In this document: one piece after another, positions 1-64,000 of the stretch
Numbering within the stretch: position 1 is the first letter of the stretch
Layout of the letters: each line of letters starts with the position of its first letter
Assembly (NCBI GenBank): GCA_965205975.1
Contig: OZ242195.1
Coordinates: forward strand, 3,008,001-3,072,000
Direction: 5' to 3'
Length of the DNA: 64,000 bases
DNA from: Candidatus Latescibacterota bacterium
Lineage (GTDB): Bacteria; Latescibacterota; UBA2968
Notes under the pieces: generated by a model
What the model was told of the DNA's origin: nothing
The model's database searches: none
What the model saw: only the letters and a program-made list of their open reading frames with translations
Program-made: the position numbers and the translations under genes

Positions 1-176
1 GGAGAGGTCTCAATCGTGACGGTATCGCCCACAACAATGCGAATATTAAAACGGCGCATTTTGCCCGACGTATAACCGAGAATCTGATGTCCTCCTTCAA
101 TCTCAACCTTGTATTGCCCATCGGGCAAAATATCGACAATCGTTCCTTCCAGTACAACTTTTTCTTCTTTTGCCAT
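1..176 (-). CDS. infA: Translation initiation factor IF-1 (3' end runs off the window)
   Basis: Manual translation from ATG at 176: MAKEEKVVLEGTIVDILPDGQYKVEIEGGHQILGYTSGKMRRFNIRIVVGDTVTIETS..., with the typical IF-1 SGKMR..IRI..GD.V motif. Not in the ORF track. Confidence 0.93.
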   Translation of the reverse strand, partial: MAKEEKVVLEGTIVDILPDGQYKVEIEGGHQILGYTSGKMRRFNIRIVVGDTVTIETS

Positions 177-345
177 ATAACCTCCAACTATGGGATGGAT
201 AAACTCGTCTCTCTTCTTTACACCATTTGGGATGCATAGAGCTAAAAATAAAGCCAGCCTTTCAATAAGATATGAGAGAAAATTTATGTTCACAAGTATT
301 TTTGACACGCAACCAATCTCCAAATTTTACACTTGAACGCACAGC

Positions 346-1530
346 TCAAAAAATGCGATAGCTCAGGGCAAAAAGAAGACTCTGTCTAAAAGGCAACCCT
401 TCTTCTTTGGAAATTTGCTCAATAGCCGTCAAGCTAATACTGTTTTCGACAAAAAATGTGAAACTGATATTTGAAATATATCTAAATCTCGCATCGTGAT
501 CGCGCTCTTTGCTGATGTGGAGTGTATTGGAACTCACAAAGGCAATTCTGTTGGTAATCTCGTAGATAAAATCGACATTCTGCCGAATATTATACTCTCG
601 CCTGAAATGGTCCCTCTTGAATGGCGTATCCAGTTTGAAATCCGTGTTGACCTGTATCTGCCAGCTAATAGGTCGCGAATACCGCACATTAAGAGCCAGA
701 GCAGGAGGAGGCCGTTCTATGTCTTTATCCCTGGTCTGTAATTGATACTGAACCCCCGCATTGACATCCCAACCAAAAAATCGGTCACTGATCTGCTCCT
801 GTGTGAGTACCTCGCGCATGCGAAAGAGGCCAACAGGACCAATATTGCCACCCCCGGTCACAAGACCGGTTTTGTCAATTTCACTGCTCATATCTTCGTA
901 CCAGTAGTGCAGATAGGTACGGCTACCGTAGATATTGCGGTACTCATCTTCTTTTTCAATAATTTGCCCAAGCGCGATCATCGTGTCTTTGGGCAGAAAA
1001 TCGCTAATAACGCCTTCTTCAAACAAAAAGTCTTCGATACGCACGGCTTTGCGCAGGGCGGTGGCATTGATAAATCGGCCATATCCAAGACCCAAAATGA
1101 CATCACTCTGCGGACGGTCAAAGCCCTTACGCATCAAAACATCGGGACTGACAAAATAGAAAAACTTATTGGTTTCCCGGAAATACTTTTGAACCTGTAT
1201 ATCGAGATTCATATCGTAAGTACCCGTGCGCTCAGAACCTTCAAATAAAAATTGGCGAAAATATGAAGCCGAACCGATTGCGTCGATAAAATACGCAAAC
1301 GGCAGGGAACTGTAGAACTTCTTGTACACAAGACCGATTTCGCCCTGTTCGTGTATAACTTCTTTGCCCTCAGTCGTAAAATTAAAACTCAACGCATCAA
1401 TGCGTAGATTATCCACCCGACTCACCGGTACTTTGTAGTCGGTGACCGAAACATTTTGCGCCTCTGCCGATGTTGTAAGTGCTGCAAGCATACAGCAGAC
1501 AAGTGCCTTTAATAGATATTGTGCATCCAT
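346..1530 (-). CDS. Exported hypothetical protein, probable outer-membrane beta-barrel
   Basis: Likely start MDAQYLL (ATG 1530) gives a signal peptide ending AEA. Amphipathic beta-strand pattern and terminal aromatic residue (LSYRIF). Confidence 0.55.
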   Translation of the reverse strand: MDAQYLLKALVCCMLAALTTSAEAQNVSVTDYKVPVSRVDNLRIDALSFNFTTEGKEVIHEQGEIGLVYKKFYSSLPFAYFIDAIGSASYFRQFLFEGSERTGTYDMNLDIQVQKYFRETNKFFYFVSPDVLMRKGFDRPQSDVILGLGYGRFINATALRKAVRIEDFLFEEGVISDFLPKDTMIALGQIIEKEDEYRNIYGSRTYLHYWYEDMSSEIDKTGLVTGGGNIGPVGLFRMREVLTQEQISDRFFGWDVNAGVQYQLQTRDKDIERPPPALALNVRYSRPISWQIQVNTDFKLDTPFKRDHFRREYNIRQNVDFIYEITNRIAFVSSNTLHISKERDHDARFRYISNISFTFFVENSISLTAIEQISKEEGLPFRQSLLFALSYRIF

Positions 1531-1604
1531 GGTCAGCCTCCGCGATAAGCTATTTGTCAGTCCAGCAAGTTGTTCCCAAAATGAACGAGCCTGATATCCG
1601 TTCT

Positions 1605-2570
1605 TCATTCTGTATTCTCCGGATTCATTTCAACTGCAGGTCTCGGAATGATAAAAATAATATCATCGTAATCCGCTGCGACGACTGTCTCCGTATTATT
1701 TGAATCGGTGAGCAACCCCAACAAATCGACTGGACGGGGATCACCACCGAACAGACGGCGATAGTCTTGATATGCATTCACCTCTTCCCAGACCCATTTC
1801 CCCAGATCATCTGTACCGCTGCGCAACACAATCATATGTTGTCTGCTACTCGAAATAACCGTGCCTTTGGGAAGTGTTTCGCTCCAGATATATTTGAGTG
1901 ATTTGGCTGCCTTGGGATTCCATTTACTTGCTCCAATAATCAGACGCACCGCAGCAGCACTATCGTTTTTGTCGGAGTTGGTTTCATTCGATCCCTCGGG
2001 CAAATTGTGTACCCGCCAGCGCCAGCGCAATTTCTGGAACGAACGCAAACTGATGTTGATTTCTCTGCCTCGAAATGTGACTTTTGCTTCTCTTCCAAAA
2101 TTTACGGCACCGCCTTTTGTTTTTGCATTCAGATAATGGTTATTATCTTCTTCTAAAATCCGATAGTAAACATCTTCTTTTTTTGTTTCTCTGTAAAACA
2201 GACCCGATCGCCCTCCCCAAATCTTGTCGGGATAAGTATTCAAAAATTTAGGATAATCAAAGGCATCGAGAACATAGGTCGAGTCCCCCGCAGGCGTGAC
2301 CCAGTGAGCAGGGGGTTGCGTGGGATCTGTTATTTTAAGTATTGTCGGAGGCTCGTGACCTGACCTGGACGGATCGGCCATTGCAGGATCAACAGCCGTA
2401 GAATCAACAGATACAGAGACAACCGGTTGGACGCCCGTAGAATCGGGACCGGCAGCAAAGCATACGCTGTATCTAAGATCAATAACAAATACCACGAGCA
2501 TGCACAGTCTGAGAACCATGTTTATCAAGTATATGCTAATAAAGTCAGTATGGGAACGCAATCCCATCAT
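1605..2570 (-). CDS. DUF3047-like exported protein
   Basis: LRWRWRV..LP.G, D.AA.V.., LKYIWS, W..E.VN...DY..LFG and TDSNNT..A.YDDI motifs; hydrophobic N-terminus; start uncertain. Confidence 0.75.
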   Translation of the reverse strand: MMGLRSHTDFISIYLINMVLRLCMLVVFVIDLRYSVCFAAGPDSTGVQPVVSVSVDSTAVDPAMADPSRSGHEPPTILKITDPTQPPAHWVTPAGDSTYVLDAFDYPKFLNTYPDKIWGGRSGLFYRETKKEDVYYRILEEDNNHYLNAKTKGGAVNFGREAKVTFRGREINISLRSFQKLRWRWRVHNLPEGSNETNSDKNDSAAAVRLIIGASKWNPKAAKSLKYIWSETLPKGTVISSSRQHMIVLRSGTDDLGKWVWEEVNAYQDYRRLFGGDPRPVDLLGLLTDSNNTETVVAADYDDIIFIIPRPAVEMNPENTE

Positions 2571-3445
2571 CCAACCCCGCCGTTACCAATAAAATATCGG
2601 CTTTTGTAAAGTTGATTTTCCGCATCGCTGGTGACAGCCGATAGAAATCCAGAACGGGCTGCGGCTGCACCCCAATTGCCATATTTGTCAATGGCGATAT
2701 AAGCCATCTGAAAAGGTCGCGCAGAGGGAACGCGCACAATGAGATGTTGTACAACAGCTTCGCAGGCTTCCTGCGGAGATTTGCCCTGCCGCATGTGTTC
2801 AACAACAGCAAACGATCCGCAGGTACGAGCGATCTCCTCACCACGTCCAGTGGCTGCGGCAGCACCTGCGTCATTATCCGCATAAAGTCCCGAACCAATA
2901 AGCGGTGAATCGCCAACACGACCGGGCAACTTAAACGCCGCACCACTTGTAGTACAAGCTGCCGCGAGATTTCCGCGCTGGTCAAGCGCGATCATACCAA
3001 TGGTATCGTGGACATCTGCGGGAGGACCTGTTTGCTCCCTTTTCCATTTTTCCCAGGCTTCTCGCCCATGCTCGGTAAGCATATTACATTCTTCAAAGCC
3101 CTGTGCGCGCGCAAATTTCAGCGCGCCATTGCCCACCAGAAAAACGTGATCTGTTTTCTCCATCACGCGCCGCGCCACAGCAGTGGGTGTGGCAATCTTT
3201 CTAAGCCCAGCCACCGCACCATAACTGAGGGTGCGCCCGTCAACAACCGCGGCATCGACTTCGACCTCGCCCTCGGCATTGGGATATCCGCCGAAACCAA
3301 CGCTCTTGACAGCAGGATCGCGTTCCGCCACCTCAACACCCCGCACAACGGCATCGAGCGCAGAACCACCGCTTTTCAAAATTTTCCAGGCGGGCTGATT
3401 AGAAGCCAGACCAAAGCGCCATGTGGATACAACAATGTGGGACAT
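2567..3445 (-). CDS. N(4)-(beta-N-acetylglucosaminyl)-L-asparaginase (Ntn hydrolase, Asparaginase_2 family)
   Basis: STW, SVGFGGYP, HD|TIG autocleavage site, GRVGDSPLIGSGLY and ATG.GEE motifs. Confidence 0.88.
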   Translation of the reverse strand: MSHIVVSTWRFGLASNQPAWKILKSGGSALDAVVRGVEVAERDPAVKSVGFGGYPNAEGEVEVDAAVVDGRTLSYGAVAGLRKIATPTAVARRVMEKTDHVFLVGNGALKFARAQGFEECNMLTEHGREAWEKWKREQTGPPADVHDTIGMIALDQRGNLAAACTTSGAAFKLPGRVGDSPLIGSGLYADNDAGAAAATGRGEEIARTCGSFAVVEHMRQGKSPQEACEAVVQHLIVRVPSARPFQMAYIAIDKYGNWGAAAARSGFLSAVTSDAENQLYKSRYFIGNGGVG

Positions 3446-3474
3446 CGCCTTCTTTCTATTTTAGAATTTTTTAC

Positions 3475-4770
3475 CTATTCTCCCATCGCCCGGTAAATCG
3501 CATTTCGCGTACCTTCGAGATCAAAGCACTCGTACTGGTTGTCGTACATCACACGCGACGCAATATGCATAGCCTGTGATTCGGTTAGATATCCCTCTTC
3601 TACTTCGGCCTCAAGAGTTTTGTCAAGCCAGAAGCGGGTTTGAAATGCGTAGGCAGCGGCACTGGTGGGCCAGCGCGTATCGCCGCCAAAAACAAAGAGC
3701 TTATTGATGGGAGCACCGTGTATAAATCGGCGGACAAAATCGCTCGAGGCGTAGGGATTGATAGACCAGGCCCAGCACAGATCTGCCCAGACATTTTTGT
3801 AGTGCTTGGTCAGCGCGATGAGTTCATCGCTGTAGGGATAGGCAATGTGCATAAGCACAAAGCGGGCGTCGAGATATTTAGCCAAAAGCGCGCAGAGATT
3901 GCCAGCTTTGATGCGATCTACAGGCATGCGATTGTTACCGGCGTAATAGCCCGTATGGATTTTGAAAGGCAAATTGTGTTCAATAGTCAGTTCCACACCG
4001 CGTGCCCAGCACCAATCGCCAAGGCACAATCGCATGGACTCGGAAACATTGTTATTCGAGCTAAGCGTGGCGTAAAGCGCGCGTTCGACATCGCCGCGGG
4101 CACGCGCTTGCCAATTGAGGGTGCGATTGTACGCATGTTGGGCTTTAACCGCAATGGCACAAGGCGCATGTTTCTCAAATATGGCCTCCATCGCCTTCTG
4201 AAGAGAATCGAGATCAACAACAGTAATACCAGTGTCTTTGGCAATGGCTTCCTGGTCTATATGCCCACTGCAAAACCCCGCCCATGAGAGATCGTAAAGA
4301 AAAAAGTCTGGTCCAGATTCATCGGGGTCACAGGGCCAGGAAGAATCATCGGTTTGAATATGATCGAGATTCGCGACTTCGCGCAGCAAATTGTAGCGAC
4401 CGCCAGGGGTACGCAATTCGGTCAGTTTTTCCTGTGCGGGCGCGAGCACATCGGGCGTGAATTCATCAAAACCATACACATCGGTGACAATGCGCCGCAC
4501 AGCCTCGCCATAACCCGTATATTGCGTGGCCTCCCACGCCGCGCGAACACCTTCAAAACGCCCGGCGAGGTCTGGGTCTGAGGCATCCGTAAGACGACGC
4601 AGAGCTTCGGGCGATGCACCAGCCGTAATGAGGTCCGCAGGCACATAATTGCCAAAAAGGTCCTGTAATACGTCGGGGCCATTATCGGTCCAATCGGACT
4701 CCCGACGAAGATGCTCGTGCGTATCGCACAGCGCGGTTTGTTCGATATGTTCAGATAAATTGGTAGTCAT
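3475..4770 (-). CDS. Amidohydrolase superfamily protein (uronate-isomerase-like TIM barrel)
   Basis: DTHEH metal motif, KIHTG, LMH..YPY and FGGD. Start taken at MTTNLS. Confidence 0.75.
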   Translation of the reverse strand: MTTNLSEHIEQTALCDTHEHLRRESDWTDNGPDVLQDLFGNYVPADLITAGASPEALRRLTDASDPDLAGRFEGVRAAWEATQYTGYGEAVRRIVTDVYGFDEFTPDVLAPAQEKLTELRTPGGRYNLLREVANLDHIQTDDSSWPCDPDESGPDFFLYDLSWAGFCSGHIDQEAIAKDTGITVVDLDSLQKAMEAIFEKHAPCAIAVKAQHAYNRTLNWQARARGDVERALYATLSSNNNVSESMRLCLGDWCWARGVELTIEHNLPFKIHTGYYAGNNRMPVDRIKAGNLCALLAKYLDARFVLMHIAYPYSDELIALTKHYKNVWADLCWAWSINPYASSDFVRRFIHGAPINKLFVFGGDTRWPTSAAAYAFQTRFWLDKTLEAEVEEGYLTESQAMHIASRVMYDNQYECFDLEGTRNAIYRAMGE

Positions 4771-4787
4771 GGTGTTTATTCCTTTCA

Positions 4788-5555
4788 TCATCTCGCAACT
4801 TTCAACCAATATCCCCCATCCACGCTCAACACCGTCCCCGTAATATAGTCGGCAGCATCGGAACAGAGAAACGCGGCGGCATTGGCAATATCTTCCGGCG
4901 TCCCCAGACGCTTCCAGGGCAACGCAGTAGCAGCCTCGCGGATCTGTTCTTCCGTCGCATATTGACGCTCGCCGGGCGTGTCGATATACCCGGGCGTAAT
5001 CACATTGGCGCGAATGCGTTGGTCGGTAAGTTCATTGGCAATAGTCGCCGACATCTGATTGATCCCCGCCTTTGCCGCATTATAGGGCAACGAAGTAGAA
5101 AAGGGAATATTGGACAAAACAGAACTGATAAAGAGAATCGCTCCCCCATCGCCCTGTTTGACCATCTGGCGGGCACCGGCCTGTGCCATGTGGAAAGCGC
5201 CCCAAAACGTGACATCAAGCGTGCGACGTGCGCCATTCAGTTCCAGATCGAGAAACGGTTCGCGCTTGCTGTAATACGCATTGGAAACCACAATATCCAG
5301 ACGCCCAAATTGCTCAACCGCAACGGCGATCATCGCATCTACCGCATCGCGGTCAGACACATCTGCGCCATAGACAAGCGCGTCAGACCCCGCATCGCGA
5401 ATCTCAGCGGCAACTTCCTCGGCCTCGTCGGGATGCGTGCGATAATTGACCACAACCTTTGCGCCCGAACGCCCCATCCGAAGGGCAATACCGCGCCCTA
5501 TACCGCGCGACGCGCCAGAAATAAGCGCGACCTTTCCATCCAAATTGATATTCAT
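4788..5555 (-). CDS. Short-chain dehydrogenase/reductase (glucose-1-dehydrogenase/FabG-like)
   Basis: GASRGIG, YNAAK catalytic motif, PGYIDT, VDGG. Confidence 0.9.
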   Translation of the reverse strand: MNINLDGKVALISGASRGIGRGIALRMGRSGAKVVVNYRTHPDEAEEVAAEIRDAGSDALVYGADVSDRDAVDAMIAVAVEQFGRLDIVVSNAYYSKREPFLDLELNGARRTLDVTFWGAFHMAQAGARQMVKQGDGGAILFISSVLSNIPFSTSLPYNAAKAGINQMSATIANELTDQRIRANVITPGYIDTPGERQYATEEQIREAATALPWKRLGTPEDIANAAAFLCSDAADYITGTVLSVDGGYWLKVAR

Positions 5556-5567
5556 AGAGAACTCCTT

Positions 5568-5999
5568 TTAATAGGGAAAAAAGAGATCTGGCTTCACCTT
5601 GAAATGTCGTGTCAAGATACGAATATGTGTTTTGCTCAACTCCTGTTCCTCAGAGAGAAGTTGCTGTACCAATGAGACGGGTTCTCCCAAAATTTCGCCG
5701 AGTTGAGACAAATTTATATCGTTTTGTTCTAAGAGATACTTGAGCGATTGAACAGGAGAGAGATGATCCAATTGCGATGCGTAATATTGATGATCGTACT
5801 TGCTGATGAGTTCGCCGAGCGTTTCAAGATAGTCATCCTGATCTCTCGTTCTTTCATTTAACACGGCAAGTTGATCCGCAATAGCCACCGCATTTTCATA
5901 GTCAATATCATCGCGAATAGGCCGAAGCTGATGAACCATATTCAACGCCTCAAATGTATCGGGCATAGGATCGGGAAGAACTGCTATGGCATTTTTCAT
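5568..5999 (-). CDS. higA: HigA-like antitoxin, HTH transcriptional regulator
   Basis: RPIRDD.DY..A, LI..YD, LKYLLEQ and C-terminal HTH (LSK.HIR.L..HF.V.P.LF); overlaps the upstream toxin gene. Confidence 0.8.
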   Translation of the reverse strand: MKNAIAVLPDPMPDTFEALNMVHQLRPIRDDIDYENAVAIADQLAVLNERTRDQDDYLETLGELISKYDHQYYASQLDHLSPVQSLKYLLEQNDINLSQLGEILGEPVSLVQQLLSEEQELSKTHIRILTRHFKVKPDLFFPY

Positions 6000-6307
6000 A
6001 ATCTATCCTTCCACTGATTTTGGTTGTATTCGCTGTGCGTCATGATACGCAATACAAAAACCATGCCTGAGTTAAAATGGATAGCAGCAATGAGTCGATG
6101 TCGGTTTCGTTCAATATTAAATACATATACTGTTTTGCCACTCCCTACTTGAACGGGATCGACATTATTGAACGTGTGTTTTATATCTGATGGATTTTGC
6201 CATTCAGCTAAAAGCGTGGTTTTTTCCCAGTGTTCTAATGATGACCGAGCACCGGGATATTTATTTGCGTATTCCCGCAGTCGTTTCAACGTTATGATAC
6301 GTTTCAT
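5996..6307 (-). CDS. higB: HigB-family toxin (mRNA interferase)
   Basis: MKRIIT.K.L.EY, W.NP.DIK.TF, VFNI..N.HRLI..IHF and .THSEY motifs; toxin-first gene order. Confidence 0.85.
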   Translation of the reverse strand: MKRIITLKRLREYANKYPGARSSLEHWEKTTLLAEWQNPSDIKHTFNNVDPVQVGSGKTVYVFNIERNRHRLIAAIHFNSGMVFVLRIMTHSEYNQNQWKDRL

Positions 6308-6322
6308 AAATTTATATGCTTC

Positions 6323-6742
6323 TCAATCCGCGAGCAGACCGATACCAGGCCACTGGTCATCGCTGGAAGTAATATCCACAGTGATGCCATCGGGATCCTC
6401 TACTTTGAACGCGCCCTCCTCGAGCTTATCCGGAGCCAGGGGCTCTTTACCGCCCAGACCATCGGAAAAAATCTCGTAGCCCATATCCGTCAACCGCCGC
6501 GCCGCAGCTTCCAGATCGGGAACCCGAATACCAATATGCAAATAATCCAGCATCCCGCTGACGTGCTCTGGGCGAGAAGGCCCATTGTGCTGAAAAATGC
6601 GAAAATTGTGATACCCATCGGTCAGATCAAAAGATTGACCTCGATCCTGAACGAGACGCAAACCCAGACCATCTCGCCAGAAGCGGATGGTCTCATCGAT
6701 ATCTGTGGCGCGCACGCCAATATGAACAAGTGCAGTAGCCAT
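6323..6742 (-). CDS. VOC/glyoxalase family protein
   Basis: HIGVRATD.....FW...LGL, HIGIRV.DL and DPDG..VDI motifs. ATG 6742 follows an AGGAGG RBS. Confidence 0.8.
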   Translation of the reverse strand: MATALVHIGVRATDIDETIRFWRDGLGLRLVQDRGQSFDLTDGYHNFRIFQHNGPSRPEHVSGMLDYLHIGIRVPDLEAAARRLTDMGYEIFSDGLGGKEPLAPDKLEEGAFKVEDPDGITVDITSSDDQWPGIGLLAD

Positions 6743-6777
6743 GAGTATTCCTCCTGTTGAAGTATAATCTGTATCTT

Positions 6778-6801
6778 GGGCGAGGCATGCCTCGCCCCTA
6801 C
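6778..6801. repeat. GTAG-type REP-like palindrome (copy 1)
   Basis: Perfect 20-bp palindrome GGGCGAGGCATGCCTCGCCC followed by CTAC; identical copy at 34729-34752. Confidence 0.8.
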
Positions 6802-6830
6802 GCTCTGTGGTTCTTTCGCTTTTTGCTTTT

Positions 6831-6858
6831 ATCTGTGTTATCTGCGTCATCTGCGGAT
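6831..6858. repeat. Short tandem repeat, family (CATCTGCGT[C])n-ATCTGCGGATA
   Basis: Related copies at 36918-36947, 51891-51922 and 58785-58824. Confidence 0.75.
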
Positions 6859-6878
6859 ACTTTTGCCTTTCCTCACCA

Positions 6879-8624
6879 CTAATCCCACAACTGCCGCATC
6901 TCCGCACACGATTCGATCAACTCGTCCAGCGTCCCCACGCCCTCAATACGACCATTTTTCAGAACGACAATTTGATCTGCGCGGCGAAGCGCAGGACGGC
7001 GGTGAGAAACCACGAGACAGGTAGCCCGGCGGTGTTCAAAAACGCGCCGCCAGAGAACGCGCTCGGTTTCGACATCCAGCGCAGAAGACAAATCGTCGAA
7101 GACCAGAAGTTCGGGATCGCGAATAAACATGCGGGCTGCAGCAGTGCGCTGAATTTGACCGCCGGAAAGTTTGACACCGCGCGGTCCAACAATTGTATCC
7201 AGACCGTTTTCAAGGGTGGGAATATCGGTCTCCATAACACCATTGTAAAGCGCGTGTTCGAGTGCTTGTGGATCATCGGGCAACCCCAAAAGAATATTAT
7301 CGCGCAGAGACTCGCTGAAAAGACGCGGGATTTGCGGCGTATAAGCACAGCGAGGAGGCGCAAAAAAAGTTTTGGGATCCGCGACCTTCTCACCATTCCA
7401 GTAAATATCCCCATCCGCAATCGGAAGAACACCCATAAGCGCGCGGATAAGCGTGGTCTTGCCCGATCCGATTTGCCCCGTAATAACCGTAAACGATCCA
7501 GCGGGAATGACGAGATCAATATTGTAAATCCCATTTGTAGATTTGGGATAAATATAAGTCATATTCCGAATGGTGAGTGCGTTGAGCCTGTCCGATTCCA
7601 CACGGGATGGCAAACGCAGTTCGTCGGGTTCTCCATTGAGATAAACATCCGTGTGTTGAGAGATGCGTTCTCGGGGAATATCTTCAATCGTATAAGCCAT
7701 CCGAAAATAAGAAACTTCGGCGCGTTTGTGATTGGTGAGAAGGGTCCCGAGCAAGGAGCCGCTTCGGGCAACCTGACCGACATAAGTGGCAAAAAGTGCC
7801 ATATCGCCAACCGTGAACGCACCCGACTTCATTTTTTCCGCCACGAGGATCAGGATAACGCCCGTGGCAATATGCCCCAGATTGAAATTGATCGAACTGA
7901 GAATCTGAGTGAAGAGATTGTCGATAAGAGTAGAAGTGCGGCGCGCATCATTGAGTCGTCGAAAATGGTCAATCACATGGGCTTGCGTGGTAGCGACTTT
8001 GACAGCGAGGATAGATTGAAACATCTCGTTGATAAAATTGGTAGATCGCTCTGTTGCAACGCGCTGTGCGGTGCGGTATTTGTGAATATAATTGCGGGCA
8101 AAATCCACAACAATAACCACACCTATCGCCGGTATAATTGTAATAAAAGTGATATAGGGATCGATTCTCGACATATAAAAAATGGCGAGTACCGCAAATA
8201 CGAGATTGCCCCACATGTGGATATATCGATTGAGGTATTGAATAATGCCCAACACATCGTCTCGAAATCGGTTGGTCACCTCGCCAGAAGCGGTGGAAAT
8301 CTTTCCCGGATCTCGAACTTCCAGAATAGCAGTCATAAGATTTTTCCGCAAAAGCGTTTCAATAGCATACCACCAGCGCGGCCATGCAAAAGCCGAACCC
8401 AGAAGGGCGATGCGGTTGCCAAACTCAACAGCGACAAAAAGTGCGACAAGCGACCAGGCAGTGAACCCCGCCTCGGCTTGACCGGTGAGCGCGTCAAAAA
8501 AGCCCTTCATAATAACGCCCGCGAGAAAGGGCGCAACATCGTCAATCCCGCGAAAAAATATCGTAGTTAAAAAAAGGCCGGGACGGAACTTGAGCAACCG
8601 CCATGTCGTTTGCCCCATCGTCAT
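6879..8624 (-). CDS. ABC exporter, fused TMD+NBD (heterodimer subunit B)
   Basis: Multiple TM helices, Walker [14 protein letters not shown] signature, degenerate Walker B (FDD), SHR. Confidence 0.9.
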
Positions 8625-10363
8625 GCGATAAGTTCCTCCAGACCCGTATTGAGCAGGCGTGAAAACTGCGAATTTGGATCTTCGACCAATTCTTTGCGAA
8701 GGCCAAATTCCCGCACCTGCCCATCGTCGAGAATGAGAATATTATCCACGCGCTCTACGGTCTCAAGGCGATGCGCGATAATAATACCCGTGCGATTCTG
8801 CAACAGGCGTTCCACTGCAAAATTGATATTCTGCTCGGTTGCGGGATCGAGCCGCGATGAAGGCTCGTCCAAAATGATCAGACCGGGATCTTTGAGGAAA
8901 ACGCGGACAAAGGCGAGCAACTGGGCTTCGCCAGCCGAGAGACTACCCGAGACGAGTTCGGTCTCCAAACCATCGGGCAATGATGCATACCACGTACCGA
9001 GGCCGAGGTCATCCAGTGTGGCGACAATTTTTTTATCCGAAACATCGGGCCGAAAAAGGGTGAGATTGTCGCGTACGCTGGCATTAAAAAGCTGCACATC
9101 CTGCGTAACGAGACCGACGTGTTGCCGCAAATCATCGAGCAAAATATCCCGGATATTTTGATCCCCAATGCGAATTTGTCCGCGCTGAATATCGTAAAAG
9201 CGAAAGAGCAAGCGAGTAATCGTAGTTTTACCACTGCCCGTGCGCCCCAATAGGCCGAGAGTTTTGCCCGGGTCGAGAGAAAAAGAAATATTCCGCAGAA
9301 CGGAATCGCCGGGATTGTACGCAAAATGGACATTGTCAAACGCAATGCCCAAAGAATGATCATCAGCCAATTTTTCATTTCCATCCCGAATGCGGGTCTG
9401 GACGCGGTGCAATTCTTCAATGCGTTTAAGCCCGGCGGTAGCGCGTTGCAAATCGTTGATCTGCTGGCTAATTTGAAAAAGCGGTTCGCGCAACATCGAC
9501 GTATAGTGAAAAACGAGAAAAACCGCGCCAATTGTAAACGTACCCTCCCGATAAAGCCAGATACCCATCCCCATTGCAAGCGCGTAACCGAGCGCGAACA
9601 TAATGCCGGTAATAGCACGCAATCCCTCGCTCATAATTTCGGATTTCTTCACACGGGCAAAAACGCCGTTATTCACATTGTAAAACCGATTCACGGTATA
9701 ATCACCTGCACCATTTGTGCGGATGTCTTCAAGACCGATCAATCGCTCTTCGATAAATCCGTACAAACGCGCATAACTCTCGCGTTCAGCCGTATAAATG
9801 GGCACGGCAATATTGCGCGTGAGATTAAAAACAATAAAAGCGAGAATCGAAAAAGCCGTCAGCGCTGCGCCCACGCGCCAATCTTCGCGAAAGACGAGAA
9901 TAAGGACGCCCAAAAGAAAAAATGAGCTTCCAATAACATGGATGACAAATTGGGAAAAAAAATTAGAAAGCGCCGTCGTATCGCCGTCAACGCGCTCGAT
10001 CATCTCGCCCGGAGTATGCTCGTGGTGAAAGCCCATATCGAGATTGAGACAGTGGTGCGCGAGCGTATTCCGCATCTGATTCGTCGCGCGCCAGCCCACA
10101 TCTTGCCCGAGATAAGAACTCACAATTTGCACGCCCTGGCGAATAATGCCAATAGCGAGAAACGCGATACCCGCCCATACCAGATTTTGCACGGCTCCAT
10201 CTGCCTGCGCTGTATCAATAAAATATCGGACGATTTGGGGATTGAGCAGATTGAGACCAATGCCGGTAAACATGAAAACGCCAAGAAAAACAACGCGCTT
10301 CCAATGAGGGCGAAGATAGTGTATCAGGAGGGTGGCATAATGCCTGAGAGGGACGCGTTCCAA
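8621..10363 (-). CDS. ABC exporter, fused TMD+NBD (heterodimer subunit A)
   Basis: [13 protein letters not shown] signature, ILDEPSS, AHRL; overlaps the partner gene by 4 nt. Confidence 0.9.
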
Positions 10364-10527
10364 GAGGATTCCCGAAGTGGGTGAAAAAAATGGACATCCA
10401 AATCGCTCAAAGTTCTTGAAAATTAAGAGGTCGCATGTTAATTTCCAAATGAAATTTAATCACTAACACCGTCATCCAAACATTGAAGCTTGTCTTTGAG
10501 TGATTTGAAGGATATATTTTACCGTAA

Positions 10528-10860
10528 ATGAAACTGCCGAACAGGGAAAAAGCGCATATACCTCGAGAGAAAATCCTTGATTATCTCCTTTCGCCGACAC
10601 ATCGGGATGGAAAACCCAAGCATGATTTTTTTATTCGGTTTGGATTTACACGGGAACGCTGGGAACAGTTAGCAGATGTATTGATCCAACATGCACAATC
10701 TCATGATGTCCAGGCATTTTTTGAAACACCTTTTGGCTATCGATATATTATTGAAGGAATAATTATGTGCCCCGATGGTCGCCAGCCCGTAATTTTAAGT
10801 GTTTGGTTTATTGATGTCCGTGGCAATGCGCCCCGATTGGTGACTGCGTATCCGGCTTGA
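10528..10860 (+). CDS. DUF6883-like protein (putative toxin/nuclease-like)
   Basis: MKLPN...A.I...K...YLL...H..G..K..FF...GF, then PDGR.P....VW and PRLVTAYP; AT-richer than the flanks. Confidence 0.7.
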   Translation: MKLPNREKAHIPREKILDYLLSPTHRDGKPKHDFFIRFGFTRERWEQLADVLIQHAQSHDVQAFFETPFGYRYIIEGIIMCPDGRQPVILSVWFIDVRGNAPRLVTAYPA

Positions 10861-10882
10861 TAAGTGTATTTTGAGGATAGCT

Positions 10883-11116
10883 ATGAAAACCATACAAGAA
10901 CACGATCAGATTATTTTAATGCGTAATTTGAAAGAATTTGGCCTTTGCCTGGGCGATATAGGAACTGTTGTACTTGTACATCAAGCGGGTCGAGGTTATG
11001 AGGTAGAATTTCTCACATTGGATGGAAAAACCATTGGTGTCACAACATTGATGGCTGATGAGATACGTCCAATTGGTAACCGAGAAGTCGCTCACGCACG
11101 GTTGCTGAATACTTAA
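10883..11116 (+). CDS. DUF4926 domain protein
   Basis: I.EHD...L, GL..GDIGTVV.VH, YEVEF.TLDG.TI.V; RBS GAGGA before ATG 10883. Confidence 0.8.
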   Translation: MKTIQEHDQIILMRNLKEFGLCLGDIGTVVLVHQAGRGYEVEFLTLDGKTIGVTTLMADEIRPIGNREVAHARLLNT

Positions 11117-11140
11117 ACTCTCTTGAAGATTCTACCCCGA

Positions 11141-12427
11141 ATGTCTCCCAAATTCATTCCCCTTCTAAAAAACACGGGCCTCGACATCCATTGGGAAAAA
11201 TCCGTTGCAACATTCCCCGGCAATCTTCCCTTTCTGCAACCCGGAACCATCCGCGAAAACGGCGACTGGGCAAATCTTCCGCCCAACGCCATAGACTTCG
11301 CAATACGCGCCGCTAAACAAATCGCCACAGACCCCGACCTCGCGCACATGGTCTGGCATGCCCATCGCCTCCTCTTCATCGACAAAAGCACCCAGAACTC
11401 GGCAACCCGCGACTGGCCCCTCCTCGCCCCCGTACTCGGCAATTACGGCGGTGCCTTTTATCTCCTCATCGCGCTCTCGGGCATACCACAACTCCGCACC
11501 TACCACCAATCGCGCGACGTCCCCGAACACATCACCCGCCTCACCTGCCGCGACACGTACGTCTGGGCGCAACAATACCACGACATCGGCATTTTCAAAA
11601 ACGATCGTTTCTTCCACCCGGGCGAACCCGGCACCTGGGGGCTATGCACGCGCATCTTGCCCTGGCTGCTCGGCCATCTCAACGGCGACCTCTATCGCGT
11701 AGGACGCCTGCAATACAAAATCGGACCCTTTCGCCAGAAAATGCGCGCGTACCGCCATCGCACCTCTACACATCTGTGTCTCCTGTGCGAATCCGGATTG
11801 GAATTTCGCACCGACGGCAACTTCAACGGCGCGGGCGAACGGGAAGACCCACAAGCCTGGACATCTGAACTCACCGAAACCGCGACCCATATCATCGGCA
11901 ATCCCATACACCCCAACGGCCACGCACAACGCCAGCCGGTCGGCCTCCCTCGCGCTCACTGGAATTGCGTCCTCACCGAAGGCGATCCCATCCTAGAAAT
12001 TCACATCCCCGAAGACGGACCAATGGCATTTGAAAATTGCGGCGACTCCCTCCGCCAGGTCGCCGAATTCTTTCCCAAACACTTCCCCGACCGTCCCTTC
12101 AAAGCAATCTGTTGCACATCCTGGTTGCTCGACCCCACGTACCAGAACTTACTCTCCAAAAATTCCAACATCGCTCGCTTCCAGCGCGAATGTTATCTCT
12201 TTCCTCTCAACTCGCGCAGCAAATACAGTGGCCGTGAACGCATCTTTGGTCCATACTCCCACGACCTCTCCACAGCCCCACGCGACAGCAGCATGAGAGC
12301 CGCGGTACTCGATCACATCGACAACGGCGGTTGCCTCATCAGCGGCGGCTGCCTCCTCTGGACAGACCACCTCGACAAGTGGGGCACCCAATTCTACCTC
12401 CATCAATCTCCCAGTCCCCAAAGTTGA
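11141..12427 (+). CDS. Acyltransferase-domain protein (DUF5596 plus C-terminal GNAT-like domain)
   Basis: RVGRLQY, LEIHIPE.GP, C.SWLLDP and SNIARFQ motifs; start uncertain (11123 or 11141). Confidence 0.7.
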   Translation: MSPKFIPLLKNTGLDIHWEKSVATFPGNLPFLQPGTIRENGDWANLPPNAIDFAIRAAKQIATDPDLAHMVWHAHRLLFIDKSTQNSATRDWPLLAPVLGNYGGAFYLLIALSGIPQLRTYHQSRDVPEHITRLTCRDTYVWAQQYHDIGIFKNDRFFHPGEPGTWGLCTRILPWLLGHLNGDLYRVGRLQYKIGPFRQKMRAYRHRTSTHLCLLCESGLEFRTDGNFNGAGEREDPQAWTSELTETATHIIGNPIHPNGHAQRQPVGLPRAHWNCVLTEGDPILEIHIPEDGPMAFENCGDSLRQVAEFFPKHFPDRPFKAICCTSWLLDPTYQNLLSKNSNIARFQRECYLFPLNSRSKYSGRERIFGPYSHDLSTAPRDSSMRAAVLDHIDNGGCLISGGCLLWTDHLDKWGTQFYLHQSPSPQS

Positions 12428-12541
12428 CATCTTCTCAAACACATATTACCTTTCGCCTCACAAATAACACCCTCGCCACTCGTATCCCCGTGTCTTTGTG
12501 TCTTTGTGTGAGACATTTATCCAATCCCATATCTTTCGCCC

Positions 12542-13516
12542 ATGTCCAACACCCCCGACATCGCCGTTCAAAATCTCCGAAAAACTTATGAAGTGCCCCA
12601 GCGAGAACCCGGATTGGGCGCAGCGATCAAAAGCCTTGTCTCGCGCACCACACGCGACGTCGAAGCTGTAAAAAATATCTCCTTTGACGTTGCCCCAGGC
12701 GAAATCGTCGGATTCTTGGGACCCAATGGCGCCGGCAAAACCACAACCCTCAAAATGCTCTCCGGCTTGCTCCACCCCACAGCCGGCGAAATCTCAGTCA
12801 TTGGACACACGCCTTATGCGCGTCACAAAAATTTCCTCAACCGCATCACCCTGGTCATGGGCCAGCGCAACCAGCTCATGTGGGACATCCCCGTAGCCGA
12901 CTCTTTTGAACGCAACCGCGCAATCTATCGCATTTCTCACGGCGAATACAACAAAACCCTCGACGAACTCAGCGCCTTACTCGACCTGAGCGATCTGCTT
13001 TCCAAACCCGTGCGCAATCTCTCATTGGGAGAACGCATGAAATGCGAAATCGCCGCAGCCCTGCTCCACCGCCCAAAGATTCTCTTCCTCGACGAACCCA
13101 CCATTGGCCTCGACGTCACCATGCAGCGCCGCATTCGCGCCTTCCTGGGCGAATATAACCGCCGCCACAGTGCGACCGTATTGCTCACCTCGCATTACAT
13201 GGCCGATGTCGAAGCCCTGTGCAAACGCGTCATTGTCATTCACCGCGGCGAATTGCTCTTTGACGGCGATTTAAATGCCCTTATCGAACGCTTTTCACCT
13301 CACAAAACCATAGTCGTCGATCTCGAAATCGAACGCGCCGACCTCTCCTCCTACGGCGAAGTCGTCACCGCCGAGGGCAACAGCGTAACCCTGCGCGTAC
13401 CAAAAGCAAAAACCGCCGATGTCACCGGAAAATTGCTCGCCAATCTGCCCGTCATCGACCTCACCGTTGAAGATCCACCCATAGAGGAAGTCATCGAACA
13501 GGTGTTTTCAAATTGA
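12542..13516 (+). CDS. ABC transporter ATP-binding protein (ABC-2/DrrA-like)
   Basis: GPNGAGKT, LSLGERMK, LDEPTIGLD, TSH. Confidence 0.92.
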   Translation: MSNTPDIAVQNLRKTYEVPQREPGLGAAIKSLVSRTTRDVEAVKNISFDVAPGEIVGFLGPNGAGKTTTLKMLSGLLHPTAGEISVIGHTPYARHKNFLNRITLVMGQRNQLMWDIPVADSFERNRAIYRISHGEYNKTLDELSALLDLSDLLSKPVRNLSLGERMKCEIAAALLHRPKILFLDEPTIGLDVTMQRRIRAFLGEYNRRHSATVLLTSHYMADVEALCKRVIVIHRGELLFDGDLNALIERFSPHKTIVVDLEIERADLSSYGEVVTAEGNSVTLRVPKAKTADVTGKLLANLPVIDLTVEDPPIEEVIEQVFSN

Positions 13517-14316
13517 AACATTATACCACCATCTACTGGGCCTTTTTCAAGACCTCATTGCTCGAACAATTTCAATATCGCGCCGCCATGGCGATATGGA
13601 TGATCGGTCGCATACTCGAACCCATCATCTACCTCACCGTATGGACGACAGTCGCCCATGCACGCGGAGGCAGTGTGGGATCCTATTCACCAGCCGACTT
13701 TGCCGCTTATTACATCGTACTCATGCTCGTCAACCAATTCACCTTTTCCTGGATCATGCACATATACGACTTTCGCATTCGCCAGGGCGAACTCTCCAAC
13801 TTCTTGCTCAAACCCATCCACCCTATACACGCCGACATTGCCGAGAATATCGCGTACAAAGTCATGACCGCCATCATCATTTTTCCCACGGCAATATTGC
13901 TCTTCCTTCTCTTTGACCCCAATCTCGCCTTTCACATCCAGACATTCGCCGTCTTTTTACTCGCATTGGGCATAGCGTTCATCATGCGATTCTTCATCGA
14001 GTGGACCCTCGCCCTCGTCGCCTTTTGGACCACGCGCAACGAAGCCATCAATCAGATGTACTTCACACTCGGCCTATTTCTCTCCGGACGCATCGCACCC
14101 ATCGACCTGCTACCGGGTGCCATCCAGACCCTCGCCGATGCGCTCCCCTTTCGCTGGGCGATTGCATTCCCGGTCGAACTCATGCTCGGTCGTCTTTCAC
14201 AAGAACAAATCTGGAACGGATTCACCATGCAAGCCGTTTGGCTGCTCGCGGGTTTTCTGTTAATCCAACTCACCTGGCGGTCAGGCGTCAAAAAATACTC
14301 GGCAGTTGGATCATAA
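13513..14316 (+). CDS. ABC-2 family permease (DUF990/ABC2_membrane_6 type)
   Basis: About 6 TM helices; G.LS.FLLKP, FLSG..AP and W..G.KKYSAVG motifs. Confidence 0.85.
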   Translation: MKHYTTIYWAFFKTSLLEQFQYRAAMAIWMIGRILEPIIYLTVWTTVAHARGGSVGSYSPADFAAYYIVLMLVNQFTFSWIMHIYDFRIRQGELSNFLLKPIHPIHADIAENIAYKVMTAIIIFPTAILLFLLFDPNLAFHIQTFAVFLLALGIAFIMRFFIEWTLALVAFWTTRNEAINQMYFTLGLFLSGRIAPIDLLPGAIQTLADALPFRWAIAFPVELMLGRLSQEQIWNGFTMQAVWLLAGFLLIQLTWRSGVKKYSAVGS

Positions 14317-14327
14317 GGAATTCATCC

Positions 14328-15113
14328 ATGTACTACTTAAAACTAATATGGACCTTCTTCCGCATTGGCGTCCTCAACGAAATGGCCTATCGCGTGAACT
14401 TCTACGTCCAACTCCTGCAATCCCTCCTCAGCCTGGGCACAGCCATCGCGGGTCTGGCAATCGTATTTTCACACACCGATACCCTCGGCGGATGGCAGGC
14501 CGTTGATATCCTCGCACTACTCGGCGTATTTATGTTTGTAGGTGGCGTGATAGGCATGGTCATATCTCCGAGTATGAGCCAGCTCATGGACGATGTGCTA
14601 CGAGGCCTATTCGACTACACCCTCACCAAACCGTGCGACGCGCAATTCCTCGCCAGCATCTCGCAAATCCGCGTATGGCGACTCACCGATATTCTACTCG
14701 GCGCGGGCGTACTCATTGCCGCGCTGATCTATCGGGGACTCGATATTGGTCCGCGGGAAGCCCTCGCCTTCGCCTTTGTCCTCTGTACGGGAGGCAGCAT
14801 CATCTACAGCTTCTGGCTCATGCTCGCCACCCTCACCTTCTGGTTCTTGCGTATCGAAAACATCCTCCACATCTTCCAGAGCATGTACGAAGCCGGCCGC
14901 TGGCCCATTGGCATCTACCCCCACTGGCTGCGCTATATCCTCACATTCCTCGTACCCGTGGCATTTGCCATCACAGTACCCGCGGAAGCACTCTCAGGTC
15001 GCCTGACACCCGAAAGCACGATCACATCTGGCCTGCTGTGTATCTTTCTCATCGCATTCTCGCGCTGGTTCTGGAAACGCGGCCTAAAAAACTACTCCGG
15101 CGCATCGGCATAA
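14328..15113 (+). CDS. ABC-2 family permease (second subunit)
   Basis: YRVNF, G.FDY.LTKP, RWP..IYP and W.RGLK.Y.GAS motifs; ATG 14328 after AAGGA. Confidence 0.85.
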   Translation: MYYLKLIWTFFRIGVLNEMAYRVNFYVQLLQSLLSLGTAIAGLAIVFSHTDTLGGWQAVDILALLGVFMFVGGVIGMVISPSMSQLMDDVLRGLFDYTLTKPCDAQFLASISQIRVWRLTDILLGAGVLIAALIYRGLDIGPREALAFAFVLCTGGSIIYSFWLMLATLTFWFLRIENILHIFQSMYEAGRWPIGIYPHWLRYILTFLVPVAFAITVPAEALSGRLTPESTITSGLLCIFLIAFSRWFWKRGLKNYSGASA

Positions 15114-15126
15114 TAGTCATGCCCGT

Positions 15127-15155
15127 TTGACTTTCCAGATTCTATCGGCTATTTT
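15127..15155 (+). promoter_or_regulatory. Putative sigma70 promoter of the isomerase-uxuA operon
   Basis: TTGACT-N17-TATTTT upstream of an AAGGAG RBS and ATG 15200. Confidence 0.4.
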
Positions 15156-15199
15156 ACCCCTGCTTTCAACACCAGACAATACACATAAGGAGTTACAGA

Positions 15200-16858
15200 A
15201 TGGCCTACCAACTTCCCGAACTCGCCGAACCCGAAGCACCTGAAAAGAACGAAGTCGTACTCATTGCCAACGGCGACCTGCGCTTATCTGCCAACCAGAT
15301 GTGCTGGCCAGCACAAGAAGCAATGGAAAAAACCATCATAGCCGCAATCCAACGCGAAGGATGGAAAGTCCGCCGCGGACACCCCTACAAACAAGACGAG
15401 GAACACGGCTTTATCGGATCGCAAAAAGAAGGCATGGCCGTCTTCAAAAACATCCATCCCGACGCCCCCCTCATCGTAGCCGAAGCCGTCTGGCAATACA
15501 GCCACCACGTGCTTCACGGCCTGATCTCACACCGCGGCCCCATCCTCACCCTTGCAAACTGGTCCGGACAGTGGCCCGGCCTCGTCGGCATGCTCAACCT
15601 CAACGGCTCCCTCACCAAAGCCGGAGTTGAATACAGCACCCTTTGGAGCCTGGACTTTACCGACGACTTCTTCAAACGCGGCCTGCGCGAATGGCTCACC
15701 AGCGGCAGCGTCACCCACGACACCTCCCATGTACGCGACGCCAACACCTTCCGCCTGCCCGAAGCCGAAGCGCAACTCGGACAGGCACTGGCCGAGCAAC
15801 TCCAGCGAGAAAAAGCCATTATGGGTGTCTTTGACGAAGGCTGCATGGGCATGTTCAACGCCATCATCCCCGACCACTTGCTCAATCCCACAGGTGTCTT
15901 CAAAGAACGCCTCTCACAATCTGCGCTCTGGGCAGAAATGCAAACCGTCACAGATGCAGAAGCCAGCGCTGTTCGCGCCTGGCTCGAAGGCAAGGGCCTC
16001 ACCTTCGTCACAGGCACAAACACCACCGATGAACTCACCGACGACCAGATCGCTATGCAATGCAAAATGTACATTGCCGCCGTACGTATAGCCGATGACT
16101 TTGGTTGCGCCACCATTGGCATTCAGTATCAACAGGGGCTCAAAGACCTGTGCCCGGCATCTGATCTGGTCGAAGGCATTCTCAACAACGCAGATCGCCC
16201 CCCGGTCACAGCGCGCGCCAATGGCCAAGTCCTCTACGACGGCGAGGCACTCCCGCATTTCAACGAAGTCGATGAATGCGCTGGCCTCGACGGCCTGATC
16301 ACCAACCGCATCTGGAAAGCTTTGGATCAGCCACCCGAAAACACCTTGCACGACCTGCGCTGGGGCGAACACTACCGGGGAAATGGCATTGACGACTACG
16401 TATGGGTCTTCCTCATCTCTGGCGGCGCGCCGCCCGCACACTACATCGACGGGTACAAAGGGACATCTTCCGAACGCCAGCCCAACATGTATTTCCCACT
16501 CGGCGGCGGCACCTGCAAAGGCGTGAGCAAACCCGGCGAAATCGTCTGGAGCCGCATCTTCGTCCAGGATGGCGAACTGCACATGGACATTGGCCGCGGT
16601 GGTGTCGTAGAACTCCCACAAATAGAAACCGACCGCCGCTGGCGTGCCACCACCCCGCAGTGGCCCATTATGCACGCCGTCACCTACGGCATCTCCCGCG
16701 ACCAGATGATGGCGCGCCACAAAGCCAACCATATCCAGGTCGCATATGCCGAGTCTGCACAGGCCGCCAACAACGCGCTGGCCGTAAAAATTGCCATGAT
16801 GCAAGCATTGGGCGTCAAAGTTCATCTGTGTGGCACGAATAATGGATTGGTGGATTGA
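15200..16858 (+). CDS. L-fucose/D-arabinose isomerase-like protein
   Basis: WPGLVG.LNL, GCMGM, IQYQQG, NEVDE, TCKG..KPG.I.W.R, T.PQWP and HKANH motifs of the FucI-like family. Confidence 0.75.
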
Positions 16859-16859
16859 C

Positions 16860-17870
16860 ATGAACCGTGTTCGTATTGGCGTTATCGGCGTGGGCAATAT
16901 CGCCCGCAACTACCATTTACCCCCTGTACACGCACTCCCAAAAGCCGAACTCGTCGCCGTTGCAGACCTCGACGAATCACTCAGATCAAAAGCACAGAAG
17001 CAATTCGGCTTTCGCGATGCGTACACCGATTACCGTCGCATTTTAGACCGCGACGACATTCACGCCATCATGCTCCTCACCCGCGTGAATACACGCACCG
17101 AAATCATTCCCGCAGCCCTCGAAGCGGGCAAACACGTCTTCACCCAAAAACCCTTTGCACTGACAAATGAAGACGCCGAGTTTCTCGCCCAGGTAGCCAG
17201 ACGCACAGGCAATCGCCTCGTCTGCAGCTTCATGCATCGCTACTTTTCGCATACCCAGGGGGCGCGTCAAATCCTGAAAGAGGGCAAAATCGGCCGCCTC
17301 GAAATGGTGCGACATCGCAACTGCATTGGCAGCCACTACGACAACGCCGTTCGCTTGTGGGGTGGTGTCCTCGACATCGGTACACACGGCATAGACGTCA
17401 TCCGGTATCTCACCGAACAAGACGTCGTCAAAGTGCAAGCCATGATGGACCCCTATCTCACCAATGCAAACCTGCCGATAGACCCCACCATCAACCGCCC
17501 CAATGAAACCGTAGCCATCATGAATTTCGAAATGTCTGGCGGCACCCTCGTCACCTTTGAAATGCACTGGACCCAACGCGGTGGCGCAGGAGGCTATTAC
17601 GCCGAACACTACGGCGATAGCGGCTCGATGTTCATCAAACATCCCATTGCGCCCGCAACCCTCGTTTACACCCAGAGCCGCAAAGGCGACTGGATTCAAC
17701 CCGACCTCGAACAGCATCCCAAAGGCCACCTGCACCACAAAATCTTCATAGACGACATCCTCAACAACACCTGTGAAAGTGCCACCCCCGAAGACGCCGT
17801 GGCCACTGTAAAAATTATCAACGCCGCTTACGAAGCGGCACAAACCGGAAAAACAATCACCATAGACTAA
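16860..17870 (+). CDS. Gfo/Idh/MocA family oxidoreductase
   Basis: IGVIGVGNIA, AGKHVFTQKP, GGVLDIGTHGID. Confidence 0.9.
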   Translation: MNRVRIGVIGVGNIARNYHLPPVHALPKAELVAVADLDESLRSKAQKQFGFRDAYTDYRRILDRDDIHAIMLLTRVNTRTEIIPAALEAGKHVFTQKPFALTNEDAEFLAQVARRTGNRLVCSFMHRYFSHTQGARQILKEGKIGRLEMVRHRNCIGSHYDNAVRLWGGVLDIGTHGIDVIRYLTEQDVVKVQAMMDPYLTNANLPIDPTINRPNETVAIMNFEMSGGTLVTFEMHWTQRGGAGGYYAEHYGDSGSMFIKHPIAPATLVYTQSRKGDWIQPDLEQHPKGHLHHKIFIDDILNNTCESATPEDAVATVKIINAAYEAAQTGKTITID

Positions 17871-17887
17871 CAAAAGGACATAATGCT

Positions 17888-18832
17888 ATGAGAATCGCGC
17901 TCGTCATTCGCCCATTCACCAATGAAAACCTCCAGACCGCGCTTCAAATGGGCGTGGAAGATGTCGTAACGGTCTTACCCAATGCTGGTCCCATCTGGGA
18001 TTATCTCGCCATCTTGCGCCACAAAAAACGCATTGAAGACCAGGGCTTGCGCTGGTCTGTGGTCGAATCTGTTCCCATCTCGGACAATATCAAACTGGGC
18101 CTTGAAGGCCGCGACCGGGAAATCGACAACTACTGCCAGACCATTCGCAACCTCGGCGCAGCGGGCATTCCCGTAATGTGCTACAACTGGATGGCTGTCT
18201 TTAACTGGATGCGCACCTCAATGACCACCCGCACGCGCGGCAATGCCCTGACCAGTACCTACGATCACAGCGACATGGAAGACGCGCCACCCATCACAGA
18301 CTATGGCGACATCACCGAAGAACGCCTCTGGGAAAACCTCGAATACTTCCTCAAAAGAGTAATACCCGTTGCCGAAGAAGCCGGCGTCAAACAGGGCCTT
18401 CACCCCGACGACCCCCCGCTCTCGCCCATTCGCGGCGTTGCCCGCATCATCACCAGCCCCGAGGCCTATGATCGCGTCATCTCTTTTATCCCCAGCGAAT
18501 ACAATGGCATCACCTATTGCCAGGGCAACTTCAAAGCCATGGGAGCCGATATTCCAGCCACCATTCACCACTTCAAAGACCACATCCACTTCGCCCACTT
18601 CCGCGACCTTCACGGTCAGGTACCCACCTTCTCCGAATCCTTTCACGACGACGGCGACACCGACATGGCAGAAGCCATTCGCGCGTACAAAGCAATTGGA
18701 TTTAAGGGCGTCGTTCGCCCCGACCACACGCCCACCTTTGCGATAGACCAGGAGGATATAGGCGGCTATAACTTCCTCGGACGGCTCTATGCAGTCGGTT
18801 ATATGCGCGGGCTAATACATGGAACAGACTAA
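17888..18832 (+). CDS. uxuA: Mannonate dehydratase
   Basis: CYNWM..F.W.RT, LHPDDPP, HFAHFRD, RPDH.P and GRLYAVGYMRGL motifs. Confidence 0.88.
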   Translation: MRIALVIRPFTNENLQTALQMGVEDVVTVLPNAGPIWDYLAILRHKKRIEDQGLRWSVVESVPISDNIKLGLEGRDREIDNYCQTIRNLGAAGIPVMCYNWMAVFNWMRTSMTTRTRGNALTSTYDHSDMEDAPPITDYGDITEERLWENLEYFLKRVIPVAEEAGVKQGLHPDDPPLSPIRGVARIITSPEAYDRVISFIPSEYNGITYCQGNFKAMGADIPATIHHFKDHIHFAHFRDLHGQVPTFSESFHDDGDTDMAEAIRAYKAIGFKGVVRPDHTPTFAIDQEDIGGYNFLGRLYAVGYMRGLIHGTD

Positions 18833-18837
18833 TCAAT

Positions 18838-18872
18838 AAAAAAAGGCTGCGATCTTACGACCGCAGCCCTTT
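18838..18872. terminator. Probable bidirectional intrinsic terminator between convergent uxuA and porV-like genes
   Basis: A-run, GGCTGCG...CGCAGCC stem, then CTTTGT. Confidence 0.7.
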
Positions 18873-18896
18873 GTGTAGCTAATGGGAGAGCTTCAC

Positions 18897-19913
18897 TTAG
18901 AAGCCAACGCCAACAGAAACGCGAATGGGATATTCATCAAGTGCCTCAGCCCTTGAATACGATACATCCACACCCACACTCTGATCGCCCAACTTCTGAC
19001 GCAAGCCTGCACCCACTGTCCACGACTCGGAGTCATAACCGATCTTGTAACCACCACGCAACGCCAGCATGTTCTGTACCCATGCTTCCGCGCCAAAGTG
19101 ATAACGGTTGATCGAGTCTGTGAAGAACATCTGTTCAACTGCCACTGTGACTGACAGCGGATCACCCAGATTCCCATAGACTTCAGCAGCACCCGACAGG
19201 TTGAATACCATCGGGAAACGCGCCTTCTGACCTATCACGTCCTGGTCGCCGCCCAGATTGCGCATCGACATACCCAGACGTGTGGAATGAAAGCCCGTGT
19301 AAAAGAGCGTACCAAAATCTATGTCATAAGACGAATACGACTGCAAATCCAGGTCTTCCTGAACCCAGCGCAGATTACCACCCACACTCAACTTATCTGT
19401 CACCTGCTTGGCAATGGTCAGACCAACAGCCATGTCGCCTGCTGTGGCCATGCGACCCGTGCCGCCGGGTTGAGATGAGGTGGTCTCTTCAAATTCATCT
19501 GTGGTAAAATACGCAAAGTTGACTGCAAAGGTCGCCACATTCGTCTTGGCACCAATGGCAAACGTCCCCATTGAAGACCCCACAATCCACTTCAGGTAAG
19601 AAGCTGTCAGCGCGTAGCGCTCAATCTGCGTTGCGCCAGCAGGGTTGTAAAACACAGCCGACAGATCATTGCCAACAGACGAATACGCATCGCCCATACC
19701 TGCTGAGCGCGCATTGCCCGTCAGCTTCAAGAATCCATAAGAAGTCGTCGTAACGCGAGCATACTTAATCAGATCCGTTTCAGGAGGCACGCGCGTCCTA
19801 TCCACGGGAAAAGGTCCTAATGAATCCTGAGTCGGCCGCTCTTCCTGAGCCTGTGCATACATCGGCAGGGCAAGCGCAACAGCCAGACCGAAGAGCAGTG
19901 CTTTCTTAAACAT
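18897..19913 (-). CDS. PorV/PorQ family outer-membrane protein (T9SS shuttle-like, UPF0164 type)
   Basis: Signal peptide; FLKL...ARSAGMGDA......D.SAVFYNPAG motif; ALRGGY; terminal F. Confidence 0.85.
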   Translation of the reverse strand: MFKKALLFGLAVALALPMYAQAQEERPTQDSLGPFPVDRTRVPPETDLIKYARVTTTSYGFLKLTGNARSAGMGDAYSSVGNDLSAVFYNPAGATQIERYALTASYLKWIVGSSMGTFAIGAKTNVATFAVNFAYFTTDEFEETTSSQPGGTGRMATAGDMAVGLTIAKQVTDKLSVGGNLRWVQEDLDLQSYSSYDIDFGTLFYTGFHSTRLGMSMRNLGGDQDVIGQKARFPMVFNLSGAAEVYGNLGDPLSVTVAVEQMFFTDSINRYHFGAEAWVQNMLALRGGYKIGYDSESWTVGAGLRQKLGDQSVGVDVSYSRAEALDEYPIRVSVGVGF

Positions 19914-19949
19914 TGTCTTTCTCCTTTTTTATGTCTGACGCTTCGCGCC

Positions 19950-22607
19950 TTACTTGATGATCACGAAAGTGCCGGTCTGTGTTACGCCTTCTGATCCCGG
20001 CATCAAAGACGTGACTTTCCAGAAGTATATGCCAGGGAACATCGCCTCACCAAAGTTAGACGGACGATTCTCGGCAAGCTGGATATAAGTCACTTCGCCC
20101 TTCAGAGGATCCTGATTGTAGAAGGTCCAGATTCGCTGACCCGTCACATCGTAAAGGTCGATCTGACAGCGACCTGGCAGATTCGTAAACCGCATATTCT
20201 GCTGGCGGTTGTACGTATGCAAATCGCTATCCACCTTGAACGGATTGGGAACCACGCGAACCTGCTCTTCGAGGCGATCAAATACTGCTGCACCAGGAAC
20301 AACGGGAACAATACCCGTACGAGAACCGTACACAGCACCCAAAGAGGTGTTCTGCGCGGCTTCAAGGACCGGTATGCCTGAATGATGTACCCAGTCAGCA
20401 TGACCAGAGTCATACATACGCACACTATACCAGTTGGGGAAGCCTGCGTTCGTGCCCTGATCGTCAAACAGATATGTGCCGGGAATTTCAGGACCAGCAA
20501 CGGGATCAAGACCGCCGTGTACACCGGGATGGGCATACTGATTCGTCAGCAGCGGAATACCCGTTGGCCAGGAACCGCTCTTAACCGTTGTCCACGTACG
20601 AGAAGGATCATAAGAGACACCTGTGGGCAAATTGCCCGCACGCGCATCCTCGAATGAAAACTCCGTCACATACTCCCACTCGCCCTGATATTCAACATTG
20701 GAGCGATAGATGCGATACCCGCGCAAATCCTGTGCCTCGGCGCCAGAATAATCTGGATCCATTGCTTCTTCGCCAAAGACACTCCAACGAATCTGCGTCT
20801 TACCCTGAAGGTTGGAATCCCACGCCACCTTGGTATTCGGCGGCTGATTGGGAAGATCATAACCCCAGTTATACCACTGAATCGCATTCTCAAAGTGATC
20901 GAACAACACATCTTCACCAAGGGGAATCTCGGGCTGACGATCTGCCAACTCCGTAGGCTCAGCCCCCCTGCCACCGTAGTGGTTCATCCAGCCCATATTG
21001 AAGGGCATGGCATACTTCTTGTAATCGTCATACTTGGCGTGATCTGCTGCAAGACCCGCCACATAGGCGACCACCACTTTGGCCTTCTCACCTGGTGCCA
21101 GCGTGTAGGGACCATAAGATACCAGCGTTGAGTAATGCCCAGGCGTGTCATTTTCAGCAGTATAGCCGCCATTGGCAACCGCGTCGTAAATCTGAGCATC
21201 GCCCGCACGGTCTGGCGAGGGATAGTCAAAGTCATTCTTCGAGCGATAGCCGTGGAAGAGCACCGAAGCGGGCTGTTGCATGCTCTCATCGTGCCCTGTG
21301 GCCGGATTGTCGTGCGGTGCCACATACATCGCATCATCCACACCGCCATAGCGCATAAACGGCGGGAAGGCATCCACAGTGCCCAGACCAAAATACTGAC
21401 CGTGCTGAATCATCCCTTCGCGCACCCAGGTCTGTTCGCGGGTATAGCGCTCACGGGCAATGGCATAGCGATAGGGATCGCCTAAATCATTGATCAGATT
21501 GGAAATGTGATCGGAGTCCCCATCGTGGTAATACGTCATAAAATGACCGTCATTGGCAAGGTCAACACCACGCTGCAAACCAGCAGATTTGCCAAGCGCA
21601 GAGGTGTAATCCCCACGGCTGACGCCATTGAGGTAATTGGCTGCCAATGTATTGCGATAATAATCATCGCGCGTGTAATCGCGCGGGTGATTCCAAGAGG
21701 TTGACCGCCAGCCAGAAGCCTGACCCGCGTGGAAGCGGTTGGCAAAGGTGATATACACACCTTCAGCCGTCGAACCCGAATTGTTCACCACTTCGTTGTC
21801 AACGACAAAATACTCATCGTGATCGGGATGCGCCGTGGAAAACCACTTGCGCGTCCATTCCAGACCCGAGGCAGAAGAACCGCCTTCTTGGATACCGATC
21901 ATCTCGGGAAAATCATCTTCGGACAGCGATTCTACCCACGAAGGCGCGCTGTACTGCGGGAATTCTCCAGAACCAATGCGCTGGGCAAAAGGCTCATTGC
22001 TATTGTAGCGACCAAAACGGAAGTTCCAGACAACAACAGCCCGATTCGTCCCGGGCGATCCGCTGGAAATGCCGTGGGCTTCGGGCCACCAGTTGGTCAG
22101 GCGGTCTGCAACCGTCGATCCCGCGATATTGGGCGCATCGCTACCACTATCTCTGCGAATCGCCATTGCCCATCCACCGTTTTCTACAACGCCTACATAA
22201 GCTTCGGGCATCTGCGTCATATCGTGGGCACGACCAACAAGGTCTGAAGACGTAATACGCGGACCTGCATACGTACCGTGGGGGCTGCCACCCGTATTGG
22301 AAAGCACCCAGAAGCCTTCACCACCTGTATTCGACTTGGCATTCCAGCCTTCGCGCTCAGAACCGCCTGAATACACCTTGATATTGCGGCCCTGAGGATA
22401 CGAAAACGAAGACTGTGCCAACTTTGTCTCGTTATCTTTTTTCCCCGTCATGCCCGGATTGTGGAGCGTGTGACCGATTTGACCCCGGGACATCGAGATT
22501 CTGGCATTGCCGGGCCATTGAGCCTGAGCCTGTGTGACCAGACCCGCCAGGCACATGCCAACTCCGGCGAAAAATCCGGAAGCGTAAAACCAGAGCTTTT
22601 TGGACAT
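19950..22607 (-). CDS. Large exported protein with a T9SS type-A-like C-terminal domain
   Basis: Signal peptide; GP.TLAPGE motif, an FN3-like GYRIYRS segment, and C-terminal VRVVPNPF...FTNLP..C.I.LYDVTG...PGIYFWKV...GTFVIIK. Confidence 0.75.
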   Translation of the reverse strand: MSKKLWFYASGFFAGVGMCLAGLVTQAQAQWPGNARISMSRGQIGHTLHNPGMTGKKDNETKLAQSSFSYPQGRNIKVYSGGSEREGWNAKSNTGGEGFWVLSNTGGSPHGTYAGPRITSSDLVGRAHDMTQMPEAYVGVVENGGWAMAIRRDSGSDAPNIAGSTVADRLTNWWPEAHGISSGSPGTNRAVVVWNFRFGRYNSNEPFAQRIGSGEFPQYSAPSWVESLSEDDFPEMIGIQEGGSSASGLEWTRKWFSTAHPDHDEYFVVDNEVVNNSGSTAEGVYITFANRFHAGQASGWRSTSWNHPRDYTRDDYYRNTLAANYLNGVSRGDYTSALGKSAGLQRGVDLANDGHFMTYYHDGDSDHISNLINDLGDPYRYAIARERYTREQTWVREGMIQHGQYFGLGTVDAFPPFMRYGGVDDAMYVAPHDNPATGHDESMQQPASVLFHGYRSKNDFDYPSPDRAGDAQIYDAVANGGYTAENDTPGHYSTLVSYGPYTLAPGEKAKVVVAYVAGLAADHAKYDDYKKYAMPFNMGWMNHYGGRGAEPTELADRQPEIPLGEDVLFDHFENAIQWYNWGYDLPNQPPNTKVAWDSNLQGKTQIRWSVFGEEAMDPDYSGAEAQDLRGYRIYRSNVEYQGEWEYVTEFSFEDARAGNLPTGVSYDPSRTWTTVKSGSWPTGIPLLTNQYAHPGVHGGLDPVAGPEIPGTYLFDDQGTNAGFPNWYSVRMYDSGHADWVHHSGIPVLEAAQNTSLGAVYGSRTGIVPVVPGAAVFDRLEEQVRVVPNPFKVDSDLHTYNRQQNMRFTNLPGRCQIDLYDVTGQRIWTFYNQDPLKGEVTYIQLAENRPSNFGEAMFPGIYFWKVTSLMPGSEGVTQTGTFVIIK

Positions 22608-22848
22608 GGATACTGCTCCTCTATAGGAGTGATTGATGACATCTTTACTACTTGCGATCTACTGCGTTACCCCGGCGACTTCAAGCGAAAATATTGACCA
22701 TCCCTCCTCTCTGCGTGAAGCCGGCAGTGTGCAGGCGCCCCTGCACACTACTCAAATTATCAGTTTTGTAGTACGATATAAACTAATAACTGGGATTAGA
22801 AGTTCCCTTTTTTTTAGAAGGGCGCGGTTTTGCGCGCCCTTCCGCAAT

Positions 22849-25800
22849 CTACCACTTGATGCGCAAGCTGAATTGCATCTCGCGCGGAGAATCCCAATAG
22901 TTGCCGATATCGTTGATTTCGGGTGCTTGCAGACCCAGCGCAAGAATATCGACATTGGTAGGCTCTAAACCCATGATGCCATACTGCTGATAGCGATCAG
23001 AATCCCAATCTTCCGGGACCCCACCAAGGGCATTCTGGCGCCAGTCCTTCTGATTAAACAAATTGTATATCTCCACAGCCACGGTTATGTTCACGCCCGA
23101 CATATTGCCAAATACCTTCTCGGCATTGAAGTCTGCACGCGTATGGAGGGGACCTTGACGGAATCCCTGAATACCGCCCGTGCTATACGTAAACCTGTTA
23201 CCCGCGTAGAGATAATACACCAGGTTGGAGCGAAGATTGCCCAGAGCTTTGCCACCAAAAGGACCGTAGTTCGATGGCGTCGCAAACAAGAACGTAATCG
23301 AACCATAGCTGCGGCGGTCGGCGGTCAGCGGGGCGCGCTCGCCAGATTCCTGGTTGTGCGCCACTGCCAGCGTACCTTCGCCACTTCCCGGATTGCCGGG
23401 ATGGTTGCCAGCGCGTTCCCAATATTCCCTGTCTCCATCGTCGTAATGGCCCAGACTCGATCGGGCTTCATCGGCGACAAACTGCGCGCCTTCTGACGAA
23501 TAGTGAGAATACCAGGGAATCCACGACCACGCACCACCTGTGCCAGTGAAATTCACTATTCTGGTATGTTGAGTCCGCAAATAAATATTCGCCTGGTTTC
23601 CATACGCCTCAATGTAGTGATTATCGGGCAACCCTTCGCGACGGGCTTTTTCCTGCAATGACACGGGAATCTCTGCACCCGTCGTGGGATCGACATCCCA
23701 GGTGTTCCAATAGTACCCACTGGCTACGAACTGAGAGTCGGGCCATACATCGCGGCGGTGCGCGCTATTGCGCCCTCCGTCTGCCCACTGCAGGTTGTAG
23801 CCTACATTGAACGAGAACATGTTCGAGAATTTCTTGCGCAAATTGATCTCGAAACCGCGGACATCGCGCCAGTCGCCCGGTCCAGAACCTTGAACGCCCG
23901 TCACATACTGATGGCCTCCTGGATCGATCCACTGCTGTGAGGCGCTTCTGATCCTATTGCCCGACGCCTTGTAAAAAGTCGTCAAACCGAGCACATAATC
24001 GCTCACAAAGTTCCAGTCTAAGCCTACCTCAAAAGAAGTGGTTTCTTCGGGAGGCAAATACGGCGTGCCGTGCCGTGATCCCGAGTCATTGAACTCGTTG
24101 AACTGTTCGCCGGGATCAATCACGCCATTGCCATTCAGATCTCTATCCACGGCCTCATTGGACGTGAATTCGTTCATGAACATTTCGTGGAATTGCGGGC
24201 GCTGCGTAAACCGACCGTAGAAGAAGCGCACGAGGCTCTTTTCTGTAATCGGATGCGACACGCCAATGCGAGGCTGAAATGCTTTGATCGTGGGTCCCTT
24301 GGTTGTGGGAATATAGGCGGAACGCGTCATGCCATTCCAGGGAGCCTTAGCACCGTACCAGGCATCGGAGTCTTTGATATAGGTATTCGGGAAGAAAAGC
24401 TCGCCCCTTATACCCGCATTCACAATCATCCCCTCAAACTCGATCTTGTCCTGAATATAGACACCAAAATCAAGGGGATTGAGGCCCACATTGTCCCCAC
24501 TGGGCCAGAATGCCGTATCTGTATAGTTCTGGGAGAACCAGCGCAGGCGACGGTGCGTGGGACCATCTGACCACCGCTGCTGATACCAGTTGTTGTAGCG
24601 GATGATTTCCACACCGGCTTTCACAAAGTTCTGCTTGTTCACCTGGCTGGAAAGATCTGCCTTAAAGCTCAACCGCTTGTAGCCATACATGCTCCAGTTG
24701 TGCGTTTCGCGGTAAATCGTGTAGTGACCTGCCGCATCCTTCACACTCGAAGACGTCAGTTTGTCACCCACCAAAAAGTGGGGATGAAATCCCGTTGTGT
24801 CGCGCGTCGTCGCCGAATACCCCAAATTCACTTCGTAAAAAGTCTTGGGAGACAGAGAATGCGTCACAGCACCGTAAAACAAGGCATCTGTGGTAACGTA
24901 AGTTACCCGTTGGATTTACGACGTGCAAAAAGATATTTTTACCGCTGTTGCGCAAATCCAATCTGCCGCCTTCGGTCGGGCCACCAAAGGTTTTCACTGC
25001 TATTGTAAACCCCCCCTAATCGCAACTTCAAGCTGGGAGAAGCAGAAAACGTCAGCTTCCCCGTATTCCGCGTATTTGGGGGCGTCGTCAAATTGGCATT
25101 CAACAATGCCTGTGGCTCTTTGCGCCAGACCGTACTGGCAAAAAATGTCATGTCCTGACTCAGCGGACCCGCGATATTGGCATCGATGCGATGTCCCATT
25201 TTGCCCGTGTAGTCCAGGCGCTTGTGCGCCTGCACGATGTCATTGGCGCCATCGCCATCGAGATCAGCGGGGATCTCGACCTGCTCTGCAACCCAGGCGG
25301 CATTATCCCACTGGTTGCTACCCCGGTGCATGGGCGAATCGTACACATTCGCACCCCAGTGCTTCTGTCCGGCAGGTGTGAATCGATAGTCCAGCATACC
25401 GCTGTATGACGAACCACCATCGCGCGTCACCATCGAAACCACGCCACCCTGGGCATTGCCATACTCGGCGTTGTAACCACCCGTGATCACCTGGAGTTCC
25501 TGAACCGCACTCTTGTTCAAGGTGCGTCCAATACCCGTGCGAGAACCATAGGAGTCGGTCGTTGAAATGCGAACGCCATCCACGATGTATGCCACATCCT
25601 CGCGGTCTCCGCCGCGGATCATAAGCTCATCGCCTTCGGCATCGATTGAAACGCCAGCCTGAAGCTCGATGAACTCGCCCATATCGCGCACGATGGGCAC
25701 GGCTTCCAGATCCTCGGCACTCATAATATACTTACTCGTCGTCTTATCTGGCTCAACGGGCGGGCGCTCTGCAATCACTGTGATTTCGCCCAATTCCAGC

Positions 25801-26120
25801 GCAGCTTCTCGAATCTGGAAATCAACCGTCGTCGTCAAGTCAACTTGAACCCTGATGTTGGTCTGACGCTGTGAATCATAACCCACCAGCGAGGCCGTCA
25901 TCGAATACGTGCCGGGATCGACGAGCAAAATCACAAAAAATCCATCGCTATCGGTGACCGCACCGCGCTGTGTGCCTTCAATCACCACATTGGCACCCGG
26001 CAATACCTCACCCGTCTGCGCGTCGCGCACTGTACCCTGCATTTTTCCCGTTGTCGCGGCATGTGAAATACCCGCGCTAACAAGCAAGGACAGCACAACT
26101 ATTGAAAGTATCTTTTGCAT
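22849..26120 (-). CDS. TonB-dependent receptor, frameshifted (assembly indels or recent pseudogene)
   Basis: N-terminal part has a carboxypeptidase-regulatory-like domain and plug (IRGG, VDG, TGGYNAEYG.AQGGVV). C-terminal barrel has QDKIEF..., PRIGVSHPI and ends PREMQFSLRIKW. The two are joined by an intermediate frame at about 24995-24905. Confidence 0.85.
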
Positions 26121-26135
26121 CAACTTTTACCTCCT

Positions 26136-26909
26136 TTAGTCCCAAAAATAAAACTTGAACCCAGCACTCAGATCAAACATCTGAAGCGGAAATGCCTTAT
26201 CCAGACCCCATGCATCTCGAGGGCGGAGTTCGCCGAGAATAAAATGATACCGCGCACGCACATCCAGCGCGATCGTCTGCGTCACATGCGCTTCCAACCC
26301 CAACCCCAACACTGCGGTCACGGCCGTGCGCGTATCTTCCTGACGGTCCATCACTACCTGGGGCAAAACATCGCCCTGGGCATCTACATTCGTCGCATCT
26401 ACACCGTTGGCATCGGTCGGACTCTGCCCGGGCCACACGATATTTTCTGCTACGGTCTTGTGATCGTACACACCGCCACCCGCGACGATATAGGGCGAAA
26501 AACTCCCCTCATCCATTGAACGGTCTGCATTAAAAAACCACAATCCGGACAATAGCACGCTATTAAAGCGATTCGTGTGCGAACTATTCGGGTTGATATC
26601 TTTGCTGCTATATTGTTTGGCTGTCAAAGCCTTGGGAGACCAGGTAAACTCACCGGTTTCCAGAGCACCACCATCCATCTGGGTGTGGTGAAACTCGGCT
26701 TCAACGGTCAGACGAGAGCTACTCACACGACTGGCAGTAAGCCCCCATTTATCCACACCACTGCCAAACCGCTCACCAAAGGTGAACATGGGATTGGTAT
26801 AGCTGACAAACCCGCCCAAACCCCATTTGCCGGCAACCTGAGCCGATGACATGCTTGCCGAAGCCAAAATACCTGCAGCGACAAAACTCAGAACTTTAAA
26901 CCATCTCAA
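26136..26909 (-). CDS. Outer-membrane beta-barrel protein (OmpA-like 8-strand type)
   Basis: Signal peptide, SPYIVAGGG, LGLE, C-terminal LSAGFKFYFWD; AGGAGG RBS before the TTG start. Confidence 0.75.
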   Translation of the reverse strand: MRWFKVLSFVAAGILASASMSSAQVAGKWGLGGFVSYTNPMFTFGERFGSGVDKWGLTASRVSSSRLTVEAEFHHTQMDGGALETGEFTWSPKALTAKQYSSKDINPNSSHTNRFNSVLLSGLWFFNADRSMDEGSFSPYIVAGGGVYDHKTVAENIVWPGQSPTDANGVDATNVDAQGDVLPQVVMDRQEDTRTAVTAVLGLGLEAHVTQTIALDVRARYHFILGELRPRDAWGLDKAFPLQMFDLSAGFKFYFWD

Positions 26910-27273
26910 AGTGCTACCTCCTTTCGCAAACTGCGAAAAATGAACGACTTAACAACTTTACTATGCAACGCAAAACAAATCTGTACGCTATTCACCACCT
27001 CCTTTTGTTTGTTATCACATCTGAAACATATAACCAAAAAATAGCTATCAAGACATAATAGATTGAAACTTTGTTTCCAAATTATTTCCAAAAATTCACT
27101 TTAATGTAAAAAAAAGTAACACGCTATGCAATCATTTTTTTCAGCAATCATTTACAATGCAAACACCGGATCGCGGCTTAAATGACAGGGCGAAGCAGGC
27201 CGCGATAACGGGACGGCACAGGGGCCGTCCCTTACGCCGATAACCTAATACCTCCCCTCTGTGTTCATCCGTG

Positions 27274-28485
27274 TTAATCTGTGGTTGAATTTCTTGCCTC
27301 TAACCGCAACCGCTTTGCCTCCGTGCGGATCTTATCCATCTCCATCTTCATCCGCACAATACCCTCCCAATGCGTATAATCTGGCGAATGGTGATACGCC
27401 GCCTTAAACGTGGTCGCGTGATAAAACTTGAACAACCTGAAAAACGCCTGTTCAATCTCCGATGTATTTTCGTACAATTGCTGCCCACCCATTTCAAAAG
27501 CGTGCCCAACCACTGGATTCGCCGGACGGTCTTCGGGCATGGGATCCAGCGCATTTTCGTCGTACAACGCCTTAATCAACGCATAAGACTCCGCAACCAG
27601 CGCGTCTGCCTCGCGCTTAATCGCATCTGCACGCTCGAGGCTCTCGCGAGAAAACCGATTGGAATGACACGGCGCACACACCTGCAACATCGCATTCCGA
27701 TTCGCTTCAAACTCCTCTTTCGTCAACCGCTTCATCGCCAGATGCGGCAGAAAATCCTCCTCGAGCGCGGCACCCGTAAACACCGCACCCAACCCGATAT
27801 TGGGCACATGCCCGTGATCGCCATTGGGCATGTGGCACGTCACGCAACTCGGCGACTTCTCGGCATCTCTATCATTATAATATAGAACACCGTGAATACT
27901 CGTTTTATACGCCTCCATCACGGGATGGTCCGGACCGCCGTGACAAACGGCACAGGCCTCGGGTTCTCGCGCAAGCGCAGCACTAAATTCATGACTCGGA
28001 TGACAGGTATTGCACCCCCCCACGCTACCATCGGCAAACCGGGCACCAATGCTGTGACACCCCATACACCCCTCTTCTTGCATCGCGCGCGACTGCGCCA
28101 AAAAACGCGCATCCGACAACGCGGCCAGTTCTGCATCGGCATGCCCGCTCTCTGCAAATGCCTCGACCTCTTCTGCATGGCATTTACCACACATACCCGC
28201 CGACACCTGTCCCCGAACAGCAAAAACCGTCTCGTGGTTCTCCCCATGACAATCCGCACACCCCACATTGGCTCGAAAATGGGCACTCTCTCGCCACTGT
28301 TTGTCCATGCCCGGATCGATATTCCGATGGCATCCTTCGCACGACTGGTCACTCTGGATACGCCACAAAAAAACCGGATGTTCAACAAACTGAACCGCCT
28401 CCTCGGGCTGCAAAAAATAAAACACACCAAAGGCGCAACCCAATACCAGCACGCCAACACCGACAATTTTCATCCAGACCTTCAC
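27274..28485 (-). CDS. Octaheme cytochrome c, hydroxylamine-oxidoreductase (HAO) family-like
   Basis: Eight CxxCH motifs (CEGCH, CADCH, CGKCH, CMGCH, CNTCH, CAVCH, CVTCH, CAPCH), H.FS...AR.PEAC, CH.GPDHP and C-terminal YHHSPDYTHWEG; N-terminal TM anchor. Confidence 0.82.
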   Translation of the reverse strand: MKVWMKIVGVGVLVLGCAFGVFYFLQPEEAVQFVEHPVFLWRIQSDQSCEGCHRNIDPGMDKQWRESAHFRANVGCADCHGENHETVFAVRGQVSAGMCGKCHAEEVEAFAESGHADAELAALSDARFLAQSRAMQEEGCMGCHSIGARFADGSVGGCNTCHPSHEFSAALAREPEACAVCHGGPDHPVMEAYKTSIHGVLYYNDRDAEKSPSCVTCHMPNGDHGHVPNIGLGAVFTGAALEEDFLPHLAMKRLTKEEFEANRNAMLQVCAPCHSNRFSRESLERADAIKREADALVAESYALIKALYDENALDPMPEDRPANPVVGHAFEMGGQQLYENTSEIEQAFFRLFKFYHATTFKAAYHHSPDYTHWEGIVRMKMEMDKIRTEAKRLRLEARNSTTD

Positions 28486-28529
28486 AATTCACGCCCTTCC
28501 AATTAGGCCCCCTTCCTACCCCAAAATGC

Positions 28530-28566
28530 AACCACCGATGAACACAGATGAACACGGATGGACACG
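28530..28566. repeat. Short tandem repeat, family (GATGAACAC[A/G/C])n
   Basis: AACCACCGATGAACACAGATGAACACGGATGGACACG; related copies at 27257-27287 (reverse) and 31369-31401. Confidence 0.7.
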
Positions 28567-28637
28567 CTTCTACTTCGTGTACCTTCGTGTCGTGAACTGC
28601 TATCGCAGTTGTACCCCGTTCCGTGAATTAACTGCGT

Positions 28638-31439
28638 CTATTCACTCAATTCGCGCAACAAATCGCGCGCCTGCACATTGCCCGGCTCTCGCGCAATCAC
28701 GCGCCGCAAAACCGCAACCGCGCTATCTCGCTGTCCACTTATGGCATAAGCCTGTCCCATAAACAACTCCAATCCCTGCGCTTCTGGCTCCAGTATCCAC
28801 GCTTGCCGATATACAGACAGCGCACCTTCTATATCGCCGCGCTCCTGTAAAACCGTACCCAGCACAGTAAGCGCGGGCACATAAAAAGGATCGACAATCA
28901 ACGCATCCAGCAAAAGGGATTCCGCAGCCTCTAACTCGCCCAAATCAGCGCGAATAAGCCCCTGCATCGCATACACATCAGCGCGGTTGGCATGGTATTT
29001 CACCGCAACCTCAAAATGCGGCAACGCATCTGCGAGCGCACCCCGCACATAAACGCGGTGCCCGGCGTCAAAAGCCGAATCCGATTTTGCTTTCCCCGCT
29101 TCTCGCGCCTGCCTGCCCAATCCAAACGATCCCGTACCCGCATCCTCCATTTCCAACGCCCTGTGGTATGCCGCGCGCGCCAATGCCCAATCGCCCGACA
29201 GCGCGTGTGCAGTCCCTCTTTCCACCCAATCGCCTATCGGCATCTCATCCCACTCATAATCATCGCGCACCTCGCCATCCCCAGCCGAAAACGCCAATAA
29301 CGCGAGTTGTCGAATCGCTGGCACGTATCCCGGCGCAACAGCAAGTGCGCGGCGATAGGCTTCAATAGCACCTGCGCGATCCCCACTGCCCCACCGCGCA
29401 TCCCCCACAGCCGTCTGCAAAACCGGCGAACCATCGCGCACATCGTCAAAAGCCGTATCTGCATAGCGCCCATGGTGCAACAGCAATGCACCTGTGCGCA
29501 ACCGGGAAGTCAAATCGCTCTTCCCCTTCAGCAAACCCCTCATCTCCTCAAAACGCTCCTGTTTTCGCGCCAATCGCGCCAGATCCGCCGCGGTCTCCGG
29601 GTGCAGGGGATCTAACTTCGCAACAATCTCAAATTCCCGCCTCGCATCTTCAAAAAGCCCCTGCGCTTCATAGACCTGCCCCAAACTCTCGTGAAAACCC
29701 GGATCATCGCCCTGCACGCCATACACCACATCGCGATGCTCCTCAAGTGCCCTGCGAAACGCATCGCCCACAGCAGAACCATCCGGCAAATAGCCAATAT
29801 CCATCAGCGCGAACGGTGCTTGCACCCGCACAATACGCGCCGAATCGGACAACGCATTCAAAAGCGCGGGCAAACCGCGCACATCGCCCAAACGCCCCAG
29901 CGAAATCGCCGCCTTCATCCGCACCATCGCATGTGAGTCATCCATCGCCTCAACCAGCGCCGGCACCACACGCGCATCCCCCAAACCGCCCAGCAAAGAC
30001 GCAGCCGCTGCGCGCCACACCGCACTCTCACCCCCGTCGTTTACCAACCGCGCCAACGGCACCACACCACTGCCCTTTTGCCCATTGGCAATCGCTGTTG
30101 TACGCGCCACAATTTCGTCCTGATAATCGCCATACCACTGCTTTGCCCACGACGAAGCCCATTGTGCGGACTTATCGCCGTGACACTGATTGCACGCATT
30201 GGGCACGCCATTGACCACCGTATTTTCCGGTGCAGGAGATGCAATGCGATGATCCGTCAGATTCTCTCCCGTCACATAGTGATACGGCATGTGACACTGC
30301 ACGCATTGATTGCCCACACTCCCCGCGCGGTGATGCCCATGCGCGACCGGATCGGCTGCAATGTCTTCATGACACGTCTCGCACAACCCCACGCCATTCC
30401 GATCCGCCACCAGATCGACATCGCGCGCTGTTCCGTGCGCGTCGTGGCATGTCGTACACGTCAACTCGCCCTGAATATAACACGCACTCATCAAATGCAA
30501 TGCTGCGGGATACAAATAAACCCTGGGCTGTCCATCGGGATAAAAAATCGCCTCGTCATCTGGCAACACAAGAGAATAATAATCGTAAAAGTTCTCACCT
30601 GGCAAATACCCGGTCGCCACAATTTCCTTGGCCGCATGACACTGGGCACACACCTCGACAGACCGTTCCTTATCCAGCGACCGCAATAACAGCAAATGCA
30701 ACGGGGCATTGACCTGTCCGCGCGTCTCATCGTGTTTGCCCGACGGCCCATGGCACGCCTCGCAATCAATACTCAGACTACCCACAGTCGTGCGATAAGA
30801 CTGGGACGCCACATCGTAATGCTTTTGCACCCGGCTGGCATGGCAATCAAAACAGTGAAAATTCCAGGTGCGTCCCGCATTCGTCCAATAATAATAATCT
30901 TCTCTCGCCAAAGGCCGCGACTGAGCCACCACACCTCCTTCTTGAGCATCGACCCAATCATTTGTCGCGCCATCGTGATACAGAGGCAACACCTGCCAAC
31001 GCCCATTGGGAAAAGCCGTCAAATAAGCCTGGTGCTGCCGCTTGCCAATCGCGTAATCCACGCGGTATGCTCCAACGCGCCCTTCCTCATCTTCAGTCTC
31101 CATATAATACGCACCATCCTTGCGAAACATACGCGAACGCACACCGCCATACACATGGGACACATTGTCAAAATCGCCCACAATCGTCGAATCACTCGGC
31201 ACAGTCATCGCGACACTGTGCAAACTCTGCCGCCACTCGGCATACTTGTCGGTATGGCAGATCGCGCACCGTTCCAACCCGGTAAACCCCGGCTCAGAAG
31301 CGCGCACCAAATTGGGCACCTCGCGCTCCCGGCTGCACGACGCAAACACCAGAATCACCCATAAAAAGCAACCACAGATGAACACCGATAAACACCGATA
31401 AAAAGCAAGATACAAGATGTGAAATTTTCTGCACCGCAT
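28638..31439 (-). CDS. Multiheme cytochrome c lipoprotein with HEAT and TPR repeats
   Basis: Lipobox VFASC; eight CxxCH motifs; HEAT repeats (R.AAA..LG.LGD.R) followed by TPR repeats. Confidence 0.85.
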   Translation of the reverse strand: MRCRKFHILYLAFYRCLSVFICGCFLWVILVFASCSREREVPNLVRASEPGFTGLERCAICHTDKYAEWRQSLHSVAMTVPSDSTIVGDFDNVSHVYGGVRSRMFRKDGAYYMETEDEEGRVGAYRVDYAIGKRQHQAYLTAFPNGRWQVLPLYHDGATNDWVDAQEGGVVAQSRPLAREDYYYWTNAGRTWNFHCFDCHASRVQKHYDVASQSYRTTVGSLSIDCEACHGPSGKHDETRGQVNAPLHLLLLRSLDKERSVEVCAQCHAAKEIVATGYLPGENFYDYYSLVLPDDEAIFYPDGQPRVYLYPAALHLMSACYIQGELTCTTCHDAHGTARDVDLVADRNGVGLCETCHEDIAADPVAHGHHRAGSVGNQCVQCHMPYHYVTGENLTDHRIASPAPENTVVNGVPNACNQCHGDKSAQWASSWAKQWYGDYQDEIVARTTAIANGQKGSGVVPLARLVNDGGESAVWRAAAASLLGGLGDARVVPALVEAMDDSHAMVRMKAAISLGRLGDVRGLPALLNALSDSARIVRVQAPFALMDIGYLPDGSAVGDAFRRALEEHRDVVYGVQGDDPGFHESLGQVYEAQGLFEDARREFEIVAKLDPLHPETAADLARLARKQERFEEMRGLLKGKSDLTSRLRTGALLLHHGRYADTAFDDVRDGSPVLQTAVGDARWGSGDRAGAIEAYRRALAVAPGYVPAIRQLALLAFSAGDGEVRDDYEWDEMPIGDWVERGTAHALSGDWALARAAYHRALEMEDAGTGSFGLGRQAREAGKAKSDSAFDAGHRVYVRGALADALPHFEVAVKYHANRADVYAMQGLIRADLGELEAAESLLLDALIVDPFYVPALTVLGTVLQERGDIEGALSVYRQAWILEPEAQGLELFMGQAYAISGQRDSAVAVLRRVIAREPGNVQARDLLRELSE

Positions 31440-31451
31440 AACACGTCCTGA

Positions 31452-32303
31452 CTAACGCGCCTGTACCTCTCCCCGCGCACACCGAAACCCAATATGGGCA
31501 AATATTTCGATATCAAAATCGTCGCGCGCCAGAGCTCGCTCTTCCATAATTAAAACCGTACTCCGCACAAATACGCGGATACTGGGTTGTGGTGAAAACC
31601 AACTCCCACCGCGAAGCGTGCGATCTGGCCCATCTTCCATACCCGAATTTTGCAAATTCACCGGATTGTGCCTGGGGCTATTTGCGTAATACGTATGCTG
31701 GTATTCATCCACCGTCCACTCCCACACATTGCCCGCCATATCCATCGCGCCATAAGGACTTGCACCATCTGGATAGCTGCCCACAGGCATGGGACCCGAA
31801 CTGAAATTGAAATTACACAGCGATTCACTCGCAGGCTCATTGCCCCAGGGAAACACGCGCCCATCCGTACCTGCAGCGGCCAACTCCCACTGCGCTTCAC
31901 TCGGCAATTGCAAACCCGCCCACAGGCAATAATCCCGCGCCTGAGACCACAAAACCCCCACCGCTGGCTGATCGGCTTGATCAAACCCCTCTAATCGAAA
32001 GTACTGCGGCTCTTCACTTCCCGTAGCCTCCGCATAAGCCAAATACTGCGCGTTGGTCACCTCGTATTTATCGATATAAAATGCGTCGAGCATCACCTCG
32101 TGTGGCGGGCGCTCATTGGAGGGACCATCGCTCGACCCCATCGTAAAAGTGCTGGCCGGAACAAAAACCTGCACATGCTCCGTACCCGCAGGCGTGGTCA
32201 CAACAGATTCTTCAACCACATACTCTGGATCGGTGGGCTTGCCACAGGCCATGGCCAATGCAATACCCAAAACGCCGAACCGATAAATCGTTTTTGGTAT
32301 CAT
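31452..32303 (-). CDS. FGE-sulfatase/SUMF1-domain lipoprotein, probably non-catalytic
   Basis: Lipobox LAMAC; FTMGS, EVTNAQY, LPSEAQWE, DMAGNVWEW, RGGSW and GFRC motifs; lacks the FGE catalytic Cys pair. Confidence 0.85.
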   Translation of the reverse strand: MIPKTIYRFGVLGIALAMACGKPTDPEYVVEESVVTTPAGTEHVQVFVPASTFTMGSSDGPSNERPPHEVMLDAFYIDKYEVTNAQYLAYAEATGSEEPQYFRLEGFDQADQPAVGVLWSQARDYCLWAGLQLPSEAQWELAAAGTDGRVFPWGNEPASESLCNFNFSSGPMPVGSYPDGASPYGAMDMAGNVWEWTVDEYQHTYYANSPRHNPVNLQNSGMEDGPDRTLRGGSWFSPQPSIRVFVRSTVLIMEERALARDDFDIEIFAHIGFRCARGEVQAR

Positions 32304-32323
32304 TGCATTCTCCTGCGACAGGC

Positions 32324-32420
32324 GCGAATCAACGAATCTGCGAAAGCATTTGGGTGGCGGGGTGGGGTTCGTCTATTCTCTATTCGTCTATTCGTCTATT
32401 CGTCTATTCGTCTATTCGTC
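32324..32420. repeat. Composite octamer repeat element (GAATCAAC/GAATCTGC units, core, GAATAGAC units)
   Basis: (CTATTCGT)n run plus reverse-complement core GAACCCC..CCC..CCCAAA; related elements at 47773-47846, 48883-48978 and 55963-56057. Confidence 0.8.
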
Positions 32421-32423
32421 CTC

Positions 32424-33434
32424 TCACATCCAAACAATATAATTGCCCGAATCCACCATAATGCGATGCACATACGTCTCGATCATCGCGTGGTCCCGCT
32501 CGTGTTCTGTAGTCTCTAAGCTAAAAGGCCGCAACACCGGAATCTGCATCTCTGGATCTGTCCAATCTTGCACATAAACCGAAGATTTCATACCACTCAA
32601 CACCACCTGAATATCGGTTATCAAATCATCCGTAAAATGATTGGGCAAATCCCACAGTGCAATCTCGGCATTAAAAGTCTGCAAATCAGATACAAACCGC
32701 GTCTTGTGACTCTGAACAGTCTCATTAAACGCCCGCTGCAACGCGATGCGCCCATCCAAATGCGTACACGTACGCACCAGAGGCCCCAAATCTTTGGGAC
32801 ACACCACCGCGTGAACCGTCGTCACCTTCTCATTCTCCCCCGGCACGGCCACAGCCAGCATCTTTTCTGCAACGCGAGGAGCAAAATCCGTCAAATTTGG
32901 ATCGATAAACTGCCGGTGTTCCAATCCCGGCCAATAAAAATGCCTCCCCACATCCAGGTGTTCGTGCATCTCCAGCAAACCGTGAAACACGCACTCCAGC
33001 ACAGTATTGCCCGCCGAAACGCCATTTGCCGAATCATTCAAATGCGGCACATCCGAAGCCTTCATATCGGTCGGCACAAGTTCGACATCAGAAGTCAACT
33101 CATAAATCGGAGTCTCTCGCCCGCTCGCCAGCGCGTCAAAAAACGAAATGCGCTCGACCGCCTCTGCCATCGCCCCCGCCAGCACCTGCTGTTTGGAAAG
33201 CCCTTTGCCCATCGTGCGAAGCGCGATACCCTCCATCAGCGGCCCTTCGTATTTGCGAAACAGCGCCGACTGCACGTAATCCGTATAACAATCGGCAATC
33301 CACACCGTATCGTAAAACCGCCGCGCGCGCGTTTGAAACCGACACTTCTTGGACAGCGCCTCCCCGAACCGCTCAATAGTCTCTTCAAACGGAACCGTGC
33401 GATCGGCAATAACGATATGATGCGACTCACTCAT
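32424..33434 (-). CDS. YcaO-like family protein (short, divergent)
   Basis: GKGLS..Q..AGAMAEAVER and SANGVSAGNT..E...HGLLEMHE ATP-binding motifs, A..RA..E..Q, D.T.PE..IPV.R. Confidence 0.8.
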   Translation of the reverse strand: MSESHHIVIADRTVPFEETIERFGEALSKKCRFQTRARRFYDTVWIADCYTDYVQSALFRKYEGPLMEGIALRTMGKGLSKQQVLAGAMAEAVERISFFDALASGRETPIYELTSDVELVPTDMKASDVPHLNDSANGVSAGNTVLECVFHGLLEMHEHLDVGRHFYWPGLEHRQFIDPNLTDFAPRVAEKMLAVAVPGENEKVTTVHAVVCPKDLGPLVRTCTHLDGRIALQRAFNETVQSHKTRFVSDLQTFNAEIALWDLPNHFTDDLITDIQVVLSGMKSSVYVQDWTDPEMQIPVLRPFSLETTEHERDHAMIETYVHRIMVDSGNYIVWM

Positions 33435-34564
33435 TGCGCCCGTGCCCGATTCATATCTTCAACCGCCTCGGCAAACCGTCCCATTTGCCGAAACGTCTCC
33501 GCGCGGAGTTCTCGTGCCCATCCATTTTCGGGATCGATATCCAACGCCCGCGTAAAATCTGAAACCGCTGCCTCATACTGCCCCAGCATCCGTCGGGACT
33601 CCCCGCGATTTGCCCAAACCCACGCATCACCATCATCCATCATCACCGCCCGATCAAAATCGATCAGCGACGCCTCGGGATCATTTTCCATCCGCAACGC
33701 GACGCCGCGCCCCATAAGCGCCCACAGATGATCGGGAAAATTCTCCAGCACCCGTGTAAAATCGCGTATTGCTTCGGCACTTCGCCCCAATTGCCGCAAC
33801 ATATCACCCCGCGCGGCCCACAAATCCGGATCACCAGGCGCGACGACGAGTGCGCGGTCAAAATCCAAAAGCGCATCCTCCAATTGACCGATCTCCCGCA
33901 GCACCTCGCCCCGCCCGATCAACGCGCCCAGATGATCGGGCATAGCCTTCAAAGCCTCCCCAAACATCTCCATCGCAGCCCCAGCTTCATCAGCCTGTCG
34001 ATAGACCTCCGCCCGTCCGGCAAACGCATCCGGATGCCCATTGCCCACCGCAATCGCCCGATCAAAATCGCCCGCCGCCGCATCGAAATGCCCCAACTGC
34101 ATCAGCACATGCCCGCGGCTGATCAGCGCGCCAAAATAATCTGCATCCAACGCCAAAACCCGATTGAGATCCCCCAGTGCCTCCTCAAACCGCCCCATCT
34201 CGCGCAGGGTCTCCCCCCGGCTGGCAAGTGCCTGCGTATTGTCCGGATCGAGCGCAACAGCCTTTCCAAAGCTATCTATCGCCGCATCAAAATGCCCCAT
34301 CAACCCGCAGGCAATCGCGCGATTACTCCACACCCATGGATCGTCTGGCGCCAGAGCGATTGCGCGGTCAAAATCCGCAATCGCCGCATCAAATTGTCCC
34401 AATTGTCCATAAGTAATCCCGCGATGCACAAACACAACGGCATCGCTATCACACGCCGCAATCGCCGCATCAAAACCCGCAACAGCCGCTTTCAGATCGC
34501 CACCATCGCGGTGCGCGATGGCGCGCTGAACCACAGCTTCAAAGTCATTTATAGATAGAGGCAT
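33431..34564 (-). CDS. Tetratricopeptide-repeat protein (about 10 TPRs)
   Basis: Regular 34-aa repeats RG....LG....A..DF.RA...P. Start taken at MPLSIND; stop overlaps the ycaO ATG. Confidence 0.9.
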   Translation of the reverse strand: MPLSINDFEAVVQRAIAHRDGGDLKAAVAGFDAAIAACDSDAVVFVHRGITYGQLGQFDAAIADFDRAIALAPDDPWVWSNRAIACGLMGHFDAAIDSFGKAVALDPDNTQALASRGETLREMGRFEEALGDLNRVLALDADYFGALISRGHVLMQLGHFDAAAGDFDRAIAVGNGHPDAFAGRAEVYRQADEAGAAMEMFGEALKAMPDHLGALIGRGEVLREIGQLEDALLDFDRALVVAPGDPDLWAARGDMLRQLGRSAEAIRDFTRVLENFPDHLWALMGRGVALRMENDPEASLIDFDRAVMMDDGDAWVWANRGESRRMLGQYEAAVSDFTRALDIDPENGWARELRAETFRQMGRFAEAVEDMNRARAQ

Positions 34565-34728
34565 AAAAGAAAAAGTGGGAACCGTCAGACACCCAAAACG
34601 TAAACACAATGTAGATAAACCAAACCCCAAAATCAAGCGCAAACCCCGTGACATTTTGCACGCGATTTAGTATATTACAGCGGTCAGAGGTGAGACGACC
34701 CCACCTTATCCTTCTTGTATCTCAAAAC

Positions 34729-34752
34729 GGGCGAGGCATGCCTCGCCCCTAC
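34729..34752. repeat. GTAG-type REP-like palindrome (copy 2)
   Basis: Identical to 6778-6801. Confidence 0.8.
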
Positions 34753-34768
34753 ATTATGGAGGAACACC

Positions 34769-36070
34769 ATGAAACATCTGTGTATTTTTTCTATCGCCCT
34801 ATTTCTGTGCTTATGCACAACAGCTTTTGCCCAGCCCAATGTGGGTGAAAAAGTAGGTGAATTTCAGCTCCAGGCCCTCGACGGCAGATCTTACGGCGTC
34901 AGTCATTCGGCCAATACCGTCTCCGTCCTGTTTTTTGTAGGCTACAACTGAGGAACTTGCATAGGGGCGGGTCCCGCCTTTGAAAGAGATGTTCACCAAC
35001 GGAACAAAGACACAGCCGGCGTACAAGTTCTCACACTCGACAGATACAATGGCAACCGCGCACAGGCGCAATCCTATCTGACACAAGCCAGAGTAACGAC
35101 GCCCATGCTCACCAATGCCTCTGGCGTCTCCGCAACTCTCGGCACTCGCAACGAAGATATCCTGGTCGTTGACCAGGGAGGTATCCTACGCCTCAGAACC
35201 ACGGCAATCGCCACCGGCTCTCATCACCTGATCAACGCGCAAATCGATGCACTACTCAACAAAACGCCTGTTATTTCTCTATTCCCAAACGAGCTTTACT
35301 TTGGCAGAACCCTTGTCGTGGGGCAATCCAAAACCGTAGAGTTTAAGATCGAAAACACCGGTGCAGGTCCCCTCGAAATCACCGGATACTCGGCTCCCGA
35401 AGGCATCACAATGGAGCCATCCACCCTGACCATAGCGCCCGGCGAAAGCAAAACCGTACAAATCACCCTGACGCCAACACAGGCCGGCACATTATCGGGT
35501 AAAATCACCCTCCAGCACGGCGAACAAAGTGTTGGCACACTGGAAGTCCCTTTTCTCGACCTCACCATCGAAGCGCCCCAACTCCCGGTCATTTCACTGA
35601 TTCAGGAAAACTTGAGCCTGGGTGAAATCGAAGTGGGCAAAGACGTCACCACAACATTCACCATCACAAATACTGGCTCGGGTCCACTCACCATCACAGA
35701 CATCCAATCCAACATCGCGGGCATTGCATTTTCAGAAACCCAATTAACAGTGCCACCCGGTCAATCTCAAGACATCACCGTGACTTTCAGTCCGCCAGCC
35801 GAAGGGCCTATCACCGGCACCATCGACGTATTTTCAGACGACCCTGAAAAAGCCTCAATCAGTCTGACCATCACCGGATCGGCCATCTTCATCCCCGCTG
35901 ATCCACGCACCGACTTCGACGGTTCGCGCACCATTAACTTCGCGGACTTCCTCTTGTTCGTAAGTGCCTTTGGCACGACCGATGCAACCTTCGATCTCAA
36001 CGGGTCCGGCACTGTTGACTTTCCCGACTTTCTCATATTCGTCCAGAACTTTGGGAAAACAATCAACTAA
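34769..36070 (+). CDS. Putative selenoprotein: secreted redoxin (UxxC) + two ASH/Ig-like (choice-of-anchor D-like) domains + dockerin-like EF-hand pair
   Basis: Track ORFs 34715-34951 and 35105-36070 are in the same frame, separated only by TGA at 34949-34951. Readthrough gives VLFFVGYN-U-GTC in a thioredoxin-fold context. Signal peptide, GGAGG RBS and a hairpin 11 nt after the UGA. Confidence 0.85.
34963..34981 (+). promoter_or_regulatory. Candidate bacterial SECIS element
   Basis: AGGGGCGG-GTC-CCGCCTTT stem-loop beginning 11 nt downstream of the UGA, with G in the apical loop. Confidence 0.65.
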
Positions 36071-36074
36071 AAAA

Positions 36075-36104
36075 GTAGGGACAACCACTCGGGGTTGTCC
36101 CTAC
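36075..36104. repeat. GTAG-type REP-like hairpin
   Basis: GTAGGGACAACC-actcgg-GGTTGTCCCTAC inverted repeat just after the stop codon. Confidence 0.7.
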
Positions 36105-36132
36105 CCTCTGTAGTTATCCCGCACTATTTTCC

Positions 36133-36834
36133 ATGTCCCACCGCCAAACGCTCATCAACGCATTCAAACGCATCCTCGAAATATCGGATCACGACCATCT
36201 CTATTTGCCCTTTCAACGCGACAGCAAATTGCGGGCAAAACACTTTCCCGGCGCAGGGTCTAAAATCGGGCGAAAAAAACTCATCGACGCATATCTCCTT
36301 GAATTTGGCGACACAAACCCCGACGAAAAATTGCTCCAACACGCCACCTATCCCTGGATTCACGGGTACGACGCCAGCCTCACGCATATTCTCGATGACC
36401 TCCGAAAACACGAAAAAAAAGCACCCGCCGAACTTTCTACGGACCGAAGACGCGCACTCGAAAAGAAATTTACCCGCACGGGTGCCGAAGAAATCTCTGC
36501 CTTCTGGAGCGTATATGCCGCCGCCGACAACAGCTATCGCAAAAGCGTCATAGAAATGCTAGCCCGCGTCAAACCACCCGAAACGGCCCCCCCGACCGTT
36601 CAGCCTACACAAAAGCCCACAACTCGCGCCCCCTCTCAAATAGAACCCACCACACAGTCGGGATATGCTTTGATGGGCGCGCTTATCTTCTTTGTCCCCA
36701 CCTTTATATTTACTATAATACAATATTGGCGACTCCCAAATGAAAGCCACTATATCGCCTTATCAATCGCCGGATTTTTTGGGATAGTCACACTCATCTT
36801 CCTCATCGACTACTTGCGTAAACGCAACACATGA
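36133..36834 (+). CDS. Hypothetical membrane protein (two C-terminal TM helices)
   Basis: Codon bias matches neighbours; Pro/Thr linker followed by two hydrophobic helices. Confidence 0.6.
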   Translation: MSHRQTLINAFKRILEISDHDHLYLPFQRDSKLRAKHFPGAGSKIGRKKLIDAYLLEFGDTNPDEKLLQHATYPWIHGYDASLTHILDDLRKHEKKAPAELSTDRRRALEKKFTRTGAEEISAFWSVYAAADNSYRKSVIEMLARVKPPETAPPTVQPTQKPTTRAPSQIEPTTQSGYALMGALIFFVPTFIFTIIQYWRLPNESHYIALSIAGFFGIVTLIFLIDYLRKRNT

Positions 36835-38726
36835 CCACAATGAACAAAGGCACCTACCCCCGGCCCCTTCCTGAGAGGAAGGGGAGAAAACCTACCATCC
36901 CTCGCTTCTTGCCCTTCATCTGCGTCCATCTGCGTCATCTGCGGATAATGATCTCCACCGTCCTCTTTCTCACCCTCCCGCTTCGCTCCTGGGCAGTTCC
37001 CCTTCAGATCGGCGACAGCCTCAATGATTTTGCCCTTGCCGACCTCAACGGCTCGTCCGTTACCCTCAGTGATTTATCTCAGAACCGCGCACTCGTCATC
37101 ATCTTCAGTTCCGTCGTCTGCCCCGCCTCGCTAAAATACGACATACACCGCACACAAATACACGAACAATATGCCCCCAGAGGTGTACACCTGATATCTG
37201 TAAATGCCAATTTTAACGAAACCGACAAAGACATCAAAGAACACTACGCCCAAAACCCCGTACCCTTCGCTGTCCTGCGCGACCCGCACAACAAACTCGC
37301 CGATCATCTCGGCGCAACACATACCCCCCATGCCTTTCTCTTTGACGCCCAACGCCGCCTGCGCTACAAGGGCGAAATCGACAACGGCTGGGGCGTACCC
37401 GAAGACACGACCTCGCGCGGTTTATGGGACGCCCTCGATGCACTGCTCGCCAACCGCGAAATTATCAACACCAACCTGCCCAGTTTTGGCTGTGAAATCA
37501 GACGCACACCCCGGCCAACAACTGTGGCGAACACCTCTACCCCAACATTTTATCGCGACATCTTGCCCCTGCTCCAAAACCGCTGCCAGAACTGCCATCG
37601 CCCTGGCGGTATCGGTCGCGTACCCTTTTTCGACTACACAGAAGTACTCGCCTGGGCCTATCAGATGCGCGACTCCATCGAAGCCCGCATCATGCCGCCC
37701 TGGAAAGCGCGCCCAGAATACGGCGACTTCAAAAATTCCCGCAGACTCACAGACGCCGAAATACACACCTTCGCGCAATGGGTCAACAGCGGCCTGCCAG
37801 AGGGCGATCCCTCCGACCAGCCCGAACCTCTCACATTTGCCAAAAGCTGGACCCTGGGCACGCCCGATCTGATCCTCGAACCCGAAGCACCCTATTCACT
37901 CGAAGCCGTGGGGCGCGATGAATACCGCTGCTTTGTCTTGCCCACAAAACAGGACACAGGCAACTACGTATCGGCTATTGAAGTCCTGCCCGGAGAACGC
38001 GAAGTCGTCCACCACGTCAGCGTGTACATAGACATCTCTGGCAAAGCGCGCCTGCAACAGAAAAACGCATCATCGCCGGGCTACCCTTGCTTTGGCGGAA
38101 TTGGCGTGCCCATCTACGAATCCCTGGGCGGTTGGGCACCCGGCAACACCCCCTTTGTCCTTCCAGATGGCACAGGCCGCGATTTACCGCCCAACAGCGA
38201 CATCATACTTCAGATCCACTATCACAAAATTGGTCGCGCCGTAAAAGATCACTCCCGACTGGGAATCTACTTTGCCAAAAAACCCGTCCAGAAACAGCTC
38301 AGAGAAGAAGCCATCAACAGCCGTTTGCTCTTCATTCCGCCCAACATCAAACGACACAGAGTAACCGGAGCAATCACCATCACCCGCGACCAGCACCTGC
38401 TCGGCATCTTGCCGCACATGCACCTGCTCGGCACAGAAATGAAAATAACCGCAACCTATCCCGACGGCACACAACACCCCTTAATATGGGTTAAACCCTA
38501 TGACTTCAACTGGCAAGAAACCTATGTGTACAAAACACCCGTCGCACTCCCGCGCGGTACCCGCATCGCGCTCGAAGCCTTTTACGACAACTCTGCCGAC
38601 AACCCCCGAAATCCCAACAATCCACCCAGGCTGGTGCGATGGGGCGAAAAATCAACCGATGAAATGTGTACCGCATTTCTCTATGTCACGCACGATGATG
38701 AAAATTTAGAAACAGGTAAGAAATGA
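36831..38726 (+). CDS. Redoxin (AhpC/TSA) + monoheme cytochrome c + copper type II ascorbate-dependent monooxygenase-like fusion
   Basis: CPAS redoxin motif, TP.AF, GCEI; CQNCH and MPPW; VHHV, QIHYH, PHMHLLG, YDFNWQ and DEMC motifs. Start is 36831 (ATGA overlap) or 36948. Confidence 0.8.
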   Translation: MTTMNKGTYPRPLPERKGRKPTIPRFLPFICVHLRHLRIMISTVLFLTLPLRSWAVPLQIGDSLNDFALADLNGSSVTLSDLSQNRALVIIFSSVVCPASLKYDIHRTQIHEQYAPRGVHLISVNANFNETDKDIKEHYAQNPVPFAVLRDPHNKLADHLGATHTPHAFLFDAQRRLRYKGEIDNGWGVPEDTTSRGLWDALDALLANREIINTNLPSFGCEIRRTPRPTTVANTSTPTFYRDILPLLQNRCQNCHRPGGIGRVPFFDYTEVLAWAYQMRDSIEARIMPPWKARPEYGDFKNSRRLTDAEIHTFAQWVNSGLPEGDPSDQPEPLTFAKSWTLGTPDLILEPEAPYSLEAVGRDEYRCFVLPTKQDTGNYVSAIEVLPGEREVVHHVSVYIDISGKARLQQKNASSPGYPCFGGIGVPIYESLGGWAPGNTPFVLPDGTGRDLPPNSDIILQIHYHKIGRAVKDHSRLGIYFAKKPVQKQLREEAINSRLLFIPPNIKRHRVTGAITITRDQHLLGILPHMHLLGTEMKITATYPDGTQHPLIWVKPYDFNWQETYVYKTPVALPRGTRIALEAFYDNSADNPRNPNNPPRLVRWGEKSTDEMCTAFLYVTHDDENLETGKK

Positions 38727-38727
38727 C

Positions 38728-40323
38728 ATGAAAAAATTCCTCAAGCTCAGCATCCTGATAACCCTGATCCACGCGCCTATCTACGCCCAATGGAACATCG
38801 CCGTATTGCCACATGAAAACACACTGGGCGATCCGCAGTGGAATTGGCTCTCCGCAGCCATTGTCGAAGGATATATCAACGCCTATTACCATGTACCGAA
38901 AATACATGCCGTTGACGAAGAATATCTGCGCCACAAACTCGGAGACACGCCAGTAAGTTCCTCTGATCTCGCACAAAAATTAGACATCCACCTGATTTTA
39001 AGTGGGCGTTACGACATTGCGGGAGGGCGCATCCAAATCGAAACCGACATGCTTCATACAACCACAGGCGAAGTCATCGAAACCTTTACAGGTCAGGCAT
39101 CCACCTCTACGCCGCTCGACGCCATATTGCCCGTACTCTACGCCATTGCAGATCGGTTAAACGCGACCCTGACACCCCATGAAAAAACCCGCCTGCAAAT
39201 CCCCATGTTTCACGATCCACAAGCGCTTCACATCGCAACCGAAAGCATGGTGGCACTGTATCGGGCACTGCGACAATCTCCCATTGACGACACGCTACTT
39301 ACACAGGCTGAAGGCGGTCTAAAACGCGCCGTGCAACGCGATGCCAAAAGCGCGATGCCCCATTATTATCTCGGGCGCATACACGAAACGCGCAACAAAA
39401 TATCAGAAGCGGAAAACGCCTATCGCAACGCCCTCAAAATCGACTTTGAACACGTTGCAGCGCGCTATCGCCTATCTCTGCTCCTCAAAAAGCGCGGACA
39501 CACAGAAGAAGCCATGAACGAACTCGAACAAGCCCTCCAGCAGTCGCCCATAAACCCCGATATTCAGGCAGCCCTATCCAGCATGTTTTTCAATCAATAC
39601 GCTCAAACCTTTGAAACAATCACCTCACAACTTCGCCAGGCCATCCAGGCCAATCCCGATGACCCCATTGCCTGTTATGAATTGGCCAATGCCTATAACG
39701 AACTCGACCGCATCGACGAAGCCACAAACTATTACCATCAAGCCCTACAACGCGATTCCACATTCGCCGATGCACACTTCAAACTCGGCCTGATTGCACA
39801 CCGCAAAGGGGAACACGAAAAAGCCGTTGACCAACTTCAAAAAGCCGCAGCGCACAACACCCAATTCACCCGCGTCCATTTTCGCCTCGGCACCATCCTC
39901 TACCTCATCGAGCGCTATGACGCAGCGATCAAAGCCTTTTCAAAAGCCATCGAAGTCGAACCCAATTACGTCATCCCGCGCTATCACCTCGGCCTGAGCT
40001 ATCTCGCAAACGCGCAGACAGACAGTGCTTATGAAGCCTTTCAGAAATACGCAGAACTCACCTCAGACGATCACCGCCCGTATTTCCAAATGGCCGAGAT
40101 TGCACGGCAAAAAGGAGAAACCGAACGCGCAATTAACGGATATATGCGCGCAATCGCCATCAGCCCTGTCCACGTACCGTCACACCTCCGTCTGGGCTAT
40201 CTCCATGCCGAGCACCAGCGCTTTGACCTCGCTGTCCAGCAACTGCAAACCGCGCTGCGCCTGCAACCCGATCATCCGGATGCCAAAAAAATCCTCGCCG
40301 ACATCCAGAAATGGACACCGTGA
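38728..40323 (+). CDS. Exported TPR protein with TolB-N/FlgO-like N-terminal domain
   Basis: Signal peptide, IAVLP.EN...D...WLS motif, then about 9 TPRs. Confidence 0.8.
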   Translation: MKKFLKLSILITLIHAPIYAQWNIAVLPHENTLGDPQWNWLSAAIVEGYINAYYHVPKIHAVDEEYLRHKLGDTPVSSSDLAQKLDIHLILSGRYDIAGGRIQIETDMLHTTTGEVIETFTGQASTSTPLDAILPVLYAIADRLNATLTPHEKTRLQIPMFHDPQALHIATESMVALYRALRQSPIDDTLLTQAEGGLKRAVQRDAKSAMPHYYLGRIHETRNKISEAENAYRNALKIDFEHVAARYRLSLLLKKRGHTEEAMNELEQALQQSPINPDIQAALSSMFFNQYAQTFETITSQLRQAIQANPDDPIACYELANAYNELDRIDEATNYYHQALQRDSTFADAHFKLGLIAHRKGEHEKAVDQLQKAAAHNTQFTRVHFRLGTILYLIERYDAAIKAFSKAIEVEPNYVIPRYHLGLSYLANAQTDSAYEAFQKYAELTSDDHRPYFQMAEIARQKGETERAINGYMRAIAISPVHVPSHLRLGYLHAEHQRFDLAVQQLQTALRLQPDHPDAKKILADIQKWTP

Positions 40324-41033
40324 ACCTCCTTAAAAAATGCAGTGCCGAATTTATCGGCGCATTTGCCATCGTCTTTGGCGGATGCGGGGCCATTGCCATC
40401 AACCAGCTATCCGAAGGCGCCATCACCCACGTGGGTATTGCAACATCCTTTGGCCTCATCGTCATGACAATGGTCTATGCCACCGGGCACATCTCGGGCG
40501 CGCACTTCAACCCCGCTGTCACCACCGCCTTTGCCTTCACCCGCCACTTTCCCAAACGCGAAATTCTGCCCTACATCGCAGCGCAATGTCTCGGAGCCAT
40601 CGCCGCCAGCGGCATTCACCTCTGGTCTCTCACACCCATCTTAAAAGCAAAACACCCGCAGCAAATCCTCAACCTGGGTGTCACACAACCGATGGATAAC
40701 CTTTTTGCCACAGCTTTCATCTGGGAATTCTTGCTCACCTTCTTCTTAATGCTCGTCATCATGGCCGTTGCCACAGACTACCGCGCCACGGGTCAAGCCG
40801 CCGGCCTGGCCATTGGCGGCACCATCTGGTTTGAAGCCATGTTTGCCGGTCCGCTCTCTGGTGCCTCCATGAACCCAGCGCGCAGCCTTGGTCCCGCTCT
40901 GGCTGCTGGCGATTGGACCCATTTCTCCGCTTACGTACTCGGCCCCATTCTCGGCGCAACTGCAGGCGCGTTTTTTTACGAATTCATCCGCTGCCATTCC
41001 GACCCCGGCACAGACGCCAAAGGTTGTTGTTAA
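40311..41033 (+). CDS. MIP family channel (aquaporin/aquaglyceroporin; possible arsenite channel)
   Basis: ISGAHFNPAVT and GASMNPARS NPA motifs; C-terminal CC; adjacent to arsC. Confidence 0.9.
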   Translation: MDTVNLLKKCSAEFIGAFAIVFGGCGAIAINQLSEGAITHVGIATSFGLIVMTMVYATGHISGAHFNPAVTTAFAFTRHFPKREILPYIAAQCLGAIAASGIHLWSLTPILKAKHPQQILNLGVTQPMDNLFATAFIWEFLLTFFLMLVIMAVATDYRATGQAAGLAIGGTIWFEAMFAGPLSGASMNPARSLGPALAAGDWTHFSAYVLGPILGATAGAFFYEFIRCHSDPGTDAKGCC

Positions 41034-41051
41034 TCCATAGAAAACCATCCC

Positions 41052-41474
41052 ATGAACCGCGTACTCATCCTCTGCACGGGCAACTCCTGCCGCAGCCAAA
41101 TGGCACAAGGGCTATTTAGCCATCTGAGCAATGGCACTTACGACGCCTATAGCGCAGGCGTCAGCCCCACAACAGTCAACCCACTGGCCATTCGCGCCAT
41201 GCGTGAAATCGGCATCGACATATCCCACCACACATCCGACAGCATCGACCTCTATCTCAATCGAGACTTTGATCTCGTCATCACCGTTTGCGACAATGCC
41301 AAAGAAAATTGTCCGATCTTTCCGGGCGCCAAAAACACGCGACATTGGCCCTTTGAAGACCCCGCTGATGCCCAGGGCACAGAAGAAGAGCGCATGCGCG
41401 TATTTCGCAAAGTGCGCGACCAAATACGCGATAAAATCGCAAACTTCCTCCACATAAAAAAAGCCTCGAAATAA
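41052..41474 (+). CDS. arsC: Arsenate reductase, thioredoxin-coupled (LMW-PTP fold)
   Basis: CTGNSCRSQMA, TVCDNAKENCP and HWPFEDP motifs. Confidence 0.88.
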   Translation: MNRVLILCTGNSCRSQMAQGLFSHLSNGTYDAYSAGVSPTTVNPLAIRAMREIGIDISHHTSDSIDLYLNRDFDLVITVCDNAKENCPIFPGAKNTRHWPFEDPADAQGTEEERMRVFRKVRDQIRDKIANFLHIKKASK

Positions 41475-41484
41475 CTCGAGGCTT
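41461..41484. terminator. Hairpin between convergent genes (possible terminator)
   Basis: AAGCCTCGA-aataac-TCGAGGCTT flanked by A-runs. Confidence 0.5.
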
Positions 41485-41516
41485 AAAAAATTTCTGTGTC
41501 GGGGTATTATTTACCA

Positions 41517-41804
41517 TCATTTAAAATAGATACCGATTATACCGCCGATAATCACAGACAAGAGTCCCAATTGCCAATATAATAATTTATCTATACGGTT
41601 TGTCGTATTATCTATACGAGTTGATATGGCACGCATATCTTGTCTATACTCGGCCTGGTCTTTAACCATTTGATCCATGATACGATTTGATACGGCACGC
41701 ATGTCTTGCCTATACTCGGCCTGATCTTTAACCATTTGCTCTACGATGCCTTCAAGCCGCCCAATGTGCCTATCAGTTTCTTGTGATCGATCTGTGACAG
41801 CCAT
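41517..41804 (-). CDS. Small coiled-coil protein with internal 22-aa repeat and C-terminal TM anchor (DUF1640/Bdr-like)
   Basis: QMVKDQAEYRQDMRA occurs twice (66-nt period); hydrophobic tail; GAGG RBS. Confidence 0.7.
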   Translation of the reverse strand: MAVTDRSQETDRHIGRLEGIVEQMVKDQAEYRQDMRAVSNRIMDQMVKDQAEYRQDMRAISTRIDNTTNRIDKLLYWQLGLLSVIIGGIIGIYFK

Positions 41805-41884
41805 AGCCTGTTCCTCTCGCGTTAGTCTATCCGAAAATATAGCCTAAATGCCTCTCGACCAAAAGACAATTTTTTGCTATTCCG

Positions 41885-42973
41885 CTACGCCCATACCACA
41901 CGCGGCCCATCCACATAATCCAAAAAGCGATTCGCAATATCGGCCTGCGCCGTATCCCCCGTATGCACAATCACGCGCCAGCGAAACGTCATCGACCCGC
42001 CCTCGGGCATAAGGTGATCGGGCTTAAACATCCAGCAATTGGGCGCGAACAAACCATAACCGCGCACATGCCATGTGGTTGGATATCGGAAATTCTGCGG
42101 ATGATCAAAAATGGCAAATCCGGCCACCTCATCGCCCACAGGCCCGTAGTAATCCATCCAGTGTGACGGCAGAGACCAGCACCCCGTCTCATCCGTCGCG
42201 CCATAGGCATTGCGCATCTCCCCATCGGCATTGGCATTCATCGACGGATTCACGCGAATACACAAAAACCCACCCTCCTTCGTATCCCCAACCGTCACAG
42301 CACCATGAGAAGCCTTGAGCGTAAGCGCAATATCCAGAACCGCGGCATCACGCCCCGAATCGTACAGCCGATACGAACGACTATCACTCATCAGCGCGCG
42401 GTCGCCTTCATACCACGTATTTTCCGAAGCGATCACCAGGGACAATGCATTGTGCGAAATAGAAATATCATCCTGTGCCGTGCGCCCATATCCCGATTGA
42501 TTGGGCCGCTCATTCCAGCAATCCACCCCATTTATAGCCCCCTGCATCAGGGTCAAACCCCGCTGCCAGGGATGTTCCCCCTCCCCCCATGCCGCCATCG
42601 GCTCCCGCAGCATATTGGTTCCATTCGGCGTTAAAATCGGATTGATAACCGGCTTGGGATAATCCGTCGCATGGTGAAATGTCATAAATGGCGAACCCGA
42701 AAGAGAAACACTGAGCGCACCATCGGCATCGCGCGACGAAATCCCCGCAGCCGCATCTGCACTATCCAGTGCCAACACCTCAAAACTCGCTTCCTCACCC
42801 CCGGCCAGCGCGGGCAGATTCACATAATAAACGGGCGCAGACGGATCGCGCTCGGCAATCAGTACCTCACCCCTACCCTTCAACTGCAACAACGGTGCAC
42901 CACATCCCTCTGGGGCGGAAAAACTCGCCAGATGCGCCGGACGAGAACGCGGAATTGAAAGCGTCAATTTCAT
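41885..42973 (-). CDS. DUF6807 ('PmoA family') protein, probable sugar-related beta-sandwich
   Basis: KP.I.PI.TP.G, HPWQRGL, DTKEGG...IRV, W.DYYG, DHP.N.RYPT.WHVR.YGLF.PN motifs. Confidence 0.75.
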   Translation of the reverse strand: MKLTLSIPRSRPAHLASFSAPEGCGAPLLQLKGRGEVLIAERDPSAPVYYVNLPALAGGEEASFEVLALDSADAAAGISSRDADGALSVSLSGSPFMTFHHATDYPKPVINPILTPNGTNMLREPMAAWGEGEHPWQRGLTLMQGAINGVDCWNERPNQSGYGRTAQDDISISHNALSLVIASENTWYEGDRALMSDSRSYRLYDSGRDAAVLDIALTLKASHGAVTVGDTKEGGFLCIRVNPSMNANADGEMRNAYGATDETGCWSLPSHWMDYYGPVGDEVAGFAIFDHPQNFRYPTTWHVRGYGLFAPNCWMFKPDHLMPEGGSMTFRWRVIVHTGDTAQADIANRFLDYVDGPRVVWA

Positions 42974-43089
42974 ATCTCAAAACTCCTCCACAGTGTGTGA
43001 GTGAAAAATTGTCCTGCTGATTGAAAAAAACGACCAATAAACGACCAAAATCTGGTACTATCGCTCAGTTGAGCAAACACCGTGCCAGA

Positions 43090-45426
43090 CTACGGACTCA
43101 GCTCCAATCTGCTCTGTAAATTCTCCACAATATCTTCCCAATCCATCAGCAGGGGATGGTACTCATCGGCGGCCCACAACTCGGACTGTGTGCGATAATT
43201 CGGACTGATCGGATGCCCCGACTGTCCACCCGCCGCCGTCGCCATACTCTGAGCCGGATTGCTCATATCCACCACCATCCGATAGGTCGAAAGCGACCCA
43301 ACCTCAAATAGCCTGCCAAAATTATACCCCGTCGCGCGCACAGTTCCCGTACTCCCCGACGACTCAAAAGGCCCCACATCAAACATCTTTGACAACGCCC
43401 CGCCATCACTCAGTGGATGCCGAAAAGTCACAGTGTGCAACCTGCCCCATCGCCACTGCGACTTGCGCGAACCCACGCGGCGGCGCAACCAATCCAGCGC
43501 ATCGCCCAATGCCGCATGCACCTCCCGATCCAAAACCCAATCATCAGGCGTCCAATCCAACGCCTGCCCCGTCAACACCTGCCGCGCCACACTGCCACCT
43601 CGCCCCACCACCAATTGAGCCACATGCTCGGGAAACCGAACCCGCACCACCCGCCGCACCCAGTGCTCCCAAAAAGTCGTAAACACCGTAGCGGCAATCG
43701 AATCCACCGAATATGCGCCATCCCAGCCGCGCAATAACTCACCCAGATCGCGCAAGCGTTTATTTCCCGCTCTCAGTGCAATCTCTGCGACAATCGGCGC
43801 CAGATCTTCTCCTCGCCCGTGAACAACATCGGCATGAATAGCACCCGTACTCTCCTGCGTATGCGTCTCCAATTCCTCAATACGCGCCCTAATCCTCCGA
43901 AACCGATATCCCTCCGACCATGCCCCCAGCGACAGATAAGGACCTCGACCACCCCACGGTGGATTATTTGCCGTCGCCACCCAATTGCGCTCGGGATCCA
44001 CCAGATGCGGCAACTCGTCAAAAGCATACGGCGCGCCCCATTCGCAATCCGGATCACGAAAACCAAAATCCCCCGCCTTGCGCGTTGGCACATGCCCAAC
44101 CACGTGATATCCAAGCCTTCCATCGGAATCGGCAAACACAAAATTCAAAATGGGCATCGGCCATTTGGCGAGCGCATCCAAAACCTGCGCGACGTTTTTT
44201 GATTGCATCAGCCCCAGCATCGCCTCAAATCCCGTTGTCGCCTCAGACCCTATCCAGCGCATGGACAGCACGGGTTGCTCCCCATCACCTACAGCAGGCA
44301 CAAACTCATTGATAACCGGACCGCGACGAGATCGGCGAATCACCAGCACATCCGCTGCGGCATCGCGCACCAAAATCGCCTGTTCCTCCACCTCAAACGA
44401 ATGCCATGCATCCCCATCCCGGTACAAATTCTCATCCTCCGCTGACACCTCTTCAACGTACAAATCGCGCACCGAAGCCGAGTGATTGGTCACACCCCAC
44501 GCCGTATCGCGCGTATGCCCCAGATAAATACCCGGCGTCCCCAAAAAAAACGCACCCACAGCATCCATACCAGGCGCGCGCACCTGAGCCTGATACCACT
44601 GCCTGCACAAATTCACATCATTGTGCGGATCCGTTGCCAGCACGGGTTTGCCATTCGCCGTCCGCTCGCCCCCAATCACCCAGTTATTGCTGCCAATCCC
44701 CGTATCGTATCCCCCCACACCGGCCGGTTCATCAGACGGAACAATGGTCTCTTCTGAAGCCTCTGTCGTCAAAAACAAATCGAACAAATCGGGAGACAAG
44801 TAGCGCTTGGCCGCCTCATTTACCGCAACCCCATTCAGCCGTCCCGTCAACATCCACCACCGCCATTTCCATATCGCAATCGAATCCACCACCGTCCACG
44901 GCGCGGGATCGTAATCCAGCAAATCGAACTCAACACAACGCCGATCACCCATCGCTTCCATCCACGCATTGACACCGCCGCCCAGCGACTGCAACACCAT
45001 CTTCACCTCATCCGACATCGCCGAAGCCGCCCCCTGTGCCGCACGCGTCAAACCAATCGTTCGGTGCAAGCGATCCTGCGCCAGATAATCCGCTCCCAAA
45101 ATCTCCGACAACTGCCCGTGTGCCAACCGCCGCATATAATCCATCTGCCACAGCCGATCCTGCGCCATAGCATATCCCAGCGCAGTAAAACAATCCGCCA
45201 TCGAAGCCGCCTCGATATGCGCCACACCCCACCGGTCGCGCAACACCGTCACCGGCTGATCCACTGGTGCTTTTACCGTCTCCTGCGTCCCGGGCAATTT
45301 CTGGCGCAAAAACCGCCGTTGAAAATCCCGAAACGACCGGTGCGAAATACCCAATTGATCGGCTGCCTCATCAACAGCTATATCGCCGCGCATCGCCTGC
45401 ATCAAAATATTTTTTCGATCTGCCAT
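43090..45426 (-). CDS. Penicillin acylase family Ntn hydrolase with N-terminal HTH-like segment
   Basis: RD.WGV.HI.A, GY..AQDRLWQMD, G|SNNW catalytic Ser, TANN, GQSGHP.SP.Y; no signal peptide. Confidence 0.88.
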   Translation of the reverse strand: MADRKNILMQAMRGDIAVDEAADQLGISHRSFRDFQRRFLRQKLPGTQETVKAPVDQPVTVLRDRWGVAHIEAASMADCFTALGYAMAQDRLWQMDYMRRLAHGQLSEILGADYLAQDRLHRTIGLTRAAQGAASAMSDEVKMVLQSLGGGVNAWMEAMGDRRCVEFDLLDYDPAPWTVVDSIAIWKWRWWMLTGRLNGVAVNEAAKRYLSPDLFDLFLTTEASEETIVPSDEPAGVGGYDTGIGSNNWVIGGERTANGKPVLATDPHNDVNLCRQWYQAQVRAPGMDAVGAFFLGTPGIYLGHTRDTAWGVTNHSASVRDLYVEEVSAEDENLYRDGDAWHSFEVEEQAILVRDAAADVLVIRRSRRGPVINEFVPAVGDGEQPVLSMRWIGSEATTGFEAMLGLMQSKNVAQVLDALAKWPMPILNFVFADSDGRLGYHVVGHVPTRKAGDFGFRDPDCEWGAPYAFDELPHLVDPERNWVATANNPPWGGRGPYLSLGAWSEGYRFRRIRARIEELETHTQESTGAIHADVVHGRGEDLAPIVAEIALRAGNKRLRDLGELLRGWDGAYSVDSIAATVFTTFWEHWVRRVVRVRFPEHVAQLVVGRGGSVARQVLTGQALDWTPDDWVLDREVHAALGDALDWLRRRVGSRKSQWRWGRLHTVTFRHPLSDGGALSKMFDVGPFESSGSTGTVRATGYNFGRLFEVGSLSTYRMVVDMSNPAQSMATAAGGQSGHPISPNYRTQSELWAADEYHPLLMDWEDIVENLQSRLELSP

Positions 45427-45447
45427 AGTCCCTCCAATACCTCAATC

Positions 45448-46905
45448 TCACCGTTCGCGATAAGGATTGGAACCTGGATCGTACCACGCGAACAATCGCT
45501 CCTGTAAATCTGCACAAATACCAGCAAAATCTCGATTGTCAGTCAAATTGATACACTCGCCCGGATCACTTTCCAAATCGTATAATTCATGCCGCGACCC
45601 CCCATCATTATAAACGTACTTAAACCGTTCGCCCCGCACCATATACTGGGCTATGGGAGAGCGCAACCCATGCTCGGAAAACGCGGCATCGGGACCCTGG
45701 ATGTCGGGATCGCGCACAACACTGGCAAAACTCTCCGCATCCATTGTATCGCGAGCACCATCAAAATCCATTAGTGTCGTTCGATCTGGAGCCGACAACC
45801 CGCACAACTCTGAAAGCGTGGGATACAGACCAAAATATTCGGTCAACGCAGAAGCCACCTGATCCTCTGGAAAACGAGACGGACAACTCACAATCAAAGG
45901 CACCTTCACCGCAGGCTCAAACATACAAAACTTCTGATACAACCCGTGCTCACCGCCCATCTCACCGTGATCCGAAGTATAGACCACAATCGTATCTTCC
46001 ACCAGCCCCAACTCCTCCAGCCCATCCAGCACGCGCCCGATGCAATAATCGACAAAAGATAGATTGCCCATATACCCCGCCTTATGCGCCCGAAGCCGCT
46101 TTTCACCCATACCCTGCGTCCTATCAATACGCTGTTGTATATGCCCCGGATATTGCGAACTATCCCCCACCTCCACCAGATCTACCGATTCCGGCGAAAA
46201 CTGCTCTGCCCATTCGCGAGGCGGATAAAAAGGCGGATGGGGCTTCATAAAACTCGCCACCAGAAAAAATGGCTGATCGCGATATTCGCGCATAAACTTC
46301 ACAGACTCGCGCGCCACAAACATATCCAGATGATCTTCTGCATCGAGCGGCGAAGCCGTACTCGAAAAATCCCACCGCGCCACATTGCCAGCCCAGGGAC
46401 TTGCGTCATCCCACAGCAACGACACATCGGGAAACCCACTACCCGTATCAAAAACCGAATTGAAAAACCCCTCGCCTATCGCGTGATTGGCAATCTCATT
46501 CGCATAATGCCCCACCTTTGGACCCAAATACATCAACCAATCGTTAATCGACAAATACGACGCAAACCCGTGATTATGTGCATCGTTAAAATGCATCTTG
46601 CCGATCAAACTCGTCAAATATCCGTGATCGGCAAAATGGTGTGCCACCGTGCGATAGCGCCAATCCAACCGATCGCTATTATTAATTGCCCCCGTATTAT
46701 GAGCGTACAAACCCGTCAACAACGACATACGCGAAGCCGTACACACTGGATAGGGACAATAAGCATTCTCAAACCGCACCCCCCGCGCAGCCACGCGATC
46801 TATCATCGGCGTAGGCACCGTATTATTCCCGGCACACGTCATCCAATCTGCGCGGTGTTGGTCGGACATCAAAATGAGAACATTGGGACGATTATTATAA
46901 TCCAA
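45448..46905 (-). CDS. Sulfatase (formylglycine-dependent, choline-sulfatase-like)
   Basis: PNVLILMSDQHR, CTASR (CxxxR variant), GKMHF, KPHPP, YTSDHGEM. TTG start at 46905 after GGAGGAGG. Confidence 0.88.
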   Translation of the reverse strand: MDYNNRPNVLILMSDQHRADWMTCAGNNTVPTPMIDRVAARGVRFENAYCPYPVCTASRMSLLTGLYAHNTGAINNSDRLDWRYRTVAHHFADHGYLTSLIGKMHFNDAHNHGFASYLSINDWLMYLGPKVGHYANEIANHAIGEGFFNSVFDTGSGFPDVSLLWDDASPWAGNVARWDFSSTASPLDAEDHLDMFVARESVKFMREYRDQPFFLVASFMKPHPPFYPPREWAEQFSPESVDLVEVGDSSQYPGHIQQRIDRTQGMGEKRLRAHKAGYMGNLSFVDYCIGRVLDGLEELGLVEDTIVVYTSDHGEMGGEHGLYQKFCMFEPAVKVPLIVSCPSRFPEDQVASALTEYFGLYPTLSELCGLSAPDRTTLMDFDGARDTMDAESFASVVRDPDIQGPDAAFSEHGLRSPIAQYMVRGERFKYVYNDGGSRHELYDLESDPGECINLTDNRDFAGICADLQERLFAWYDPGSNPYRER

Positions 46906-46924
46906 GATATGACCTCCTCCTACA

Positions 46925-47752
46925 TTACTTCTCCTCAGGCATCTCAACCGGCAAATCCAGCCGGTCACCCCACTCTTTCCACGACCCGATATAATTTCGG
47001 ACCTTTTCATAACCCAGCAACCGCAATGCCAGGTACGTTTGGGAAGAGCGGTACCCGCCCTGTCAGTAAGGCACAATTTCCTTATCGGGGGAAACACCCA
47101 CAGCCTCGTACATCGCCCGCAATTCATCCGCCGGCTTAAACGCCCCCGTCTCATCCAGATTATTCACATACTCAACATGCACAGCACCTGGAATAGCACC
47201 CCCTCGCGCAGCCCGCACATTGCGCCCGAAATACTCATCGTCACCGCGCGTATCCAGAGGCACAACATCCTCGCGCCCCAAAAGACCATTTAAAACATCG
47301 GCCCCCATGTGACGCCCCGGCACCGCCTCTGCGACAAACTCCGCAGGTTCTGCCTCCTCGCTATCCCTCGTCAATTCATAGCCCATGGCCGTCCAGGCAT
47401 TGCATCCCCCATCCAGCACGCGCACATCGGGATGGCCCAGATATTCACAAATCCAAAAACCGCGCGCCGCGCGCACCCCGGAATCATCCTCATACCAGAC
47501 CACCGTCTTATCCGTACCAATACCCCGGTTACTGAACAAATAACCGAGCATCCACATAAACGCCTCAAAAGCCTGTTCGCGGGTATCATTCAAACTGATT
47601 GAATAAAGATCCAGATGAAGCGCACCTGGAATATGCCCGGCGTGATATGCATGCGTCGGCCGCGTATCCACAATGCAGACATCGGCAGCCCTCTCATACA
47701 AATCCCGCGGCGAAATCAACAACTCGGGATTCGCATACCCTTTATCGCTCAT
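46925..47752 (-). CDS. Putative selenocysteine-containing tandem-domain rhodanese/sulfurtransferase
   Basis: GHIPGA, LDGG and GAIPGA motifs. TGA at 47065-47063 lies at the catalytic Cys position (IVPY-U-QGGYRS). The frame continues [22 protein letters not shown]...PEEK to TAA at 46925, completing the rhodanese C-terminal signature. Confidence 0.88.
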
Positions 47753-47968
47753 TTTCACCTCCTTGCAAAATGCGAATAGACGGAGCGGTGTACAACTGGC
47801 CGTATCTCAGGCCAGTTCATAGACGAACCCCGCCCAACTACCCAAAACCTCTGGATTGCGGCTAAAAACATGCCGCAATGACAGCTCTCATGTACATCAC
47901 CTGATTCGTCTGTGTATTTTATCCTACTCCAAAACCCGAACCAAAAACCAACTCATGTGTTCTACCCC

Positions 47969-47998
47969 TTGACAATATCCCCTACCAGCATCCATATT
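47969..47998 (+). promoter_or_regulatory. Putative sigma70 promoter of rfbA
   Basis: TTGACA-N18-CATATT, then AGGAG RBS and ATG 48025. Confidence 0.4.
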
Positions 47999-48024
47999 TA
48001 ACGCCCAAACATCAGGAGACATAT

Positions 48025-48891
48025 ATGAAAGGCATCTTACTCGCAGGTGGAGCTGGCACCCGCCTCTATCCCATCACGCGCGTGGTCAGCAAACAACTCC
48101 AGCCCGTTTACGACAAACCCATGATCTACTATCCCCTCTCCGTCCTCATGCTCGCCGGCATCCGCGATATATTGATCATCTCCACCCCCCACGACCTGCC
48201 CCTCTACCAACGTTTATTCGACGACGGCTCCTATATCGGCCTCAACATCACTTATGCCGAACAACCGCGCCCCGAAGGCGTCGCCCAGTCATTTGTGATC
48301 GGAAGCGATTTCATAGACCGCGACCCCGTCTGTCTAATATTTGGCGACAACATCTTCTACGGCCATGGACTCGGCGCAATATTAGATCGAGCCGGACAAC
48401 TCACCGAAGGTGGACTCATCTTTGGATATGCAGTAACCGACCCCGAGCGATATGGCGTCATCGAATTTGACAGCAAAGGCCGTATCATTGGCATAGAAGA
48501 AAAACCCGAACACCCCAAATCGCGCTACGCCGTTCCCGGCCTCTATTTTTACGACAATCAGGTCGTTGACATCGCCCGCAACCTCACGCCTTCAGCGCGT
48601 GGAGAATACGAAATCACCGATGTAAACGAAGAATATCTCAAACGCCAACAACTCGAAGTCGAACTCCTCGGCCGCGGGTATTGCTGGCTCGACACCGGCA
48701 CATTTGAATCGCTCCACCAGGCAGCGGGATTTGTGCAGGCAATACAGGAACGCCAGGGCCTCAAAATTGCGTGCATCGAAGAAATCGCCTATCGCCGGGG
48801 ATACATCGACGCCGCACAACTCGAACAACTCGCGCAAACCATGGCGCAAAACAGCTATGGACAATTCCTCTTATCTGTCCTGAACGAATAG
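48025..48891 (+). CDS. rfbA: Glucose-1-phosphate thymidylyltransferase
   Basis: [17 protein letters not shown]...[34 protein letters not shown]. Confidence 0.95.
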
Positions 48892-48978
48892 ACGAATAGA
48901 CGAATAGACGAATAGACGAACCCCGCCCTACCCCCAAAGTCGTTACAAACTCCGTCGCCGATTCGTTGATTCGTTGAT
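48883..48978. repeat. Composite octamer repeat element
   Basis: (GAATAGAC)x4-GAACCCCGCCCTACCCCCAAA...ATTCGTTGATTCGTTGAT. Confidence 0.8.
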
Positions 48979-49030
48979 GAACTGGCCTGGGAATCGGCCA
49001 GTTGTACCCCGTTCCGTTGATTCGCGGTTC

Positions 49031-51835
49031 TCACACTATCGGATGCATCGCGTGCCAATCCGTAGCCTGTTCATAAGCGCGTGCAACAGCGAGAATCGTC
49101 GCCTCATCGTACAAATTGCCCAAAAAAGTCAACCCTCTCGGCGTACCCTCGGCAAACCCACACGGCAAAATAACCGCGGGATGTCCCGTCAAATTAGTCA
49201 CAGCCAAACTCGTCCTGCCACCGCGCGGCACCAGCACCGCATCCCAGTCTTGCATCACCTGCGCCACATCGCGCATCAACAGGGCACGCAAACGCTGCGC
49301 CCGCAAATACTCCACAGCCGTCACCGCGCGCGCCGCTCGAAAAGTATTGGGCCACGAACTCTTATCCGACTCCGTCATCACATCCAACTCGCCGCGCAGG
49401 GTTGCATCGTCAAACATCGCGGAAGCCTCAACCCGCAGCACCATCACAATCGCATCCGTTGGATAATCCGGCAACGAAACGGGTTGTAAATCAGCACCCA
49501 AACCGCGCATCACATCCAGTGCAGCGGCATAAACGCCAGTGGGATCTTCCCCATCTGCCTCCTTCCGAAACTCAGACGCCAAATATCCAATCCGCAACCC
49601 GGACAAATCCACATCGGGACGCCAGTTAAACGGCGCATCTACCACCGAGCGATCCTTTTCATCCGGTCCACAAATCGCGTGAAACACAGCAGCACAATCC
49701 TCTACACTGCGACACATAGGACCTAATTTATCCATTGTCCAGCTCAGAGCCATAGCCCCATAACGACTCACCCGCCCATAAGTCGGGCGCAACCCAACCA
49801 CACCGCATGTGTGACTGGGCGACACAATAGAACCGTGCGTTTCAGACCCGATACTAAACCCCACCAATCCCGCCGCAGTTGCCGCGCCAGACCCGGCTGA
49901 CGACCCGCTCGATCCCGCCTCGGTATCCCACGGATTGCGCGTCATACCCTCAAACCACGTCGGCCCCGACGCCAGCGCGCCCAGCGACAACTTGGCAACC
50001 AGCACAGCACCCGCCTGTCTCAATTTTTTCACCACACTCGCATCCTCATCCGGCACTTGATCCTTAAACGGCGTAGCCCCCCACGTCGTGCGAACACCCT
50101 TTGTACTCAACAGATCTTTCGCACCCCAGGGAATACCGTGCAACGGACCTCTATAATCGCCTCTGACAATCTCCGCCTCAGCGGCCTTTGCCTGTTCCAT
50201 CGCCAGATCTTCTGTCAGCGTAACCACACACTTCAATTTCTCGCCATAACGCGCAAGGCGATCCAGATACAACCGCGTCAACTCAACCGGTGAAATCTCC
50301 CTCTGCTCGATCAAACGCGCAAGAGAACTCACCGGCAAAAAAGCCAGCTCATCATCGGCATCTGGCCGCGCAATATTTGCGTCACTCAGCACAAACGGCT
50401 GCTGTTCGCCCTCGGGCACATCCCCCGGCACAAACACCAGAGGTGGCTCGACATCATACCCCACCGACACATCGCGCAAAGCAACATATTGCCGCCCCTG
50501 CCTTTCAATTTGCCCCCGTACCTTTTGCCATTGCGCCCTGGAAAATGGCAGACGGGCAACATCTGCCAACCCCGACACCGCGCGATCCACCAGTGCATTC
50601 TCGCGCTCGGCAACCTCGTCCAAAAACACATGCCGAATTTCCGTATCGATATCCGGGCTGCATCCCTCACCTATTTCACCGTGCGTGTACAAAAGCTGGG
50701 GAACCCCGATCTTGTTCTCGGGCGTGGCGCAACGCTCCAAACTCGGCAACCAATCCGACACCGTCTCATCCTCCGGCGAAACCCGGTATGCCCGCCAGGT
50801 CTCCCCCACATCCCGCGATACAAACAACACAATCGCATTTGTCGGATCGGCCCAATGCCCACCGCGCTTACACACCACACCCGCCGCGTACAGCACACCA
50901 TCCTTTGACACACTCAACACACACCGATCTGACATCGCACACCGCCCAAAAACTTTCTCAGCCAAAGGCAAAAAAGACTCGCGCTCCCATTTCCCCCTTT
51001 GCCAGCGATACAAAAACGTCTCCTCAAACTCGCCCTCTCGCCGGTTCAACGTAAAAAGCACCACATCGCCCGCACAGGTCACCACATTGCCAATGCGAAT
51101 ATCGAACCCATCGCTGTATTCAATCACACACGGAGAATCCGGCGTCACGGGCAAGCCGAGCCTCTCCCCCGCCACAGTCTCCCAGGTCTCACCCCAATCG
51201 CGCGACCGCATAATACCAAAACCGCGGCCCTTTGTATCCCCCGGATTATCCTCATTACTCCGCGCCAGATGAAAAGACAAATACAGCACATCCCCTTCAA
51301 TATGGATACAATTCTCAAGGTGTACATAAGCCGGCGGACCCTGCGGATCGACCAACTTCACCGGCACTGTCCAATCCCCATCCACGGACCGCTGCTGATA
51401 AAACAAGCCCCAGGGCCGCTCCCGCTGATATGCCCCCCGATAACACGCATGCAACACATCGCGCGCATCACAAACCAGACTGGGATACGTCGCATTCACA
51501 CCACCAAAAGGAGAAAGGATTCTCCACGCCGACGTATCATTGGGACGCACACTCACCGCGTGTTGCATCGGATTGTGATGCGGACCAAACGCGAGATAGA
51601 GAAACCCCTTCGCATCCATAGTCATCGCCGCACCCGCGTGATTATCAACCCCATCCGCCACAAAAACTGGATCGCCCCACACTTTCGCCTCGTGACAATA
51701 GGTTGCCACATACGTCTTGTGAATCTGATCCAGCCACACCACATGCGTCTTGCCCTCATGCGTAATAATTTTATTGCTCATCCCATAAGCCGTACCGCGC
51801 GTCGAGCCAGTCTTTGACAAAACAGTGTATTCCAT
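49031..51835 (-). CDS. BNR-4/sialidase-like propeller fused to an amidase-signature (GatA-like) domain
   Basis: N-terminal D.H and ATYP motifs and S.D.GETW Asp-boxes; C-terminal GPLHGIPWGAKD, GSSGSSAGS, GSETHGSI.SP. Start taken at MEYTV. Confidence 0.8.
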   Translation of the reverse strand: MEYTVLSKTGSTRGTAYGMSNKIITHEGKTHVVWLDQIHKTYVATYCHEAKVWGDPVFVADGVDNHAGAAMTMDAKGFLYLAFGPHHNPMQHAVSVRPNDTSAWRILSPFGGVNATYPSLVCDARDVLHACYRGAYQRERPWGLFYQQRSVDGDWTVPVKLVDPQGPPAYVHLENCIHIEGDVLYLSFHLARSNEDNPGDTKGRGFGIMRSRDWGETWETVAGERLGLPVTPDSPCVIEYSDGFDIRIGNVVTCAGDVVLFTLNRREGEFEETFLYRWQRGKWERESFLPLAEKVFGRCAMSDRCVLSVSKDGVLYAAGVVCKRGGHWADPTNAIVLFVSRDVGETWRAYRVSPEDETVSDWLPSLERCATPENKIGVPQLLYTHGEIGEGCSPDIDTEIRHVFLDEVAERENALVDRAVSGLADVARLPFSRAQWQKVRGQIERQGRQYVALRDVSVGYDVEPPLVFVPGDVPEGEQQPFVLSDANIARPDADDELAFLPVSSLARLIEQREISPVELTRLYLDRLARYGEKLKCVVTLTEDLAMEQAKAAEAEIVRGDYRGPLHGIPWGAKDLLSTKGVRTTWGATPFKDQVPDEDASVVKKLRQAGAVLVAKLSLGALASGPTWFEGMTRNPWDTEAGSSGSSAGSGAATAAGLVGFSIGSETHGSIVSPSHTCGVVGLRPTYGRVSRYGAMALSWTMDKLGPMCRSVEDCAAVFHAICGPDEKDRSVVDAPFNWRPDVDLSGLRIGYLASEFRKEADGEDPTGVYAAALDVMRGLGADLQPVSLPDYPTDAIVMVLRVEASAMFDDATLRGELDVMTESDKSSWPNTFRAARAVTAVEYLRAQRLRALLMRDVAQVMQDWDAVLVPRGGRTSLAVTNLTGHPAVILPCGFAEGTPRGLTFLGNLYDEATILAVARAYEQATDWHAMHPIV

Positions 51836-51995
51836 GAAAACTCCCTTTGGATGGACACGCAGGGGACACACGGTCCCTACTTCTGATTCTCATCTGCGTC
51901 CATCTGCGTCCATCTGCGGATACTCTCGGTCTTGTTGCGTTCCTCTCCGCGACTCACTATAATAGACATCATCAACTTCATCTGAAAGGAAAGAA

Positions 51996-52823
51996 ATGCC
52001 CAATCTCAAAAACAAAGTCGCCCTGATAACCGGTGCGGGAGGTGAACACGGCATTGGGCGTGCAATAGCGCGGCGTTTTGCGCGAGAAGGCGCCGATATT
52101 GTTATCTGTGATATAGATGCAAATGCCCGCGGCAACTGGGCTGGATTGCCCGCGGTTGCCGAAGAAATCGAAGCAATGGGACGCCGGGTTCTCGCAACAG
52201 AAGTCGATGTAACCAGCGCAGAGCAAGTCGAACAAATGGTACAGGCCGCACGCGCGCGCTTTGGCAAAATCGACATCCTCGTCAACAATGCGGGTGCCCC
52301 CGCTGGACCGGACCGCGTACCCGTTGCCGAATTAGAAGAAGACACCTTCGACCATGTTCAACGCGTAAATGTCAAAGGCACCTTCTTGTGCTCCCGCGCC
52401 GTTGTCCGCCACCTCACCAAGCGGAACAACGGGGGCAAAATTATCAACATCTCATCAACTGCGGGCCTGCGCGGAAGTGCCAGATTCGCGGCCTATTGCG
52501 CCTCAAAATTTGCCGTCATTGGATTCACGCAATGCCTCGCCCAGGAAATGGGACCCTACGGCATTCAGGTCAACGCAATTTGCCCCGGCCTGATTGAAAC
52601 CGAACGCCTGCACGGCATAGCCAGCGGACTAAAGCCCAGCGGAACATCAATCGAAGACTTTAGAGCGCAAATGGTCGAACGCTCCTCTCAGAACAATCCA
52701 CTCGGACGCATTGGACAGCCAGAAGATGTTGCAAACGTCGCTGCATTTTTGGCCTCTCCCGATGGCGATTACATGACCGGACAGGCAATCAGCATATCGG
52801 GCGGAGCGGCCATGGTGCGTTAA
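51996..52823 (+). CDS. Short-chain dehydrogenase/reductase
   Basis: TGAG...GIG, NNAG, YCASK, CPG.IET. Confidence 0.9.
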   Translation: MPNLKNKVALITGAGGEHGIGRAIARRFAREGADIVICDIDANARGNWAGLPAVAEEIEAMGRRVLATEVDVTSAEQVEQMVQAARARFGKIDILVNNAGAPAGPDRVPVAELEEDTFDHVQRVNVKGTFLCSRAVVRHLTKRNNGGKIINISSTAGLRGSARFAAYCASKFAVIGFTQCLAQEMGPYGIQVNAICPGLIETERLHGIASGLKPSGTSIEDFRAQMVERSSQNNPLGRIGQPEDVANVAAFLASPDGDYMTGQAISISGGAAMVR

Positions 52824-53656
52824 TACAAAATGCGTTGATCGCTCAAATCCTTGCCACCAACTGTACGCGTAAGCGACCCACCCAAATATTCCACAACCTC
52901 CAGATCGGCCAGCGCATTGACAATATTATACATCGTGGGCAAATCTTCCCAACGCGCGCGGTTCCACGCAATACACCCATCACCGACCAGATGCTCTTCA
53001 ACCTTTCGATGTCCTCCCTTTGCTGGCGTAATAACCGGATAGGCAATATCCTCCTTACCCCATACGCCCGTTCGCGGCATATATTTGTAGTGAAGTGTCC
53101 CATCGACTTTCGCGCCACCGCCCTTCGCAGGCGTCGGATCTTCGGATTTTGGCCTCAGATTCGTCACCGAAATATCCAGAAAATTGAACCCCAACCAACC
53201 CGCAACAGCCTGCGCCTCACTGCTCGTAATACGCGGCTCGGGCATCTCGCAATAGATCTTTGAAAACCCGAGTTCCTCACGCCCGGTAATAATCGGGTCA
53301 CACAAATTCTCCCACAACACAGAAAGAAAAGGCCCGCGAACATGGTCTCTCGCCCCCTTAAACACCGCCGGAAAAGAAACACCCAGAATATTGTAACCGC
53401 GCCCCGCCAACCATTCAATTTCCTTCATATAATTGGCATACACCGACACAACAGGCTCTCCGCCGAGTTCAAAACACTCGGGCAAAAGCGCCTTAAGCTG
53501 CTCCGCATTTGAAAGGAACGACACCGAAATCGACGTATTCTTCGGATTATCCACACATTCAAATTTACGACCATCTGGCCCCTGGCGAGGACCCATAAGC
53601 GGGCCGAAATGCGTGGGCATGCGATACATCTTGCCGGGTTGAAATTTATAAGCCAT
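52820..53656 (-). CDS. Acetoacetate decarboxylase family protein
   Basis: MPTHFGP, WLAGRGYN, LWEN..DPIITGREELGFSK motifs. Confidence 0.75.
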   Translation of the reverse strand: MAYKFQPGKMYRMPTHFGPLMGPRQGPDGRKFECVDNPKNTSISVSFLSNAEQLKALLPECFELGGEPVVSVYANYMKEIEWLAGRGYNILGVSFPAVFKGARDHVRGPFLSVLWENLCDPIITGREELGFSKIYCEMPEPRITSSEAQAVAGWLGFNFLDISVTNLRPKSEDPTPAKGGGAKVDGTLHYKYMPRTGVWGKEDIAYPVITPAKGGHRKVEEHLVGDGCIAWNRARWEDLPTMYNIVNALADLEVVEYLGGSLTRTVGGKDLSDQRILY

Positions 53657-53681
53657 AAAAACTCCTTTTTTGTGTTTTTAC

Positions 53682-54494
53682 CTACTCCTCCTGCAAATTA
53701 TCAACCATAGACAGCGGCGACCCTGCGAAAAGCCCGGCATCCACGGGCAGGACCACCCCCGAAATCCAGCGCGACTCATCGCTGCCCAAAAACACGGCAG
53801 CCCAGGCAATATCCCATGCATTTCCCTCTGTGCCCAGCGGCGCAATCTTGCGGCGGCGCTCTCGCGACTCCTGGGGAATATTGCCGACAAAAGTCGTGTG
53901 AAGATGCCCGGGCGCAATACTATTCACGCGCACATTCTCTCGCCCGTGGTGAACCGCAGCCAGCCGCGTCAGCGCGATAATCCCCCCCTTGGTAATCCCG
54001 TAAGGAACATTGCGCGAATTGCCAGCTCGCATACCGTCAATAGACGAAATATTAATCACAGAACCCCCGCCGGAAGCCGCCATCTCGGGAATCGCGTACT
54101 TACATAAAAAAACCATACTCTTAAGCCCCACATCCATCACGCGATGCCAGTTCTCCTCTTCGACTTCTGTCACCCTGCCAGGCCCGTGAATACCCACATT
54201 ATTAAACAGAATATCCAATTTCCCATAGTGTTCAATCGCCGCATCCACAATCGCCCGACACTCATCCGTCTTTGAAACATCGGCCAAAACAATCTCTGCC
54301 TCTCCACCCTCTGCCTGAATCTCCGCCCGGGTCCTCTCCGCATTCTCCCCGTCAATATCCGCCAGAATTACCCTCGCACCTTCCCGGGCAAAAAGCACCG
54401 CAGTCGCACTCCCCACCCCCCTCAACTTCTCATCCTCAACCTCGCGCGTCCCCGCACCCGTAACAATAGCGACCTTATCTTTCAAACGATCCAT
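53682..54494 (-). CDS. Short-chain dehydrogenase/reductase
   Basis: TGAG...GVG, NNVG, YGITK, VDAG. Confidence 0.9.
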   Translation of the reverse strand: MDRLKDKVAIVTGAGTREVEDEKLRGVGSATAVLFAREGARVILADIDGENAERTRAEIQAEGGEAEIVLADVSKTDECRAIVDAAIEHYGKLDILFNNVGIHGPGRVTEVEEENWHRVMDVGLKSMVFLCKYAIPEMAASGGGSVINISSIDGMRAGNSRNVPYGITKGGIIALTRLAAVHHGRENVRVNSIAPGHLHTTFVGNIPQESRERRRKIAPLGTEGNAWDIAWAAVFLGSDESRWISGVVLPVDAGLFAGSPLSMVDNLQEE

Positions 54495-54504
54495 AAACAG
54501 TCCC

Positions 54505-55950
54505 TCATCTCCTCAAATTTACCCACTGCTGATATTTGTCGTGATCAAAGCGGTCGCGCAGTGGACCAATATGCGTCTCAATCAGACCCTGGCGAACTGA
54601 CTCAAGCTCCGCATCTTCCACCAGATTATTCAACTCATCCGGATCAGCCTCAACATCATACAATTCAACAGGCCTCTCCGAAACCGATTCCACCCCGAGT
54701 TTATATCGCCCGTCAAACACCATCGTATGGCCCAAAACCTCGCTAATCACAGCATCCTTCCCCCTCTGCGCGCCCTCTGCATCGGCACCCGCTTGAACCT
54801 GTGAAACAAGAGACTGCCCATCGGTCTGCAAAGGTACGGCATCCGCAATATCAACAACAGAAGCAGCCACATCAATCACATCGGTCAACGCCCCGGTTTG
54901 CCATCCTTGCGTACCTCCCGGCGGGCGCACAATCAGAGGAACGCGAACAGACGCATCGTAAAAAACGATCTTATTATACAACATATGATCGCCCAGCATC
55001 TCGCCGTGATCCGAGTTGTAAATCACCCATGTATTATCCGCGAGACCGGTCTCCTCAAGCGCGTCGAGCATCTCGCCAATATAGTGATCGATAAGCGTAA
55101 TCTTCGCGAAATAATTCACCATCATGATTTGCTTTTGCTCAACCGTCATACCCGACAAATTCTTACTCCTCTGCATACGTCGAACATTCAGCGGAACGGG
55201 ATCACCCGGCGCATCCATAATACCCGTGGGCATATCCCCGGGATCGTACATATCCCGGTACTCCTGCGGAGAATCAAACGGATCGTGGGGACCTGGACAA
55301 AGAACCTGCAAATAAAAAGGCTTATCGCCCTTGTAATCGCGAATCCAATTCGCCGCGGTACGCCCCGTATAACTATCCAAATGTGCCTCAGTAGGCAGTG
55401 GACAGGGAGGTTCCTCCCAGGGCTTAAGCGTCCCACTCTGCCAGGGAATGCGAAAATCATTGATAAATTTTCGATGCGTCCCCAACAGACCCATCTCTTC
55501 GAGATAATCGGTATAAGGCGAACTGTGTCTTCCCGAAGCAATCGGACCGTGAAGCTCGTGCGGATCGTCAAACCCCCACGCATTGAGCACATTGACGCGA
55601 TCTCTGCTATGCGAAGCCGGAACCCCGCCGTGGAGATAGAGATGTGACTTCCCGATCAAAGCCGTGTGATAACCCGCATCGCGCACCTGACGCACATGGC
55701 TGGGACCTTCACAATCGGCATCCTGGTCATTTGCCCACAGCCCGTGCTCGCGGGGATACAGACCGCTCATCATAGACGCGCGAGACGGCATACACAGCGG
55801 ACAATTGGTATAGCACTGCGTATAAGTAACACTCTCAAACGCGAGGCGATCCAGATTCGGCGTCTTAACTACCGGATGCCCAACGCACCCCATCGCATCG
55901 CCGCGATGCTGGTCGGAAAAGATATAGAGAATATTGGGTTGATCAGCCAT
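54505..55950 (-). CDS. Sulfatase (formylglycine-dependent)
   Basis: PNILYIFSDQHR, CMPSR, GKSH, PHDP, SDHGEM; ATG 55950 after AGGGAG. Confidence 0.9.
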   Translation of the reverse strand: MADQPNILYIFSDQHRGDAMGCVGHPVVKTPNLDRLAFESVTYTQCYTNCPLCMPSRASMMSGLYPREHGLWANDQDADCEGPSHVRQVRDAGYHTALIGKSHLYLHGGVPASHSRDRVNVLNAWGFDDPHELHGPIASGRHSSPYTDYLEEMGLLGTHRKFINDFRIPWQSGTLKPWEEPPCPLPTEAHLDSYTGRTAANWIRDYKGDKPFYLQVLCPGPHDPFDSPQEYRDMYDPGDMPTGIMDAPGDPVPLNVRRMQRSKNLSGMTVEQKQIMMVNYFAKITLIDHYIGEMLDALEETGLADNTWVIYNSDHGEMLGDHMLYNKIVFYDASVRVPLIVRPPGGTQGWQTGALTDVIDVAASVVDIADAVPLQTDGQSLVSQVQAGADAEGAQRGKDAVISEVLGHTMVFDGRYKLGVESVSERPVELYDVEADPDELNNLVEDAELESVRQGLIETHIGPLRDRFDHDKYQQWVNLRR

Positions 55951-55962
55951 GAAAACTCCCTT

Positions 55963-56057
55963 GCGAATCAACGAATCAACGAATCTGCGAATCTGCGAAC
56001 CCCGCCCATCCTCCAAAACCAGTATGTATCTCCATTCGTCTATTCGTCTATTCGTCA
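55963..56057. repeat. Composite octamer repeat element
   Basis: GCGAATCAACGAATCAACGAATCTGCGAATCTGCGAACCCCGCCC...ATTCGTCTATTCGTCTATTCGTC. Confidence 0.8.
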
Positions 56058-57092
56058 TCTCGGAATCACGACCCTGCGTCCTCTCGACATCAGTGCCGCC
56101 TCATAAACCTTCATAACAGACAGCGCGAACGCCAGGGACCCGACCTCTGCCGTCCTATCCTCCAGAACACAATCGCAGAAATAGCGCATCTCATTGTAAA
56201 AACCCTGCGTAAAGAGTGCCTTATTCTCAAGGGTCCCCAGCGTATCCTGAGGCTCCCATGAGATCGTACCAGAATCCAAACCCGTGGGAATATAACTTCT
56301 CGTACTTGAATAATTAAAAGGAATACCGCGTTCCAGAGTCACGCGAAGATCTTTATCAATCGCCACATGCTGATTCCCCCAAAATGCATACCGCTCGCAT
56401 CCACGACGCGCAGAAACCAGATTAAAAGACCCCACGACACCACTCGCAAATTCGAGAATACACACACCGCCACCGTGATCGCTTCTATGCATAGTAACAG
56501 CCGAAACATCTCCTCCAACAGCCAGAAGCAGCGAAAGCGGATGACAGCCATTCTTCAGCCAGTTGGGCGCTTCGCGCGCTCTGAGCACCTGCTCCCCATC
56601 CTCGGGAATCGTCATCGGATACTCTGCGGAAAGTCCCCTGAGCGGACCGCAATCCTCTGTCCCCATCAACTCAATCACCTTCCGGGTCGCCGGCATAAAT
56701 GCCTTCTTAAAACCCACAACAACCACGCGATCCCCGCGATGGCGCATCATCGTTTCCACCTCGGAAGCCAGCGTAGCGGGCGGCTTCTCCATCCACACAT
56801 GCAGCCCGGCATCCAACGCCTCGCACGCCAGCTCTGGATGTGCTTCCGGAGACACACAGATAAAAACGCAATCCAAATCCTCACCCGCGTACATATCCGC
56901 AGTGCTGGCATAGCAAGCATCCACGCCGTATTCCTCCGCCGTCGCCTTCGCGAGATCCAGCCTCAAATCGCAAAAAGCCTTAAGCCTCACCGGAAGATAA
57001 TGCATCGCAGGCAGGATATTCCTGTAGCAATGTGACCCGATGCCAACAACGCCGACATTCAGCCGACTTTCAAACTCTCTCTGATAACTCAT
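56055..57092 (-). CDS. Gfo/Idh/MocA family oxidoreductase
   Basis: [17 protein letters not shown]. Confidence 0.85.
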
Positions 57093-57097
57093 AGCTA

Positions 57098-57502
57098 CTA
57101 TCTGGCAAAACTGGAGCGCAATTTAATACCCCATCTGCCATCCTCATACGTAAGAACATAAAGTGAATCGTGAGCGGCAATCACCGAACCGTCTTCGCGG
57201 TAGCGAGTAAATTGCGTATCAACGTGAATCTTCTCATCCGAACAATGGACGATCTCGCGCCGGGTCCAAACACTGTAGTGCCAGCCGATATTGCCCAACC
57301 CCGTCCTCACGCGCGCGATAAACTCATCGTCCATATCCGCGTCTTCCCATCGGTGCATGATTCCCGAAGCCAGACGAAAATGTGGAAAATGCATCGTCGC
57401 CTTCCACGCCTGCAGATCCAGCGCATTAAAACCGGCCATCCACGCATCCAGCACGGGAATCGCCCGTTCTCTCGCCTGTGCAACCGCTTCTTCTGATGGC
57501 AT
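57098..57502 (-). CDS. Hypothetical protein, NTF2/SnoaL-like fold
   Basis: W...FNA.D, HFPH.RLA, K.HV...FTRY..DG and [10 protein letters not shown] motifs; in operon context. Confidence 0.6.
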
Positions 57503-57516
57503 AAACCCTCCAATTC

Positions 57517-60009
57517 CTAACCATGTGGCAAATAATATTCGTGAAGTTGCTCTTTCGCTATGCCCTTTGCGATCAGACCATCAACATAATCGCTATCATA
57601 ACCCAACTCCCCGAGAATCTCCCTCGTATGCGCTCCCTGTTTGGGACAAGCGTAAAGCAATTGAACAGGCGCATTCTTCAAACGCACATAAGCGGGCGGC
57701 GCGAGATCGACAGCACTGCCAGCCGGATGATCTGTAAAACGAACAATAGAAATGGATCGCCCATCGTCCCATGTGTCCAACAGATCGTCACACACCTCGT
57801 GCAAAAACATCTCGCGAATATCTTCCAGCGAATCAATGCGGTGCCCGGCCAGACCCACCTCGTTAAAAACTTTAACCCAATGGGCCACATCGCGTTTTTT
57901 GATCTCACCCTCTAAAAATTCGCCAGCATCTTCATCGGGTGTATTCTCCAACCCCGCAACACACCTCAACTTACCCATCTCATGTTCCAACCCACCCAGG
58001 AAAACCCAGCCATCGCGCGCGCGATACATGCGGTGAAGCGCGTGTTCACCAACAGCATCCTGTCCCGCTGGCTCATCGCCCGAGCACCCGGCTTCGCAAG
58101 CATACATAAAAGGCGCCTGCACGAGTTGCCCCCCCTGCGCGAGCGACGTCGTCACAAAATCGCCGCCATCGGGCACGCCGCTGCGCCTGCGCTTGAGCAA
58201 CGCCAGCACCGCGCCATAAGTAGCCGAATATCCCGTAATATAATCGATACACGACGCCCAACCGTGCAACACCGGTCTCTTGCCCTCACCACCATAGCGC
58301 ATCTGTATCCCCGTCGATCCCTGAAGCAGAGGATCAAAACCCGGTCGATTCATCCACGGTCCCGGGCGCGGACCATTAAACGCCGTCAAATTGAGATACA
58401 CAATATCGGGTTTACACCGCTTAACAGCATCGTAGTCAATACCCAAACTTTGCGCAACCCCGGGCCGGAAATTGTGAACAATAACATCGGCTGTCTCAAC
58501 CAACTTCATAAAAGCCGCCCTGCCAGCCTCGTCTTTCAAATTCAAAATCACACTGCGCTTCCCGGGACTAACTTCCAGAGGAAACCAACTGGAAATGCGC
58601 GGACCAAAATAAGGCTCCGGCGGATCAATCTTAATAACCTCCGCACCGTATTCCGCCAGCGTACGCGCACTGGCTGGTCCCGCGAGCACATTGGACAAAT
58701 CCAAAACGCGAATACCTTCCAAAATGGGTTTTGCTGGCGAAGTAGCCTCTGTGGATTTTGATTCACCGCCACCTGCAAAAGATCCATCTGCGTTCATCTG
58801 CGTCATCTGCGTCATCTGCGGATACGCTTCTAACGGCCTCGACGGCCTGGGAATCGCGCATTCATCCGGCGTCTTGGCAAGCCACGTCTGCACGCCGAGT
58901 TGCCGCATCGGACCATACTCGGGATCATCAACCACAACAGTCAAAGCCGCTTCTTCGGTCTCGGATTTGTGCAACCACTCCTGTGCCGTACGCTGAATCG
59001 TACACGGCACGCCAGCAGCCGTCAAAACATCGACCCAGTGTTGTGCAGGTTCACTCGCCAGCACACTTTCAATTTTTTCCCGCGCTTTGAGATTCCATTC
59101 ACGAGACAAATGGGATGAATCGGGAATATTATTCGTCAGATGCAGATTCTCATACACGGGCACATCGACCATACCCTCTGCGATCAAATCATCGTACACC
59201 TCCAGCGCCTTGACCAGTGACCGACTATTTCGAGAATGTCCAGCCGCAATAATATAAAGCCATTGCCCATCGCCTGCCCGAAACGTGCCACTAAAAGGCG
59301 ACCCCGCACGACTGCGTTGTTTCTGACGACCAACATTAGACGGGCCGCCATATCGCGCGGGCTTGTCCGCCACATCCAGCATAATAACCGCCATAGCAGA
59401 CATCGCCGCACCAACCAGAGAAACCTCGATCACATCGCCGCGCCCGCTCTCTTCACGCGCATACAGCGCAAGCGTAACAGCGATAGCACCGTGAATCGCC
59501 CCATAAGTCGAACCCAACGGCATCGGCGTATAAACAGGTGGCAAATCCGGTCTTCTACTTTGAAGATCTGTATATTGACCTATAGCCGCGCTGATAATAC
59601 CTTCAAATGCGCGAATCGACGCTCTGTCATCCGTCGAAGCAAAACCCGGCAAAGAGAGATAAATCAACCCCGGATTCAGCGTAGTCATCTCTTCGGCTCC
59701 CAAACCCAATCGCTGCATAACGCCCGGGCGGAAATTTTCAATAACCACATCCGCCGAACGGATTAACTTCACCGCAGTCGCGAGATCATCTGCATTTTTC
59801 AGATCGAGCGCGATGCGCTGTTTGCCCCGATTAAAAACGCCATTTGCCGGCGTATCCCAATCCGGCTTACCCGGCCGATCCACCTTAATCACCTCGGCAC
59901 CCTGATCTGCGAGCAACATCCCCGTCAAAGGCCCGGCAATATAATGACCGAAATCGACAACGCGGATCCCGGTCAACGGCACTTGTTTATCGCGTTCTGG
60001 ATTCATCAA
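57517..60009 (-). CDS. Tandem-domain class III CoA-transferase (CaiB/BaiF; DddD-like architecture)
   Basis: Two CaiB domains (GIRVVDF..IAGP...ENFRPG and GIRVLDL..LAGP...HNFRPG), 830 aa. Confidence 0.85.
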   Translation of the reverse strand: MMNPERDKQVPLTGIRVVDFGHYIAGPLTGMLLADQGAEVIKVDRPGKPDWDTPANGVFNRGKQRIALDLKNADDLATAVKLIRSADVVIENFRPGVMQRLGLGAEEMTTLNPGLIYLSLPGFASTDDRASIRAFEGIISAAIGQYTDLQSRRPDLPPVYTPMPLGSTYGAIHGAIAVTLALYAREESGRGDVIEVSLVGAAMSAMAVIMLDVADKPARYGGPSNVGRQKQRSRAGSPFSGTFRAGDGQWLYIIAAGHSRNSRSLVKALEVYDDLIAEGMVDVPVYENLHLTNNIPDSSHLSREWNLKAREKIESVLASEPAQHWVDVLTAAGVPCTIQRTAQEWLHKSETEEAALTVVVDDPEYGPMRQLGVQTWLAKTPDECAIPRPSRPLEAYPQMTQMTQMNADGSFAGGGESKSTEATSPAKPILEGIRVLDLSNVLAGPASARTLAEYGAEVIKIDPPEPYFGPRISSWFPLEVSPGKRSVILNLKDEAGRAAFMKLVETADVIVHNFRPGVAQSLGIDYDAVKRCKPDIVYLNLTAFNGPRPGPWMNRPGFDPLLQGSTGIQMRYGGEGKRPVLHGWASCIDYITGYSATYGAVLALLKRRRSGVPDGGDFVTTSLAQGGQLVQAPFMYACEAGCSGDEPAGQDAVGEHALHRMYRARDGWVFLGGLEHEMGKLRCVAGLENTPDEDAGEFLEGEIKKRDVAHWVKVFNEVGLAGHRIDSLEDIREMFLHEVCDDLLDTWDDGRSISIVRFTDHPAGSAVDLAPPAYVRLKNAPVQLLYACPKQGAHTREILGELGYDSDYVDGLIAKGIAKEQLHEYYLPHG

Positions 60010-60168
60010 CTATCTCCTCAAACAAGGTCCTCTGATAACTCATTAACTGACATTACGCATATATCGCCTGTCATCCCCATTTCATAGGCATGACAAGATA
60101 TAGCGTTGCTGCGTAAGGTCAAATATATATTTTCGGAATCACCGTCGAAAACATGAGAAGTATAAACC

Positions 60169-60199
60169 AAAAAACCACGCCCAAAGGACGTGGTTTTTT
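60169..60199. terminator. Bidirectional intrinsic terminator-like hairpin
   Basis: AAAAAACCACG-cccaaagga-CGTGGTTTTTT. Confidence 0.65.
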
Positions 60200-60246
60200 A
60201 TTTATGAACTTGACCTGTTTTAGTTGATAACAGAATTAAACCCACT

Positions 60247-61575
60247 GGTCGAGTCCAAAAAGTTCTGTAAAATAGTAGCTCCGTGAAATAGGGGTCAGTG
60301 ATTTTGTTTTAGGTACGTCATGTCCAGATAGCGTCTGCCTGTGATCCACTCATCAGACCATTCCATACACAACGCGCCGATGAGACGTTCACAAGCCTTC
60401 TGGTTGGGGAAGATCTGCACCACATCGGCACGTCTTTTGATCTCCCGGTTGAGTCTCTCCAACAGGTTGGTGGTACGAATGCGTCTTTGGTGCTGTTGTG
60501 GAAAGTGGAAGCAGGCCAGAGCATGGATAATATCCTGGTCTATCTTGTCCACGAGCTTGGGCAGTATCTCTTCATAGGTGTCCATCATAGCAGATAGGCG
60601 CGCTTGTGCAGTGGCCTGATCGGGGGCATTGAAAACGTCTTTGAGTGCTTGGGCAACTTCGCGTTGATACTTAGGCGGTGTAATGCCTTTGACATTTCTG
60701 TGAAAATGGGTTTGACAATGCTGCCAAGAAGCCCCTTGAAAGTGTCGTTTGATGGCGTTTTGTAAGCCTTCGTGGTGGTCAGAGATAACCAGTTGCACAC
60801 CCTTTAACCCACGCTTTTTAAGGTCTTTAAACAAATCCCCATACGTGGCTTCTGTCTCGGTGTGCGCCACGTCAATGGCCAAAATGTCGCGGTGCCCACT
60901 CTCTGCGATCCCAGAAACGATTAAGACGGCCTCAGAAGCGACCTGTCCTCGACTACGGATGTGGAGATAGGTCGCATCAATGATCAGATAAGGGTATCCT
61001 TGCTCAAGGGAACGCCCCCGCCAGGCTTTAATATCTGCATCCAGGTCTTGACAAAGCTGTGAGACTTGGGACTTTGAAAAAGAGGTGCCACACAAGGCTT
61101 CTGTGATCTTTGTCACTTTGCGTGTGGAGACCCCTTGCAAATACGCCTCTTGAAGGGCAAGAATCAGTGCTTTTTCACTGCGTTGAAACCGTGAGAATAA
61201 CGCACTGCTAAATCGTCCTTCCCGATCTTGAGGCACGCGCAGTTCGATACGGCCTACGCGCGTCTTGAGGACACGAGGCTTATATCCGTTACGGTAGCCT
61301 GTCCGCTCGCCAGTTCTTTCATAAGGTTCTGCTTGTAAACACGACGTGATCTCGGCTTCCATAAACTGTTGCAGGAAGCGGGTGATGGCCTGATTGAGAA
61401 AATCAGGGTCATTCAAAAGTGCAAATTGCTCTGGCGCGGCAATTTTTATATCTTTGGGGTAAGTCATCGTAGCCTCCAAGGTTAGGGTTTATATTACTAC
61501 TCACCCCTATTTTAAGATTTTTCTCGGAGCTACGGTGACTTTTTTTCCTTTTTACAGAAATTTAAGGACGCTATC
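60247..61575 (-). mobile_element. IS256-family insertion sequence
   Basis: Imperfect terminal inverted repeats GGTCGAGTCCAAAAAGTTCTGTAAAA and (reverse complement) GATAGCGTCCTTAAATTTCTGTAAAA, plus subterminal inverted motifs GTAGCTCCG and AAATAGGGG, enclosing a transposase. Confidence 0.88.
60295..61479 (-). CDS. IS256-family (Mutator) DDE transposase
   Basis: YRNGY..R.L.TRVG...L.VP.DR, GVSTRKV, IDA, ISD.H.GL, QHCQTHF, RTTN.LERLNREIKRR. Confidence 0.95.
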   Translation of the reverse strand: MEATMTYPKDIKIAAPEQFALLNDPDFLNQAITRFLQQFMEAEITSCLQAEPYERTGERTGYRNGYKPRVLKTRVGRIELRVPQDREGRFSSALFSRFQRSEKALILALQEAYLQGVSTRKVTKITEALCGTSFSKSQVSQLCQDLDADIKAWRGRSLEQGYPYLIIDATYLHIRSRGQVASEAVLIVSGIAESGHRDILAIDVAHTETEATYGDLFKDLKKRGLKGVQLVISDHHEGLQNAIKRHFQGASWQHCQTHFHRNVKGITPPKYQREVAQALKDVFNAPDQATAQARLSAMMDTYEEILPKLVDKIDQDIIHALACFHFPQQHQRRIRTTNLLERLNREIKRRADVVQIFPNQKACERLIGALCMEWSDEWITGRRYLDMTYLKQNH

Positions 61576-61997
61576 TCCACTTCGTTGATCATGCGATAAA
61601 CCACATCTCCAGATTTGTTGCGATCATAAAAACTCAATGGCAACTGGATCAAGTGGTCGAAAAGATGGCTCCTTATATCCAGCATCATGCGATTGTTTAT
61701 CCAAGCAAATAGATAGTTTGAGCAAAAACCAATGATGATATTGCCGACTGTAACGCCCAGGAGCAGAAGCAAAATAAATATCAACAGCTCATAATCTTCA
61801 TTTGGAAAAACATCATCAATGATAATTTTCATGATATAGGGAAAAGCCAACGAGCTAACAGTCCCCAGGATCATGAGAACAAAAACAATGCTTTGGTGTA
61901 TCCAATAAGGTTTCAGAAATTTCAAGAAATGATAAAAGACATGTCCCTGCTTAGAGAGATTGAAAATGGCTGATATGACTGGTTGTTTGTTCTTCAT
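61576..61997 (-). pseudogene. 5' fragment of an ABC exporter (TMD), truncated by the IS256 element
   Basis: FLKPYW, P.IMK.IIDD, R..LFDHL..LPLSFYD....GD...R. The reading frame runs into the IS end at 61575, and no NBD is present beyond the IS. Confidence 0.8.
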
Positions 61998-62227
61998 ATT
62001 CACCCGTGATGTAAACAACTCAAAGTGTGCGTATGCATAAGACGCTCTTTGCTCGATAAGCTCAAGTAAACCATTCTCTCAAGCTCATATTCCCAAATGC
62101 TTGAGCTTTGAACTGTTGCCTGCCCGCGCCGTCGCACGGCAGGCAGGTCTGCCGCCAATATTCGACTTGCCAGGGTCTGTCGGCGGCTTTTTATATTTAG
62201 AAATCCGGACAAATAGATAACCGCGTA

Positions 62228-64000
62228 TCAATCCTCCCGCAGGGCATCTATTGGGCTTGCAGAGGCGACCTTCAGCGCGTGTACGAAGCCACCTAACAAG
62301 GGAAGTAGAATGCCTGCGAAAATCGCCGCTAAAATCGTCCCAACCCCAAATTGAAAACGGTAAGCAAATATCGAAAGCCACTCATCCATAAAGAAATAAG
62401 ACAGCGGTAGCGCGATAACGGCGGCTACAAACCCGGGCACTGCGTAGTTTAGCACGATCCCACTGGCTATTTTGGATGGCACAGCACCCATGACCCGTCG
62501 AATGGCAATTTCCTTTCGCCTGCGCGCCACTGCCAGAGAGATCATGCCCAGGGCACCCATTGACGCGATGAGAACAGCGCACAAAGCCGCCCCTGAGACG
62601 ATTTTGCTCCAACTGATTTCTCTGGCATAAAATTTTTGTCTTTCATCTTCTATATAAGAAAATCTCAAGGGGTGCTCTGTTTTAAGGTCTTCCCATACGC
62701 TTGTGAGATACGTACCAAAGGCTTCGGCACTGCCCTCTCGAATCCGAATCAATATCTCTGCCGAGAAGGCACGTTGCAAAGTTGCATCCGTGCCTACGGT
62801 GATGATCGTCGGTGAAACCTTATGGCTCAAGTCTCTAACGTGAAAATCCTTAACGACACCCACGATGCGACCACTGACATCACTGCCAAACACGCGCGAT
62901 CTTAACTTTTCTTCTGCTGGACTGATCACCTCTCCGATAGGGTCTGACAACCGCAGATGCTTTTGAAAGACTTCATTTACGATCACATCGCCAGGCATCG
63001 GATTGGGATACAATGATCTCCCCTGCAAGAGTTGCAACCCAACCGTCTCGAGAAAAGGCCCCTTCACTTGATAATAGGTGACCTCATCTATGAGATTACC
63101 ATGGCTATCTTTTATCAGGACTGAGTTTGACCAACCGAACGGCAAGTTCGTCCGTGCAGAGGATGCCACGAGCGGAGACGCAGATAAAGACGCTTGCAGG
63201 CGCCCCATCTCATTTTCGGTCAACCTACCCGTTTCGAGCCTGACCAGGTTCGCAGGTTCAAAGCCCGGCTCTGCCGTAAGAACAAAAAAAGTCTGTTCAA
63301 AGATGATGATCGTGCAAAAGACAAACACCAATGTCACACCCGATTGAACAGCCATCAATACCTTCAAAAAGGGACCAGACCTGACTACCTTTGCTGTTTT
63401 GCTCAAAACGATGAGGGCAGATACAGACGACATAAAGGTCGCCGGATAAATGGCTGTGCCCAGACCAATCAGACAGGCAAGCGAAAGAATAATGGTCGCG
63501 GTCTGAACGGGATCTACTAAAGACGTAAAGGGGGTCCGCAAAACACCTTCAAGAGGACTTGAAGCCAACTCTGCAACCATCAATCCAATAACACAAGCCA
63601 ACAGGCTGTATCCAAAGCATTCGACCAATAGCTGGTATCTGAGTTGCCGCTGGTTCGCACCAAAAATTTGCCTGATGCCCAATTCTTTGGTGCGTGAATT
63701 GAACCGTGCCACGTAGAGCAACACGTAATTCAGACACGCGACAGACAGAATTAGGACACTGATACCGCTGAGAATATATCCATACAAAGGGTTGGTGCCA
63801 GGACGCACACCTTGGCTGCCCCCCCCCGACCCACTATGACTATGATGGTGCAACTCTGTGATGGGTTGAAGTTTGGCCCTTAAGGTCTCCAAATCCCAGA
63901 ACGGGTTAGCGGGGTAATTTTGGATGATCCGTGTGAGCTTTCTCTCCACTTCCTTTATGTTGGCTTCGTCTGCCAGACGTATATAATGTGTGGATGTAAA
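62228..64000 (-). CDS. MacB/FtsX-like ABC permease (5' end outside the window)
   Basis: LQPITELH, ACLNY, R.KELGIRQ.FGA, IVGVVKDFH, RRKEIAIRRVMGA and P.DALRE motifs; the frame is open to position 64000. Confidence 0.88.
   Translation of the reverse strand, partial: FTSTHYIRLADEANIKEVERKLTRIIQNYPANPFWDLETLRAKLQPITELHHHSHSGSGGGSQGVRPGTNPLYGYILSGISVLILSVACLNYVLLYVARFNSRTKELGIRQIFGANQRQLRYQLLVECFGYSLLACVIGLMVAELASSPLEGVLRTPFTSLVDPVQTATIILSLACLIGLGTAIYPATFMSSVSALIVLSKTAKVVRSGPFLKVLMAVQSGVTLVFVFCTIIIFEQTFFVLTAEPGFEPANLVRLETGRLTENEMGRLQASLSASPLVASSARTNLPFGWSNSVLIKDSHGNLIDEVTYYQVKGPFLETVGLQLLQGRSLYPNPMPGDVIVNEVFQKHLRLSDPIGEVISPAEEKLRSRVFGSDVSGRIVGVVKDFHVRDLSHKVSPTIITVGTDATLQRAFSAEILIRIREGSAEAFGTYLTSVWEDLKTEHPLRFSYIEDERQKFYAREISWSKIVSGAALCAVLIASMGALGMISLAVARRRKEIAIRRVMGAVPSKIASGIVLNYAVPGFVAAVIALPLSYFFMDEWLSIFAYRFQFGVGTILAAIFAGILLPLLGGFVHALKVASASPIDALRED

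Follow-up and report, generated by a model that had tools for sequence, protein, structure and literature searches.

The window analysed here, a 64,000-nucleotide stretch of a Candidatus Latescibacterota genome that is 98% complete in one contig, carries on its forward strand a single 433-codon frame, interrupted once by an internal TGA and closed by TAA. Read through, the frame encodes a predicted signal peptide, a redoxin domain of the TlpA/ResA fold, two ASH-type Ig-like domains and a type-II-like dockerin. The TGA falls at residue 61 and Cys64 lies three codons on, which gives the UxxC context FFVGYN-U-GTC. In most orthologues, 370-373 codons follow the TGA with the frame kept. The features of the locus are collected in the table below; the signal peptide was called by eye and from hydropathy, and the Cys homologues have N-termini similar to it.

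Table. Features of the selenoprotein gene in the window, with the basis of each assignment
Feature	Positions	Strand	Basis
Ribosome-binding site GGAGG	34758..34762	+	sequence; 6 nt upstream of ATG
Whole gene	34769..36070	+	433 aa with U61, TAA end; same frame in orthologues
Predicted signal peptide, aa 1-21	34769..34831	+	basic start, hydrophobic core, A-x-A end
TlpA/ResA-fold redoxin domain, aa 22-164, U61-G-T-C64	34832..35260	+	AhpC-TSA 28.7 bits; VIA-align
In-frame TGA, inferred selenocysteine codon	34949..34951	+	conservation, Cys homologues, four runs
Bacterial SECIS-type hairpin	34962..34982	+	G-first loop at about +19 to +22; folding and comparative test
Glu129 at the cis-Pro/peroxiredoxin-Arg column	35153..35155	+	alignment to 3kcm; column counts
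Ig-like ASH/choice-of-anchor D domain 1, about aa 166-268	35264..35572	+	domain scans, model
Ig-like ASH/choice-of-anchor D domain 2, about aa 273-373	35585..35887	+	domain scans, model
Dockerin-like module, two calcium-loop/helix repeats, about aa 378-430	35900..36058	+	2y3n_B match

A preliminary description of this DNA had proposed that one in-frame TGA splits two open reading frames, that readthrough restores an uninterrupted redoxin, and that standard annotation would miss the gene. These proposals hold. The AhpC-TSA match runs across the TGA, from aa 25 to 136 (E 1.7e-5), and gene calling with Table 11 yields a 60-codon piece and a separate 321-aa ORF at 35105-36070. The protein database contains fragments of 321-322 aa, of which two bear the name 'choice-of-anchor D domain-containing protein' after the Ig repeats, together with a 63-aa piece ending at the TGA site. 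An AlphaFold2 model with Cys at position 61 has a mean pLDDT of 85.5 and shows four separate domains, with a pTM of 0.43.

Relatives at 80-90% identity come from named Latescibacterota records at 11 of 12 loci, and the sequencing runs with related sequence are sponge or marine metagenomes where labelled. Metatranscriptome contigs cover the gene, a coverage that says nothing on transcription or its level. Gene neighbours are syntenic upstream at all 11 genus loci and downstream at 10 of 11, one locus ending early; this synteny reflects close kinship and gives no functional lead. The divergent gene upstream, 32424-34654 (-), encodes a TPR protein and overlaps a YcaO-like gene, and beyond this pair lie FGE-sulfatase-like and multiheme cytochrome genes. 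A fusion protein of 631 aa, in which a redoxin and a CxxCH stretch are combined with copper type II monooxygenase domains, is encoded downstream in the same orientation, at 36831-38726 (+). Palindromes flank the gene on both sides (34729-34753 and 36076-36104). The upstream one, which we take to be REP-like, is a genome-wide repeat whose two 16-mers occur 68 and 26 times. An Rfam scan of 34600-36200 returned no match; the only sigma-70-like site seen, at 34648-34676, is at chance level, and a terminator-like site was not found.

The TGA is almost certainly decoded as selenocysteine, a reading for which comparative evidence from across the phylum argues strongly. The preliminary description had linked this idea to the presence of selenocysteine machinery, and selA, selB, selD and tRNA-Sec (selC) are all found in the genome, each over its cut-off; selD itself contains one TGA. 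Homology extends over both sides of the UGA, which aligns to the conserved Cys of homologues. A search of 41 genomes matched 39, and TGA followed by xxC occurs at all 33 aligned sites (30 loci fetched, window included). A profile search of 168 phylum genomes matched 107. Among the 150 matches listed, of 172, exactly one TGA is present in 143 and none in 5, while one match has a TAA and another a TGA plus a TAG. At 20 hand-picked distant loci where the position of the TGA was checked directly, 19 domains are UxxC and 5 are CxxC.

Wider homologues agree with this assignment. The 150 best cluster representatives yielded 163 aligned domains, with CxxC in 149, CxxY in one, AxxC in four and TxxC in one. 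The selenocysteine column therefore holds Cys in 150 of the 155 domains that cover it (8 of the 163 do not) and Trp in none, in keeping with the Cys homologues that the preliminary description had anticipated. Full-length homologues of 440 aa with the same architecture include seven with CxxC and one (P0089) without the motif. Contigs from four further runs, belonging to four studies, carry the TGA and the hairpin letters unchanged across 34880-35040 in all four cases, and no other letter appears at the TGA. TGA is also the commonest stop at long-ORF ends (1253 of 3036) and ends many genes, including orthologues of the window gene; reassignment of the genetic code is therefore rejected.

The exchange between selenocysteine and cysteine appears to have taken place repeatedly within the family. 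On a tree of 69 hand-picked rows, built on few columns and rooted at the midpoint, the Sec/Cys label needs six changes, at least five of which are forced by well-supported branches, and the exchange therefore looks recurrent. Three genomes with selA (G087, G088 and G079) contain both Sec and Cys paralogues, and G082, which is 80% complete, has the TGA form and no selA match. Tandem arrays also place Sec and Cys paralogues side by side at L083 (G036:C1:5118500-5126000), L079 and L082, where some of the Cys copies retain a weakened hairpin.

The preliminary description placed a hairpin 11 nt after the UGA and likened it to that of fdhF. The hairpin itself is present and the distance needs correction, as pairing runs from +11 to +31 past the TGA (-11.0 kcal/mol) and leaves a spacer of 10 nt. 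The likeness is also borne out, since GGTC begins at +19 both here and in E. coli fdhF (NC_000913.3). Taken alone, the hairpin is not above chance against dinucleotide shuffles (z about -1.1), and similar hairpins occur genome-wide after 461 of 9810 TAA, 415 of 6524 TAG and 1011 of 16718 TGA codons, or 5-6%. A genome-wide scan for TGA, hairpin and Cys motif was accordingly dropped as a selenoproteome list, because it did not discriminate TGA from TAA or TAG.

Support for the hairpin comes from a comparative recoding test, not from the hairpin alone. The bSECIS model used here takes its constraints from section 5 of PMC13188914, with spacing limited to 16-24 nt. Of 47 distinct TGA contexts, 37 pass it, whereas on average only 6.3% of their synonymous recodings (300 per context) do so; the 47 contexts are related and so not independent trials. 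None of five Cys contexts passes. All 47 TGA contexts fold better than their own recoded mean, and every one of them has G at +15, a third codon position, and at +19. The window passes at -11.0 and beats 99.7% of its own recodings; a paralogue from the same genome is among the ten contexts that fail. Lineages differ in stem register, and a single fixed register for all homologues did not hold, which is why no covariance model is given. Synonymous conservation among 21 genus orthologues is 0.97 in the hairpin versus 0.82 elsewhere; since the hairpin ranks only second of 143 windows, this support is modest. Overall, with protein sequence controlled for, the signal is clear and indicates that the hairpin after the TGA is under selection.

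Structurally, the domain around the UxxC pair is a thioredoxin fold with a CxxC-type pair at the start of helix 1. When scored in isolation, it reaches 28.7 bits with PF00578, over the cut-off of 26, and 20.1 bits with PF08534, under the cut-off of 26.6. VIA-align gives Z scores of 20.0 to 2ls5, 19.0 to 3gl3 and 18.3 to ResA (2f9s), with an rmsd of about 2 A, and a profile search concurs with a TlpA/ResA/DsbE-like fold. The position of the thioredoxin cis-proline, ahead of the third core strand, is occupied differently, here by Glu129. By sequence alignment, Pro is found at this column in 0 of 40 close and 0 of 24 distant family domains; among the 163 wider homologous domains, Asp takes it in 129 and Pro in 4, and the residues seen there vary (D, E, Q, S, N, T, G, H). 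The peroxiredoxin PxxxTxxC/U motif and Arg are absent as well, the motif here being GYNUGTC and the column Glu.

The thioredoxin cis-proline is more conserved than CxxC itself; it probably contributes to the binding of polypeptide substrates and may keep metals from binding, and its position is Arg in peroxiredoxins (PMC2757866). Because the column counts show neither residue, these domains appear to form a subfamily with a TlpA-type dithiol role, yet without the defining feature of TlpA proteins and of peroxiredoxins. The catalytic type is therefore uncertain, and the missing cis-proline suggests that the substrate is not a classical protein disulfide. The genome encodes one DsbD_TM protein and no DsbB match was found in it, a combination that fits a reducing role.

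The remaining domains also match what the preliminary description had read in the translation. Its two ASH/choice-of-anchor-D repeats score 103.5 bits with NF012200 (cut-off 45), and its paired dockerin-like tail finds its best PDB match, by sequence and by fold, in the type II dockerin 2y3n_B (E 7.6e-13; TM about 0.8). Domain scans class the tail as EF-hand/dockerin-like, and scores with the dockerin families stay under cut-off (Dockerin_1 18.9 vs 22.9; dockerin_GC 23.8 vs 29). A search with a profile derived from the copies in this genome identifies 62 ORFs with the module, which is C-terminal in 29, N-terminal in 23 and internal in 10. With so many copies N-terminal or internal, the tail thus looks like a portable binding module and not a C-terminal export signal. 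Stalks in the family span two to five Ig repeats. Two tandem paralogues at about G000:C1:3285200-3281000 (-), locus L047, follow the same plan: both have a UPTC redoxin and a dockerin tail, with five Ig repeats in one and four in the other.

Relatives often end differently. An NCBIfam scan finds no C-terminal T9SS type A sorting domain on the window protein. The 19 distant Sec forms comprise nine with a dockerin, seven with a CTD-like tail, two with a short WGxxK end and one that is cut off, and at least six of the seven CTD-like tails exceed the T9SS type A cut-off. Among the Cys homologues, a T9SS tail is over cut-off in 27 of 39, a set hand-picked from 150 hits in favour of those near 260 aa. 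The same redoxin domain therefore seems, by these comparisons, to take interchangeable tails in a phylum-wide family. The genome itself encodes SprA, and 15 PorV-family genes and 12 T9SS-tail matches in it exceed their cut-offs; a PorU-like gene stays under cut-off (271.5 vs 420). The 15 PorV-family genes thus stand against one SprA, and one of them lies in the window at 18906-19748 (-).

Candidates for the cohesin-like partners that the preliminary description suggested looking for are present in this genome, which encodes three cohesin-like domains, each single and each directly before a T9SS tail. Two of them sit on giant proteins, encoded by minus-strand ORFs at 3913195 and 3908736, that carry their own adjacent dockerin; at G000:C1:3913195-3902884 (-), three large T9SS-tail proteins are adjacent, and two of these end in dockerin, cohesin and tail. 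The third belongs to a conserved 268-aa protein made of a signal peptide, a cohesin and a T9SS tail. This protein, a candidate dedicated anchor, is encoded at L101:5574-6380 (+), G000:C1:1293573-1294379, and has 1164 hits at E 1e-20, many of them probably through the tail alone. Cohesin matches are present in all 31 family genomes. A tandem-cohesin scaffoldin was not found in this genome, only single-cohesin proteins, a search in which divergent cohesins could be missed. The 62 dockerin-like ORFs thus compare with only 3 cohesin-like domains. A predicted complex of the tail and one of the three cohesins, that of the 268-aa adaptor, scored 0.16 (mark, 0.32), a value that speaks neither for nor against the pairing.

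These elements can be assembled into a model whose parts differ in strength. Export past the inner membrane is highly probable, docking on a cohesin anchor is a reasonably probable but predicted pairing, and a surface location is evenly balanced. Taken together, the evidence leans slightly towards a selenocysteine UxxC enzyme that is exported, acts as a reductant and is held by its dockerin, through a two-Ig stalk, on a T9SS-tagged cohesin anchor. Comparative evidence argues strongly for the first step, in which SelB and tRNA-Sec, directed by the hairpin at +11 to +31, would decode the UGA. The signal peptide would then carry the protein over the inner membrane, where U61 would attack the substrate and C64 would resolve the intermediate as a selenenylsulfide, which is established chemistry for a UxxC pair. 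Electrons would come from the genome's DsbD/CcdA-type protein, and the enzyme is likely a reductant, of disulfide or peroxide, outside the cytoplasm. Finally, the calcium-loop dockerin would bind one of the three single-cohesin T9SS-tail proteins, so that docking may do the placing job that the T9SS tail does directly in relatives.

Docking on a T9SS-tail cohesin anchor is the simplest reading of the tail, which leaves the step across the outer membrane. The tail-less protein may ride with its adaptor or stay periplasmic. A wider form of the model is doubtful, namely that the phylum has cis-proline-free surface selenoenzymes exported by T9SS, either through their own tail or by piggy-back on a cohesin adaptor. 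If it is true, a general system of surface docking and piggy-back export serves about 60 dockerin proteins of this bacterium.

Lacking a T9SS tail, the window protein may remain in the periplasm, and this leads to the most substantial alternative, which we consider unlikely but worth weighing: a real selenoprotein that works as a periplasmic TlpA/ResA-like reductase, with a tail that binds calcium or a periplasmic partner instead of bringing the protein to the surface. Its closest folds, ResA, DsbE and CcmG, are periplasmic or membrane-side reductases, and the genome holds a DsbD-type electron source, which acts in the periplasm. The dockerin-like module, N-terminal in 23 of 62 ORFs, is hence no C-terminal export signal. 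Surface placement is nevertheless suggested by the T9SS tail on the same domain in many homologues, by stalks of two to five Ig repeats, which suit surface display, and by the location of all three cohesin-like domains on T9SS-tail proteins.

The loss of the cis-proline raises a further alternative, in which the U/C pair is no disulfide catalyst and forms a metal-binding or small-molecule site, for example a dehalogenating, deiodinase-like one. None of the 40 and 24 aligned family domains has Pro at the column, only 4 of the 163 wider homologues do, and cis-proline may prevent metal binding (PMC2757866). For 25 of 39 homologues the five best matches include the deiodinase-related model NF038285, with every score far under cut-off, and the deiodinase family PF00837 reaches a sub-threshold E of 0.0016 in one of nine. 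Against this stand the variable residue at the column, which offers no fixed ligand, the position of deiodinase 4tr4 at rank 43 (Z 13.6, rmsd 4.4), well below the TlpA/ResA proteins, and the lack of metal-handling or halogen genes among the neighbours scanned. We regard such a site as improbable. That the TGA is instead a true stop, in a pseudogene, a split gene or through sequencing error, or is read as Trp or Gly, could be argued from the database fragments of 321-322 aa and the 63-aa piece ending at the site. This reading is effectively refuted, since the TGA stands phylum-wide at a Cys column, is unchanged in four of four runs and is followed by a selected hairpin, and since TGA ends many genes, including orthologues.

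Comparison with known systems separates familiar from new elements. A tabulation of 119 selenoprotein families includes UxxC entries under PF00578 and PF08534 (PMC13188914). The window protein shares with these, the 'Prx-like thiol:disulfide oxidoreductase' and the 'Redoxin family protein', the UxxC motif, a single Sec and a hairpin just after the UGA. Judged by the descriptions, it is set apart from the UxxC entries of Table 1 in that paper, as no row names an Ig, dockerin or T9SS-tail fusion, and the words 'secreted' and 'choice-of-anchor' do not occur in the portions of PMC13188914 that were covered. None of the NCBIfam selenoprotein models reaches its cut-off on the window protein. Its Ig domains match DUF1573/OS_HP2 (PF07610, NF041425) weakly, at 61.9 bits with a cut-off of 100; unlike that family, which has a UGC motif (PMC13188914), they contain neither Cys nor Sec.

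The protein resembles TlpA, ResA, DsbE and CcmG (2ls5, 3gl3, 2f9s) in fold, dithiol position and export, the last being a prediction here. Unlike them, it has Sec in place of the first Cys and Glu in place of the cis-Pro, lacks a membrane anchor, and adds an Ig stalk and a dockerin tail. The tail is like the type II pairs of 2y3n in dockerin sequence and fold. A cellulosome-like, CTD-anchored dockerin-cohesin system has been inferred for Ca. Stygibacter of the Cloacimonadota (PMC8542988). Both systems combine signal-peptide proteins that end in a dockerin with cohesin proteins that have a C-terminal attachment domain; here, in contrast, the cohesins are only single, the cargo is a redox selenoprotein instead of a hydrolase, and binding is predicted.

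Exported selenoproteins are known in the form of the signal-peptide-bearing Sao proteins (bioRxiv 10.1101/2022.07.06.499078), and PMC8318568, in the parts covered, mentions Latescibacteria only as a recovered genome. A literature search covering mainly freely available main texts found no report of a selenoprotein with a dockerin or T9SS tail and nothing on Latescibacterota selenoproteins. UxxC redoxins are a catalogued class, and no paper on their fusion to Ig domains and dockerin or T9SS tails came up in that search. A domain apparently without both the cis-proline and the peroxiredoxin Arg, and the apparent replacement of the dockerin by a T9SS tail in relatives, are newly observed here.

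These findings add a subfamily of selenoproteins with predicted export, which has matches in 107 of the 168 genomes searched from a single uncultured phylum and appears in the protein set searched as fragments named only for their Ig repeats. The exchange of dockerin and T9SS tail on one enzyme domain offers a natural test of non-cellulosomal dockerin function. Moreover, Sec and Cys paralogues in single genomes allow a direct test of selenium's contribution outside the cytoplasm, in a thioredoxin fold that lacks its most conserved residue.

Other candidate loci show further variation. Redoxin-like frames with an active-site TGA occur at G000:C1:4716401 (-), 1534015 (-) and 392750 (+), in the contexts TGGUT, WUPHC and TWUK and with weak profile matches. 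A CxxU protein at 4439674 (+) is SelW-type in appearance, and we presume that it belongs to that type. At L088:737-2479 (+), in G115, a Sec redoxin is joined to a serine beta-lactamase-like/D-aminopeptidase domain and a CTD-like tail.
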